From contig OY740792.1 of the NCBI GenBank assembly GCA_963514005.1, positions 34,658,001 through 34,722,000 on the forward strand: DNA of 64,000 nucleotides, in the 5' to 3' direction. The stretch is from Raja brachyura. Its lineage: Eukaryota. The translations under genes and the position numbers were made by a program. Shown here one piece after another: positions 1-64,000 of this stretch; positions within the stretch are counted from its first letter, which is position 1, and every line of letters starts with the position of its first letter. Below the pieces are notes generated by a model, which did not search any database, was not told the DNA's origin, and was given only the letters and a program-made list of their open reading frames with translations.

Positions 1-349
1 AAGAAATGGAAGGCCTACTCTATTCATTAAGATCATGGCCAATCTTCTAACGCAGTGCAATTATTCAGTACTTTCCCTATATTCCTTGATTCCCTTCATG
101 CCCAGAGATGTATTGATTTATACTGATAAAATATTTATATAATTTGAATGTTCATGGTGACTGAGCTTCCACATCTGTGGAAAATTCCAGTTTACCATTC
201 TCTGCATGAAGAAAATTTACCTGTTCTCCCTGGCTGAAGATAATGAGAATGGAAAAAAAATATCAGGGTGTATGATTCAACTTTTCACTATTACATATAT
301 TTACATTAAAAGCTCAGGTGTAACTAGGGAGAAGGTAGAAGCACTCAAG

Positions 350-2058
350 GAGAGTATGTAGATGAGGCACCTACTTTGCATTCACCAAGGATAAGGACAT
401 GAAGGATAGTGAAATCAGTGTAGGGACCCATCAGTGTTGGGTCTCTTGAAAATCATCATGGTGGATAAATCCCCAGAGACTGGCAGGTTATATCCCAGAT
501 TATTAAAAAACTCCAAGTTCTTTGTATTTTCTCTAGCTATCAGTGAGGTTCTGGATGACTTGTGATTAGTCAACATCGTTGTTCCTTTGTTTAAAAGGAA
601 AAGATAATTCAGGCTGATGAGCCTCAAGTCAGTGGTGGAGAAACTATAGAGAGGATGCTTCAAGATAGGATTTGATCTCATTGGGAAGCGAAGGTGATTG
701 ATGAGGGTAGGTAACTGGATGTTGTCTACATGGATTTTAGTAAGGTGCCTGTTAGTCTCTCAGCTTATTCAGAAGAGTAAGATGCATAAGATTCATAGTG
801 ACTTTTATTTTAAATTGAGATCTGGCTTACAAAAGGAAGCAATTGAAGGGTTTTATTCTGGCTGGAGGTTTAGTTTAATTTAGAGAGATACAGTGCAGAA
901 ACAGGCCCTTCACGCCAACCAGCGATCCCCGCACATTAACACTATCCTACACCCAGGAGGAACAATTTTTACATTTACCAAGCCAATTAACCTACAAACC
1001 TGTACATCTTTGGAATGTGGGAGGAAACCGAAGATCTCGGAGAAAACCCACGCAGGTCACGGAGAGAACGTACAGACTCCGTACAGACTCTGTGGCCAGT
1101 GGTGTTCTGCACGGATCTACCATGTGAACTTGAATATAGATGGGTAGGTTAGTATGTTTGCAGATGATATTGAAATTGGGGGAGTCATGTTAGTGATGAA
1201 GCGTGCCAAAGGATACAGCGGGATATTAGTTACAAATATCGATGGCGGTATGACAGATGGAGTTTCATCCAAGCAAGTCTGGAGTGTTGCACTTTGGGAG
1301 GTTGAATGTAAGGAGTAAGTATATAGTTAATGTCAAGGCCTTTAACAGCATAGATGTACAGAGAGCTTTTGGGTTCCAAGTTCATAACTCCCGGAAAGTA
1401 GCAATGCAAGTGGATAGAGTGGTAAAGAAGGTGTACGATCTGCTTGCCTTTATTAGAAGGGGCATCGAGTCGGGCAGTCATGTTATAGCTTTATAAAACT
1501 TTGGTTATGCTGCGCTTGGAGTATTGTCAGCATGTCTGGTCATCCCATTACAGGACGGGTATGGAGGCTTTGTAAAGAGTACGGCTGAGGTTTCCAGAAT
1601 GCCGCCTGGGTTCAAGGGTATTAGTTATAAGGAGAAGTTGGACAAACTTGGATTGTTTTATCTGGAGTGTCGGAAGTTGAGGGAAGACCTGATAGAAGTA
1701 TAGATGCATAGATAGAGTGAACAGTCGGAACCTTTTTGCTGGGATGGACATGTCAAAGCTTAGTTGGCGAAGCTTTAAGTTCAGAGAGAGAGTCTAAAGG
1801 AGATATGTGGGGCAAGTTCTTACATAGTGGTGAGTGCTTGGAATGTGCTGCCATGGGGTGGTAGTAAAAGCAGTACAATAGTGATGTTTAAAAGGCTTTT
1901 AGGTAGGCAAGTGGATATGCAGGAATGGAAAGGATATAGATTGGAGGGTTAGAGGCGGGCACAGGAGAATAGTTTAAATTGGCGTCATGTTCGGCACAGC
2001 TATTGTGGATTGAAGGGCTGTGCCTGTGCCGTATAGTTCTTTCTCTTTCTGTTTCTTG
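350..2058 (+). mobile_element. Degenerate CR1/HER1-type LINE (RT fragments and 3' end), interrupted by a SINE
   Basis: CR1 ORF2 remnants (MEFHPSKSGVLHFGR...VDRVVKK, ORF 1257-1496); CR1 3' UTR ending in a short TTC-type tail near 2040-2058. Confidence 0.8.
868..1088 (-). mobile_element. HE1-type V-SINE (5'-truncated)
   Basis: V-domain read on + as gtgggaggaaaccgaagatctcggagaaaacccacgcaggtcacggagagaacgtacagactcc; CR1-like 3' end and (TAAAC)n tail; splits the CR1. Confidence 0.75.
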
Positions 2059-3469
2059 ACAGCTGTTTTAAATAGTGTTTGAAAGTTTTTTGGTGACACT
2101 CGTGTGACTTATTTTAGTTGGGAATAGACAGTTGCAAAGAGATATAGATGGGCTAAGTCGGGGAATATTATACCACAGAAACTGGCCCCTCGGCCCATGG
2201 TGTCCATATTGTTATCAAGTAGCCATCTATATTAATCTCAATGGACAGCACTGTGTCTAGCCTACTATGTATTGATGATTCAGGTGCTCATCTAGATTAT
2301 TGAGTGTTGTTTGAGTACCTGCTGCCTCCATTCAATCAGGTGGGTGGAGGCAGTGCTTCCATTTACCCAAAGTGAAGGGCTCAAATTTGGAGTATTTGGA
2401 TTTAAATTGGAGAAGCACAAGGTCAAATATTTTGGATGCAAGAAACATATTTTCGGAATGGTGATAAAACAAGAAATGTGGCCAAATAGAGATTAAAGAG
2501 TTACGGTAATTCAAGTAAGGTATAAAAATGATTCAAAGGGCTATGAAATGTTAATCTTGATCTCCAGTGTCCTGTGGTACGAAGGATGAAAGATATAAAG
2601 TTGGCTGGAGTTGCAGTCTTATTGCAACTGGAATGCAGAGCAAGGGAGGGAAAGACTTGCTAAGCCATGATATAATTGAAAGGTGGACCAGGCATAAATC
2701 TTTCTGATCTTCAATTAATGTCCCTCCAGTTCCTACATTTAACCGTCTTCCTCCTGGTTTGTCGCAGTGTTTGGCTGGTGCAGGCTAGGGCAACAGGGAG
2801 TCCAACCCAGACTTGTCTAACTAACCTTTCACTCTGGATCACTCCATGTTCTTATCGTAGAAGATAGGAGGATGTTCTGCATTCTATGAAGTTACTGGTA
2901 TTTGCTAAGTACCTATTTGCTCAGATTAGAAAGTCTCTTCATCAACAACCTTCTTGCTGGCATCTACAGTATCTAGTGCCTCCATTCTACTGCTCCACTG
3001 CAAAATCTCCTCAAAGTTTGGTTCCTTTGCAGAAGTTATCCTCTCTCCGATAGGTCTTTGAGACCTTCTCTCACTGCTCCCCTTCTGTGATTTCTGCTGC
3101 TCTTCTGAGTGTCCCATTTCCCTCCACAGCTGTTTGACCTGCTGGATTCCTCTGCCACTTTGTTTTATTGCTCTTGATTCCAGAATCTGGTCTTTGTGCC
3201 TTCATTCTCGCTTTCAAAGTTTTTTGCTAACCTAATGTGGCTCAGTCAAATATGACAGTACAGGTTAAGTTATCCTTGTGATCCCATTAGTCCTGCTTAA
3301 AAAAAGAGTACTATAACTATCAACAGAGGCAGAATCCTACTGCTTCTCCAGAGGACCTGTTTTTGAATGAGGGGATAGGTTGATTACGTAAGTTGCTGTG
3401 TTCAAGCATTTTCCATTCAAGTCCTATTTATTTCCATTTCCTCACACTAAACATGGTGACTATTTATAA

Positions 3470-4145
3470 AACAATAAGTGCAGGAATTGGCCATTCGGCC
3501 CTTCGAGCCATTCAATGTGACCATGGCTGATCATCCCCAATCAGTACCCCTTTCCTGCCTTCTCCCCATATCCCCTGACTCCGCTATCTTTTAGAGTTCT
3601 AATGGCCCTGTCCCAAGAGCTCTCCCGAGTTTGCCCTGATTTGAACTCGGAGATTTACGGTAATGGCTGCTCGTCGGTACTCGGGGCTCTCGTGGACATT
3701 TTTCAACATGTTGAAAAATCTTCACGAGTCTTCCCGAGCTAACCTGCCGTTAGCGAGTCTTCCTGAGTACCGGCCGTTAGCGTTAATAGCCGCTAAGAGA
3801 CGTCCCCGAGCTCCGACGTACCCGCTATGTTCATTCTCCGTGCTTACCACGAGTTTGATTTTTGGTAAACTCGGGAGAGCTCTTGGAATGAACTTGTACC
3901 ACGGGACAGGGCCATTACTCTCTCTTGAAGCATCCATAGAACTGGCCTCAACTGCCTTCTGAGGCAGAGAATTCCACAGACTCACAACTCTCTGTGTGAA
4001 AAAGTGTTTGCTCATCTTAGTTCTAAATGGCTTACCCCTTATTCTTCAACTGTGGGCCCCCTGGTTCTGGACTCCCCCAACATCGGGAACATGTTTCCTG
4101 TCTCTGGCGTTTCCAAACTCTTAATAATTTTATATGTTTCAATGT
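3470..4145 (-). mobile_element. CR1/HER1 3' fragment split by a MITE
   Basis: FFTQRVVSLWNSLPQKAVEA motif; CR1 3' UTR (ggccattcggcccttcgagcc). Confidence 0.85.
3602..3915. mobile_element. Non-autonomous DNA transposon (MITE), copy 1
   Basis: Terminal inverted repeats atggccctgtccc/gggacagggccat flanked by TA; homologous inverted copy at 28674-29004. Confidence 0.85.
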
Positions 4146-4924
4146 TTTTGTGGGATATCCATTAACGGAGAGCTTTGTTCAAAATCAGCAAAGATACAAA
4201 TTTTCTTACTGAGTGTACAAGAGGTGCAGGACTGTTGGTGCACACTGGGTGGCAACATCTGCATGTACAATACCCGACAAGGTAATTTGGATTTGGAATG
4301 TTTTATGAGCTTGTTATATGTAGTTGTGTTTGCTTTGATTTCTTAATACCCCAGTATGCAATTGATTTTCAAAACTTGTGTTTTGAAAAATGCTCTATCT
4401 GTTTTCTTAAATATTAGATATGGGTGAATGTTACTGTAAACCCCAAGCAGTAAAATACCTAATAATTACATGGCTAATCGTGTTGCAATATGTGGAAGCC
4501 CTGTGGCCCAGCTTATGAGATCTGAAAGAATCGTTAGTTCTGTGTGAAGAGCAGAGAAGTTCTGGATTCCTGACCAACATTCCGCCTTCAGGCAGCATTA
4601 CTAAAACATTATCTGGTTATAATCTTGTACTCAGTCTTTACTGAGCATGTATTTATCCAGTTAGAAAATTGCACAAAACAAAGCTGCACATTCAGTTCTA
4701 ATTATAAAACAGTCACTGTGTGTACAGTTAAACTCTGGCTCCTGATTGACCATAACTCTGCTATTCTGGTATTTTGTGTCCTGTTGAGTTTATTGCCGTA
4801 CATTATTATATGACCAGAAACAGGCCTGGAATGCTTTATATTTCCCGTTTCCTTGAAACTCGGCGGGTTTGAGATAATTTATTATACTGCTGTGTAACAT
4901 AACATAAAAATGAAATAAGTAATT

Positions 4925-6226
4925 GTCATACAGCATGGAGACCGGCCCTTCAGCCCAACTTGCCCATGTCGACCAAGCAGCCCCATCTACAGTAGTCCCA
5001 CCTGTCTGCGTTTGGACTGTACCCCTCTAAACTTTCCTGTTCATGTGCCTGTTCAAATGTCTTTTAATTGTTGTTACAGGATCTGCCTCAACTACCTCAT
5101 CTGGCAGCTTATTCCATATACCCACTACCCTCTTTGTGGGAAAGGTTTCCCCTCAGATTCCTATTAAATCTTTCCACTCTCACTGGTCACCTACGTCCTC
5201 TGGTTCTTGATTCCACTACTCTGGGTAAAAGAATATGCATCTACTTTATTTCCCTCATGACCATATGCACCTCTATAAGATCAACCCTCACCCTCCTGCT
5301 CTCCAAGGAATAAAGCCCTAGCCTGCTCAACCTTTTCCTATAGCTCAGGCTCTCGTTCACACAACATCTTCATGAATATTCTCTGCACTCTTTCCAGTTT
5401 AACAACATTTTTCCTATAGCAATGTGACCAAAACAGAACACAATATTTCAAATGTGCTCCCCCCGCCCACCCCAAACGTCTTGTGCAACTGTAACGTAAC
5501 ATTCCAACTTCTATACTCAGTACCTTAACTGATGAAGGCCAATCTGCCGAATGCCTTCTTGACCACCGTATCTACCTGTGACACGACATTCAAGGAACCA
5601 TGTACATGATTTCCTAGATCCCTCTGCTCTATAATACTTCCCAGAGGCCCTCCATTTACTGTGAAGGTCCTGCCCCGGTTTGACTTCCCAAAATGCATCC
5701 ACTCACTATCTGCATAAGACTCCTTGGCCCACTTGCCCAAATAATTAAGATCCTGTTGTGAACTTTGTTGGTCATCTTCCCTATATACGATACCACCAAT
5801 AACAATTAGTGTTATCTGCAAACTTACTAATCGTGCCTTGTACATTCTCATTCAAATTGTTGATATAAACCACAAACAGCAAAGGGCCCAGCACTGATAT
5901 ATGAGGCGCACCACTAGTCACAGGCCTCCAGTGTGAAAAACAACCTTCCACCTTCATCCTCTGCTTCCTTCGAATAAGCCAATTTTCTATCCAGTCGGTT
6001 CGCTCTCCTTAGATGCCATGTGATCTAACCTTACAGAGCAGCCTACCATGCAGATCGTTGTCAAATACCTTCCTGAAATCCATACATACAATGTCTATAG
6101 CTCTACCCTCGTTAAGCTTTTTGGTTACAAAATATTCGGATCAGACTCGTGAGACACTATCTCCTATGCTGGGTATCCCTAATCAGCCCCTGTTTATCTC
6201 AATGCGTCCATTAGAATACTCTTCAG
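4925..6226 (-). mobile_element. CR1 LINE, 3' part (host of the L1 insertion)
   Basis: CR1 RT C-terminal peptides (HFGKSNRGRTFTVNG...VDTVVKKAFG, ORF 5525-5851); continues at 9270. Confidence 0.85.
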
Positions 6227-9200
6227 CACGACAACTTAGAAAATTAGAAGATGAAAAATTGATACATAGAATTAGATCTGCGGATGGCGATACCAAAAGA
6301 TATTAATGACAGATTTCTACAATATTATCAAAATCTTTATTCATCTAAATTAACAGGACAAACAGTTGGTATGGAAACATTCCTACAAGAGTGTCAAATT
6401 AACAGTCTAGATCAGGAAGGTAGACATTTGTTAAACGCTGAAATAACAGTAAAAGATATTGAAGAATCAATTAGTTCGTTAAAGAATGGAAAAGCAGCGG
6501 GCCCTGATGGCCTGAGTGCAGAATTTTATAAAAAAGTTCTAGACCTGATTTCCCCAAGATTATATACAGTATATAGATATGCATATGAACAAGGCAAATT
6601 ACCAGATTCTTTAAACGAATCCACAATTACACTCATTCCTAAGGTAGATAAGGATTTGGAAGATCCAGGATCATATAGAGCGATCGCACTTCTAAATACA
6701 GACCAAAAAATATTAACTAAAGTTTTATCTCAGAGATTAAGTTTAGTGATTTCTAAATTAATACATCATGATCAAACAGGTTTTATTCCAAAACGCTATT
6801 CATCCCATAATCTCAGACGCTTGTTTAATATTATATATTCAAAAAGAGTACGGGACAGGGAATTAGCAGTTGTATCGCTAGATGCAGAAAAGGCATTCGA
6901 TCAGGTGGAATGGTTATATTTATTTAATATAATGGAAAAGTTTCAATTGGGGGATAGATTCTGTAAATGGATAAGAATTTTATATTTGAATCCAACGGCA
7001 AGAATCTTAACTAATCAAATATTATCAGCTAAATTTAAGCTCTCTAGGGGATGTAGACAGGGATGTCCGTTATCGCCTTTACTATTTGCTTTGATGATAG
7101 AGCCTTTGGCGGAAAGAATTAGATCTGAACCTGAAATATACGGCTATAATACTGACACAACAACTAACAAAATATCTTTATATGCAGATGACGTTTTGAT
7201 TTATATTACAAAACCGGAAATTAGTATACCTAAGCTGTTTAATGTTATAACTAAATTTGGCACATTTTCAGGATTTAGGATTAATTGGAACAAAAGTGAT
7301 ATTATGCCTATAACAGGAATTAATTTAAATATATTACAACAATATCCATTAAAAATAGTTACAGACAAATTTAAATATTTAGGAATTAATGTAACTAAAT
7401 CTTATAATTCACTAATTAAATCTAATTACCCTCTATTATTAGATAAACTTAAAAAAAATATTCTGTATTGGAAAACACTTCCTATATCCATGATTGGTAG
7501 AATAAATGCTATAAAGATGGTGTTTTTACCACAATTATTATATTTGTTTCAGGCTATTCCTTTTTTTCTCCCAAAGACTTAAAAAAAAATAGATAATATT
7601 ATTTATAGTTTTATTTGGGATTATAAAAATCATAGAATAAGTAAAAAACATTTATGTAAATCTAAGATAAACGGAGGATTAGCACTTCCAAATTTTTTAT
7701 ATTATTTTTGGGCAGTCCAGATTAAGAATATGAATTTTTGGTGGGTAAATATGGATCATGAACCAATGTGGTTAAAGATGGAAAAGGAAGATTGTTTACC
7801 TTATAATGTAGGCTCGATTCTCTTTGCCCCAAAGGAAGTACAAAAAAAAATTTATAGGGACAACCCTATAATTTATAATAATAGACGTATTTGGAAACAA
7901 ATAGTTAAGACTTTACAGCTAGATAATCTCTCACTCAGACTACCAATAACGAATAACCCATTATTTAAACCCTCTATATTGGATGGAGGGTTTAGACATT
8001 GGGATGATTTAGGAATTAAAAGGATAGAGCACCTTTATAGAAAAGGAAAATTTCTTTTATTCCAAGAGTTACAAGATATCTACGGATTGTCTCCGCAACA
8101 CTTGTTTAAGTACTTAGAAATTAGAGATTATATAAAATCCAACACACAAGATTATAAAAATAAAGTACCAGGATTATTAGATGATTTGTTTAATTTGCAC
8201 CCAAATACAGAAAAATTAATAGCCTATATATAACATAATTTTGGATAAGGAGAATCCAACAACTGAAACATATCGTCAAGCATGGGAAAATGAAATTGGT
8301 TTATCCATAACAAAAGAAAATTGGGAAGAAAGTTTACAGCAAATACATCGGTGTTCGTTAAATGCCAGACATACATTGATACAATTCAAAGTATTATATA
8401 GATTACATTATTCAAAAACTAAATTAAATAGTTTCTTTCCCAATCTCTCTTCAATTTGTGATAAATGTAAGAATTTAGAAGCAAATTTAACACACAGTTT
8501 TGCTACATGTCCCAAATTGAATCACTACTGGACAGAAATTTTTAAGGTTATTTCTGAGGTTCTTAAAATTAGATTGGATCCAGACCCAAAGTTATTAATA
8601 CTTGGAATTTTGGATTCAAATTCGGTACTTACAGTAAATCAAAGAAATTTCTTTGATTACTGTTTGATAATAGGGAAAAAAATCATATTGAAATTTTGGA
8701 AGGGAACATTAACCCCCACAATTAAAATGTGGGCGGCAGAAATGTTGGAGACGTTACAATTAGAAAGAATCAGATTTGTCCTATTGGACAAATATAATAC
8801 CTTCGAACAAATATGGTCTCCATATATACAATATCTAGAGAAGTAGCTGTTCTTGACATCACAGCTTGACGGGTACCCTGCGGGACTTGATGAGAATAAC
8901 ATATTCTTATACTAGGATTAATAGGCATGTCTTCATTGATATTATTATTTGTAATAGTTTTAGATACAATATATTTTGTTGATTTTCATTTATATATATA
9001 TATATAATATCTTTTCACTTTCTGTTAACCTTTTTTCCTTTCTCTATTTTCTTTTTCTCTTTTATATAATCAAATTATTATTTAATCACTCTCTTATTGA
9101 TTTAAAACTACTCTATCCTTATCTTTATTTCCTAAAAAAATAGAAGATAATAACTTTCAACGGGTTATTTAAAAAAATATGGAATTAAGTTGATGTTTGT

Positions 9201-9255
9201 ACAATGTTTACACTATTGTAAATTGATTACTTCTAATAAAATAAATTAAATAAAA
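6227..9255 (+). mobile_element. 5'-truncated L1-clade LINE with nearly intact ORF2 (RT plus C-terminal CCHC)
   Basis: ORFs 6284-7582, 7730-8233 and 8241-8846 contain KAAGPDG, DAEKAFD, RQGCPLSPLLF, YADD and CDKC..H..C, with GGLALPN in the in-frame gap after 7582; AATAAA and A-rich tail; 14-bp TSD agaatactcttcag at 6213-6226 and 9256-9269; TT|AGAA nick site. Confidence 0.95.
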
Positions 9256-9269
9256 AGAATACTCTTCAG

Positions 9270-10370
9270 TAACTTGCTTCCAGATGTTAGGCTCACTGGT
9301 CTCTAGTTTCTAGGCTTTTTCTTGCAGCGCTTCATAAATACTGTGTACAACTGTCCAAGCCGCGGAGTGTGTTTGACCATCCCAACGAGAGGGCCTGTAC
9401 ATCGGCCGCCGGTAGCGTGGACTGCAAAGGGTTTTATGGCCCCGATCATGGGTGAACAAGGAGGAGGACTGACTGTACTTTGTCCCTTCCACCACAGTGA
9501 AGAATGGTGTGGTGGATATTTGTGTTAAATCTTATTGTGTATTGTGTGTTCTTTTTTAATTGTACCGCTGCTGGTAAATTCATTTCACTGCACCTTTGGG
9601 TGTATGTGACAAATAAAATTGACTATTGACTAAATAGAGGCCCAACATTAGCCACTTTCCAGTCTTCTAACACCTCGCACGTACTTAATGGTGATTCGTA
9701 TATCTCCGCCAGGGCGCCTGCAATTTATTCTCTTGCTTCCCACAGTGTCCTCTAATATATCTAATCTGGCCCGAGAAATTTAATATTCCTTGGGGTGTTC
9801 ATCACCTGCTCAACCGTAATACTGAATGACCTCAAGACACTTCCATTGACTGTCCCTAGTTCCCCATTCTTCATGTCTTTCACTATGGTAAAGTACTTGT
9901 TGAGGACCTTGCCCATCTCTTGTGGCACCACACAGAGATGTCTCCTTTGGTTTCTAAGGGCCCTATTCTCTCTCTAGTTACCCTCTTTCCCTTAATGTAC
10001 CAATAAAATATTTTTCTTAATATTTTGTGGCCCCCTTTATGGCCATCTCTTGTGGCCCCCTTGTTGCCCTCCTGGTTTCTTTATTTAGCGTGCTCCTCAG
10101 TTCCCGGAACTCCTTCAGGAATACCCTTGATCCCAGCTGTCTATATCAATCTCATGTCTCTTTCCCGGCCAGAGCTTCAATTTCCCTCATCATCCAAACT
10201 TCCTTACACCCACCTGCTTGCCCTTCACTCCAACAGGAAATGCATGCCTTGATTTCAAGCTCGCCCACGAACACATCAGTCACTTGTCCTTCCCAATTTC
10301 CTAAGAGTAGATCAAACTTTGCCCTCTCCAATGTAGGGCCCTCTATACATCACCCAAAGATACTTTCCTG
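9270..10370 (-). mobile_element. Continuation of the CR1 LINE (degenerate EN/RT)
   Basis: Resumes after the L1 TSD; antisense EDWKVANV-like segment at about 9640-9670. Confidence 0.7.
9341..9630 (+). mobile_element. Non-coding retroposon with Rex1-like 3' tail (5'-truncated)
   Basis: 6-bp TSD taaata (9335-9340 and 9631-9636); tail atttcactgcacc...tgtgacaaataaa; homologous to 29260-29950. Confidence 0.75.
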
Positions 10371-10800
10371 AACAAATGTGATAAACTCTGCCCCAACATC
10401 CCTTCACCATTCATACGGACATCCAGCTTCTCACCCATCTCATTCCTGCATTGGATCTTAATCTCCCCCCCCCCCCCCCCCACCACCAATCTAGTTTAAA
10501 CCCACCTATGTAGCACTAGCAAACCTGCCTGCCAAGCTATTGGTTCCCCTGATGTTCAGGTGCAACTCATCCCTCTTGTGCAGGTCACCACTGCCCCAGA
10601 AGAGATCCCGATTGTACAAGCTGAATCACTTTCACCTGCACCAACTCCTCAGAATCGCGTTCCTCTGTCCCATCTTCCTGTTCATACACTCACTAGCACG
10701 TGGTACTGGGAGTAATTCTGACATCACTATCCTGGTGGTCCTGCTTTTCAGCCTTTTTGCCTAACTCCCTAAAATCATTTTGCAGTGTGTCAATATGGAC
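10370..10800 (-). mobile_element. CR1 ORF1 (SGNH esterase-like) remnant
   Basis: Antisense RDELHLN, matching the DGLHLN block of CR1 ORF1 esterases, at about 10555-10575. Confidence 0.65.
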
Positions 10801-11679
10801 AATTACTTTTGGCTGTGTGCTAATTGCAAGAATAACTGAAGCAATTTGATCAGACTGCCTAGACAGTAAATCCCAAGCCTTCAACCTGTACCATCTAGGA
10901 GGTCAGGAGATGTACAAGAAATTCCCTCCCTCAGCCACCCTATGATTTAAAGTATATCAGCATCCATCCTTGATCGGTGAATATCCTGGGAATTTACATC
11001 CATTACGCAAATTAATCTCCCCCCCCCCCTTTCTCATTTGCGCAAAGGATGTTAGAAAACTGTATGCTGACTGCAGGAGTTGAATATGGCTTCTGGCTTC
11101 TCATCCCAAAGGTAATGTCAGATGGTCAGTAAATGTTAGCTTTGATCAAACCAGTCTTCATCCCATTAATATATGAAGTCCACATTTTCCTCAATAAATA
11201 TAAATGTAGGTGGCAATGTAGTGTTCTTCTGAATTGTTGGTAACCTGGATAGTTTGCAAGTCGTAAATGTGACTACAAACTGAGTTCCCACGCAGTAGAA
11301 GATGACTGCAGCCTAGCAGCAGCTGGCAAAGCCATACCACCAGTCTCCCACACGATCGTTCATATTATGTCTGTACATATGTTAGGCATAACCTGGGAAG
11401 GATCAGTAGATGCAGAGCTTCGGACATGGGCGCTTGCATGTTTACAGCTGGCATACTCTTTGAAACTGACTAAGTGCTCACTTTAATAAATTGTGGACAG
11501 AGTACGAGTTGGGGCATGGCAGCCTGGTGCCATCTTCAGCTGATCATTTTCACATTTGTTTCTTCATGCTGCCTGTTTCCAGGTCAGTAATCTCCAGCCA
11601 CACGTCAAATCACATGGAACTTAGTCCCTTTTCTTTCTCGGAAAGTGCCTAACATCTGTGTTCACTTTTTTCCCTGCAG

Positions 11680-11795
11680 GGTAATTGTGCAAACTTAACT
11701 GAAGCACTCGCGATGTATGAGAAGCAGCTGAACAAGCTCTATTGTCCTGTGGAATATTCAAAGAATGTTGTTTGTGTTCCCTCCTACGCAGAATT
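11680..11795 (+). CDS. SMS: Spermine synthase, penultimate coding exon
   Basis: ttttttccctgcag acceptor; 116 nt encoding [38 protein letters not shown](L), matching the human SMS C-terminal [48 protein letters not shown] donor. Confidence 0.95.
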
Positions 11796-13184
11796 GTATC
11801 CTTTTCCAAACTCTCAACCATTTTGCTTTTTAAGTAGCTTTATATCTGAATTTTAAGAAGTTGTATTCTTTTCCTAAATGAGTGCTGTGGTAAATTAATC
11901 AATCCCCAACATATTTGGAGATCATAAGGAGTGTGACATTTGTTCTTGTGAAACTTGCTGAGGGGTGATTGTTATCTGATCCTAGCTTCAGGACATTGAA
12001 GAACTTGGGTCAAGTGTTCAGGAAGAGAAATGAGGTAGGGAGAAGAGCCTGTCGTGAGCTGACCTGTTTCAGCAATTTTTGGCATTGAAATGTTTTGGAG
12101 ATGCGTTCAAATCTTTAGATTTCCTGTGTCTATATTCTCTTCTAGCACTCCACCCTCTAAGCCCTGTGCCCTTCTCTCACGTTGGTTTGGTATGTATCCC
12201 CAGGTTCATACCACTCTGGCTGCGCTTTCAGTTATCCGTGCCCAAAGTTTTGGAATCCCTGCTCAAAATCCACGTTTTATTAATACCTTAATCCATTTTT
12301 ACTAGTTAAAAGCACAACATAAATGCAAGTAATTCGGAGGCACATGGAGTAGAAAGATAAGTGTATTGAAGTTATCCTTTGAGTGAAGTATAATGATCAT
12401 TATTATCAGTAAGATCATGCAATGTTCTGAATTTCTGGGAAAACCTGTCACAAGGATTAATCACAGCCTAATAAGGAATGAAAATATAGAATGTTGGAAA
12501 TACTTTTAGACTATCACTGTGGGAAAATAAACAGTTTATCTTTTCGTGTTGATAGCCTTTCATCAGATAAAGATTGAGAAGAGCACAACTCAACTTCAGT
12601 TCAAAGTGATAAATTGAGAAATAGCTGTTTGAGGAATGGGAATAGAGGTATGGAAAATTAGCTGGGATCATTTACTTACAAGCAAAGAAATGAAACGGCT
12701 ATGGGCGATGTTTTATACATGCGATTCCGTCCAAGATCTGAATGGAGGTACTAACAATGGTGCAGTGACCCGTTATAAAACTGGTAAATTGGAAAGTTGT
12801 GTTGATCTTATTGGTAGCTTTGACTTATGAATTCAGTGACCTTGTGATCTTAGCTCTCAATCACATTATTTGCTTTGGCATGGAAATGGATTGCATTGCA
12901 TCAGGCCTCATCCCCAGATGCTTTCTTGCAGAGTATTGAAATCAAGACATCTTTCTTCATTTTGACCATAACTCCAGCAGTCATAACAATACTTGAAGCT
13001 ACCATTGAGCTCTACCATTAGTGACATATTTCTGGCTCGTTCCCATGGCCCATCAACCTCCTTCCTTATCCACCTCCAATCTAATCTTCAAATTGATAGT
13101 TGCTGCTCAATTGTTAATGGTAGAAATAAATTCCACAGCTTTAGAATATTGGAAAATGTTTATTTTGCTTTTTCTAATCCTGTT

Positions 13185-13808
13185 CATAGAATCATAGAAA
13201 ATAGGTGCAGGAGTAGGCCATTTGGCCCTTCGAGCCTGCACCGCCATTCAATGTGATCATGGCTGATCATCCAACTCAGTATCCTGTACCTGCCTTCTCT
13301 CCATACCCCCTGATCCCTTTAGCCACAAGGGCCACATCTAACTCCCTCTTAAATATAGATAATGAACTGGCCTCAACTACCTTCTGTGGCAGATAATTCC
13401 ACAGACTCACCACTCTTTGTGTGAAAAAAGATCTTCTCATCTCGGTCCTAAAAGACTTCCCCCTTATCTTTAAACTGTGACCCCTTGTTCTGGAGTTCCC
13501 CAATCTTCCCGCATCTAGCCTGTCCTACCCCTTAAGAATTGTGTAAGCCTCTATAAGATCCCCCCTCAATCTCCTAATTTCCAGCGAGTACAAGGCGAGT
13601 CTATCCAGTCTTTCTTCATATGGAAGTCCTGCCATCCCAGGATTCAGTCTGGTGAACCTTCTCTGTACTCCCTCTATGGCAAGAATGTCTTTCCTCAGAT
13701 TAGGAGACCAAAACTGTACGCAATACTCCAGGTGTGGCCTCACCAAGACCCTGTACAACTGCAGTAGAACCTCCCTGCTCTTGTACTCAAATCCTTTTGC
13801 TACGAATC
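13185..13808 (-). mobile_element. CR1/HER1 3' fragment
   Basis: [15 protein letters not shown]...RRLRGDLIE and TRGHSLKI...FFTQRVV peptides; microsatellite tail. Confidence 0.9.
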
Positions 13809-13959
13809 TTGTACTCAAATCCTTTTGCTATGAAATTTATTATTGTTATTTAATCTTGTCTTTTGGTACCCTCAAATACTGAAAATGAACTGCTTTTGTC
13901 TGTCTTGTTTTATCGTAAAACCATTTGGATGTTTGGCACAGGTTTAGTTTTTAAATTTA

Positions 13960-14700
13960 GGGTTATTAGGTTTGTTGTTACTGAGGTACAGTAAAAAGCA
14001 GGTTATCCAAACAGATCAGATATACTATACATAAATGTAATCGAGTCAAGCTCAAGTATATCAGAGCAACAGGGAAGATGCAGAATGCAGAACATAATTC
14101 TCAACATTGTAGCGCATCAGTTCCATAGACAAATGTTCACAGTGAGTTGGAGGTGAATCACACCGTACCCTAGCTTATTCAAAAGCTTTCTAACAGAGGA
14201 GACAAAGCAGTTCCAGAGTCTGGGTGTGCACCTTTCCAAGCTCCTGCCCCTTTTGCCGGACGGGAACAGGGGGAAATAGAAATAACCAGAGTGAGACAAG
14301 TCTTTGATTATGTTGTTAAAGAAGGAACTGCAGATGCTGGAGAATCGAGGGTTACACAAAAAGCTGGAGAAACTCAGCGGGTGCAGCAGCATCTAAGGAG
14401 TGAAGGAGATAGGCGACGTTTCGGGTCGAGACCCTTAGGTTGGCTGCTTTTCCAAGGCAACGTGAAGTGTAGATGGAGTCAATGTTGAGGTTTGATCAGT
14501 GATGGACCAGGCTACATCTACAACTTTGTACAATTTCTTGTGGTCCTGGGCAGAACTGTTCCCGAACCAAGCTGTGATGCAATCTGACAGTATACTTTCT
14601 ATGGTGCTTCTGTAGAAGTTTGTTAGATTCCTTGGAGACATACTGAATTTCTTCAGGAAGTAGTGATGTTGGTGTGCCTTCTTGGCAGCCTCATCAACAT
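13960..14700 (-). mobile_element. Rex1/Babar-like LINE 3' fragment
   Basis: LTNFYRSTIESILSDCITAWFGN motif (ORF 14435-14641). Confidence 0.75.
14298..14436 (-). mobile_element. Penelope-like terminal repeat fragment (truncated hammerhead)
   Basis: gacgtttcgggtcgagaccctt, cut before the CUGANGA core; approximate TSD tatgttg/taggttg. Confidence 0.7.
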
Positions 14701-15963
14701 GGTCGCATCAATATGGGGTTGCATCACAGGAGGCCACTCTGCTAGTTATGTGAGTGTGTGTCAAAAATGGGGCTATTATGATAACTCCAACTTCCCTGCT
14801 TCCATTTAGCAGCACAAGTGGACAATGTGGGTAAAGTGGCATGTGGGATACTGGCCTTTGTTAGTCAGGGCACTGCAAACGGGCGTAGGGAGATTATGCC
14901 CCAACTTAATAAAACATTGGTCAGACCTCAGCAGGAATATTGTGTTCATTTCTGGTCATCACACTATAGGAAGGATGTGATAGTGCTGGAGAGGGTTCAG
15001 AGGAGATTCAACTGAATGTTGCTTAGGATGGAGGGTTGTGGTTGAGAAGGAACTGGAGCGGCAGGATCCATCCCTTCAAACTTGTTCCATAATTCTATTA
15101 AATTATTGCTAATTATCTATTCCCATGGTCTTCGCTTTATTTGTTGTTTTTTGTGCCATGAAATATATCAAATTAATCTCCGTATTAAATGTATTCTATA
15201 GTAGAAAATTATACTTCTGGGTAAAGAGATTTTTCCCTCACCTCAATCCTAAATGTTTTACCCCATAGGGTATGGAGGAATATGGATCACGTGCAGGCAG
15301 GATTACCAGTTGTTGGAAATCACAAATGAAATAACTCTGGAAATATTCTGAAGTAGTTAAATGCATAAATTGAGACTTGAGGATTTCAAGATAGATAATG
15401 AGTTGCTCGAGTTGAATTTAAAATAGTGACGGCCAAGGACAAGGGTGAGAATAGGAAAGTGATAGGGAATTAAAGCGGCAGGTGACCATAAACCCAGGGA
15501 CACAATGGAGGCGTTCTGCAAAGTGGTCACCCAATCGATGCTGGAGAAACCAACATAGAGGAGACCATATCATGTGCACCAAATTTATTTCACTAAGCTG
15601 TAAGATGTTCTGGCGCATTGCTGCTTCACCTGGAAGGCCCTTGAATGTTGGGAGGGGTCAAAGGGAAAGTGATGCACTGCCTGCGATTGCATGGGAAAGT
15701 GACGTAGGAAGAGGAGTGGTTGCTGTCGATGGAAGAGCGAACCATGCAGTCATATGGGAACCAATCCCATCTGAATATTGAATAGGGAGGGAAACATGAC
15801 CGATGATGGAATCGTGTTGGGGGTTGTATGCAATTTTTAGTAACTTGTCAGAATATTACCTTTCAAATTCAATGTATAGTATTTTTAAACTTTTTTAAAC
15901 AAGGTAAATTGTGTGTGTGTGTGTCGATTCAGTGTGTTTGCTTTCCTTAAGCTCCTTGTTCAG

Positions 15964-15994
15964 ATGGGTGTTCTACACAGTATGGAAAAAGTAA
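15964..15994 (+). CDS. SMS: Spermine synthase, last coding exon
   Basis: Phase-2 join gives (L)WVFYTVWKK*; human SMS ends LWVFYTVWKKAKP*. Confidence 0.92.
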
Positions 15995-16037
15995 AACCTG
16001 TCTTTTCAAAACAGAAGTTGAGTTGTAATTTTATGAA

Positions 16038-16047
16038 AATAAATAAA
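16038..16047 (+). terminator. Candidate SMS polyadenylation signals (overlapping AATAAA; another at 16508-16513)
   Basis: AATAAA hexamers downstream of the SMS stop; usage unknown. Confidence 0.4.
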
Positions 16048-17111
16048 GTTCTTAATCATAAGGATGCCAGGGTGAAGTGCTGCATGATGCTTTTTAGCTT
16101 GCACCCTGGTTCATATTCTTTCTAAAACAAAAAAATGCTCTGTACTCAAAGTCAAAAGTGCTGGCCCAAGGGGTCTTGCATTGTGCTGTGATGCACAACT
16201 CTTTTCATGAAATGGCAACTTCTATATTTTGCTGCATTTTGTTTTATTATTTCTGGTCGATTATATTTTAAATGGAAGTGAAAGGAAAAAGTCTTGACTC
16301 CACTGGTCTAATGCGTATTGCTGTAAATGTGAACCTAGTTCTACTGTGTGAATGGCAAATTCACAATTTGTTTAGTGATATTTTGTTCATCTAAGTGTTT
16401 ATCTTTGTTTGGATGTGAACTTTCAAACTGCTACGTACATATGTCAACCATAAAACCTTTGGAAATTAATGTTTTATTTATTTGCTGTTTTTCTCAGAAT
16501 CAACACAAATAAAGAGATGTGTTGCTATTTTAGCAAAGTTACTACTGTTGCCTCTTGAAAGGTCGAATGGCAGGCGAAAGAAGCGTAGATTGCTTCATGC
16601 ATGGAAAGCGGGAATCAATTGTTCAAACTCTTTCTCTGTCATTGTATGAATGTTTGTCCAGGCATGTCGCTAATATTAGAGCGATATGTTTATTGTTTCA
16701 TTAATCACAGCAGAATAGTTTTTCTTTCTGGTTGAGTGAAAATGTTTTCCCATATCAGCACTGAGAACCAAGCGGTTTCTGTCATTATTTATTTTGGTTA
16801 CGATATGAATGAGCGATAGGTTACAAAGACATATTTTAATCATAAATTTAGGTTAAAGCAAAAAGTACCATTCATGCATGGGAATAATAACTCTTGGTAA
16901 TGGGCCCGAGTTCCAAGGGAAAAATAAGAACAAGGCTTTGATACTTTAACCTGAATATGGAAAACCCTGCAGATTACTCATTCCCCGTTTTTGGTAATGT
17001 GGTTCTATTATTTGCCAGCAGTCATTCATGGTCATCACATATATCAGGGCGAACAGACATAATTAACATTGTTGCTCCACTAATGGTACAGAGCATTCAT
17101 TGCAGCAAGTT

Positions 17112-19521
17112 CAGTGCTATCCGTAATGTTTGGGACAAAGACCCATCATTTATTGATTTGCCTCAATTTGAGATTTGTAATAGGAAAATAATCGCATGTG
17201 GTTAAAATGCACATTGTCATATTTTAATAAAGACCATTTTTATACATTTTGGTTTCACCATGTAGAAATTACAGCCGTGTTTATACATGGTCCTCTCATT
17301 TCAGGGCACAATAATGTCTGGGACACAGCAACGTCATTTAAATTAAAGTGGTCATGTTTAGTATTTTGTTGCATATCCTTTGCAGGCAATGACTGCTTGA
17401 AGTCTGCGATTCATGGACATCACCAGTTGCTGGATGTCTTCTCTGGTGATGCTTTGCCAGGCCTGTATTGCAGCCATCTTTAGCTTGTGCTTGTTTTGAG
17501 GGCTAGTCCCCTTCAGTTTTCTCTTCAGCATATAAAAGGCATGCTCAATTGGGTTCGGATTGGGTGATTGACTTGGCTACTAAAGAATTGACCATTGTTT
17601 AGCTTTGAAAAATTCCTTTGTTGCTTTAGCAGTATGTTTGGGATCATTGTCTTGCTGCACAATGAACTGCCAGCCAATGAATTTTGAGGCATTTGTTTGA
17701 ACTCGAGTGGATAGGATGTGTTTATACACTTCATAATTCATTATGCTACTACCGTCAGCAGTTGTACGTATCATCAATGAAGATAAGTGAGTCAGTACCT
17801 TCAGCAGCCATACATGCCCAGGCCATAACACCCCCACCACCGTGTTTTACAGATGAGGTGGTATGCTTTGGATCTTGGGCAGTTCCTTCTCTCCTTCATA
17901 CTTTGCTCTTTCCATCACTCCGATATGTTAATCTTTGTCTCATCTGTTCACAAGACCTAGAACTGTGGTTGCTCTTTTAAGTACTTCTTGGCAAACTGTA
18001 ACCTGGCTGTCCTATTTTTGCGGGTATCCAGTGGTTTGCATCTTGCAATGTAGCCTCTGTATTTCTGTATATTGTCTTCTGCAGACAGTAGTCAATGACA
18101 AATACACACCTGACTCCTGAAGAGTGTTTCTGATCTGTTGGACAGGTGTTTGGAGATTTTTCTTTATAAAAGAGAGAATTCATCTGTCATCAGCTGCGGA
18201 ATCCTTCCTTTTAATTATTTATTTATTTATTTAAATTTAAACAGGAATGGTGCATATTAATAAACATTTACATGTAAATATGCAAGATTATAGCCAGTAG
18301 TGAATTTCTATCTTTAGTCTCTTTGGCAGATTGATGTTAAATAAACAGGTTAAACACATCACAACACAATCAATCAATAAGAAAATCAAAAAAAAAACAC
18401 AATAAAATAAGAAAAATAACAATAAAGAGTACAATATATAAACTGACAAACAATGCTGCTTATGACAGACCAGATAGCAGTGAATAATTTTAAGGTAGAT
18501 TATGAGTGCAGTATTGATTTTCCAGTAACCTTGTTTTTAGATGTTTGGTAAATGAGATAAAGGTTGGCAGATCCCGTATGACGTTTGGTATCGTGTTCCA
18601 GGTCAGCGACGCTCAATATGAAAACACTGACTGCCCAAAAACACTTTTCCTAAATGGGACTAGACAATCACATCTGGAGCCTGCTCTAGTCGACCTAGTT
18701 GTGTGTTTCTTTATAAAGTCCTTTAACGGGGGTGAGGCTAGTTCATGGAAGATTTTGTAAACCAAAATAGAATCTGCATATTTTATTACTTTTTCCCAGC
18801 TCAGCAAATCATATTTCTTCAGGATGCTACAGTGATGGTACATTCTGGGGCTTTTGTCGTACATTTTAAGGGCTTGTTTATAAGCTATTTCAACAGGCTT
18901 TAGTGTGGACTTACATGCCAGTGCCCAACTTGTTATGCAGTAGGTCATAATCATTGTTAGGTCATAACATGATTGTTGGCATAATCATTGCATTAAAATA
19001 TAGTTTAGCCTTGGCCTACCAGTCCCTTTGTGGTTAGTAAGCTCACCTCCTAACAGTTGATTTTGGTAAGCCTATGGTTTGGCTGATGTTTCTAACAGTT
19101 TTATTCTTGTTTCTCAGTCTCATAATGGCTTCTTTGAATTTCATTGGCACAACTTTGGTCCTCGTGTTGATAAACAGCAATTAAAGTTTTCAAAGGTGAT
19201 GGAAAGACTGGAGGAAAGACCAGGTGCTGAGAGTTTTTTTAGGTCTGTATTAAGGAGGCATTTAAATATACCTGAACAATTACAAACACCCGTGAAGCCA
19301 TGTGTCCCAAACGTTATTTTGCCCTGAAATGGGGGGGGGGGAGCTATGTATAAACACTTCTACATGGTGAAACCAAAATGTATAAAAATATCCATTAATA
19401 AAATCTTACAATGTGCACTTTAACCACGTGTGATTTTTACTATTATAAATTTCAAATTGTGGAGTACTGAGGCATATAAATAAATGATGGGTCTTTGTCC
19501 CAAACATTATGGAGGACACTG
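17112..19521 (-). mobile_element. Tc1-like DNA transposon with decayed transposase and long TIRs
   Basis: TIRs cagtgctatccgtaatgtttgggacaaagacccatc / gatgggtctttgtcccaaacattatggaggacactg; antisense QQDNDPKHT and SPNPNPIEH-like DD34E motifs. Confidence 0.92.
18211..19008 (-). mobile_element. L2/Crack-like LINE 3' fragment inserted in the Tc1
   Basis: YCITSW...KQALK...FGQSVFSY peptide (ORF 18613-18954); (TAAA)n tail; cctt direct repeat at both junctions. Confidence 0.7.
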
Positions 19522-22349
19522 TCAGTCGGAGATTCTTGCTTGTATTGACATTGCATCCCTAACCTGCTTGTAGTAAATGGTCATCACTTTTTCAAAGGAA
19601 TTCCAGTGTGCTGTCTCAAGAAGTAAATATTGGTTATTTACAATATGAATGAACAATCAGCCAGCTGTTAGTCTTCAGAACATCTCTGTTAAATTAACTT
19701 TATTTCCTTTGTTTAAAAATCAAATTAAAATAAATTGCAAATCAACAAGGAAATTGGTGGGAAATATCAGGAGACAGGCAGGATATTTTTTTCATCAAAT
19801 TGTATATTATTTGATATTGGTTTAGCAAGGACCGTATAATTTTGCAAAACCCCAGTTAGGAGAACTGTATTTTTTGCATTCTTTGTTCTTGTGCAGCATA
19901 ACCTTTATTATATGTAAGCTGATTTACGAGTTTCTGCAAGTCCTCTCGGAGAGCTGGCTTTCTCTTGTAGTGTATTGTGAAGTGGTTCCATCCAAATAGC
20001 AGCCAGCATGCACAGTAATTCAAACACATGAAATACATTTTCGGCATGTTAGACAATGCAACTTCACACAAAACAGCCTTTGCACTAAATGCTGCTCTCA
20101 CTGTGTAGAACTATGGTCAGGTACAGTAGACAGGAGTTTATAAAGATTTTATCAATGGTGGTTTAGGTCTGTAGTTTAAAAAAGTGCAACAGTGCAGTAA
20201 ATCGTACAATATATGTCTTAACTTGAATTCCACTGCTTGTTTTAAAGTCGTATAAAAGTTTGTGTATGTCAACATTTAATGAAAAGGTACAAGGCCACAG
20301 CACTGTAAACATTGTACCCACATAAACTCTTATTTTTAAAATGGATTCTGGAGTCTTTCTTTGTTCCTTTCCTGCATTCTCGCCTCATGTTTCAGGTAGA
20401 AGCTTGAGGTGTTACATGAATCAAATCTTGTAACTGGGCACACCAAGTTGGCAGTTGGCAATATGATTCATTGTCTTCATTGGTGTTTCTGCAGGAACTC
20501 ATTCTAGCTCCTTTATACTTTACCAATGCTGTTTCAGGCAGCTGATTACCGCAAAATAGGATGGATATGTCATACCTTGCTCGCTTGCTCTTTAACAAGA
20601 AGGTAGTGGAGGTTGATTTGCTGGATAATTTGGACTCAAATGAGAGCATGTTGAAGATTATGGATATGCAAATCAGAATGGATGTCAAACTGGTTGGCAG
20701 TACATATGAGATAATCTAACAATTGCATGTCAAAATTATCATGCTGACTTCTCGGGTAACATCCAAGGTATTTAATGTGCTTTTGCAGTTGTTGAATGGT
20801 GGGGAGTATTAAATGATTATAATGGATAGAATGTTTTTCCCCATTCACAGGAATATTCAATTGTGGCTTGACATCTGCCTGCCTTATAGGCAAGGCAAGG
20901 CTTTTGGCCCATCTTGCCTTGCCTGATCTCGCAAATTAGTCCCACACATCCGATACTACCTCAAAGTTTTTGCCCAGCACCCTTTTTAGGAGCACACTCA
21001 AAAAGATTATAATTCATTTATAATCATTTAAAATTTCTATTTTGTGTACCGAAGATTTACTGATATTTCTGCTGGAAAGGATTTCACTTCAAAGATTTCA
21101 CTATGTTTATGAAATTTGCTTTAGCTTATCAAACCTCAGATTTTTAACCATGTCTCTTGCTGTGACTGAAACCTTCATTCTCCCATGCCCTCTCAATGCC
21201 ATCATACCTGAATGTGGTGCCCAGATCTGACAGTATCGCATACAGGGGTTAGTTGTACTTTAGGGGTGTTACTTCCTTTCTTTCTTTTTTCTACCACTAA
21301 AGATATAAAGTATACACCCTTTAAAGTGCAGAATCAGACCACATCCATTAAAAAATGTATAATTTAGTTTCTATCGTCTCATTTGTTCTTCTACCAAAGT
21401 GAATCTCATCATTGATGTTCTGTTTTGCCTGCAGCATACCTGCCTGTTTTCGCTATCTTCCCAACATTCTCCTCAAGGCTGACGAATCAGTGTTATGTTT
21501 CTGAATTTTGTGTTTTCTACAAATTTTTCTCACGGCGTATAGAATATCTTAATGAGCTTCATACTAACCTCGAGGAAGCATTCTCCAATCTGAAACGTAG
21601 TGGCTAATAGTTCTTGCTTTCTGCCCGTTGGTCAATATTGTATCTCTGGAACCTCTGCTCTTTTCATCTTCAGCACTTCACTATACTAATGGTAACGATT
21701 AATTATACTGTTTCTACTGTTCCTTTATCTATACAGTGCTTAATGGCTTACACAGCCCACAATGTTAATTCATCTGGAGACATCCTGAAGACCAGAACAT
21801 CACTTTGCAGTTGGTCAGGAAGCAATTCAGTGTACAGTCCCATCAGTCATTGCAGATAAAGGCAGGTAAAGCTTATTCTGGTGGAGTGTGCTTGGCTCAT
21901 GGACTTGCCAGGGGCACTCAAGGAAAGATTATAATGGAAATAATGGATTAATTAAATATTTTTGAAACGCATTAAGAAGGCACACAGCATGGAGTTGACT
22001 TGCGATTTATTGCGTGAGGAGTTTATCGAATTCTGCTGAAATCTGACCATTGACAGGTATTGAGACGTGGGCAAAAGCGGCTGATGGAGTTAAGGATATT
22101 TCCTGGTCTGGTACTTTCCTAATTCTTGGGAAGCGTGAGTACTCTAGTACTTTCCTAATTCTCACGAAGGATGAAACCTTTGCTGCAGTCGGTGTGAGAT
22201 TGATTTTTCATATCTTGTGTGGGGAGAGAATTCCAGGTTAGATATTGTCTAGTGTTCTTGCATGCTATGCAAAATGATGGAGCTTTAGAATAGCCATCAC
22301 CTGGATTTCCAGTCTCAGCCAATATACAAGATCCATATTTGCATCAAAT

Positions 22350-24050
22350 ATAGAACAGTACAGGAGTAGGCCCATTGGCCTGAAATATCAGTGCAGGACA
22401 TGATACCAAGACCAAATCTTATCTGCCTGCACCTAATCAATATCCCTCCATTCCCTGCATATTTGCATGCCTATCCAAAAGTCTCTTAAATGCCGCTATC
22501 ATAGTAGCACTTGCCCCTCTCACCTTAAAACTATGCACTCTAATATTTGTTTTTTCCTATCCTGGAAGATACGTTTTGACTGATTACTGAATCTAGGCCT
22601 CATCAATTTATGTACCTTGATAAGGTCTCCCCACAGCACACGCGTTCCCGAGAAAACAATCGAGATCTGTCCTTTGTTCTTGTAGGTAATGTAGGTTAAT
22701 TCCCAGGATGGCTGGACTGTCATATGTTGATAGAATGTAGCAGCTGGGCTTGTTAACTTTGGAATTTAGATGGATGAGAGGGGATCTTATAGAAACATAT
22801 AAGATTATTAAGGGTTTGGACACGCTAGAGGCAGGAAACATGTTCCCGATGTTGGGGGAGTCTAGAACCAGTCACCACAGTTTAAGAATAAGGGTAAGCC
22901 ATTTAGAACGGAGACGAGGAAACACATTTTCTCACAGAGAGTTGTGAGTATGTGGAATTCTTTGCCTCTTTGAGGGCGGTGGAGGCCAGTTCTCTGGATA
23001 CTTTCAAGGGAGAGCTAGATAGGGCTCTTAAAGATAGCGGAGTCTGGGGATATGGGGAGAAGGCAGGAACGGGGTACTGATTGGGCATGATCACATTGAA
23101 TGGTGGTGCTGGCACGAAGGGCCGAATGGCCTACTCCTGCACCTATTGTATATTATGACTTCCTGACTTGTATTCAATGTTCCGACCATTTAAAGCAAAA
23201 CGTACCATATGCCTCCTTTCCCACTCTAATATCTACTTATGTTACCACTTTCTGGAAGTTATGGATTTGGACCCCAAGATCCCTCTGTCCATAAATGCTG
23301 TTGCAATCCATGTCATTAATGAATTTATTTTTCCCTTGCATTCAACCTCTCAAAGTGGAGTTTGGTGCTTTCCAATGCTTGCTTGGTTCGCCTCCATCTG
23401 CCATTTCTCCACCCATTTCTGTAGCTGATCTATATCCCACTGCATACTTTGGCAGCGTTCCTCACAGCCCACGACCTCTACAATCTTGGTGTCATTTACA
23501 AATTTACTAACCAACCCATTAACCCATTATCTTCCAAATGGCAGTAAATTCTGTCCAGAAGAATCCTTTCCAATAGCTCCACTGACATGAAGCTCATTGG
23601 TCTTTAATACACTGGAATCCCTCTACTACGTAAACAAAGGACCAACATTAGCTCTTCTGCAGTCCCCCGGCGCCTTGCCTGTGGCTAAAGATGCAAAGCC
23701 TTGCATGCGCTTTCCATTTTTCTTTGTCAAGGCTTCCACAATCTTGCATTTCAAGAACCTGGGGATTTATCCACCTTAATGCTCTTCATGCGCCCCAACA
23801 CCTCTTCAATCTTCATCTCAAACTGTCCTTGCATAGTAGTATTCACCACACTAATCTCACTGTCTTCCATGTCATTCTTGGTGACAATGGATTCAGAGTA
23901 TTCATTTAGTCCATCGTCCACATTTCCTAAATCCAAGCACAAGTTCCCTCCTTTATCCTTGAGCAGCCTTATTTTCTCCCTGGTTGCATTCTTGTTTTTA
24001 ATATAGGTATAAAAAGCTTTGGAATTTTCTTTAATTCAACTCGCCAAAGC
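22350..24050 (-). mobile_element. Degenerate CR1 fragments, host of a + strand CR1
   Basis: CR1 3' UTR at about 22350-22500; antisense IKVDKSPG (ORF 23751-23942). Confidence 0.7.
22691..23156 (+). mobile_element. CR1/HER1 3' fragment
   Basis: MRGDLIETYKIIKGLD peptide and CR1 3' UTR. Confidence 0.88.
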
Positions 24051-25439
24051 TTCCATTCCTCATTGGAAGCTCCCAGAGGGCTGTCCCATTGGTGAGAAGC
24101 TATCCAGCCAGCCCCTGCTCATCCCCCATGGCCAGACGCAGTCGTTACGGGGAAACCCCCTGAGCAGCCCCAACTCTTCCACGAAGACCAGAGACCACGA
24201 GGATGGAGCTGGCGATGATGGTGGATGCAATGGGCAAGGAACAAGGATCAAACCAGGGTCTGGCCAACCTCGCCCTCAAGGTTGGCTGTGGGAGGCACAA
24301 AGGTGGACAGGAGAGTAAACCAGTGCGTTTGCTGATCTACCCACATGTACAAGGAAGGTGACGGCTGAAGGCCGGCAGCAGCCTGGGGTTCGTTTTGGGT
24401 CTGGCACCGCTTGTAAGATCTACAGCGTGGACTGGACTTTGAAAATGGCACCAAAACCTGGCGCTTCCTGCATGCGGCCTCAATGGTACTTTATTGTCAC
24501 CTATTAATTTTTCAATACAATTCAGTACAAATCACTACACATAAGCACTTGGATAGTCTTAGATAAGCATCCCAGATACAGTACAATTGTGTAGCAGCAG
24601 TTCATTGAGACAGGATAGAGAGTTGCCAGTTTTTGGCGACTTTTTCACTCAATGAGAAAAAGTGAACTATTCCAATGAGATAGGTGGACTACTCTATGCA
24701 CTTTTCTCATTGGGATCTGCTTGGGTTTGGCAATCTCCACAGGGTTGTTTGAAAGAAAAGAATTTCACTGCATTTGCACATGTAACAAAGTAACCATTGC
24801 AAAACGATTTTGTGGCCCCCTTTGGCCATTCAAATCGCCTGGTTGAGTTCTTTCCTCTCTTTATATTACCCAAAGGCTCTGTCTGATCATGCTCTCTTAA
24901 ACCTTGCATATGCTTCCATTTGTTTTGAATCAAATTTGCCCCTTTGGTCATAAAGATTCCCTTTGCCTTATCCTTCCTCCTCACAAGCTGGTCCCGAACT
25001 TCGATCAACTGGCCTTCAAACAACTGTCTCGTCCAGAAACATCACCCATTCCTTCTCTCCGGAGATGCCACCTGTCCCGCTGAGTTACTCCAGCTTTTTG
25101 GTCTATCCCACATGTCGGATATTAACTCAATTCTCAATAAACAAGGATTCCAGAACACCCTCCTGAGCTCCTGCCTAATAACGTTGTAATTTGCCTTCTA
25201 CAATTTAATACCTTACCACAAGCTCCAGCCTTGTCCTTATTCAAACCAATCTTAAAATGTATGAAATTGTGAACACTATTCCAAAAATGATCTCCCATTG
25301 TAACACCAGTCACCTGGCCAGGCTCGTTTCCCAACACAAGGTCCAGTATGTGCCCTTCTCAGGTCGGACTATACATATACCGTTTCTAGAAATTACCCAG
25401 TAAATTCTGCCCCATCTAAGTCTGTGACACTGAGCAAGT

Positions 25440-26210
25440 CATGTGCAGTAAAGATGGCAGTTGGGGTCATTGTATGCTCCTCCTGCAGGATGTGGAAAAT
25501 TCAGGGAGATTTCCAGTATCCTTGAGGACTACGATTCTATGAGCTTGTATACAGCTGGAGCTCTATACGGACTGCTTTGGGGAAACTAAAGCTGCAGCTT
25601 GTGTAGGAAGGTACTGCAGATGCTGGTTTACATCGAAGATAGACATAAAATACTGGAGTAACTCAGCAGGTCAGACAACATCTCTGAAGAAAAGGAATAG
25701 GTGACGTTTTGGGTCAAGACCTTCAGACTCAAGGTTGAGGGAAAGTAAAGGTTTGAAAAGGTACAAAGAACAAATGAATGAAAGGTATTAAAAGAACAAA
25801 TCACAATGGTACATTGTTGACTAGAGTATGAAAATGTACACTGGACCATTGTGGGCTCCACAATCATCCTTGATCATCGTTGCTGGCTTTGGTTTGCTCT
25901 TAAAAGCAGCAGCTTGATGATCTCCAGATCATCTGGGGGGGCTGAGGAGGCCATAGATGGTTGGGTCATAGTGAGGTGGTCACACCTAGGGTACGGACTG
26001 ACAGTAGATGGGAAGCCAACAGGTTTCTACGAGGTTGCTCCTACGAGGAAAGGGAACAGGCAGAGAGTGCAGCAATATTCCGTGGCCATTCTCGACAAAA
26101 GGTATGCCCCTTATGATGCTGTTGGTGGGATGACCAGTCAGGGGAGAGCAGTAGTGGTCGGGTCTGTAGCATTGGGCCTGGCACTATAAGGAAGGGTGAA
26201 GATATTCAGC
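25440..26210 (+). mobile_element. CR1 ORF1 N-terminal remnant
   Basis: CSSCRMW zinc-finger-like start at about 25474-25500, split by a PLE repeat. Confidence 0.55.
25602..25902 (-). mobile_element. Penelope-like terminal repeat insertion
   Basis: PLE repeat with a degenerate hammerhead; about 14-bp TSD aaagctgcagcttg / aaagcagcagcttg. Confidence 0.75.
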
Positions 26211-26212
26211 GA

Positions 26213-26775
26213 CGTAGAAACAAGGAATTGCAGATGCTGGTTTGCAAAAGACACAAAGTGCTGGAAGTAACAGCAGTTAGGCAGCATATGTGGAGAAATA
26301 ACGTTTCAAGTCGGGACCCTTCTCCAGACAGATTGTGGTGGGTGGAAGGAAAGCTGTAAGAGAGAATGGGTGTGATAAGGTCTGGCAGGAAAAGTTATAG
26401 AGGTCAGGCGAGTTTTTTGAGAGGCATATGGTCGGACAAAGGCCAGAGATGAAAAGGCAGAAAGTGTGAGACAAAAGGTTTGAAGAGTTGTGGATGGTGA
26501 AGCTAGAGGACAGGATGGAGGGGACGGGAGAAACGGGTGTTAGTTCAGGAGGGGCATGGGAGGGAGCAAAGAAGAGTGATCTGGAGGGTTATTTGGGGAA
26601 GAAGTGAAAATGGGAGGGTTCTGTAACCTAAAATTGAAGAATTCAATATTCATACTGTTAGGTTGGCAGCTCCGCAAATGGAATATGTGGTGGTGTTCCT
26701 CCAGTTTGCGTGTGGCTTCAGTCTGGCAATGGAGGAGGCCCAGGACAGAAAGGTTGGTATGGGAATGGGAAGAAA
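26213..26775 (-). mobile_element. Penelope-like element 3' fragment
   Basis: LSVLGLLHCQTEATRKLEEHHHIF (GIY-YIG C-terminus, ORF 26540-26788) plus terminal repeat. Confidence 0.8.
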
Positions 26776-27257
26776 AAATGTTTAGCATTGGGAGTGGGGT
26801 TGGAGTGGCTTGAGGAGAGAGAGAGAGTGGGTTGGAATGGATTGGAATGAGATTATTGGTCTATTAGAATATTGGGAGTGAGGAGAGTAAATGTGTGGAA
26901 TGGTGAGGGGAGAGCGGAATCATATAGACTATGGATTTGTGGAATATCAAGGAGTGGTAATGCAGGTGCAGGAAGGGGGTATTGTTGGAGAATGAGGCAT
27001 GGTTTGGACCAGAGTAAGAGAAGAATCCCAGTTGGTGTAAATCAAGCAGGGTAGGCGGGAGCTGAGGAGGTGGGATTGAAGGCAATCCAGACGAAAGAAG
27101 AGTTGGGCAAAATGAGAGAAGACTGGAGCACTCGAGCAGAGAGAGAAGCAGCAATATCATCAGAAGATTGAGTTAGTTGGTGACAATGGAGGAGGGCGAG
27201 TCAGGTTGGAAGCCAGCAGGAGCCCCAATGAATGAGTGTGCTAATGAGGAGAGAGTA

Positions 27258-27390
27258 TCAAAGTCAATTTTATTCGTCACATGTACCCGAAGGTACAGTG
27301 AAATGAATTTGCCAGCAGCAATACACTTAAAAAGAACACACAATACACAATAAGATTTAACACAAACATCCACCACAGCATTCTTCCATA
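27258..27390 (-). mobile_element. Rex1-like 3' tail of the non-coding retroposon family
   Basis: Antisense tail with a GTACC-TTCG-GGTAC stem-loop and AATAAA; similar to 9500-9630. Confidence 0.65.
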
Positions 27391-27439
27391 AGTTTCACCG
27401 GGGGAGCTCTGTGATGAACAGCCTGAGGGAGGAGGAGAG

Positions 27440-29258
27440 CTCGGTAACATCCTTGCAGACGGACATGCTGAGGATCTGCAAATCCTTTTATATGGATTTG
27501 TACGACAGAGAGGCCACGGACAGCACTTCCTGTCCTCTATCATGGAGGTCTTGGAGGACAACAATCGGGAGAGTCTGGACCAACCACTGATCCTAGAGGA
27601 GCTGACTGACTCCATTCATTCCTTTGACTCGAGTAAAACTCCCTGAAGTGATGGCTTACCGGCCGAGTTGTATTTGGCTCTGTGGGACTGGGTGGGCCCG
27701 GATCTGCTGGAAGTGTACAACAACATGCTTCTAGCCGGCAGCATGTCAGACTCTATGAGGAAGGGCAGCATCACCCTAATCTACAAGCAGAAGGGGGAGA
27801 TGAAGGATATAAGGAAATTGGAGACCTATCACATTGTTGAATGTTGATTACAAGACCCTAAGACCATCGCCAACCAGTCAAGTCTGCTCTGAGATGAGTG
27901 ATTCGCCGGGACAAAACCTGTACTGTACCTGGCAGGAAAATGTCAGACAGCCTGGCGCTGCTGAGAGATACAATTGCCTACGTGCAGGACAGACGGGTGG
28001 ATGCCTGCCCAGTCAGCTTGGAGCGGGAGAAGTCCTTCGACAGGATATCACACATGTACATGAGGGACGTGCTCTCCAAAATGGGCTTTTGGGAGAGAAT
28101 TGGAAATTGGATCGTACTGCTCCACACCGATATGTGTAGTGCAGTCCAAATCAATGGGTGGGAATGAGACAGCTTCCGTGTCAGGTCTGGAGTCAGGCAG
28201 GGTTGCCCTCTCTCTGCCCAGCTCGTCTGGCAAAATGCCTCCTCGCCAGAACTCACCAACAAGCACCAAGACCTGGCTCGTCTGTCGGTGATTTGAGTCC
28301 TCCCAGTCAGATCCTTCCTGCACCGTCGGAACCTCACTACCAGCGCACGCTGCCCTCGGGACGGCTGCTTTGGAAAGGAGACGGTTTCCCACCTCTTTGC
28401 AGAGTGTGGATTCGCAAAGGGCTAGAGAGGGCTGCAAGGGTCCCTTTCACAGTTTATTCTGTAACCTAAACAGCTCCGTCACTGAGGACTCTGATTTACG
28501 AACTGGTCCCAGGGACGCATTCAGAGACGGACATCAAGTGCTGCTGGAAGGTCATCAACTCGGTGAAAGATGCTCTTTGGTCTACCTGAGCGTTGTTAAC
28601 TACCCAGCGGAGCGAGATGTCCGTCAGGGAATGTTGCTGACTGGCCCACTGCAGACTGCAGGAGTACGTGCTAATGGCCCTGTCCCACGATGTGAGTTCA
28701 TTCAAGAGCTTTCCCGAGTTTGATAAAAAATCAAACTCGTGGTAAGCACGGAGAATGAACATAGCGGGTACGTCAGAGCTCGGGGACGTCTCTCAGCGGC
28801 TCGTAATGCTAACGGCAGGTACTCAGGAAGACTCGCTAACGGCAGGTAAGCTCGCGAAGACTCGTGAAGATTTTATACATGTTGAAATATGCCCACGAGA
28901 ACCCCGAGTACCGACAAGTGGCCATTACCGTAAATCTCAGAGTTCGAATCAAGGCAAACTCGGGAGAACACTTTGAATGAACTCGTACAGTGGGACAGGG
29001 CTTTTAGGAACTCACTCAAGCTCGGTGCAGCCAACGGCAAGCTCAGTGGGGGAGTACCTTCCGCTGTTGGACAGGGGGGGAAGGGTGTGGTGGAGACGCC
29101 CCTCAAAATAAGGGAAGGGATTCCACGCCAGTGGGCCACATGAGTGGCAAGGGTGGGTGGAGACATTTGTGATTTGGGGAAACTGTATTGTATGTATGTG
29201 AAGCTTACGAGAATGTTGGATGGAGTTTTGCAAGGATCATGTATTTATATATTTATTT
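27440..29258 (+). mobile_element. Tx1-clade LINE ORF2 fragment, internally deleted
   Basis: DGLPAELY, ITLIYKQKG, LLNVDYK, EKSFDRISH and VRQGCPLS, jumping to a CPRDGC...HLFAEC zinc knuckle. Confidence 0.85.
28674..29004. mobile_element. Non-autonomous DNA transposon (MITE), copy 2, opposite orientation
   Basis: atggccctgtcccac/gtgggacagggcttt flanked by TA; interior is the reverse complement of 3602-3915. Confidence 0.85.
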
Positions 29259-29259
29259 C

Positions 29260-30115
29260 TCTATTTTGCAATTAAAAAAAAAACAAAATTCTTCCCTGTG
29301 GTGGAAGGCAACAAAGTTCGGCCAGTCCTCCTCCTTTGTTCATCCGTGGACGGGGTCATAAACCCTCCGTAGTCGCCGCTACGGACGGCCCGATGTACAG
29401 GCCCTCTCGTCGGTATGATTGACTCCGGTCCGACGTCAGGACGGTCAAACACACTCCGTGGCCATGAGGTTCCGAATTGGCACTTTCCTACCGGAGACTG
29501 TGGCTTCAGGATGTTTTAGGCCACAGGCTGGCGGTCAGAGATCTTCTCTGGCGATCCCCGGCGAGGTATCCCAGGATCCGGATGGTAAGTCCACGCCATG
29601 CGCACGGCTAGAAGCTCCGTAGACCACAGCCCCATCATGCCAAAGTCATCAAGCCAGTGATTTGAGACCTCCTCTCTGGCGACCCCCAGCAAACGTTCAC
29701 CTGCTCCGCGATGGAAAAGTCCGCGCTCCGCCCGCTGCTGGTGCTCTGGGCCCGACTCCGGGAAAGGCCGCTCCAATCCAAGCTGTTGGGCCGCAAGGGA
29801 GGCGACATGGAAAAAGTTGCCTCTCTGTCGAGGAGGCGACCGAAAGAGGGTCCCCACCCCCCACACAAGACACACCAAGAGACACCTAAACTGATATTAG
29901 ACACACCAAAAAAAAAATCGAAATAATGAACATGCTGCTGGGTTAAGAAAGTGAAATTAGATGGAAATTTGAGGAGGCGACCGAAAGCACTCCCCCCTTC
30001 CCCACCACCACCCACACAAGACACAGCAAAAGACTAAACTAACATTAGACACACGAAAAATACCAAAAAATGTTGAAATAACGAACACGCTTCAGGGCTG
30101 AGAAAGTGGAATTGA
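29260..30115 (-). mobile_element. GC-rich non-coding retroposon with a duplicated 5' block
   Basis: Reverse complement aligns with 9360-9500; a block of about 130 bp is repeated at 29830-29960 and 29971-30112. Confidence 0.65.
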
Positions 30116-30542
30116 ATTAAAATTAGATTTCAGAGGGTAAGTCAAGTTTAAGGAAGGGGTGCGAGTTGAGAATTGTTCAGCAGTTTAAATTGGTGAGGAA
30201 TGAGCAGGGAGAGTGTGTTTGTGAGGAGTGAGGGGAGGAGTGCTTTATGGTGGAGGGGTGGGTGGGTTGTTGGGGAGGATGATGAGTGATGATTGATGTG
30301 AGGTTTGGTGGGGAGGGGGTGAGGATTAACATGGAGTTGATGAGGTGATGGGTTGGTGAAGAGTGAGGAGAGGTAGGTGACGATTGAGTTAGGGTGGGGT
30401 TGTCAAGGAGGGGTTTGGTGATTTGGGTGGGTTTGGTGAGAAGGGCCTGGAGTGAGTGAGTTAGTGAGGAGGGGATGGGTTGGTAATGTGGGGGTTTGGT
30501 AGGAGGCCATTTTGGGGATTGAGGAAGAGGAGTGCATTGTGG

Positions 30543-30712
30543 CAAGACACAAAATGCTGGAGTAACTCAGCGGAACCGGCAGCATCTCTGGATAGAAGGA
30601 TTTGGTGACGTTTCGGGTCGTGACTCTTCTTTGGTCTGAGGAGTCTTGCTGAGTTGCTCCAGCATTTTGTGTCTACCTTTGCTGTAAATCAGCATCTGCA
30701 GTTCCTTCCTCA
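30543..30712. mobile_element. Fold-back Penelope-repeat mini-element (degenerate)
   Basis: agacacaaaatgctggagtaactcagc ... gctgagttgctccagcattttgtgtct inverted arms. Confidence 0.7.
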
Positions 30713-31119
30713 CAGGGCGTTGACAGGTGAGGCCTCAGCCTTGCGACGGTGCCTTGACGGTAGTGAAGCCTTGTGGGTCGAACCGTGGTCGACGGTCGAT
30801 GAGAGCGTGGAGGACCACTGAGGGGGGGAGGGGAAGAATAATGGAGGGACTGCCGTGAGGGAGGCGGGCAGGGAGAGCAATGGATAATTGGGGAGGTGGG
30901 GAAAACAAAGGACAATGGGGAACAGTGTGTGGGGGAACCGCTGTAGGGGGAGGGGAGGGAGGGGGATGTGTGTGTGTGTGGAGAGAACAGAAGGGATAGC
31001 CGACGTTCTTTGTAACTTTGCCAGTGCCGTAGGTGGCTGCTATTTATATAGATTGGGTATGCAAACAAAGAATCTCACTGTACCGAGTCACATGTGCTAA
31101 TAATGTATTCCATTCCATT

Positions 31120-31872
31120 GTGGCGCTGCTGTGGAATGAGGCAGGCGAACGATGATTATGGGGGCTCCGGATGGGGTATTGACCAAAATGGGAAAACCCT
31201 GCATGTCTGTCCTTTTTTTTGTCCAGTTGTAGTTTGCTGTGTTTTTATATTGTTTTTAACTGTGTATGTGCGGGGGGCAGGAACTATTGAGTCTCTTCCC
31301 TGCACGGGAGACCTGACCTTTTCCCTGTCCGGTCTCCGTTGTCGTTGGGGCCTAGCACCGTGGAGTGACCTCCAGCCGGAACGTCCTGGGGGCTCCAGTC
31401 GTGGAGCCTGCCTAGCCTGCGGACTTACCGGGGCTGGCCGGCCTCGGAGCGTGGGGAGCTGTGGCCTCGCTCGACTGCGACCAGACTTCAGGGCTTCGGG
31501 GGCTCCAGCTGCAGGCCTGTGGACGGTGACATCAGGAGCCTGGTGGGAGACCGCATTTTGGAGCCTCCCCGGCAGCAGCTTCTCCCGCCCGAGGTGCGGG
31601 GCTGAAGGCGACCCTGAGCGGGGCCTGACATCACCCGGCGCGGCTTTAACGGCCGCGGGACTTGCCATCACCCGCCGGGGCTTTAATATCGGGAGAAGAT
31701 GGAGAGCAGGGGAGAGACAAGACTTTGCCTTCCATCACAGTGAAGAGGAGATTCACTGTGATGCATGTCTGTGTGAATTGAGTTGGTGTCTTGTAAAATT
31801 GTTTCTTTGTGTTGTATGGCTGCAGAAATCAAAGTTCCTCACGGAAAAATAAAGTTCATTGTATTGTATTGT
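31120..31872 (+). mobile_element. GC-rich non-coding retroposon, diverged subfamily
   Basis: Shares gggcctg(t)acatc and gccttcca(c/t)cacag blocks with 9341-9630; AATAAA and (ATTGT)n tail. Confidence 0.6.
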
Positions 31873-33470
31873 ATATATAACATGTGTTATGTTGAGAACT
31901 GTGGAGGAGGTGTCGTCTCATGAAAAAATATTTGTGGTTGGCAAGGGTTGAGGGGTTTAAAGGATTGAATGGATGTGCATGTTGTGCAATGGAAAGGAGT
32001 GAATGGTGATGATTGAGGAGTGGGGTCAATGAGGAGTGAGTTGTGTGGTGGAGGGTTGAGAGATTGGGAGCAGAGGTCAGTGAGTAAGGTTGAAGGAGGG
32101 TATGTCAATTGAAATTTTGAGACAGATTATCGAGTTGATAAGATTCAAGGAGCCTTGATGAATTGAGGACTGGTCTGGACAGAAGGGATTGGATGACCTC
32201 CATAGGTTAGTCATGATTGTGGTGGGTGTCACCTGGGGTGGATTAAGGAAAGAGTGGGTTGCTGAGGACTGAGAGTTTGTGGAGTTCGGTGCGGAGAGTA
32301 ATCGGGGTTGAGGAGATGGGGTGTGGTTGTGAGGATTAGAGGGGGAGTGAGAAAAGGATTGGTGGAGAAGGTTGGTGCGATTATGGAGAGGGTAAAAGTC
32401 AGAGGAGGGGGTAAAAAGCAGGGAGAAACTGAAAGGGGTTTGTGAAAACCAAGGAGGGGTGAATGATGTGAGGTTTGTGGGAACTGTTCAAACAAGGATC
32501 GAAGAGGTGAAGCGAATTAGTGGAGAATGGGAGCTATTCTGGGGACTGTTGGACGGAGATTGATTTGAAGAATTCCAGATTTTAGAGAAGCACGAGTCAT
32601 TTGGGAGCAAGGAGTAAATGGAAATGGTTTATTGGGAGGGTGTGGCTTTTGAAGACGTTATTTTGGATACATTAAATAATTGGAATGCAACTTTTAAAAA
32701 CTTGGGCAAATATCTTTCCCTTGTGTGCAAGGGAAAGTCCATTTCCTGCTGGAATTTCTGTTGAAAAAGTGTTGCTTTCCCGAATCCTTATAATTTTTGT
32801 AGTTTTTTTGGCTGCAATGATTGCAATTGAATAACACAAGCTTTGACAGATATAACTTCTGGGCTCTCTAGCAAAGGGAAAAGTTAATGTATAATTCAAT
32901 AAGGACAGCACTCCCTGCTTTTAATCCATTGAGTGCCAGCAGTAGCAAATGCCTCTGCATGTTTTAGTATAAGCGGAAAAGATCATTGCCTTTGATACCC
33001 AAATCAGGGAAAGATCATTTGTCAAATGTAAGGTAGGTGCTGGAGAATTAGAAGAATGCCTCATTGTAAATAATATAATCTGTTGATATGACATGGCACT
33101 GTAAGTGGTGTATTTCTAGTGTGGCGTATCAGATTGGTATGATGACATTACCGATTGCTCCACGGCTCCAACTGTTATGTTTGGAGGTGGAGCCAGTCTG
33201 TAACATTGACAGTTGTGAACACGTCTGTTACTTCAGTTTGATAATTGCAAGCTGGGTAAGCAATTGTTGCTGTGCTTGGCGTGACAGACATAGCCTAATA
33301 CAAGTTGGTGGCTGAACTTAAACCAGGATCTACAGTTTTCCAAGTAGTGTACAGGGGAGGGAGATCAGACTCTATTCTTTCTAAGAGAGGACAGGCTGTC
33401 GATAGTACTCCTTAGACAGAAACTTTTGTTCAAACTTCGGAGTACCAGCCTTTCTGTAAAGAGGGACATC

Positions 33471-33594
33471 ATGCAGATGGAAGTACTAGAGAACGTAAAA
33501 CCTACAACGGGAAGGTGTCGAAACAAGCGGTTGAAAGTAGCCCTCCTCTTGTCTGTGGCTGTAACTGTGGCTCTCGGCATCGTACTGGTACTTG
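33471..33594 (+). CDS. PHEX: PHEX (M13 neprilysin-family endopeptidase), coding exon 1
   Basis: MQMEVLENVKPTTGRCRNKRLKVALLLSVAVTVALGIVLVL, a basic cytoplasmic tail plus type II signal anchor; G|GTAAGT donor, phase 1; 118 nt from the second ATG (33477), as recalled for human PHEX exon 1; lies downstream of SMS. Confidence 0.85.
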
Positions 33595-33992
33595 GTAAGT
33601 GATACTCCACGAGTTGGTCTGCAGTTTCTGGCTCTCCATCTCACAGCTCACGGTTGAACCATATGTGATAGAGTCATACAGCATGGAAACAGGCCCTTCG
33701 GCCCAACTTGCCCATGCGACCAAAATGCCCTTACTAGTCCCACCTGCCCGCGTTTGGCCCACATCCCTCTGGTTTTTTGTTATTAATTTACCTGTGCATA
33801 TGTCTTTTAAATATTGTTATAGTATCTGCCTCCTCTGGCAGTTTGTTCCATATACTCTTCACCCTCTGTGTGAAAATGTTGCCACTCGGGTCCCTGTTAA
33901 ATTTTACCCCACTTATCTTAAATATATGTCCTCCAATTCTTGATTCTCCTACTCTGGGTTAAAGACTCTGCATTCACACTATCTTTTCTCCT

Positions 33993-34201
33993 GAAGATAG
34001 ACACAAAAGGCTGGAGTAACTCAGCATCTCTGGAGAGAAGGAATGGGTGAAGTTTTGGGTCAAGACCCTTTTTCAGACAGAAAGGCCTCAACCCGAAACA
34101 TCACCCATTCCTTCTCTCCAGAGATGTTGCCTGACCCGCTCAGCTATTCCAGCTTTTTGTGTCTATCTTCAGTTTAAATCGGCATTTGCAGTTCCTTCCT
34201 G
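33993..34201. mobile_element. Fold-back Penelope-repeat mini-element
   Basis: Inverted arms; perfect 16-bp TSD cactatcttttctcct (33977-33992, 34202-34217). Confidence 0.85.
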
Positions 34202-34475
34202 CACTATCTTTTCTCCTCCTGATCTTATGCATCTCTCAAAGACCACCCCTCATCCTACTGGGCTCAAAGGAATAAAGTCCTCACCTGTCCAACCTCCCCC
34301 TATAGCTCAAGCCCACAGCCCTGGCAACATCCTCATAAATCCTCTCTGCACTCTTTCCAGTTTAACAACATTTTTCCTATAACAGCGTGACTAAAACTGA
34401 ACACACTACTCCAAATGTGACCTCACCAACATCTTTTAGAACTCTAACATAACATCCCAACTTCTGTACTCAATA

Positions 34476-34814
34476 GATAGACACAAAGTGCTGGTAACTC
34501 AGCGGATCAGGCAGTATCTCTGGAGAAAAATGATAGGTGACGTTTCGGATTTGGACCCTTCTTCAGACGGAAAGTCGGGGGTGGGGTGGCGAGGGTGAAA
34601 AGCTGGAGGCAAGAAGGGGCCAGGACCAATCAGGGCCAGCAACAAATTACCTCAAGCGAGGTAGTGGCCACCACTCCTGACTTTCAGTCTGAAGAAGGGT
34701 CCCGATCCGAAATGGCACCTAATCTTTTTCTTCGGAGATGCTGCCGAACCAGCTGAGTTACTCCAGTACTTGTCTGTTTTTGGTATAAACCAGCATCTGC
34801 AGTTCTTTGTATCT
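34476..34814. mobile_element. Fold-back Penelope-repeat mini-element with two opposed hammerhead cores
   Basis: Inverted arms of about 100 bp; 16-bp TSD acttct(g/a)tactcaata (34460-34475, 34815-34830). Confidence 0.85.
34539..34566 (-). ncRNA. Minimal type I hammerhead ribozyme core (PLE-associated)
   Basis: Reverse complement CTGAAGA-A-GGGT-CCAA-ATCC-GAAA-CGTC. Confidence 0.6.
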
Positions 34815-35865
34815 ACTTCTATACTCAATAACCTGACTAAATGCCAGTGAACTGAATGCCTTCTTGACCACTCTATCCACCCGTGACACCTTCTTACTCC
34901 GAGTCTGTGCCTGATCCATGTTTCTCTTATTGAGGTACCTGTCTAAATATCTTCCAACAAGTCATCGTAACACACAACACAAGCAGGTTCTTTGGCCAAC
35001 CAAGTTCATGCCGACCATCAGCCATCCCATATTTGCATAATCCCACAGCAATCCCATTTTATCTGGAATATATCTAGGCTCCTGCTGAATCTACCATTTG
35101 CCTACCTACTGCGGGCAATTTACAATGGTCAACTGACCTGCACATTTTGAGATGCGGGAGGAAACCACAGCACCCAGGAGAAACGGTGCAAATTCCACAC
35201 AGACAACACCCAAGCACAGGATGGTGTTCTGGGGCAGCGACTTCACTAACTGCACCATTAGGCTGCTTATATATTTTGCAGCTGTTTGGATGTAACCGTC
35301 AGGAAAATCTTGATTTTTCTTAAATCTATTTAGGCACATGATTTAATTAGTGTGTCACTCTATTACTCTGAATGTCAGCATTGTAATTCACAAAAAATCA
35401 TGGGCACTGTCTTGCCTTTGAAACTGCAATGTATGTGGTGTTTCAAACCAGTTAAATCATGTTAGAAACTTGTTAGAAAGTTGTTATCTGTGGCACTGAA
35501 GGGCACTATCAAGCTATTTTTACTCTTAGTACTTGAGTCAGCCATGATGCAGTAGAATGCAGGGTTCATATTTCATTCTGAAATAGGCCGTTTGGCCCAT
35601 CATGTCTATGCTGACTCTCAGAGCAATCCCATCAAACCTCTTATTTTCCTGTAGCTTATTGCTCATGTGTCCATTAATGTCTGCGTAATTGGAGTAATTT
35701 ACTGGCCAATTAACTTGCATGTCTTTAGGATGTGGGAGGAAACTGGACCACCTGGAGGAAACCCACTCGGTCATAAAAGGGATAGTACAATTAGGCCATT
35801 CACCCATCAAGTCTACTCTGCCATTAGATCATGGCTGATCTATATCTCCTGCCTTCTCCCCATAA

Positions 35866-37135
35866 CATAGAAACATAGAAAATAGGTGCAGGAGTAGGCC
35901 ATTCGGCCCTTCGAGCCTGCACCGCCATTCAATATGATTATGGCTGATCATCCAACTCAGTATCCTGTACCTACCTTCTCTCCTTACCCCCTAATCCCTA
36001 TAGCCACAAGGGCCACATCTAACTCCCCCTTAAATATAGCCAATAGCTTCTGTGGCAGAGAATTCCAGAGACTCACCACTCTCTGTGTGAAAACTGTTTT
36101 CCTCATCTCGGTCCTAAAGGAATTCCCCCTTATCCTTAAACTGTGACCCCTTGTTCTGGAGTTCCCCAACATCGGGAACAATCTACCTGCATCTAGCCTG
36201 TCCAACCCCTTAAGAATTTTGTAAGCCTCTATAAAATCCCCCCTCAATCTCCTAATTTCCAGCGAGTAAAAGGCGAGTCTATCCAGTCTTTCCTCATGTG
36301 AAAGTCCTGACATCCCAGGAATCGGTCTGGTGAATCTTCTCTGTACCCCCTCTATGGCAAGAATGTCTTTCCTCAGATTTGGAGACCAAAACTGTACGCA
36401 ATACTCCAGATGTGGTCTCACCAAAACCCTGTACAACTGCAGTAGAACCTTCCTGCTCCCATACTCAAATCCTTTCGCTATGAATGCTAACATACCATTT
36501 GCTTTCTTCACTGCCTGCTGCACCTGCATGCCTACTTTCAATGATTGGTGTATCATGACACCCAGGTCTCGTTGCTTTTTCCTACTCCCCTTTTCCTAAT
36601 CTGCCACCATTCAGATAATAGTCTACCCTCCTGCTTTTGCAACCAAAGTGGATAACCTCACATTATACTGCATCTGCCATGCATTTGCCCATTCACCCAG
36701 CCTATCCAAGTCACCTTGCAGCCTCCTAGCATCCTCCTCACACCTAACACTACCCCCCGGCTTAGTGTCATCTGCAAACTTGGAGATGTTGCATTCAATT
36801 CCCTCGTTCAAATCATTAATATATATTGTAAATAGCTGGGGTCCCAGCACTGAGCCTTGCGGTGCCCCACTAGTCACTGCCTGCCATTCTGAAAAGGACC
36901 CGTTTACTCCTACCCTTTGCTTCCTGTCTATAAGATTCATCAAACATGATTTACCTTTCGTAAATCCATACTGACTTTGTCCAATGATTTCACCACTTTC
37001 CAAATGTGCTGCTATCCCATCTTTAATAACTGACTCTAGCAGTTTCCCCACCGATGTTAGACTAACTGGTCTGTAATTCCCCGTTTTCTCTCTCCTTTTT
37101 TTAAAAAGTGGAATAACCTCTGACACCCGCACTAA
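35866..37135 (-). mobile_element. CR1/HER1 LINE RT fragment and 3' end
   Basis: PQGSVLGPQLFTIYINDL...FADD (ORF 36623-37132); LVRPHLEYC (ORF 35984-36556); (TTTCTATG)n tail. Confidence 0.92.
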
Positions 37136-37679
37136 TCTATATCACAGAGGGTCACATCACTTGGCTCTCAAGCCTTTCCCACCTAAATGTGATCATGGGT
37201 GATTTGCTCCAGCCCTTAACATCTCTTCTGTGCCAGTTCTTTGAGGCCTTCAATGCCTTTAACCTTCCTCTTTAAATGCCTCCTATGATCCAGAGCCAAC
37301 TGCAAGACGTGGTGAGTTCATACACACCTCAGTTTTAAATGATCATCCCTAATCTTGCAACAATGACCCCTCATTGGAGACTGCTACTTGAGGAAGCATC
37401 TCAACAGCTATCCTACCGTGTTCCTGAACGATCTTATATGGTCCACCTCGCATTTTTATAAGCTCCAAAATAAATAGACCTAATTCTGCAGCTGCATGTG
37501 ATAGGATAACCTCCTTATCCATCAATTAGACTTTTGAATCTCCTTTGGAATGCCTCCAATGCTATTGTTCCCTTTTATAAGTAAATGGATCAGAACAGGC
37601 CTCACTGACACTCTGTACAACCCTTTTGCAACACATTCCTATTTCTAAACTCCAAACCTCTTGCAATAAAGGCCAACAT

Positions 37680-39812
37680 GTCATATGCCTTCCAAATCAC
37701 TTATCAGTTTGGCTAAATTGATTGAGTCTTTTGAAAAAGTAACAATGATGATGAAATGAGTGCATTGTTATAGTTTACATGGACTTCAGTGAGGCCTTTG
37801 AAAGGGTCCCACTTGAAAGGCTGATTTAAAAGATAGACATAGGATCCGGAGAAAGGTGGCCAATCCTTCAGTCTGAAGAAGGGTTCCGACCCAAAACATC
37901 ATCATTCTTTATCCCCAGAGATGCTGCCTGACCCACTGAGTTACTCCAGCACTTTGTGTCTATCTTCAATATAAAGTTGGCTTGGTAATAAGAGGGGGTG
38001 ATGGTGGAGGATTATTTTGTGATTGGAAGCTTGTGATCCACAGTGTGCCACATAGATTAGCGCTGAGACCCTTGCTGTTAGTCATATACATGAATGATTT
38101 AAATCTGGGCTAAGGAGGAATGATAAGTAAGTTTGCAGTTGACATGAAATTTGATAGCATTGTTGATAGTGAGGGAGGTACCCTTAAGGTACAGAATGAT
38201 ATTGGTCATCTGTAAATTAAGAAGAGCAATGGCAGATGGATTTAATCCTGATAGGTGTGAGGAGATTCATTTTCACATGTATCCTGACTGGCAGTGCCAG
38301 GGGGTGCATTGTGGAGTACTATAGACCACATTAGGGACTGTGGTACAAGTTCATAGATACCTAAAGATGGCAGCACACATTGATCAGGTGATGAAGAAGG
38401 CATATGGGACACTGGGCTTCATTAGTCAGGGCAGTCAACAGAAGAGCATGGTACAATTAATCAACACTGGTTTGGACACAGCATCCAGTTCTGTGTGCAG
38501 TTCCGGCCCCCACATAACAGGAAAGACGCGATTGCTCTGGCGAGAGTGCAGAGGCGATTCAGCAGGAAATTACCTGGGATAAAATGTCTCCATTTTGAGG
38601 AGAGACTGGAGGAGCTGGATGTGTTTTCCTTGGAGCAGAGGAGGTTGAGGGGGTGTGGTGACCTGATGGAGGTGTACAGGATTATGGGTGGGCTAGATAG
38701 GGTAAATGGTGAGAAACTTTCACCATAATTGAGACATCATACTAAGGGCCCTGGGCCAAACTTGTGGAGTAAGAAAGTTAAAGGTAAAAAAAAAATTCGG
38801 GTAGTAGGTAGTTGGAATCTGGAAAACACTGCCTGAGAAGCTAGTGAAGGGAAGTGCTCTCACATCATTTAAAAGGTAGCCAGATGAACACAAATTGCCA
38901 AGGCATAGAAGACTATGTACCAAGTGGGAGGGATGGCCAGTGTGTGGCTGGCATGGACATGGACATGGTGGGCAGCATGGCCTGTTTCTGTGTGGCATGA
39001 CTCTATGACTTCATCCTCACAGTCAACTCTGCTCATTAATTCATATTTGTCATGCAGGATGTACCTTTCATAAAACCTGGTGACCTGGATTGATTGCATT
39101 AAGCTTCTTGAAATGACAAGGAATTTGGGGACCCTGGCAGATATGTTTGTGTCTTCTTAACCGTGGCTGAGGTATCAGAAGACTGGAGGGTGGCTAATGT
39201 TGTGCCTTTATTTAGGGAGGTCCGCAAGGGCAAGTCAGGGAACCACAGGCCAGTAAGCCTAACATCAGTGGTGGGAAAACTACTGAGGGTGATTCTGAGA
39301 AACAGGATCTCGATGCATGTGGAGAGGAAAAGGCTGATAAGAGGTAGTGAACATAGATTTATGTGTGAGAAATTATGTTTCACAAATTTGATTGAATTTT
39401 GCAAACCAAGAGGATAGATGAATATAAGGTAGGAGACGTGGTTTACATGGACTTTATCAAGACTTGGTCAGGGTCCCGACTGGTCTAGAATGTGAGATCA
39501 CATTGGATTCAGGGTGAATCAGCCAATTGGAAAGAAAAATAACCTGGTGGAAGGAGGCATTGGGCAGCAGCAAAGTGTTGTTTTTCAGATTGGAGCCCTG
39601 TGACCAGTGGTGTGCCGTAGGGATCAGTGTTGGGTCCGCTGCTGTTAACAATTTGGATGAGAATGTAAGTGACATGATTAGTAATTTTGTGGATAGCACC
39701 AAAATTGCCAGTTTTCCTTGGTGACCTTAGAGGGTTACAATATCATGAGGGACCTAGATAAGGTGAATGGTTTAAGGTGAGGGGCGAGATTTAAAGGACA
39801 TCTGAAGGGCAA
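37680..39812 (+). mobile_element. Degenerate CR1 fragments (two copies), with a PLE repeat at about 37868-37970
   Basis: EDWRVANVVPLF, RPVSLTSVVGKL and LARVQRRF peptides; the host CR1 resumes at 44498. Confidence 0.75.
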
Positions 39813-40149
39813 TTTTACTTCGGAGTCACGTGAGTGACTACGTGAAGAACCCCGTACAGCCGTTCGTGCGTCATTGCGTCAGACGTTTTTTGTGCAGACA
39901 GCTGTGGAGCAGCGCAGCTCCTCCATGGTAAGTCTAAAAAAGTTGCAGGTAAGTGCTATTTTTCTTACCTGTTCTAGGTCTCTGCAGGAACCTCCGGGGT
40001 TTCTGCAGTGGATGTTCGCGATAGCCGACAAGGGAACCAGCCGAGGGCTTTGGGGGGGGAAACCCTGGTCCGACCGCGGAAGCGGAGAGCTGGGAAAGTC
40101 GGGTTCGCGATCGGAGTCACTGATAACGCGGTCAGTGACTCCACAGGTT

Positions 40150-40666
40150 GGGTTCCCGGGTAGGGGAAACCCGAGAATAGTGCGGTTTTAGACCGCAGTA
40201 GTCCCTAGGGGATGGGGCTTAACGGACCTGAACGGTCTGCCTGGGTTCCCGGTGGAGGGGAAACCCGAGGATAAGTGCGGTTTTAGACCGCAGTAGTCCC
40301 CAGGGGATGGGGCTTAGCGGACCTGAACGGTCAGCCTGGGTTCCCGGGGAGGGGAAACCCAAGCATATGCGGTTCTAGACCGCAGTAGTCCCCAGCACAT
40401 GGGGTTAAAACTAACCTAAACGGTTAAGCTGGGTTCCCGGTGCAGGGGAAACCCAGGTATATGTGTGGTTCCCAGACCACAGTAGTCCCTAGGTAATGGG
40501 GTTAATTCACATAAATCATTAGCCTGCGTGCCATGAGGGTACCGTGAGTATCTATTTATATATATATATTATATTTATATGGATTCCTGGTGAGGGGAAA
40601 TTCACCTATGGGGTTCTCAAGCTACAGTAATCCCCAGGATATGGGGACAACTGACAAAATAGTCAG
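40150..40666. repeat. Tandem array of about 93-95-bp multi-hairpin units (4 good plus 1 diverged)
   Basis: Units start at 40150, 40243, 40338, 40431 and about 40581. Confidence 0.9.
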
Positions 40667-40714
40667 TACAATTGGGAAAGTTGGGAGATTTCACCTCTAG
40701 GAATTAATTTAGAG

Positions 40715-41243
40715 AGCAGCACTTTTGGGTAGGGCTGCTTCATGGGAATGTCAAGTTATGGCAGTGCCAGCCTATGGGAAAGGCTGTGTCAGCAGTACCT
40801 TTGTTTAGGACTGCTAATGGGGATGCCAAGCTATGGTAGGCTCGCCTGATGGAGAGGCTGTGCCAGCAGTACCTTTGCTCAGGACTGCTCATGGGGATGC
40901 CAAGCTATGGCAGGCTAGCCTATTGGAGAGGCTGTGCCAGCAGCACCTTTGCTCAGGGCTGCTCATGGGGATACCAAACTATGGCAGGCTAGCCTATTGC
41001 AGAGGCGGTGCCAGCAGTACCTTTGCTCAGGACTGCTCTAAGGGAATGCCAAGTTATGGTAGGCTAGCCTATTGGAGAGGTTATGCCAGCAGCACCTTTG
41101 CTCAGGGCTGCTTGATGAGAATGCCAAATCTATGGCAAATACTGGGCTATGGGAAAGTCCGGGCCAGCAGCTACTTTGTTCAGGGCTGCTTCATGGGCAC
41201 TAGGGGTACCTTGTTAGGGCTGCTTTATGGGGATAGCAGTTTA
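40715..41243. repeat. Tandem array of about 74-bp units (about 7 copies)
   Basis: cagcag anchors at 40790, 40864, 40938, 41012, 41087 and 41165. Confidence 0.9.
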
Positions 41244-44200
41244 GTAGGGTATTCCCATTCACAGTGATCATGGGGGATGAGGAGGCATTGTTAGGATAAG
41301 GCAATATAACAGAATGATGACAAAAGTATTCAAAGAAAACTATACACAGTTTAAACGTGCTTGTGCTAAAATCCGCTGTCTAGTCTCAAACTATATTTGA
41401 GAAATTGGGCTCCTCTATCCAGTTAGATTAAGTCCTATCAAATAGATTTGTAGGATGTTGGGATTTGCTTTTAGGTATTCAATTGGCCATGATGCCGGCC
41501 TGGGCAACAGATTGCAGTCAATAAGACTTTGGTAACAGTTGTTGGTATAAAACAGTTCTAGTCGTTGGACTAATTGTTAAGTGCATAGATGCAATTCAGG
41601 TGTGTAAGTAGTGCAACAATTATTTTGTTAAATGGTTGATTAGTAAGTGCCATCTAGGTCATTGTTAACACCAGCTGAAATTAATAATGTCACGATGATG
41701 GACAAACAGTGTTCATTACTGCTCTAGTAGTTGTTAGGTAAACCTTTTATTCTATTGCAAATTGGTGCTAATGGCCTAAATGGGAAATGGTGTCAGCAGA
41801 GCTGTGTAGCAGGCCTGCTTTATGGCTCCCTCATGTAAGAGGTGAGCATGTGGGATTGGTATAGTTTAACGCCGAGTCTGAGGGTATAGCCATAGAGCAT
41901 GCCCAAGAGATCGGGGCATGTGCCAGAGGTCTATGCCTGACAAGAAAGTTACCATCCCAAACACAATATGCAGTGAACACCGCTCTCAGGGGGACATTAC
42001 ATTTGGCTGCCGAATCCTCTATTCAGGTAAGACTTTTCCATAGGTGTAACCTGGAGGGTGAAGCACAAGCTATTGGAACAAGCAAGGTTTCATAGTTCTG
42101 GCAGCAATGCATCCCATGTCTTTTTTGGCAGTAGCGGTTCACTGAAGTTGCTGGCAGCATGAAAGCTGGCCAGAGGTTCCACGCACTGGACTTGTGCTAC
42201 TCTACAATTAAGGGACCACTTGCAGTTTGGTAAGGTGTATACTTAGTTATACAGTACAAATGATTGAGACATTATCAGCTACTTTGAACGGTAAATGTAA
42301 AATGTACAATATTGGGTTTCAAGCAGGTTAGAATTGCACAGGTTCAGTATAAGGACCAAGATTGTCTTGTTAGACTGGCTCGGAAATCGGGCCACAGTTG
42401 CTATTTAAGGTAGTTACCAAGTAGCTGAAAGATCATCTCGAGTTTGGAGATGGAACAGATTTGCATGACTTGCCCAAAAAGTTCTGTTATTAGTATCAAC
42501 TATTTATAGACTCTACGGGCATTGTATGGGCTATAGAGTGATTGGACAAATAAGCATATTGTCATGCTCATGTTCAGGTTGGTGCATTGTGATGATGGCA
42601 TATGTTAGTCACGAGGGTGCAATCGGTTAAAGAATCACTGGAATGGTTACATAATTTTGTTGCCACAGGAGAATCATCAAGTGTGGGTAATGGCAACACA
42701 GAGTTGGTGTTGAATCGCACTGTATTATGAAATTCTGGTTCAATGGAACACCTAATATGAATATATGTGTATACATATGTATGTTGGTTTCATGTTTATT
42801 TCACTGGTTGCAAAATAGTTGGCATAGCAGTGGCAAAAGATACATTCTCGCCAAAAAGGAGCAGGTGGGTCTTTTATGGCTACCTCCATTTTGTCTCATC
42901 ACTCGAGGTTTCAAATAAAGTCATTAAGAGGCTTTAAGTTCTTATTGTGTGATTATGCAAATTGATTCCCGATTTGTTGCAAATAATTATATAACCTTAT
43001 TGGTTATTTTAAACTTGAATTTGCTTGTTCAGCCTGAGGCTTCGGAAATCAGATGTTTCATGATAAACTCAAATTTATGTTCTGCAGGTCTAACAAACTG
43101 TCCTAAGGTTTGGGTTGTTACATCTATCCTTCTATGTGTTCAAAGAGTTTGCATAGCACCAAACGGCTATATTTTCTTTTCCAGGAGATGAAAGAGTTTG
43201 TTATGCTAATGTTCCATGAAAAATGGTATTGATTGCTAATGTTTCGAGTTCATGCTAAATGATTGTCTGTTAATTATAGAGTAATACGGCCATTAATTGG
43301 CTCAATGAGCTTCCTCATTGAATTGGCTGTAACGAACAAGACTCGCTGTCGGGTCCACACCGGTTATCAAGGGGTAGGATAGTTTCAACATAGGTCCCAG
43401 GACCAGTATAATGCCATATGCGATGTTGATATCTGTGAACACTATTTCACCAGGAGGCAGCAACTATATCCTTAAATTTGGCTGGAGTTTATTAGGTAGT
43501 TATCCTTCTGGCACTGGTTTAGTGCAGCAGGTTGTCGCAAAATAATTGTGATGGTACAGGATGATAATGTCTGTAAATTATAATATATAATATGTTATAA
43601 ATACTTGAGCAGACCAGAAGGGGGTCAGGTCTCAAAATAGTCACAGGCATACCAGGGGACCTTTGATAAGGTAAGCACACATGTATACAACAATATGTCA
43701 AGGTCATCAGGAGCTTTGGAGTTCTGAACTAGCAATGTTGTTAGTCACAAAGAATTTGGGAGAACGTATTGTTCATGGCATTCCAGATGAGGAAAACGGA
43801 GTTGTGTTATGCACTAATGGATTCTGTTTCCAGATCTCATTCCACCAGGGCTGCTACAACATCAGCAGCAAGGGTATTTATGTTCCGCTGGGTCGCATTG
43901 TTGCGGCTGGAGTATGGTCCATCGAATGAATCTCCACACATCTGTAATGACCCATTGGTGAACCAGGAGTATTGTTAACTCTATTTATGTTCTGGTTATA
44001 TGTTCCATCTGGGTGAGAGATGGAAATATTATTGTTTCATTTAAACAGCATCGGCATGTTTTACATCTATGTTATGACTGTATGCATTATGAATGTTTTC
44101 CCTTCATTTGTCAATGAAGCAGCTGTGGTTGTGTATCCTCGTTTCACACGGCATGAAATCACAGAGCTTTGAAGTCTTCACGTAGTCACTCACGTGACTC

Positions 44201-44624
44201 CGAAGTAAAATAGTAAGATTAAACGAGAACTTGCCAGTTTGAAGTTTGATCTTTATTTTATGAGGAGTCGAGTTGAGGGACTACGTGCCCTCTGCTCCCA
44301 GCCCTCATAGATTTCATCTGGTAGTTCTAGTCTTTATCTTACACTATACTTCGGTTTGCTGTGATTTCACACCGTTGCTTTGAAGATTGACGCACGAACG
44401 GCTGTACGGGGTTCTTCACGTAGTCCCTCAACTCGACTCCTCATAAAATAAAGATCAAACTTCAAACTGGCAAGTTCTCGTTTAATCTTACTATTTTATC
44501 ACAGTGTAATGAGTATGGAATAAACTGCCAGAGGAAGTGGTGCAGGCAGGTACAATTCCATAATTTAGAACAAATTAGGACAGATTCATGGAATTGAAAA
44601 ATTTAAGCCGTGTGCAGCCAAAGT

Positions 44625-45765
44625 AATTAGAAATGGGAATAGTACCGGAGGATTGGCGTACTGCGGAGTAGCAAGATGGATTCAACAGCGGCTGAATGGG
44701 AGATGCCAGAGAGTAATGGTGGATGGCTGTTTGTCAGGTTGGAAGCCGGTGACAAGTGGGGTGCCTCAGGGATCTGTGTTGGGTCCACTATTGTTTGTCA
44801 TGTACATCAATGATTTAGATGATGGGGTGGAAAATTGGATAAGTAAGTATGCAGATGATACTAAGATAGGTGGTGCTGTGGATAATGAAGTAGATTTTCA
44901 AAGTCTACAGAGAGATTTGGGACATTTGGAAGAGTGGGCTGAAAGATGGCAGATGGAGTTTAATGCTGATAAGTGTGAGGTGCTACATCTTGGCAGGATA
45001 AATCAAAATAGGCCGTACATGGTAAATGGTAGGGAATTGAGGAATGCTGTGGAACAGAGGGATCTAGGAATAACTGTGCATAATTCCCTGAAGGTGGAAT
45101 TGCATGTAGATAGGGTGGTAAAGAAAGCTTTTGGTGTGCTGGCCTTTATAAATCAGAGCATTGAATATAGGAGTAGGGAAGTAATGTTAAAATTGTACAA
45201 GGCATTGGTGAGACCAATTCTGGAGTATAGTGTACAATTTTGGTTGCCTAATTATAGGAAGGATGTCAACAAAATAGAGAGAGTACAGAGGAGATTTACT
45301 AGAATGTTGCCTGGGTTCCAGCAACTAAGTTACAGAGAAAGGTTGAACAAGTTAGGTCTTTATTCTTTGGAGCGCAGAAGGTTAAGGGGGGACTTGATTG
45401 AGGTCTTTAAAATGATGAAAGGGATAGACAGAGTTGACGTGGATAAGCTTTTCCCATTAATGGTAGGGAAGATTCAAACAAGAGGGCATGACATGAGAAT
45501 TAAGGGACAGAAGTTCAGGGGTAACATGAGGGGGAACTTCTTTACTCAGAGAGTGGTGGCTGTGTGGAATGATCTTCCAGCAGAAGTGGTGGAGGCAGGA
45601 TCGATTTTAACATTTAAAAGTAAAGTGGATAGGTATATAGACGGGAAGGGAATAGAGGGGTATGGTCTGAGTGCAGGTAGATGGGACTAGGGGAAAATAA
45701 ATGGTCGGCATGGACTGGAAGGGCCGAGGAGGCCTGTTTCCGTGCTGTAATTGTTATATGGTTAT
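44625..45765 (+). mobile_element. Young 5'-truncated CR1 with an open RT C-terminal frame
   Basis: Uninterrupted 345-aa ORF 44653-45690 ([27 protein letters not shown]) followed by 3' UTR and tail. Confidence 0.93.
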
Positions 45766-47360
45766 AAGTCGGACAAGCTCAGGAAGGCACTTCGCTCGGC
45801 CTGGATGTGTTGAGTTGAAGGCACATGTTTTTACTGCACTGTATAACTCTATGACTAGCTATTCCTTCCTTGATTATAGACTCCAGCATCTTATCAATGA
45901 CAGATATTAAGCTAATAGCCCTGAAGTTATCTGTTTTCTCTTCCTGAACAATGGAATCACATTTGTAGTTTTTAAAATTCGTTATATGCCCCAGTCTTTG
46001 ATTTACTTTGACCTCCTTTTTCAATCTTTCTCGTGGACTCCTTCTTTCTAACAGGAATAAATCTGCTGAGTGGTATGAACAAACTATTTAAATATCTGCA
46101 TTGCGCATCCAATATCACACCATTATAAATGTGTTTATTTGAGGACATTGGTTACACTCTTGGTTTCGCCCCCCAAACTGTATCCAGAATTCTAACTTAT
46201 TGTGATCACTCCCTCAGGGATCCTCAACCAAAACATCTTTCATTAATATTACGTCAGTAAACATGATATAATCTATAAAACAGCTTGTTCCTGGGTAGAA
46301 TCCATGACATACTGTTCTAGGAAATAACCCCAACACTCTACAAATTCCTTCTCAATACATTTACCAGTTTCAGTAGAGTCATGAAACAGGACCTTTGGCC
46401 CAACTTGCCCGCACCGGCCAACGTGTCCCAGATACACTAGTCCCACCTGCCCGCATTTGGTCCATATCATTCCAAACCTGTCCTGTCCATTAGTCATATA
46501 ATTATCGATAATAAAATCACCTATGTTTCTTTTTACATGCCATTGAAACTTTCCCTTATATGATTTGTCCTCTCAAGAATCCACACCATCCTATTCATTA
46601 ATTCCACCAAACCAATTCCATATCACCACCCAGTGAATTTATGTATTAATCACCACTGCTCTGAATCCTTCCTTGATTAACAAAGTTGTCTCACCTCCTT
46701 TGTCTTTTTACAAATCACAATGCATTATAGCCAAATGAAACTCATGGACTTCATCAACGTCACCACCAATTTTCATCCTGCACTCAAGTTTACTTGGACC
46801 ATCTCTGACATCTCCCTCCCTTTTCTTGATCTCACAGTCGGCATCACAAGAAATAGACTATTGACTGACGTCTATTACAAACCCACTGACTCCCACAACT
46901 ATCTTGACTACACTTCTTCCTGCAAAGACTCTATCCCCTACTCCCAATTCCTCTGTCAACGCCGCATCTGCACCCATGATGAGGTGTTCTATACTAGAAT
47001 ATCTGAGATGTCCTCATTGTTTAGGGAATGGGGGCTCATCTCTCCCATCATAAGCCCAAACCACCCCCTCCCCAGGTACCTTCCCCAGCAACCGCAGAAG
47101 ATGCAGCACCTGTCGCTATACCTCCTCCCTCGACTCTGTCCAGGGACCCCGACAGTCCTTTCAGGTTAGGCAGAGGTTCACTTGCACCTCCTCCAACCTC
47201 ATCTACTGTATCCGTTGTTCAAGATGTGGACGCGTACATCGGCGAGACCAAACGCAGACTGGGCGATCGTTTCGTGGAACACCCTCACTCAGCCCACGTG
47301 AACCAACCTGATCTCCCGGTTGCTGCACATTTTAATTCTCTTCCCACTCCTGCACATTCC

Positions 47361-48072
47361 TACAGTTGGGAAAAGGGGAAATACAACGGGATCTGGGGGT
47401 CCTTGTTCATCAGTCAATGAAAGTAAGCATGCAGGTGCAGCAGGCAGTGAAGAAAGCAAATGGCATGTTGGCCTTCATAACGAGTTGAATATAGGAGCAA
47501 AGAGGACCTTCTGCAGTTGTACAGGGCCGGAGTGAGACCACACTTGCAGTATTGTGTGCAGTTTTGGTCCCCCAATTTGAGGAAGGACATTCTTGCTATT
47601 CAGGGAGTGCAGCATAGGTTTACAAGGTTAGTTCCCGGGATGGCGGGACTGTCATATGCTGAGAGGATGGAGTGGCTGGGCTTGTTTACTCTGGAATTTA
47701 GGATGAGAGGGGATCTTATTGAAACATAGATTATTAAGGGTATGGACATGCTAGAGGCAGGAAAATGTTCCCGATGTTGGGGGAGTCCAGAACCAGGGGC
47801 CACAGTTTAAGAATAAGGAGTAAGCCATTTAGAACGGAGATGAGGAAACACTTTTTCACACAGAGAGTTGTGAGTCTGTGCCTCAGAGGGCGGTGGAGGC
47901 TGGTTCTCTGTATACTTTCAAGAGAGAGCTAGATAGAGCTCTTGAAGGTAGCGGAGTCAGGGTATATGGGGAGAAGGCAGGAATGGGGCACTGATTGAGC
48001 CATGATCATATTGAATGGCGGTTCTGGCTCGAAGGGCCGAATGGCCAAATCCTGCACCTATAGTCTATTGTC
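47361..48072 (+). mobile_element. CR1/HER1 3' fragment inside the PLE
   Basis: [19 protein letters not shown] peptide and CR1 3' UTR. Confidence 0.88.
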
Positions 48073-48374
48073 GGACCTTTCTGTCCTCAGTTTGCTCCAT
48101 TGTCAGAGTGAGGCTAAACGCAAATTGGAGGAACAGCATCTCATATTTTGCTTGGGCAGCAAATATTGATTTCTCTCACTTCAGGTAGCCCCAGCATTTC
48201 CTCTCTCTATCCCTCCCCCACGCAAGTCGCACCAGCTTCTCATTTTCGCCCTCCAAACAGCTTACAATGACCTATTTCCTATATCATCGTTACTTTTTTG
48301 CAAATCTTTCATTTATTGTTCTTTATCTCTTCACATTACCGTCTATATCTCTCGTTTCCTTATCTCGAACCAGT

Positions 48375-48402
48375 CTGAAGAAGGGTCTCGACCCGAAACG
48401 TC
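48375..48402 (+). ncRNA. Minimal type I hammerhead ribozyme core (PLE-associated)
   Basis: CTGAAGA-A-GGGT-CTCG-ACCC-GAAA-CGTC: intact core, stem II, ACGT palindrome and GUC cleavage triplet. Confidence 0.7.
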
Positions 48403-48581
48403 ACCCATTCTTTATCTCCAGAGATGCTGGAGTTATTCCAGCATTTTGGGTCTATCTTCGGTTTAAACTAGCATCTGTAGTGCCTGTTTACATAAACCCT
48501 AAATATTGTCAGGTATGTACCACTTTGTACATAGCTGAATCCTACAATCTGGTAAAGACAAAACAAGCTATATATAAATGA

Positions 48582-48765
48582 GCCTGTTGAAGGATAAATA
48601 TTGGCTGACGCACCAGATAAATTTCCGTGGTCTTTTTTGACTGTCATGGGACTTTTTAAGTAAGCATGCTTAGGATAGATGGAGTCTTGAATTCAACATC
48701 TTCTCCACACAAATGGTCTCATTGGGAATATAATCTTCCCTTACTGCATTGTAAGCCCAGCCATG
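48582..48765 (-). mobile_element. DeuSINE (SacSINE1/AmnSINE1-like) remnant
   Basis: gaaggataaatattggc...gtcatgggactttt...caacatct...tactgca resembles the Deu domain as recalled. Confidence 0.55.
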
Positions 48766-48799
48766 CAAGGCTCTAACTAACCTCATGTACTGTATTCAG

Positions 48800-49150
48800 T
48801 GCTCCCAAAATGGCCTCCTTTATATGGCCTCTCCTCCAGCGAGACCAAGTGTAGACCAGGAGACTGTTTAGCTGAATACTTGCGCTCAGTCTGCAAAGGC
48901 TTGTTGGATCTCCTGGTTGCTAACCATTTTAACTTCTTCCCATTTCGACAGTGACCCCTCTGTCCTGGGCCTCCTCCATTGCCAAAGTAAGGCTCCCGCA
49001 AACTGGAGGAACAATATTCATATTCCGTTTGGGTTGCTTACTACCCAACAGTATGATAATTGAATACTCCAATTTTAGGTTGCACCCCCTCCTTCCCCTT
49101 TCCCTCTCCTCTCTTCTCTTCCCTATGCCCCATTCAAGTGCACATCCATT
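48800..49150 (+). mobile_element. Penelope-like GIY-YIG fragment
   Basis: gagaccaagtgtagacc...ctgtcctgggcctcctccattgcc...ggaggaacaa, matching 59600-59820. Confidence 0.7.
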
Positions 49151-49525
49151 TCTCCCACTGTCGTATTGGAGAAGGGATTGGTAAATGGAAATAGCAGAGG
49201 GCTATTGGGCTGAATGGCCTCCATCTCTGCTATAACTTTTTAATGATTGTTTTCTTGCAATAGGACTTCCAGGAACTGTGTGGGTTTCGCCCGGTTACCT
49301 CCCACATGCCAAGAGTTGAGGGAGTTGCTTTGACATTGAACAACATGTCTCTTAGAGTGAGGTCCATTAAACAACACCAGTTGACACCAATGCTGCTCCT
49401 GAATTAAACATTCCAAATTGGAGCGTGCCCAACTTATAAAATTCTGTTTTTCTGCATTCCATCCTTGTTGAGGAGAAGCCAAAAAATCTAAACTGGAAGC
49501 AGCTACGACATTTATATGTCTTCTG

Positions 49526-50305
49526 GGTACCCGGACGTGGCGTTGAAGGAGTAGGCTCACCAATAGGCTGTGTCGCCTACAAGCCAACTCACCGAAAGGC
49601 TGCTCTGCCGAAAAGCCAAATAACGGACATGACGGGGGTGAATCACCCCGTGTGTAGGTCGGGGTCGGGGGGTGAATCACCCTGGTGTTGGGGTTGTGGT
49701 CCGATGGTGCTGCATTGTGATCAGTGACTCTCACTATGTCGGGCGGAGGGACCAGCCTGTCCCACACCTCTGCTCCACCCGACCCACAGCCTGTCACAGT
49801 GCGGCTGCACAGGGGAGACGAGGCGGAGGGCGGCCGTGGCTGTGGGAGAGTGGGGGCTGTCCCGAGGGATGCGCTCCTTCGGCCGCTTACAACTTAGTGC
49901 TCGGGTTCAGCGTGCCCAGTCACCTATGGCTTGTGTGGGGAAAATGGGAAAATGACCCCCACCCTCCCGTCTCCACCAGCCAGTGATGTGATGGACGCGG
50001 GGGTCTGGACCAATCGCTGACAAGTCCCGACTCCCCAGCAACGTCATGTCCGTTATTTGGCTTTTCAGCAGAGCGGTCTTTCGGTGAGTTGGCTTGTAGG
50101 CGCCGCAACCTTTCGGTGGAGTTACCATTACGGCAGAGCGGCCTTTCGGTGAGTTTGCTTTTAGGCGTCCCGCCCTTTTGGTTAGTTGGCGTTTCGCCTT
50201 TGTACACTTTTGGTTATTTCGCTTTTCGGCTTAGTGCCCGTTCGGTTAGTTGGCTTCCACTTCTTTGCTTCAGCTTCTCGTCCTTCGACGCCACGTCCAC
50301 ACACG
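49526..50305. mobile_element. Fold-back non-autonomous DNA transposon with 8-bp TSD
   Basis: TSD gtcttctg (49518-49525, 50306-50313); subterminal IR ggacgtggcgttgaagga/tccttcgacgccacgtcc; internal IR of about 77 bp. Confidence 0.82.
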
Positions 50306-51743
50306 GTCTTCTGTGTCTGATTGTATGTGAGAGCCACAGGAGGTGGAACATTTCCATGTTTGTGTGTTCACACCTCAGATGGTACTGCGTTTGACCCTTT
50401 GTGCAACAGTCACAAGTGCAGAAAGGCCTTTGAGGGCCTATCTTGTTATCTGGATGTGTAAGAAATTAGTTTACAGTGCCGTGAAGCCAATTTGCTTTTG
50501 TATATGACCATGGGACCATGAAGGGGTGGACTTGTCGGCTGCTGTGGGGCTGCAGGCATCACCTGTCAGGTAGACAAAAATGGGGTATTGATGCTTTGCA
50601 CTCAGACAGCTCCCTTTGCCAGTAAATACACCTTATGTAGATGTGAATGAAGAGCTGTGAGGGGCTGTTACTAAACACTTTTAACGAGGCTTGGAGGATG
50701 AATACTTATTCAGTGTTTTAAGACAAATAATAACACAATTTGATGTGACTTAACTCACTCGTAATGTAGTGAAATGGCTCAAGTTGCTTCGCAGGAATAT
50801 CATCAAATAGCGCTTTGTACAGGAACTAAACATACCAAGACAAGGTAGCGAATACATACGTTTTATGGAGGAAAGGTTTATGGAAGAAATTCCAGAAATG
50901 TAGATCTAGGCATCTGAAGGCATGGCCACCTTTGCTGGGATGCCACATCAAAACTTTGGCACTGGTCTAAGGATATGAAGAGTGAATATTTTAAATATCT
51001 TATAATGATACATGAGGCCATTTGGCCAATTGGGCTCATCCTGACTCCTGGGAGCAATCCCAACAGCCCCTGTTCCCCTATCCTTATTTTCCAATTCCTC
51101 TCAATTTACTCGGACATGCCCATCAACAATCCTTTTGTTTCCTTTTTATGGTTAACTTACTCTAAGGGCAATATCCAGCAGTCAACTAAGAGCAATGCAC
51201 AGCAGTCCACTAACCTCCCAGTTTTGTCGTTGGAGAAACTCTACACGTGCATGCCAGGGTCAAACCTGGGTGGTGGGAGATGTGAAGCATTGTCAGATGA
51301 GCCCACAGCGATGAACGGTGAACAGGATCTGATATAAGGGCAGGCACTAGGGACCTGAATGGCCTCAGATTGGCAGAGGGTTGTAGACAGGACCTTGGCC
51401 AGGACGCCACATCTGAAGCTAAGTAATGTAAAAAACAGGAATTTAGTTGGTAACTTTGGGCCTGTTGAGCTGTGGTCGTAGTATTGTGAGAATGTAAGCA
51501 GGCCGTTGGATGCAGCTTTGTGCCAGTTGTTCTCTGCTGCATTTTACTTGTAGGATTTATAGTCCGAGGTCACAAATCATTCACTTCCAGCTTGAGAAAA
51601 TCTCAGAACCTGCCCAGAAGCAGCTGTTACACTAGTATTAAATCAATTTCAACATTGCACAGCCAAATATCCTTGAAAATAGCATGGCGGATTGTTTCCG
51701 GAAATGAGAACCCTGAAATTTGTTTTGTATCTTTTATTTGCAG

Positions 51744-51809
51744 CTGGCAATCGAGTGATCAGTCTGCACTCTGAGGAGTACTGCGTGACAGCTGAATGTG
51801 CAGAGGCTG
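51744..51809 (+). CDS. PHEX: PHEX coding exon 2
   Basis: ttttatttgcag acceptor and G|GTAAGT donor, phase 1-1, 66 nt: (A)GNRVISLHSEEYCVTAECAEA; human has ...QEYCLKPECIEAA. Confidence 0.9.
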
Positions 51810-52219
51810 GTAAGTGGCCACTTTATTACATTTGTGGAATTATGTTTTATTTCCTTCACAGGATATGCTCAATGGAGCTGTGTTTTATACCATTCCCTGC
51901 TGCTTAGAAAGATGGACCTTTGCTATCACCTGAAATCCCAGCTTGTTTTGTTGCACTTTTCTCCTTTATAAAGGAAGCTCTATTATGGTCTGCATCTGGT
52001 TCATATAAATCCAAAAACTCTCCTCGTAGGCTTTCTGAATCTAAACCAAAACACATGACACACACTCCCTTCAATGCCAAATTCATCCGATTTTGTCCCG
52101 TGTCAATCCAAAGCCTCCTTCTCTTCCGTGACAACACATCCAATTCCAATGTGGCTTTTTTACAGTCTGTATCAAAGACTACATCAACATTTCCACTGGC
52201 CCACGCTTTTGCTATAGTG

Positions 52220-55200
52220 TGATTAATCGCAAGCTGAATAACCTTGTTCTTTCCCCTATCCTGCACCTGAATGGGAAGGGCAACAATTTCCCGGCAGGCA
52301 GATTTGCTAGTGCGCCGTGGGTAGGTTTAAACTCGATTTGCAGAGGGACAGGATCCAATGTCGGCAGGTGAGAGGCTGGAAAATGATGACAACAGAAATT
52401 GGGGCTTTGGCCAGGAAAAAGGAGGCAAGTGACAGATATGAGCAGCTGGGATCAAATGTATCCCTGGAGGAGTTTTGGGAACTGAGGAGCATACTTAAAT
52501 AGGTAACCAGGAAGGCAAAAAAGGGCAGGAGATGGCCCTGGCAGAAACGAAGAAAAATCCTTAGTTTATTATAAGTACATTGAGGAAAGAGGGTACTAAA
52601 GAGAAAATAGACCCCTCTGAAACCAAAGCAGCAATCTTTGCTGAGACGATGGGCATGCTTCTCAATGAGTATTTCTCCTCTGCTTTTATCATGGAGAAAG
52701 ACATGAAAACTAATGGAGGAGTCTTGAGGACGATGGTCGAGGAGATGCTGAACATCCTAAGATGTATGAAAGTAGATAAATCTCTTGGGCCTGTTCAGAT
52801 ATATCCGTGGTCTCTGCGGTCAGCTGAAGAAGAATTGCAGACGATATATAAATTATCATTAGACACAGTGAGGTACCGGAAGACTGGAGGGTGATTCATG
52901 TTGTACCTCTATTTAAGAAGGGCTGCAAGGAAAAACCTGGGAACAACTGACCCGTGAGCCTAACATCTGTGGTAGACAAGTATTGGAGAGTTTTCTGAGG
53001 AATAAAGTATGGATTTGGATAGACAGGCTGATTAGGGAGAGTCAGCATGGTTTTGTAAGTGGGAGATCATATCTCAAACCTACTTGAGTTTTTTGAAGAA
53101 GTAACCAACAGGGTTTATGAGTGCTAAGCCACATATGATGTCTACATGGTCTTCATCAAGGCATTTGATAATGTTTCACTTGGTTAGATCACACTGGATC
53201 CAGGGAGAGCTCGCTGTCTCAATAGAAAATTAGCTTCACTGAAGCAGTGACGGTGAAGGGTTGTTTTTTTTGGACTGGAGACCTGTGACTAGTGGAATGC
53301 CTCGGGGATCATTGCTGTTTGGGGTTTATATTAACAATTTGGATGAGAATGTATTCATGATTACTAAGTTTGTAGATGACACTAAAGTGGAAGGTACTGT
53401 AGGTTGCAATGTGGTTTACAAAATGACACCAAGACCTTGATCATTTCGACGTGGGCTGAGCAATAGTTCATGGAGTTCAGTGCAGATAAGTGCAAGGTGT
53501 TGCATTTTGGGAAGCCAAGTCAAGGACTTCCACAGTGAATGGCAGCGCCCTGGGGAATGTGATAGAACAGAAGGATCAAGGAGCACAGGTGCATAATTAC
53601 TTGAAAATGGTGTCACATGTAGATGGGGTAGTCAAGAAGGCTTTTGGCACATTGTAGGTATGTTACAAAACTTACCTTTAGCGGTGCTGCAGTTCTGCCG
53701 CTGGCCGCGTGCGTGACTTTGGCGCCTTTAAGGGGGGGCGGGGTTGAAATGCGGTTTTCCCCTTGCAATCCGGAGCTTTATTTTCTCGGAGTGTGATCTA
53801 TTTCTGGAGATGCGTTCCGACTGCCGGTAAGTCCGTTTTTTAAAATAAATCGTCCGACTATTTAATTGCTGCAGTAAAATAAAAATTAGCTCCCAATGCC
53901 GTGAACGCCGCGAACGGGGACCGATTTTACGTAGGGGACAGGTAAGTGAAAGCTGTTTATTTTTTCATATAAACTTGTTTTTTTAGGGGACTTTAATCAA
54001 TATTTCATGTTGCGAAACGGTGATTTAGCCCCCATATGAACTGGCAGAATTTTTCCAGCTGATATGGGGTTTAAATTCACCGCTACCGCAACGTTCCAAT
54101 GCAGCGCGTTCCATAAAATCCCACTCACAAGCTGTTTAAAATGCCCATTAATTTACAGGCATTAAACACTGAATTCCTTCAATTTGGCCTATAAATTAAT
54201 GACAATTAGATTTAAAAATCATGTTTTATTGTGAATTATTGTGTGACTGGTAATTGGACACTTAGGCTTTAAATTAAAAAAAAATTTTTTTAATAGAAAT
54301 TGATAAATGTTTAGATCTAGTAATTGAATTTTGTAATTGGCTACAATTGGGTAACTAACTAATTATATGCTTTCATTTCAGGTCATCCAAGTAAGATTGT
54401 TTCAGATTTGTTTCAGAATACTTCAATCTATAATAACTGAAAATTTCTTTCAGTTCTCTTAAATTTTAAGGAAGTTATGGGCTTTTGACTGTCCTCGATC
54501 ACAACTTTTGTGACAAGTCAATAGAAAAGCAATAGGAAGCAAGTTGCTAATTTCCGAGTATGAAAATGGCCCTAACTTTTTTAATACTGAAGATATGAAA
54601 GTGAATTAGGTGTCAAATTAAACTTATTTTTATGCTTTATCTGATGGGATAAATTGCAGACTTGATTTTTTAAATCTCAAAATTTTGTTACATTGCTATA
54701 CATTGGCCTTCACCAGTATTGAATATAGAAGGTGGGATGCTATGTTACAGATGTAGAAGACATTGATGAGGCTGCATATAGAGTATTTTATTTACTTTTT
54801 AGTTCACTGGCTATAGGAAGAATGTGGCTATGCTGGAAAGAGTACAGAGAAGACTTACAAGCAATGTTGTTAGGTCTTGAGGGATTGAGCTATAGGGAGA
54901 GGTTGAACAGGTCAGGACCATATTCCTTGAGGCGCAGGAGGATGAGGGATGATCTTATAAAAGTGTATACATCGAATGCACAGTCTTTTACCCAGAGTAA
55001 GGGAATCAAGAATCAAGGACATGGGTTTAAGGTGAGAGGGAAAAATGTCACAGGAATCCGAGGAGCAACATTTTCACACAGCGGTGGGTATAAGGAACGA
55101 GCTGCCAGAGGAGGTAGTTGATGCAGGTAGTATAATAATATTTAAAAGATACTTGGACAGGTACATAGACAGGAAAGATTTGGAGGGATATGGGCCTAAC

Positions 55201-55305
55201 ACATTCCCAGGCAGGTGCGAATAGTGGCATCTTGGTGGCATCTTGGTCAGCTCGGGCAAGTTGGACAGAAGGGCCTGTTACTGTGCTGCATTACTCTATG
55301 ACTCT
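52220..55305 (+). mobile_element. Long degenerate CR1 (ORF1 remnant, RT, 3' end) interrupted by a hAT-like element
   Basis: KVDKSLGP, EDWRV and RRRMRDDLIKVY peptides; 3' UTR and tail at about 55260-55305. Confidence 0.78.
53655..54698. mobile_element. Non-autonomous hAT-like DNA transposon
   Basis: TIRs taggtatgttacaaaa / ttttgttacattgcta; 7-bp TSD cacattg/tacattg; the host CR1 rejoins across it. Confidence 0.8.
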
Positions 55306-58023
55306 CACTCCAAATTAATTCCAGTGCTCCAATCTTTGTCCACAACCCGTGACAATCCGGAAGGAATTCTATTACCCCATAACTCGGTTTCAAATTAAGA
55401 ATATTGCCTCTTCCCTCTTTCTCTGAAGTATTTATCCGGTTTGTCTTAAAGGATGCAGTGTATTTTGTGGTTAATCCTGCCATACTCCAGCAATCTGTGT
55501 GAAGAAAATTAAATGTTATCCTTGCTTTTGGTGGCAATTTTAAGTTCAGTGGCCATGAAGCAAAATAAATATTTATCCCCCTCACTGACATAAAACCTAT
55601 CAAAATTTAAATCTCCTCAGTCTCTGTTGTAAAAATAAACCCAGTTTTACAAATCTCAGTTCTTCAATTCTCCCATCTGCACTCACAGATTCTCAGCCGC
55701 TCACTCCAACATCTTTATTGGAGGGCTCCAGACCACACACGTTGCTTTATTTGTGGCTGGCCCAATAAATATATCATCTTGTACTTCTTTACTCTCACAA
55801 TCCCCAAGAGTCTAGAATGTTTGGTTGTCATTTGCATTTGGACTGGAACAATGAAATTCCTGCTTGCTGCAGCTTTGTGGACACACTGACACATCAAGAC
55901 ATCAATTAAATGTACAATAATAAATAACACCATAAACTATCAGTTCACCTCCAAAACCTTTGTCCAATGAAAGTTGTACTTGCACTTTACGCCCATTTTC
56001 TGGCTTCTACTCTGGTTCTGTTGGTTCCCAAGTGGCCCAGTGATGGAACAGCTGTCCCTGCCATGGGCAGGGCATGAGGTGGGAGTCCGTGGGTAGCTAG
56101 TGGTGAGATGGTCACTCCTTTTGCTGCTCAGGCACTTTCCACTATGAATGATCATGGGCTGGTAGCTTCCAAGAGTCGGTGAGGACACTTCAAGGAATCT
56201 TGGATCACATCTTAAATCTTTTCCTTGATCTTTCTGTGACAGCTCGGAATGGAGTGCCTGTTTCAGGAATCTGGTGCAAGTTGACACCCCACCATAGCTG
56301 ACTGAAATTGGGCTTCTTGACCCTCGTTAACCCACATACTTCCACATCATTCAATTATGTTTATATTCAAATTACTTGATGTAAATCTTTCAAATGTTTA
56401 CTGTATCTTTATGCACATGACATGTCCGTGAGGGATCAGAACAACTCTTCACTGCAAGGCTCCCAAAATGGACTGCTTCAGTTCATCTCATACACTTTTA
56501 GTGGAGTTCAGCAATGTCGACCACAAAGTTTGTCCCAACGACTTTCTGTGTTTGGGTCAAATCATCTGCATATTCAAGCTAACACAAATCAAAATTCTCT
56601 CTTTAAAAATATCCATGTCATCTGCCTTTGATGACTTCTCCAAATTGACTTAAAAATTCTCCAGTTAAACCAAAATGAAAATTGAAGATGTTAAATACAC
56701 TCAGCAGATCTACATACTCAGCAGATCAAAAACACAGAGGATCTTGAGTTTGTCTGTAACGAAGGTGGAAGCTTCCACCCGCTGCCTGGGGAATGATCAG
56801 CGCACACAAGTGCCTGTGTCTAGGGTGTAGCCTACATCCAATTCAGTTGTGGATAGTGTTGCCTTCCCAGACCTTGGTTGGCATGGCACAGAAGAGCTGC
56901 AGGATTTTGAAGACATCATTAAATAGCAGAGACGTGGAAATCAAGATTTTTAAAAATTTCTATAAGATCTTGATGGCATGACCAACATTTATTGCTTTTC
57001 CCTGATTTATAGTGGTGGCACATCCATTGTAAAATTGGTTAATTGCCATTTAAATGCTGTTGGAGGAAGTTGGTATGTCAGGGAGAATCTGTGGAGGGAA
57101 ATGGACCGTTGGCGCTTTGAATTGGGCCCTTTCATCTGGGCAGTCGGGCCCTTCATCTGGACTGGAAGAGTAAAGGGGAGGGAGCCAGAATAGCTAAGTG
57201 GAGGAGTGGCGGGACAAGATTTGGCAAGCATTTAGGTGGATCCAGGTGAGAAGTAGTTGGAGGCAACTGGAAACAGGTGGGGGAGGTATTTGTGGCTATA
57301 TTTTCATTTAGTTTAGTTTATTATTGTAATATGTACCGAGGTACAATGAAAAGCTTTTTGTTGCAAGCTATCCAGTCAAAGAAAAGACTATCCACGATTA
57401 TACATATACAAGTCATGACTGCACTATAACTGGTGAGAGGACGGTTCAGTTGCCTGATAATAGCTGGGAAGAAACTCTTCTCTCGATCCATCGATCTGCT
57501 GCATGAATTCCTGCTGGAATATAGGATCACTGTTCTTGGGTTTTCAGCAGACATTGCATGGAAACGGGCTCAGCAGCCCAGCTTGCCCATGTCGTCCAAA
57601 GTATAAAAGGGTGGCCAAAACTGAACACAATATTCCAACTATGGCCTCACCAGCACCTTGTACAGCCCAGCAACATAACATCCCAACTTCAATACACAAA
57701 ACTCTGACTGATAAAGGCCAATGTGGCAAATGCCTTCTTGACCACCTTATCAACCTGCGACCCCACTTTAAAGGAAGTATCCAAATTCAAATTGTCAATC
57801 TGCTTTATCCAAGAGAATTTTCTTGCCTGCGGTCTAACGAGCAACAGATAAAGTGTTGAAGGCAGACTCCTGCTGTGCTGTCAATTTTGCCAGATCGGTC
57901 CTCCCAAACTTCCCTGCAAATTAAAATTCTGCCCAGAGTCTGCATGCAAGCAGAGGTACATACCTCCTTTAAAGTAATTCCAGAAGTAATCCAGAGATCA
58001 CTACCCTGGAGGACCTGCTTTTT

Positions 58024-58400
58024 AGAAACATAGAAACATAGAAATTAGGTGCAGGAGTAGGCCATTCGGCCCTTCGAGCCTGCACCGCCATTCAATATGA
58101 TCATGGCTGATCATCCAACTCAGTATCCCGTACCTGCCTTCTCTCCATACGCTATGATCCCTTTAGCCACAAGGGCCACATCTAACTCCCTCTTAAATAT
58201 AGCCAATGAACTGGCCTCAACTACCCTCTGTGGCAGAGAGTTCCAGAGACCCACCACTCTCTGTGTGAAAAAAGTCCTTCTCATCTCGGTCCTAAAGGAT
58301 TTCCCCATTATCCTTCAGCTGTGACCCCTTGTCCTGGACCTCCCCAACATCTGGAACAAACTTCCTGCATCTAGCCTGTCCAACCCCTTAAGAATTTTGT
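58024..58400 (-). mobile_element. CR1/HER1 3' fragment
   Basis: FFTQRVVGLWNSLPQRVVEA; (TTTCTATG)n tail. Confidence 0.9.
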
Positions 58401-58864
58401 CAGTTTTGCAAATTTTGTAGACTTTTGCTTAACACGCTATACTCATTTTGCAGGACCTCATTCCTTTTCCAACCAATGTCATTTGTGCCGACATGCATGA
58501 TGACTTCCAGCTGCTCACCCTCTCCCCTGAGAATGACAAGCAGCCGCTCTAAGACGTCCTGGCCCTGGCCCCAGGGAGGCAACACCCTAGAGTCCCGCTT
58601 GTGGCAACAGTATCTTCTGTCTATGTCCCTAACTAAAGAGTCACCTAACACTCTGGGTCTGCCTGACATTACCCTCCTCTGCTACGCCTCAGAGCCAGTC
58701 TCCATGCACAGTCCTGCATAGTACACCTGCTCAACCCAGATGTGTCATCCCACCCAACAGCATCCAAAAGGGTTTACCTGTTTTGAAGGGGAATGGCCAC
58801 AGGCCACAATGACTATAAGTCTTGTCCAAGAAGCACCCATTCTCCCAGATTGTCCTAAAGTCAT
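58400..58864 (-). mobile_element. CR1 ORF1 SGNH esterase remnant
   Basis: VLGDSLVR and MHVGTNDIG motifs (ORF 58400-58669); continues at 60043-60100. Confidence 0.8.
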
Positions 58865-60042
58865 AAAGTGTTAAAGAAGGAACTGCAGATGCTGGAAAAT
58901 CGAGGGCACACAAAATGCTGGAAAAACTCCACTATCTCCATCGCAGGTGATAGACTCCGACATCCACTATATGCCCACTGACTCCTACCACTATCTGGAC
59001 TACTCCTCCTCCCACCCTGCTTCCTGTAAGGTCTCCATCCCCTATTCCCAATTCCTACGCCGGATCTGCTCCCAAGATGAGGTGTTCCACACCAGGGCAT
59101 CACAAATGTCCTCATTCTTCAGAGAACGGGGGTTCCCCTCCCCCACTATAGATGAGGCTCGCACCAGGGTATCCTCCATACCCCACAACACTGCCCTCTC
59201 TCCCCATCCCCCCACTCGCAACATGGGCAGAGTTCCCCTGGTCCTCACCTTTCACCCCACCAGCCGGCACATACAACACATAGTCCTCCACCAGTTGCGC
59301 CACCTCCAATGTGACCCCACCACTCGCCACGTCATCCCATCTCCCCCCCATCTGCCTTCCACAAAGGCCGCTCCCTCCGCAACTCCCTTGTCAATTCTTC
59401 CCTTCCCTCCCGCTCCACCCCTTCCCCGGGCACTTTCCCTTGCAACCGCAAGAGATGCTACACTTCTCGCTTTACCTCCCTCCTCCACTCCATTCAAGGA
59501 CCCAAGCAGTGGTTCCAGGTGGGATAGAGGTTCACCTGCACCTCCTTCAACCTCATCTATTGCATCCGCTGCTCTAGATGTCAGCTGATCTATATCGGTG
59601 AGACCAAGCGGAGGCTTTGCGATCGTTTCGCCGAACACCTCCGCTCGGTCCGCATTAACCAACCCGACCTCCTGGTGGCTCAGCACTTCAACTCCCCCTC
59701 CCATTCCGTATCCGACCTTTCTGTCCTGGGCCTCCTCCAAGCCAGAGTGAGCAACGCTGCAAATTGGAGGAACAGCACGTACCGCTTGGGGAGTCTACAT
59801 CCTCTTGGCATGAACATCGAATTCTCTCAAGTCTGTTGACCCTTGCTGTCTCCTCCCCTTCCTACCTCTCTCGCAGCCCTTGGGCTCCTCCTCCTCCTTT
59901 TCCCTTTCTTCCCCCTGCCTTCCCCCCCCCCCCCACCCCCCAACAGTCTGAAGGGGAGTTTCGGCCCAAAACGTTGCCTATCTGCCTCGCTCCATAGATG
60001 CTGCTGCACCCGCTGAGTTTCTCTAGCACTTTGTGTACCCTG
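58865..60042 (+). mobile_element. Penelope-like element: inverted repeat stub, RT C-terminus, GIY-YIG and terminal repeat
   Basis: PTDSYHYLDYSSSHPASCKVSIPYSQF; YIGETKRRL..RFAEH; 13-bp TSD gtcctaaagtcat (58852-58864, 60043-60055). Confidence 0.9.
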
Positions 60043-61021
60043 GTCCTAAAGTCATCCAGCTGCAGCTCCAGTTCCCTAACATGGTCTTTAAGGAGCCTGG
60101 ACACATTGATTGAGAGTTGATGCGATTTTCATATGGAATTAATAGAAATCCAATCTGGTGTATTTTTCATGGAGAAAGGAATGCATTAGCCGGCCTACTC
60201 CCTTTGGAACAAGCTGTCATTACAAATTAAATTTCTTATACCCCTAATCTATCTGATGTTCTGCCAGGCGGGGGTGGGGGGTGTAGGGTGGGGCAGGATG
60301 TTACCATGTCTCCCGTGGTTTGATCAGCATTCACTGGTGTAACTGGCTGATGTTCTAATCTACCTCTGAATTTTGGGTGACCAGTTCTTACATAGTTTTG
60401 GGTTGCCCAGCTGCTCGGCAACCCAGTTGTTAGGCCGATGAATCAGATACAAGGCTGTTTACTCTCCAAACCTTCCATTAAAACCCTTTTCTCTTTTGGC
60501 TTGAGAAGTGGGAGGGCTGAGTTCATGTCCAAAACAGTTCAGGATTCAAGAGTGATTAGTTGTCATATGTACACCAGAAGCAGATCAGTGACATCCATGC
60601 TTGCTGCAGGTTTACAGGCGCATTGATGCAACAACACAACCAGTAAAAAATACAATGATCAATAATGCATTAAATAGTCAGTAATGCTAGGTAACAAGAC
60701 CATAATAGTGCAAACCAAACTATGGATGAACCGAACAAAGCCCATGGTAAATAATTGCTAGGGTAGGCTTGTGGTTAGGGTTGTGCTGTGTGGTTCAGAG
60801 CTTAATGATTTTTAGGAGATCATGTTTTGGATTGGGAGTTCTTGAAGATCACTTCTTGTTTGTTTGCTCATTGGGCTGAGGACATGGACGTGACAAAATG
60901 ATATGAATATTGCATTCATATTCAAGAACTGTGGTAACATTGCAAAGGCTTTCACCCAAGTGCCTGTAATATAAACATTAGTGTCAGTGCTGTTTGACTG
61001 TGTTCTCGTTTCCTCTTCCAG

Positions 61022-61183
61022 CTGTTTTCATATTTAACAAAATCAACTGGTCAGCAGATCCATGCGACAACTTCTTCAATTTTGCTTGTGGAAGGTGGCA
61101 GAAGGAGACTCCCATCCCTGAGGATTATTCCAGCTATGGGACGTACACCTGGGTTCAACAGAATGTCAAAGTCAAGCTGCGAG
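61022..61183 (+). CDS. PHEX: PHEX coding exon 3
   Basis: ttcctcttccag acceptor; 162 nt, phase 1-1: (A)VFIFNKINWSADPCDNFFNFACGRWQKETPIPEDYSSYGTYTWVQQNVKVKLR; human has DPCDNFFRFACDGW..NPIPEDMPSYGVYPW. Confidence 0.95.
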
Positions 61184-61741
61184 GCAGGTTCACTTTAAAA
61201 ATATATATATACTAATAGGATTGAATTGATGGATACATTTTCCAATTTTGAAAGGTAGGTCATGAATTTACATTGCACCTTTTAGATTTGTGAACAAGTG
61301 ATAAATGTGCGCTATTAATGGTACACATTAAGGTGAAGGTTGGTCGGCATGTAAAAGTGGGCCCTGCTGCTTTTAACAATGCCAGGGCATATTTTCAGTG
61401 ATCTGCAGAAATATTTTCAGTGGGAATATGTGGACCAGGTCTTACTGCCTTTTTCCAAGGGGATGATAAAGCTGTGACTAAAGAAGCAAAATGCTGGAGT
61501 AACTCAGCTGGACAGGCAGTATCTCTGGATATAGGGAAAGGGTGATGTTTCGGGTTGAGACCTGTCTTCAGACTACACAGCCCGTTTGTGTCATTTTAAT
61601 AACTGCTCAGTAGTTTAGTTCTCACTATTTCATTATAAGAAGGACATTTGAAAAAAAACAAATATTGATTATTGTGAATTAATATTCTTAACATGTTTAA
61701 GGATAATCTATGGTGCTTGTCGACCCCCAGGGGAACATTTT

Positions 61742-61890
61742 TAAGAAAGAACTGCGGATGCTGGAAAAATTGAAGGTAAACAAAAATGCTGGAGAAACTC
61801 AGCGGGTGAGGCAGCATCTATGGAGAGAAGGAATAGGGGACGTTTCGGGTCGAGACCCTTCTTCAGACTAATGTCGGGGTGTGGGGGGGA
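61742..61890 (-). mobile_element. Penelope-like terminal repeat with an intact hammerhead core (61839-61866)
   Basis: Reverse complement CTGAAGAAGGGTCTCGACCCGAAACGTC; another, degenerate copy at about 61480-61575. Confidence 0.78.
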
Positions 61891-62548
61891 AACATAGAAA
61901 CATAGGAAATAGGTGCAGGAGTAGGCCATTTGGCCCTTCGAGCCTGCACCACCATTCAACATGATCATGGCTGTCATCCAACTCAGTATCCCGTACCTGC
62001 CTTCTCTCCATACCCCCTGATCCTTTTAGCCACAAGGACCACATCTAACTCCCTCTTAAATATAGGCAACGAACTGGCCTCAACTACCTTCTGTGGCATC
62101 TCGGTCCTAAAAGATTTCCCTCTTATCCTTAAACTGTGACTCCTTGTCCTGGACTTCCCCAACAGCGGGAACAATCTTCCTGCATCTAGCCTGTCCAACC
62201 CCTTAAGGATTTTGTAAGTTTCTATAAGATCCCCCCTCAATCTTCTAAATTCTAGCGAGTACAAGCCGAGTCTATCCCGTCTTTCTTCATATGAAAGTCC
62301 TAACATCCCAGGAATCAGTCTGGTGAACCTTCTCTGTACTCCCTCTATCGCAAGAATGTCTTTCCTCAGATTTGGAGACCAAAACTCTACGCAATACTCC
62401 AGGTGTGGCCTCACCAAGACCCTGTACAACTGAAGTAGAGCCTCCATACTCCTATACTCAAATCTGTTTGCTATGAATGCTAACATACTATTCATTTTCT
62501 TCACTGCCTGTTGCACCTGCATGCCTACTTTCAATGACTGGTGTACCT
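61891..62548 (-). mobile_element. CR1/HER1 3' fragment
   Basis: ORF 61983-62534 encodes the CR1 RT C-terminus; 3' UTR and tail. Confidence 0.92.
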
Positions 62549-62549
62549 G

Positions 62550-63090
62550 TAGTTAATAATAAAGTGTTTACAATGACCCTTTCTGATGTTTGCCATGAAG
62601 CTGATTAGATTTGAGTCATTTATTTGATTGTTTATCCTTGTCCCGAAAGGTTATTGTAAAGATGGGGCATTTGAATTCTGCTTTTTGAACACAGTCCGAT
62701 TCGGTGTTCCAATGCAGAATACTTATGTTTCATTGATCAGCCATTAACTAAAATGTAGTTAGTAATAACGTTTTGTAAACTACCTTTCCTGATGCATGAT
62801 GCTGAATTGATTGGAGTCAGCATCAATTTTATTTGATTGTAGCACCTTGCCCTGAAAAGGTATTGCAAAGTTAATGGAAATGAATGCTGCTTGCTACAAG
62901 CAGAGTAATTCCAAAGCAGTATGGATATTTTTCATATATTGGCCAGTATCTAAAAAATAGAATAACATGTTGTTAACTACATTTTCTCGTGTATGTCACG
63001 ATGCTGAATAGATTGGGGTCATTTATTTGATTGTATCTTCTTGCCCTGAAAAATCATTGGAAAGTTAATGAAATTGAATGTGACATGCTT
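62550..63090. repeat. Diverged tandem triplication of a unit of about 200 bp
   Basis: Anchor tttatttgattgt at 62619, 62828 and 63022, with colinear flanks. Confidence 0.75.
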
Positions 63091-63094
63091 TGCT

Positions 63095-63730
63095 TTGTCT
63101 CACTGATGTATGGGAGGCCAGATCAGGAACACCGGCTGCAGTGGATGTAGTTAAACGAGGTGCACATGATCTTCTGTCTCACCTGGATGGTCTGCTCTGG
63201 TCCTAGGATGGATGAGGGTGGAGGTATAGGGACAGGTGTTATATCTCCTGTGATTTCAGGGGAAAGTGAACTGAGAAGAGGATGATTTGAGTGGGAAGGG
63301 ATGAGTGAGCCAAGGAGTTGCAGTCTCGGCAGAAGGCGGAAAGGGGTGGGGATCGGAAGATGTGACTGGCGGTGGGATCATGTGGAGATGGCGGAAAAGT
63401 CAGAGAATGATGTGTTGGATGCGGAGGCTGTTGAAATCTAAGGTAAGGAACGGGAACTCCAAACGTGTTCCGTCTGGGGGAGGTGGGAGAGAGAGCAGAA
63501 CTACAGGACACAGAGAAGGGCATGGGTGAAAGATCCATCTATGACTGCAGGGAGGAAACCACATTTACTAATGAAAGAGGACATCTTGATAGTTTGTACC
63601 CTGTGATGGAGACTGAAATCAAGATAGGGGAGAAGGGTTTCAGAGTTTGTCCAAATGAATTTGAGGGCAGTGCGGAAGTTAGTGATAAGGTTAATAAAAT
63701 CAATGAGTTCTGCATGGGTGCAGTAAAGTT
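63095..63730 (-). mobile_element. Degenerate Penelope-like fragment
   Basis: Antisense similarity to the PLE RT/linker at 59000-59640 and 46740-46860. Confidence 0.65.
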
Positions 63731-64000
63731 AATGAAATTAATGAGTTCTGTATGGGTGCGGTGCTTGTTCTCACCCTCAACAACTTCTCCACAGATGCTG
63801 CCGTCTGACCTACTGAGTTCCTCTAAAACTTTATGTTTTGCTTAATATTCTGGCATCTGCAGTATCTTGTGTCTCGGTTAGATCAGGTAGATCAAAAAGA
63901 AAAAACAATCAGAGTCTAATATAGTGTTGCAGCTCCAGATAAAAATAAAATGTAAGGCCTCAATCTGTGGATGAGAAGGGAGGCAACAAAGTAGGTTGGA

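Follow-up and report, generated by a model that had tools for sequence, protein, structure and literature searches.

The window analysed here is a 64,000-nt stretch of the Raja brachyura genome (contig OY740792.1). The sequence itself has the look of a vertebrate with many CR1-like LINEs, probably a cartilaginous fish. Window self-comparison delimits within it a DIRS1-type element of 4687 nt on the plus strand, at 39812-44498, with ATTTTA at both ends. The element and its parts are laid out as follows.

39812..44498 (+), whole non-autonomous DIRS1-type element, sitting inside a CR1-like LINE remnant
39812..39873 (+), left inverted terminal repeat, complementary to 44175-44211 at 37/37 positions
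39896..40112 (+), structured leader: three hairpins (39896-39935, 39945-39972, 39981-40010) and a pair of splice-donor-like sites
40113..40142 (+), lead hairpin, perfect over 11 bp
40149..40525 (+), array A units 1-4 (u1-u4), starting at 40149, 40242, 40337 and 40430, 93-96 nt long, four hairpins each
40526..40579 (+), spacer of 54 nt with a small hairpin, an AT microsatellite and a donor-like ACC/GTGAGT at 40544
40580..40667 (+), array A unit 5 (u5), 69-74% identical to u1-u4
40715..41260 (+), array B, units of 74-78 nt with three hairpins each, starting at 40715, 40791, 40865, 40939, 41013 and 41088, followed by a partial unit at 41166 and a remnant to about 41260
41300..44150 (+), decayed interior, probably a remnant of pol (RT/RH/MT) and tyrosine recombinase (YR), judged from stop counts and DIRS-like motifs seen by eye
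44175..44287 (+), internal complementary region (ICR) holding the circular junction, left part 44175-44211 and right part 44206-44287
44388..44498 (+), right terminus, an inverted repeat plus right extension, complementary to 44206-44287 at 82/82 positions

By its termini, as read from the sequence, the element is of DIRS1 type; its coding homology is putative. Inverted terminal repeats are present, 39831-39873 being 98% complementary to 44388-44430 over 43 nt. The ICR is complementary both to the 5' start of the element (39812-39848 and 44175-44211, exact over 37/37 nt) and to its 3' end (44206-44287 and 44417-44498, exact over 82/82 nt), and its two halves overlap at the circular junction in ATTTTA, the same letters that are found at both element ends. 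The flanks, each aligned alone, adjoin one another on a second LINE copy within the window, with ATTTT in common; from this paralogous LINE we infer integration at a target matching the junction letters. Termini and ICR are complementary at 119/119 positions (95% upper bound 2.5% divergence). Because none of these positions differs, the long, non-autonomous element is a recent insertion, and the decay of its reading frames and the 5-31% divergence among its repeat units must therefore predate that insertion. The lineage was presumably copied repeatedly by helper proteins, under selection on its cis signals only. Note that the left terminus has kept its CpG at 39824-39873 (o/e 1.66 over 39812-39900) and holds what we take to be E-box- and CRE-like motifs, features consistent with a promoter.

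No intact gag, pol or YR ORF is present, and the element is not an autonomous DIRS1. Indeed, each of the six frames of 41200-44200 contains 51-67 stops, and the sole stop-free frame of at least 120 aa within the element falls in array B. The first-pass annotation had called the element a non-autonomous DIRS, in agreement with its DIRS1-type termini and its lack of coding capacity. Presumed DIRS-like methyltransferase and tyrosine recombinase motifs, recognized by eye, lie in the expected order near 42875, 43400 and 43835, and the interior is probably a pol (RT/RH/MT) and YR remnant. The first-pass annotation had also placed array A where gag is expected; the array does lie between the left terminus and the pol/YR-like remnants, although those remnants are putative, identified from motifs seen by eye. 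Pfam was run on 6 long frames and 27 short ones and PHROGs on 9 fragments; neither these scans nor homologue searches and an Atlas search returned a relevant family for pol or YR. A profile search with one frame of 42602-44149 gave a single match, the database protein P0001, which shows 92% identity to the decayed interior along 65 residues; this match suggests sibling copies with the same decay. No second copy of the element was found within the 64-kb window. The idea of a cargo gene on the minus strand, prompted by an envelope- or capsid-like look, was dropped, its three frames having no Pfam or PDB match. A lone, weak similarity to an array-B unit also turns up in the decayed interior, at 41793-41878 (+), with E 0.028 when the element is searched and 0.38 for the window.

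Elsewhere in the window, an AT-rich, nearly intact LINE ORF2 segment lies in three pieces at 6263-8846 (+), the first of them matching RVT_1 with E 1e-39. A 300-nt MITE-like element forms an inverted pair (3615-3917 and 28672-28973, 89% identical); it has inverted repeats at its ends and a 27-nt tandem repeat inside. The GC-rich stretch at 49556-50254, with 32-nt subterminal-like repeats, an inverted copy and a short-range fold of -2.7 SD, is possibly a non-autonomous DNA transposon. Another GC-rich stretch, at 31251-31750, shows strong short-range folding on the plus strand (-3.0 SD); the 266-aa stop-free frame spanning it had no Pfam match.

The 5' part of the element is densely folded. When base pairs are restricted to a span of 45, 39818-41284 forms a chain of 52 hairpins, and this 1.47 kb supplies, on the sense strand, the top 4 of the 255 GC-corrected bins for short-range folding (-4.6 to -3.4 SD; best minus-strand value -3.1 SD). 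The first 340 nt of the element fold with z -5.3. The lead hairpin at 40113-40142, described earlier as 11 bp and perfect, is exact, with 12 pairs when its closing G-U is included (z -6.4; pairing probability 1.0). In the leader, a donor scan gave two consensus-like sites, ATG/GTAAGT at 39928 and CAG/GTAAGT at 39949. The second is paired to the downstream CTTACCTG in a hairpin with a pairing probability of 0.99, and we take CTTACCTG to resemble the 5' end of U1 snRNA. The arrays would be intronic if the donors at 39928 and 39949 are used. No G-quadruplex motif was found, and a sigma-70 scan, irrelevant to this host, gave 2 sites against 1.1 expected. Two candidates were rejected as not significant: the lead hairpin as a copy of the terminal-repeat hairpin (118/500 shuffles as high) and a "unit 0" in the leader (573/2000).

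Array A (40149-40667) consists of five units of about 94 nt that are 69-95% identical to one another; TRF reports it as a 95-nt repeat at 40149-40505 (3.8 copies, 83% matches). RNAalifold recovers all four stems that had been named per unit. They are as described in u1-u3, whereas u4 has lost stem 4 in register, with 3/6 pairs broken, and u5 shows a single mismatch in stem 2 and no closing pair in stem 4. Of the 129 cells that the 26 named pairs make up, 122 are paired (94.6%), a count reached by 1/500 shuffles, and slid registers give 29-57%. Two of the three compensatory changes proposed by the first-pass annotation, AACC/GGTT in u3 and TGTGGT/ACCACA in u4, proved to be real double changes; the third, CTGAC/GTCAG in u5, did not, since it differs from u2 by just one base at that pair. 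Stem 1 of u5 does contain a true double change, from G-C to A-T. The comparison with shuffled controls, which had been named as a possible refutation, came out in favour of structure: the fold of 40100-40680 beats 100/100 shuffles in all three forms, with z -8.5 for sense RNA, -7.4 for antisense RNA and -6.5 for DNA. In an unrestricted equilibrium fold, 11/18 array A helices have a probability above 0.6 and 7/18 are displaced by inter-unit pairing. Decay and CpG loss increase along 40149-40670: u1 and u2 are 95% identical, whereas identity is down to about 70% at u5. The spacer was rejected as a decayed unit, its similarity being reached by 1657/2000 shuffles, and the array motif had 0 matches in prokaryotic genomes.

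Tandem structured units are also a feature of retrozymes, which the array recalls, and a self-cleaving ribozyme or processing signal of a new type had been put forward as one reading. The consensus fold speaks against it: the units are unbranched strings of hairpins with no enclosing helix. The hammerhead core CUGAnGA has 0 matches on either strand of 39812-41300, and a search of Rfam 15 gave six matches, none of a ribozyme, with E 1.1-8.9 and all far under the gathering threshold. We thus give this reading hardly any credence.

The array reported at 40113-40666 is real, but the interval is too short: a second hairpin array, which had been missed, and the structured leader belong to the feature too. 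TRF identifies array B as a 74-nt repeat at 40715-41197, with about 6.5 units. In its units b1-b6, the six rows on which the pair counts rest, 117/120 cells pair (13/500 shuffles as high). One pair switches between C-G and T-A in step across all six units (counted as one event), another runs C-G, U-G, U-A, and unit 6 carries two further double changes. As a whole, array B folds no better than shuffles in the sense orientation (z -0.67) and with z -3.68 in antisense; in the unrestricted equilibrium fold, five of its seven first helices exceed a probability of 0.6 and two are displaced by inter-unit pairing. CpG is almost entirely lost from array B (o/e 0.09).

No sequence homology between A and B is detectable in either orientation (696/1000 shuffles as high). 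The two arrays nevertheless have a geometry in common: both contain a 25-nt stem of 6+3 bp with one bulged A (on the 3' side in A, on the 5' side in B), a 5-bp hairpin with a CCA-N4-A-TGG core recurs in both, and a B unit has the length and order of an A unit from which one 20-nt hairpin has been left out. Searches with covariance models of the two arrays gave no further significant copies in the 64-kb window, and the highest-ranking non-self matches of the A model lie on B's minus strand (E 0.019-0.49). A 13-mer, TGGGAAAGTYSGG, occurs three times: ahead of array A (40091), ahead of array B (40673) and inside unit b6 (41150).

These comparisons bear on whether the hairpins have specific partners at all. 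Dense hairpins could simply stop ribosome scanning, protect an RNA without ORFs or compact it, and such generic structure would fit the folding of the whole 5' 1.47 kb, the difference in sequence between A and B and the 38 ATGs found in 39812-41400. It accounts less well for loop and linker letters that are partly invariant (GG..AG, CAGTA, TTG) and for a fixed geometry of stem and bulge, and we consider it improbable.

Whether the pairing is conserved beyond what the history of the units would give was assessed with two nulls. In the first, each unit's substitutions were moved randomly among columns of the same base. Array A has 7 broken cells, compared to a mean of 19.7, and array B has 3, compared to 13.7 (0/5000 in each case); when the null was limited to stem columns, the means were 13.0 and 8.1 (P 0 and 0.0002 for A and B, respectively). 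In the stricter null, whole columns were permuted within base and CpG class and refolded, which keeps the relatedness of the units. RNAalifold energies of -32.1 for A (null -20.2 +/- 2.9) and -25.7 for B (null -14.6 +/- 1.9) were reached by 0/1000 permutations each, and the paired-cell counts by 62/1000 (A) and 49/1000 (B). Structure is thus conserved beyond chance in both arrays, and the proposal of a selected structure is supported by consensus energies that beat 1000/1000 permutations in each. Full Watson-Crick double changes amount to three distinct events in A and two in B, one of the five lying in paired CpGs. Taken alone, double changes are marginal (A, 4 pairs, 24/500 shuffles; B, 32/500), and those of array A have P 0.12 under one null and 0.021 under another. 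Because full double changes are few and marginal alone, the signal is mostly one of avoided breakage, with some compensation. The feature is real, structurally constrained and larger than first reported.

The strand on which the structure acts was approached through one-sided changes. Among distinct one-sided stem changes, 11 give G-U and 3 give A-C, as opposed to 11 and 17 in loops, a control that depends on polarity (Fisher p 0.018); against one half, 11/14 G-U gives p 0.029. The sense strand also keeps more pairs than the antisense strand, 122 as against 115 of 129 in A and 117 as against 108 of 120 in B. This bias of G-U over A-C favours sense-strand RNA over ssDNA and disfavours strand-symmetric causes, array B being the more ambiguous of the two. 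Of the "RNA or ssDNA structure" first proposed, it is thus the RNA part that the evidence favours. The whole element is skewed towards G over C and T over A, and this skew could itself favour G-U by mutation.

That skew is one of the points in favour of neutral tandem amplification of a hairpin-rich leader, in which CpG decay, biased deamination or hairpin-templated repair would mimic compensation; the u4 change in paired CpGs and the small number of independent double events are others. CpG decay, already invoked by the first-pass annotation, can indeed account for the u4 change; the remaining four of the five full double changes lie outside CpG and are not explained by it. Moreover, the null that keeps CpG class and base changes is beaten 1000/1000, and templated repair would yield Watson-Crick pairs rather than an excess of G-U. 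Neutrality therefore has a low probability in our estimation.

The same data weigh on two readings at the level of DNA. The structure could act in the single-stranded cDNA intermediate, in priming, second-strand start or recombinase loading: DIRS-1 cDNA is single-stranded according to the portion of PMC7192593 consulted, the DNA fold has z -6.5, and array B folds well on the minus strand. Against this, the sense strand keeps more pairs, the tolerance of G-T is typical of RNA, and diverged units are barely stable with DNA parameters (-3.4 kcal/mol for u5); we judge such a role quite improbable. Alternatively, the units could be tandem double-stranded promoter or enhancer monomers whose inverted repeats are dimer binding sites, for which the 5' UTR repeats of mouse L1 or gypsy offer a precedent. 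The position behind the left terminus would suit such monomers, as would the CpG that the leader and u1-u2 have kept (o/e 0.74-0.78, compared to 0.39 for the window). A strand-asymmetric G-U bias and swaps of base identity with pairing kept are unexpected of DNA sites, and this possibility appears very slight.

We tentatively favour, at a little under an even chance, the view that the array is a multimerized cis signal on the unspliced RNA, bound in trans by helper DIRS proteins, its function being inferred from this one copy. The ORFs would have decayed before insertion, while helper proteins copied the lineage again and again, leaving selection to act on cis signals only. Tandem amplification may then have multiplied small hairpin modules into a multivalent binding platform, to which helper Gag or RT would bind on the full-length transcript, routing it into reverse transcription. 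Since the arrays lie 3' of splice-donor-like sites, one of which is folded away in a hairpin, they could mark unspliced RNA only, as a retroviral packaging signal does. A bolder version, which we think rather unlikely, is that a parasitic DIRS1 lineage swapped gag for two separately amplified, aptamer-like arrays that converged in geometry and out-compete the helper RNA for Gag or RT.

The main rival to this helper-protein reading is that a host factor, bound to the hairpins, keeps an intron-containing, non-coding full-length RNA from being spliced, or exports it, in the manner of the export elements CTE and RTE and of the Xist A-repeat. The structural and strand evidence is the same for both, and the two donor-like sites upstream, one of them sequestered, suit a role in splicing or export. 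However, no Rfam match comes near its gathering score, and a scan gave no strong splice acceptor 3' of the arrays, a weak one near 41264 being visible by eye. This alternative strikes us as unlikely, though less so than generic structure. Considered jointly, the readings in which a sense-RNA structure was selected (a platform for helper proteins, export or splicing control, and generic structure) are, in our judgement, clearly probable.

Several known systems resemble parts of this arrangement. The non-autonomous LTR elements LARD, VL30 and ETn, the export elements CTE and RTE and the Xist A-repeat have either a non-coding interior whose RNA structure is conserved or protein-bound tandem hairpin modules; all of these stand in an LTR or host lncRNA context, unlike the DIRS element described here. 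TOC1 of Chlamydomonas has an internal array of about 76-bp repeats and split direct repeats, not inverted termini and an ICR as here, and we know of no covariation-supported hairpin modules in it. Like the present element, TOC1 is a non-autonomous member of the DIRS order, according to the part of PMC9940879 available. Retroviral packaging and dimerization leaders likewise cluster short stem-loops (SL-A to SL-D in MuLV) around a splice donor in the 5' end region of the genomic RNA (PMC5874298, in the portion available). MuLV-type leaders are not tandemly multimerized and have no sequence or Rfam similarity to the arrays. The element may be likened to a retroviral leader by analogy only.

With the DIRS1-like elements described in the accessible text of PMC3266345 and PMC9210276, the element shares inverted termini with divergent and conserved parts, a right extension, and a two-part ICR whose halves overlap at the circular junction, with the junction letters at both ends; its length (4.7 kb) compares with 4.1-6.2 kb for the Xenopus DIRS1-like families treated there. 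It differs from them in having no gag, pol or YR ORF and, at the usual place of ORF1, about 1.5 kb of hairpins. The words "tandem" and "hairpin" do not occur in the accessible text of either source, and the text of supplement 3 of PMC3266345, as far as available, contains no match to the motif. The available portions of PMC8498967, PMC5941688 and PMC3783388 hold nothing further on arrays. In the largely open-access full-text literature, searches turned up no description of hairpin arrays in DIRS elements, which is weak evidence for their novelty.

What is reported of DIRS-1 bears on the proposed mechanism at several points. PMC7192593, in the portion consulted, describes a DIRS-1 RT that works in trans and poor splicing of a cassette placed between ORF1 and the left repeat; its authors suggest that the 5' end is occupied by retrotransposition factors. 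That portion of this experimental study names no primer. The part of PMC4495291 available reports a splice acceptor inferred on DIRS1 ORF1 sequence co-opted in mammals, and sees no clear homology between DIRS ORF1 and the Gag of retroviruses.

An element that keeps moving without coding capacity shows what is needed in cis: here, a 1.5-kb hairpin domain in addition to the termini and ICR. The arrays point to the question of how DIRS elements choose and prime their RNA, and since the units are short, modular and mutable one by one, the question of the cis signal becomes directly testable. If the arrays are neutral, they are an ordinary repeat in a dead transposon. If the bolder version, with gag swapped for aptamer-like arrays, is true, the DIRS order would thereby have its first defined packaging signal, one in which avidity is achieved by a multimerized RNA signal.

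Follow-up and report, generated by a model that had tools for sequence, protein, structure and literature searches.

The window analysed here, a stretch of 64,000 nucleotides, contains at positions 39813 to 44497 a 4,685-bp element that starts and ends with TTTT and at both ends of which contig depth steps. The element is assigned to the plus strand from the 3′ position of its internal complementary region (ICR), and all features described below lie on that strand. Its left terminus (39813 to 39873; CpG observed/expected 1.67), ICR (44175 to 44287; 1.40) and right terminus (44388 to 44497; 1.53) are connected by three exact inverted pairings. The first 36 bases, 39813 to 39848, are the reverse complement of the left ICR at 44175 to 44210 (36/36), and this match extends to 37 bp (39812 to 39848 with 44175 to 44211). 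The right ICR at 44207 to 44287 pairs with 44417 to 44497 (81/81), and its extension to 82 bp (44206 to 44287 with 44417 to 44498) is the longest exact inverted match within the window. The conserved part of the inverted terminal repeats (ITRs) pairs exactly over 38 bp, 39836 to 39873 with 44388 to 44425, and with about 23 bp of divergent repeat (about 44426 to 44448 on the right) the ITRs reach 88.9% identity over 63 columns. A right extension of 49 bp, about 44449 to 44497, completes the element. A first-pass annotation of this DNA had reported three perfect complementary matches, of 36, 81 and 38 bp, and all three were recovered where it placed them.

Both ICRs sit near the 3′ end, one complementary to the left end and the other to the right end plus its extension, and they overlap on AAAA at 44207 to 44210, the predicted circle junction of an element that ends in TTTT. 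When stretches of at least 10 bases common to ITRs and ICRs were considered, 39836 to 39848 fell inside both the ICR and the ITR match, and 44417 to 44425 did likewise; a direct repeat (D17) relates 44175–44192 to 44413–44430 at 94%. A 9-bp direct repeat lies directly before the left ICR (44166 to 44174), with its other copy at 44377 to 44385, two bases before the right ITR. The paired segments comprise 284 distinct bases with 0 mismatches and keep 20/20 CpGs intact, and their CpG observed/expected ratio is 1.4 to 1.7 versus 0.36 in the interior. The end architecture, with ITRs, two overlapping ICRs and TTTT ends, is DIRS1-type, as the annotation proposed.

The 5′ part of the interior is rich in predicted structure. 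At 39925 to 40008 (folding z −3.4), two GTAAGT motifs (39928 and 39949), candidate sites that resemble the splice-donor consensus, occur with predicted hairpins at 39945–39972, which contains the second GTAAGT, and at 39982–40008. A diverged lead unit (40055 to 40147; z −3.25) ends in a long predicted hairpin and precedes a tandem array at 40149 to 40505, in which 3.8 copies of a unit of about 95 bp carry up to four predicted hairpins each (z −5.94). The predicted four-hairpin fold of this repeat has five compensatory pairs, and a fifth, more diverged unit at 40579 to 40668 holds several of the compensatory changes. In a second array at 40715 to 41197, with 6.4 copies of a 74-bp unit, CpG observed/expected is 0.09, the period is not a multiple of three and the folding signal is absent (z about 0 in 3/3 units folded). 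No ribozyme family in Rfam matched the 95-bp array; three matches to miRNA-precursor models, far below the gathering score, merely reflect the long hairpin. We speculate that these hairpins close to the 5′ end probably act in cis at the level of the RNA, for instance in packaging, and we regard this as the weakest step in our reading. The annotation's new structured cargo would be these repeats, and their gain since the parent element is conjecture.

The remaining interior (41198 to 44174) is non-coding, a state common to the family: stops number 65, 51 and 51 in the plus frames, and any path through it meets at least 32 breaks. Open gag, RT/RNase H/methyltransferase and recombinase frames are absent (51 to 65 stops per frame, no domain matches), and a Pfam search of six full frames and 15 sub-frames, with stops read as X, returned no match to RT, RNase H, methylase or recombinase. 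Hits to Elicitin (E 0.019 and 0.0024), DUF7444 (0.29) and zf-4CXXC_R1 (7.9) were below curated cut-offs and are taken as chance. One 498-residue frame, searched with phmmer against 1.84 billion representatives, matched a single entry, itself a further copy of this fossil stretch. Word-index searches for longer protein relatives scored 0/19 and 0/37 candidates, which is weak evidence, and an ESM Atlas search gave no usable match. By eye, and by comparison with a consensus, candidate RT-like and RNase-H-like fragments occur in the right order at about 42840 to 43680. Six motif classes from PMC3266345 Additional File 3 were also scored against 100 shuffles. Five were at chance (16 to 98 of 100 shuffles equally good), and the sixth, SHSTR at 43835 to 43849, is a probable tyrosine-recombinase remnant for which 3 of 100 shuffles were as good, a figure uncorrected for six motif tests. 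The SHSTR stretch is also present in P0001, a sequence from another contig in which the 62-residue fossil stretch recurs at 97%; HSTR itself starts 337 bases before the ICR and occurs three further times in the window. The annotation had described frameshifted motifs of RT, RNase H, methyltransferase and recombinase: the first three fail both the Pfam and the motif comparison, and the recombinase is weakly retained as SHSTR. This one motif weakly suggests that the interior descends from DIRS genes.

The element belongs to an abundant family. In run X1, which may be the window's own source, the interior has a median summed depth of 26,786 versus 8.0 and 8.5 for the flank contigs, and in run X4, from a second organism, 168,835 versus 59 to 99; in the two runs the depth of the 4.7-kb interior exceeds that of the single-copy flank contigs about 2,300- to 3,300-fold, where summed contig depth is not a copy number. 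Each of the 19 interior bins shows high depth in both runs. Twelve interior pieces from X17 and X18, two further organisms, differ at 75/3,560 bases (2.1%) with 0 to 5 gaps, and across 41381 to 41886 there are 6 differences and 1 gap versus 12 to 15 stops per frame. Because these contigs are only 2.1% different, the lack of coding capacity extends to the whole family. Uncovered bins in X17 and X18 do not count as absence, X18, which we guess to be RNA, was not used for expression, and runs X19–X24, with small shares, were excluded from the evidence together with 20 further runs. Family pieces about 10% diverged are found beside pieces about 2% diverged, suggesting a long-lived lineage, and together with the multiple copies and the common non-coding interior this bears out the long-lived non-autonomous lineage that the annotation envisaged. 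Its expectation of near-identical full-length copies sharing the same lesions held for interior pieces and their non-coding state, with the copies seen as pieces. Searches with the terminal patterns gave 0 matches in viral contigs and, in metagenome contigs, 0 and then 4 loci where only about 20 bases matched, without inverted repeats, which we attribute to chance; a related-locus search in viral contigs confirmed 0/39 stretches.

The flanks (39560 to 39812 and 44498 to 44625) are at single-copy depth on the left and belong to one old, degenerate host repeat, which we take to be CR1 by recognition rather than by database match. Once joined, they can be aligned through the insertion point with other copies of the repeat elsewhere in the window (55024–55181, 69%, E 1e-9), so the element interrupts an older repeat. 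The annotation's placement at a TTTT within a CR1, without a true target duplication, stands as to the TTTT ends and the interrupted repeat, with the CR1 label as qualified above and the junction refined to ATTTTA, six bases that recur at each junction with the flanks and at the predicted circle junction. This is one insertion site read letter by letter, with the joined flanks standing in for the pre-insertion sequence. In run X4, a contig at single-copy depth tracks the left flank to 39811 and continues for 782 letters without a displayed match to the element, with 26/862 bases differing from the window's flanks. The matching site in this relative thus appears to lack the element, an apparent absence based on the extent of an alignment that stops one base before the shared ATTTTA; no flank-to-flank joint was found among the 15 of 280 joints displayed. 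In X1, one contig spans the left junction without differences, and polymorphism was not seen in that organism.

Taken together, we consider it likely that the locus holds a member of a non-autonomous DIRS1-like (tyrosine-recombinase) family whose coding capacity disappeared long ago and which went on multiplying as a 4.7-kb unit. Mobilisation would probably occur in trans, through enzymes of related elements. Terminal sequence is 25 to 45 times deeper than the interior in three runs (ICR bin 45 times in X1, 28 in X4 and 26 in X17), and loose ends at 39852, 44268, 44393 and 44436 mark where other families depart from the shared ends. Sister families sharing the outer ends, seen as 30-base loose ends and as this depth excess, are candidate helpers; no intact partner with matching ends was seen in the contigs of the runs examined, where sister families are visible by their termini alone.

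By analogy with the DIRS-1 model, the left ITR would drive a transcript lacking the extreme ends, which the reverse transcriptase of an intact sister family would copy. The right ITR would then restore the left ITR and the ICR would template both extremities, so that each cycle would reset the three pairings to perfect. Integration would fall to a borrowed tyrosine recombinase, joining the junction, TTTT or possibly the 6-bp ATTTTA, with a genomic site of identical sequence; in this case that site is in the old CR1. According to PMC7192593, the ICR is required, DIRS-1 RT acts in trans and DIRS-1 cDNA is mostly linear and single-stranded. The circular DNA that the annotation called established is therefore better described as a model. 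As to its proposed circle-junction PCR, every genomic copy contains the junction sequence as the reverse complement of the ICR, so a probe for the junction alone cannot detect circles.

The age of this copy bears on an account in which the family is the same but copy and family are old and inactive, with perfect ends due to slow mutation and luck and the gap of about 2% accrued after insertion. Of 328 variant sites, 40 are listed, and at about 19 of these this copy departs from nearly all family contigs of X1; such near-fixed differences could be post-insertion decay, and CpG losses make up 7 of the 39 listed sites that lie within the element. The unvarying left junction in X1 also fits this account, and the probability of 0 terminal mismatches is 0.24 at 0.5% decay and 0.058 at 1%. 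It drops to 0.003 at 2%, however, and CpGs at 39891, 39900 and 40030, just inside the left ITR, are lost, against 20/20 kept in the paired segments (P about 0.046 at that rate). With the site apparently empty in a relative just 3% diverged, we find an old and inactive family improbable. From 0 mismatches in 284 paired bases, which limits post-insertion change to about 1% or less, we infer recent mobilisation, although the interior differs from the family majority by about 2%; the copy would stem from a sub-lineage already that far removed.

A different account keeps the mobilisation of our main reading and holds that a DIRS end cassette captured unrelated DNA, with SHSTR due to chance. That Pfam, phmmer, word-index and Atlas searches give no link to the four enzymes, that five of six motif classes are at chance and that HSTR recurs in the window all suit it. 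SHSTR lies on the expected strand, however, its 337-base distance to the ICR is within the spacing in PMC3266345 Additional File 3 (169 to 515, nine rows, hand-computed), the 4,685-bp length falls within the 3,793 to 6,283 of PMC3266345 Table 3, and the ordered RT-like and RNase-H-like fragments seen by eye also speak for descent; capture strikes us as unlikely. That the high depth reflects the amplification, in tandem or by segmental duplication, of a single dead DIRS copy instead of retrotransposition is compatible with a single insertion site read directly and with so small a share of joints displayed. Precise ends, single-copy flanks, depth steps at the termini, the apparently empty site and pieces about 2% to 10% diverged make it very unlikely. 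For a single decayed copy with ends homogenised by gene conversion we found no supporting point, and the high repetition of the interior in X1 and X4, with near-identical pieces in X17 and X18, makes it negligible; the same results exclude the unique copy with private lesions that the annotation had named as its refuting case.

The non-autonomous DIRS1-like family that we favour leaves the known DIRS mechanism unchanged. Priming of reverse transcription and what the recombinase recognises are open in the DIRS field (PMC7192593). Since a gene-less family keeps only what is required in cis, its retained parts show these needs: the ends, the ICR, the 9-bp repeat that precedes the ICR and the right ITR, and perhaps the hairpins of the array. 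The target core would follow directly from a large set of insertion sites of one family, and single sites, scored for presence or absence, could be used to mark lineages. Such a family evades protein-based annotation, as it did in every protein search here.

Non-autonomy in the DIRS order is not new, since PMC9940879 names TOC1 of Chlamydomonas, protein-less like the element here, a non-autonomous DIRS retrotransposon. TOC elements fall on the PAT side with different repeats (PMC3266345), whereas the present element has ITR/ICR ends. We found no non-autonomous ITR/ICR-type DIRS family in a vertebrate in the literature searched, whose scope excluded Repbase, Dfam, subscription journals and the supplementary Xenopus tables of PMC9210276. 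GaDIRS, TnDIRS1a, XtDIRS and AcDIRS, from fish, frog and lizard, share the ITR and ICR architecture and a vertebrate host, and the TTT ends of Xenopus DIRS resemble those here (PMC3266345, PMC9210276). Their right extension is 26–34, right ICR 56–65 and conserved ITR 102–148, in contrast to 49, 81 and 38 in this gene-less element (PMC3266345). Closer in dimensions is the long-right-extension DIRS1-like set (LgDIRS1, LgDIRS3, AcaDIRS1, AcaDIRS2, NveDIRS6b, DpuDIRS3 and BfDIRS1; PMC3266345 Table 3): ICR parts of 36 and 81 compare with 38–60 and 82–89, the right extension of about 49 with 45–50, and the conserved ITR of 38 with 31–36 in four mollusc elements, and NTT ends and the 4.7-kb length agree as well (PMC3266345). 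Unlike that set, the element here is without open reading frames, has a vertebrate host and two tandem arrays near its 5′ end, and its ICRs overlap by 4 bases, whereas identity to the target spans 6.

A LARD is a large non-autonomous LTR retrotransposon derivative. The element resembles LARDs in its multi-kilobase non-coding interior between intact cis signals, its high copy and its structured RNA segments. LARDs have direct LTRs, an integrase and a target duplication, whereas here the ends are inverted, an ICR is present and the enzyme is presumably a tyrosine recombinase. The term LARD is in use in PMC8498967. Tentatively, and aware that the combination is doubtful, we picture a LARD-like DIRS1 parasite of a vertebrate lineage that would have kept its full length through at least 10% divergence, amplified a selected four-hairpin helper-recognition or packaging motif, and carried long-extension ends of the mollusc, cnidarian and crustacean type, not the fish or frog type, with a 6-bp recombinase core in place of a trinucleotide.

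The element at 39813-44497 (4,685 bp) is a member of an abundant, long-lived, non-autonomous DIRS1-like family. The three perfect complementary matches claimed in the first-pass annotation proved exact on recomputation, with no mismatch over a combined 284 distinct bases. They consist of a 37-bp inverted match of 39812-39848 with 44175-44211, an 82-bp match of 44206-44287 with 44417-44498, which is the longest in the window, and a 38-bp match of 39836-39873 with 44388-44425, the conserved inverted terminal repeat (ITR). The two halves of the internal complementary region (ICR, 44175-44287) overlap in AAAA (44207-44210), and TTTT is found at both element ends. Both junctions of the element, and the predicted circle junction as well, carry ATTTTA; since the two extra bases would match with a chance of ~8% by a rough estimate, this 6-bp core is only a hint. 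When the flanks are joined, they match other repeat copies across the insertion site (55024-55181 in the window, 69%, E 1e-9), and by its repeat features the interrupted host repeat is probably a CR1; such features also point to a ray or shark as the probable source of the genome. A 17-bp inverted repeat (88%) lies on either side of the ICR (44148-44164 and 44359-44375), each arm shortly before one copy of a 9-bp direct repeat, and could fold as an alternative to the ICR/right-end duplex.

Stops number 65, 51 and 51 in the forward frames of the interior (41198-44174), and any reading path through it needs at least 32 breaks. Pfam searches of six complete frames, and of 15 sub-frames in which stops were taken as X, gave no relevant domain. 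A phmmer search of frame 42680-44173 alone against 1.84 billion representatives returned one match, a protein from another contig (P0001). It agrees at 97% across 82% of a 76-residue query and is a further copy of this fossil stretch. Two word-index searches for longer relatives, and one Atlas search, were empty. By eye, fragments that may be RT-like and RNase-H-like by their consensus lie in the expected order near 42840-43680. Six motif classes from PMC3266345 (Additional File 3) were scored against 100 doublet shuffles, and those for RT, RNase H and methyltransferase did no better than chance, equalled by 84, 98, 35, 35 and 16 of the shuffles. SHSTR at 43835, one of the six classes, was equalled by 3 of 100; its HSTR lies 337 bases upstream of the ICR, and there are three further HSTR occurrences elsewhere in the window. 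SHSTR is thus a weakly supported candidate for a recombinase remnant. Of the RT, RH, MT and YR remnants described previously, only YR has this weak support; the other three were not recovered in these searches.

Could this be a unique copy with private lesions, the alternative named in the first-pass annotation? Between 0.47 and 0.63 of sampled words were present in 17 of the 24 sequencing runs listed, from eight organisms, and 0.29 in one further run. Four of the 24 runs (X1, X4, X17 and X18) were aligned to the window, as contigs throughout and with an 88% likeness cut-off. The X1 flank contigs, one of which spans the left junction, have depths of 8.0 and 8.5 and no differences, and X1 is possibly the window's own source. 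Over 19 interior bins, X1 summed depth is 13,965-41,564 (median 26,786), ~3,300x flank, and the X4 ratio is ~2,300, which contradicts a unique copy; summed contig depth does not equal copy number, and from it we infer hundreds to thousands of family copies. Between the window and twelve interior pieces from X17 and X18, 75 of 3,560 bases (2.1%) differ, and each piece has 0-5 gaps. Changes this few are not enough to open the frames: 41381-41886 shows 6 differences and 1 gap where every frame has 12-15 stops; in some shorter pieces differences outnumber stops, and these decide nothing singly. Six X1 pieces are ~10% diverged (104/1,046), near the alignment cut-off, so the family's divergence reaches at least ~10%. 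The proposed long-lived non-autonomous lineage is borne out by an abundant family with a shared non-coding interior, ~2% to ~10% diverged.

Judging from depth, two tandem arrays near the 5′ end are also family-wide. In the first (40149-40505) a 95-bp unit is repeated 3.8 times, and a fifth unit lies at 40579-40668. Folding of the array region gave z -5.94, a score that none of 100 shuffles reached, and single units gave z -3.8, -1.9, -3.1, -1.1 and -3.2. In a four-hairpin structure, derived from the very five related units scored on it, 91.7% of 144 cells pair, compared with 28-52% in slid controls. Of its 29 pairs, 5 carry changes on both sides and 8 on a single side; shuffles matched the paired cells in 0/500 cases, the double changes in 34/500 and the covariation score in 9/500. 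This is suggestive of a conserved four-hairpin fold, and Rfam holds no RNA family corresponding to the array. The second array (40715-41197) has no folding signal, and its 74-bp period suggests growth outside a reading frame.

Depth in the ICR bin exceeds the interior median 45x in X1, 28x in X4 and 26x in X17, in part because some ends fit several places. Sequences with common outer ends that then diverge are seen as loose ends at 39852, 44155, 44268, 44393 and 44436. Therefore, the element's ends are far commoner than its interior. Sister families, which are candidate helpers, have in common with it ~40 bases at the left end and ~62 at the right, with different interiors. By eye, the closing changed bases of the X18 loose end at 44393 are those of the X1 ICR variant 44268/44436. 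The ICR and right end appear to change together. The X18 bin containing the ICR (44064-44274) is at 285x interior, versus 26-45x in the other three runs; if X18 is RNA, which is a guess, the sister families may be better expressed there.

In X4, 26 of 862 bases (3.0%) distinguish three flank contigs (depth 59-99) from the window. One of the three, of 1,007 letters, matches up to 39811 and continues for 782 letters without a displayed match to the element, its orientation being taken from an alignment record; no flank-to-flank joint was found among the 15 of 280 joints shown. This suggests an insertion younger than the split from the X4 organism, and the 284 unmismatched bases would bound change since insertion at about 1%. 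Against recency, in ~19 of 40 listed variant rows (of 328) nearly all X1 contigs differ from the window copy. CpG losses account for 7 of 39 listed sites inside the element, three of them no more than 160 bases from the left ITR, versus 20 of 20 CpGs intact in the paired segments (P ~0.046). Most simply, such differences and losses would have come from an intermediate source copy, with the ends restored in the final cycle. "Recent" is relative and undated, and the statistics are borderline.

Other features occur nearby. A much younger CR1-like copy (44626-45760) begins ~130 bases right of the element, with a 373-codon open frame (44569-45690); three runs have loose ends at 44626, which points to 5′ truncation there. 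A ~770-bp element (49533-50298) with nested inverted repeats (77 bp, 90%; unit ~32 bp) looks like a DNA element of the foldback or MITE type. Three successive long frames of 439, 216 and 207 codons (6263-8846) have motifs that make them look like part of a LINE of the L1/Tx1 type, namely its RT region.

Our literature search found no vertebrate ITR/ICR family that is both gene-less and high-copy; Repbase and Dfam lay outside it and may hold such entries. The available parts of PMC8498967, PMC9004415, PMC4350176, PMC2685390, PMC8969392 and bioRxiv 10.1101/2022.05.23.493040 do not describe one, and those of PMC9210276 mention degenerate Xenopus families. According to the portions available of PMC7192593, the DIRS-1 ICR is required for completing transposition, its RT works in trans, its cDNA is mainly linear and single-stranded, and the circle and trinucleotide target are still a model, so the circular-DNA step cannot be taken as established, as it had been. 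Transferring the DIRS-1 model, we infer every biochemical step for this element; the model's ICR-templated cycle would explain why the pairings are perfect though the interior drifts.

TOC1 is a non-autonomous DIRS retrotransposon already in print (PMC9940879, in part); it belongs to the PAT side of the order, whereas the element here has ITR/ICR ends. The present element shows every structural feature by which PMC3266345 defines DIRS1-like ends and is DIRS1-like in structure, but falls short of the coding criterion for an autonomous DIRS1 element. Aligning its ends with each other gave a right extension of ~49 bases; the divergent part of the ITR measures ~23 and the conserved part 38, and the ICR halves are 36 and 81 long. 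These lengths disagree with fish, frog and lizard elements (extension 26-34, right ICR 56-65; PMC3266345 Table 3) and fit those of molluscs, one cnidarian, one crustacean and amphioxus (45-50 and 82-89).
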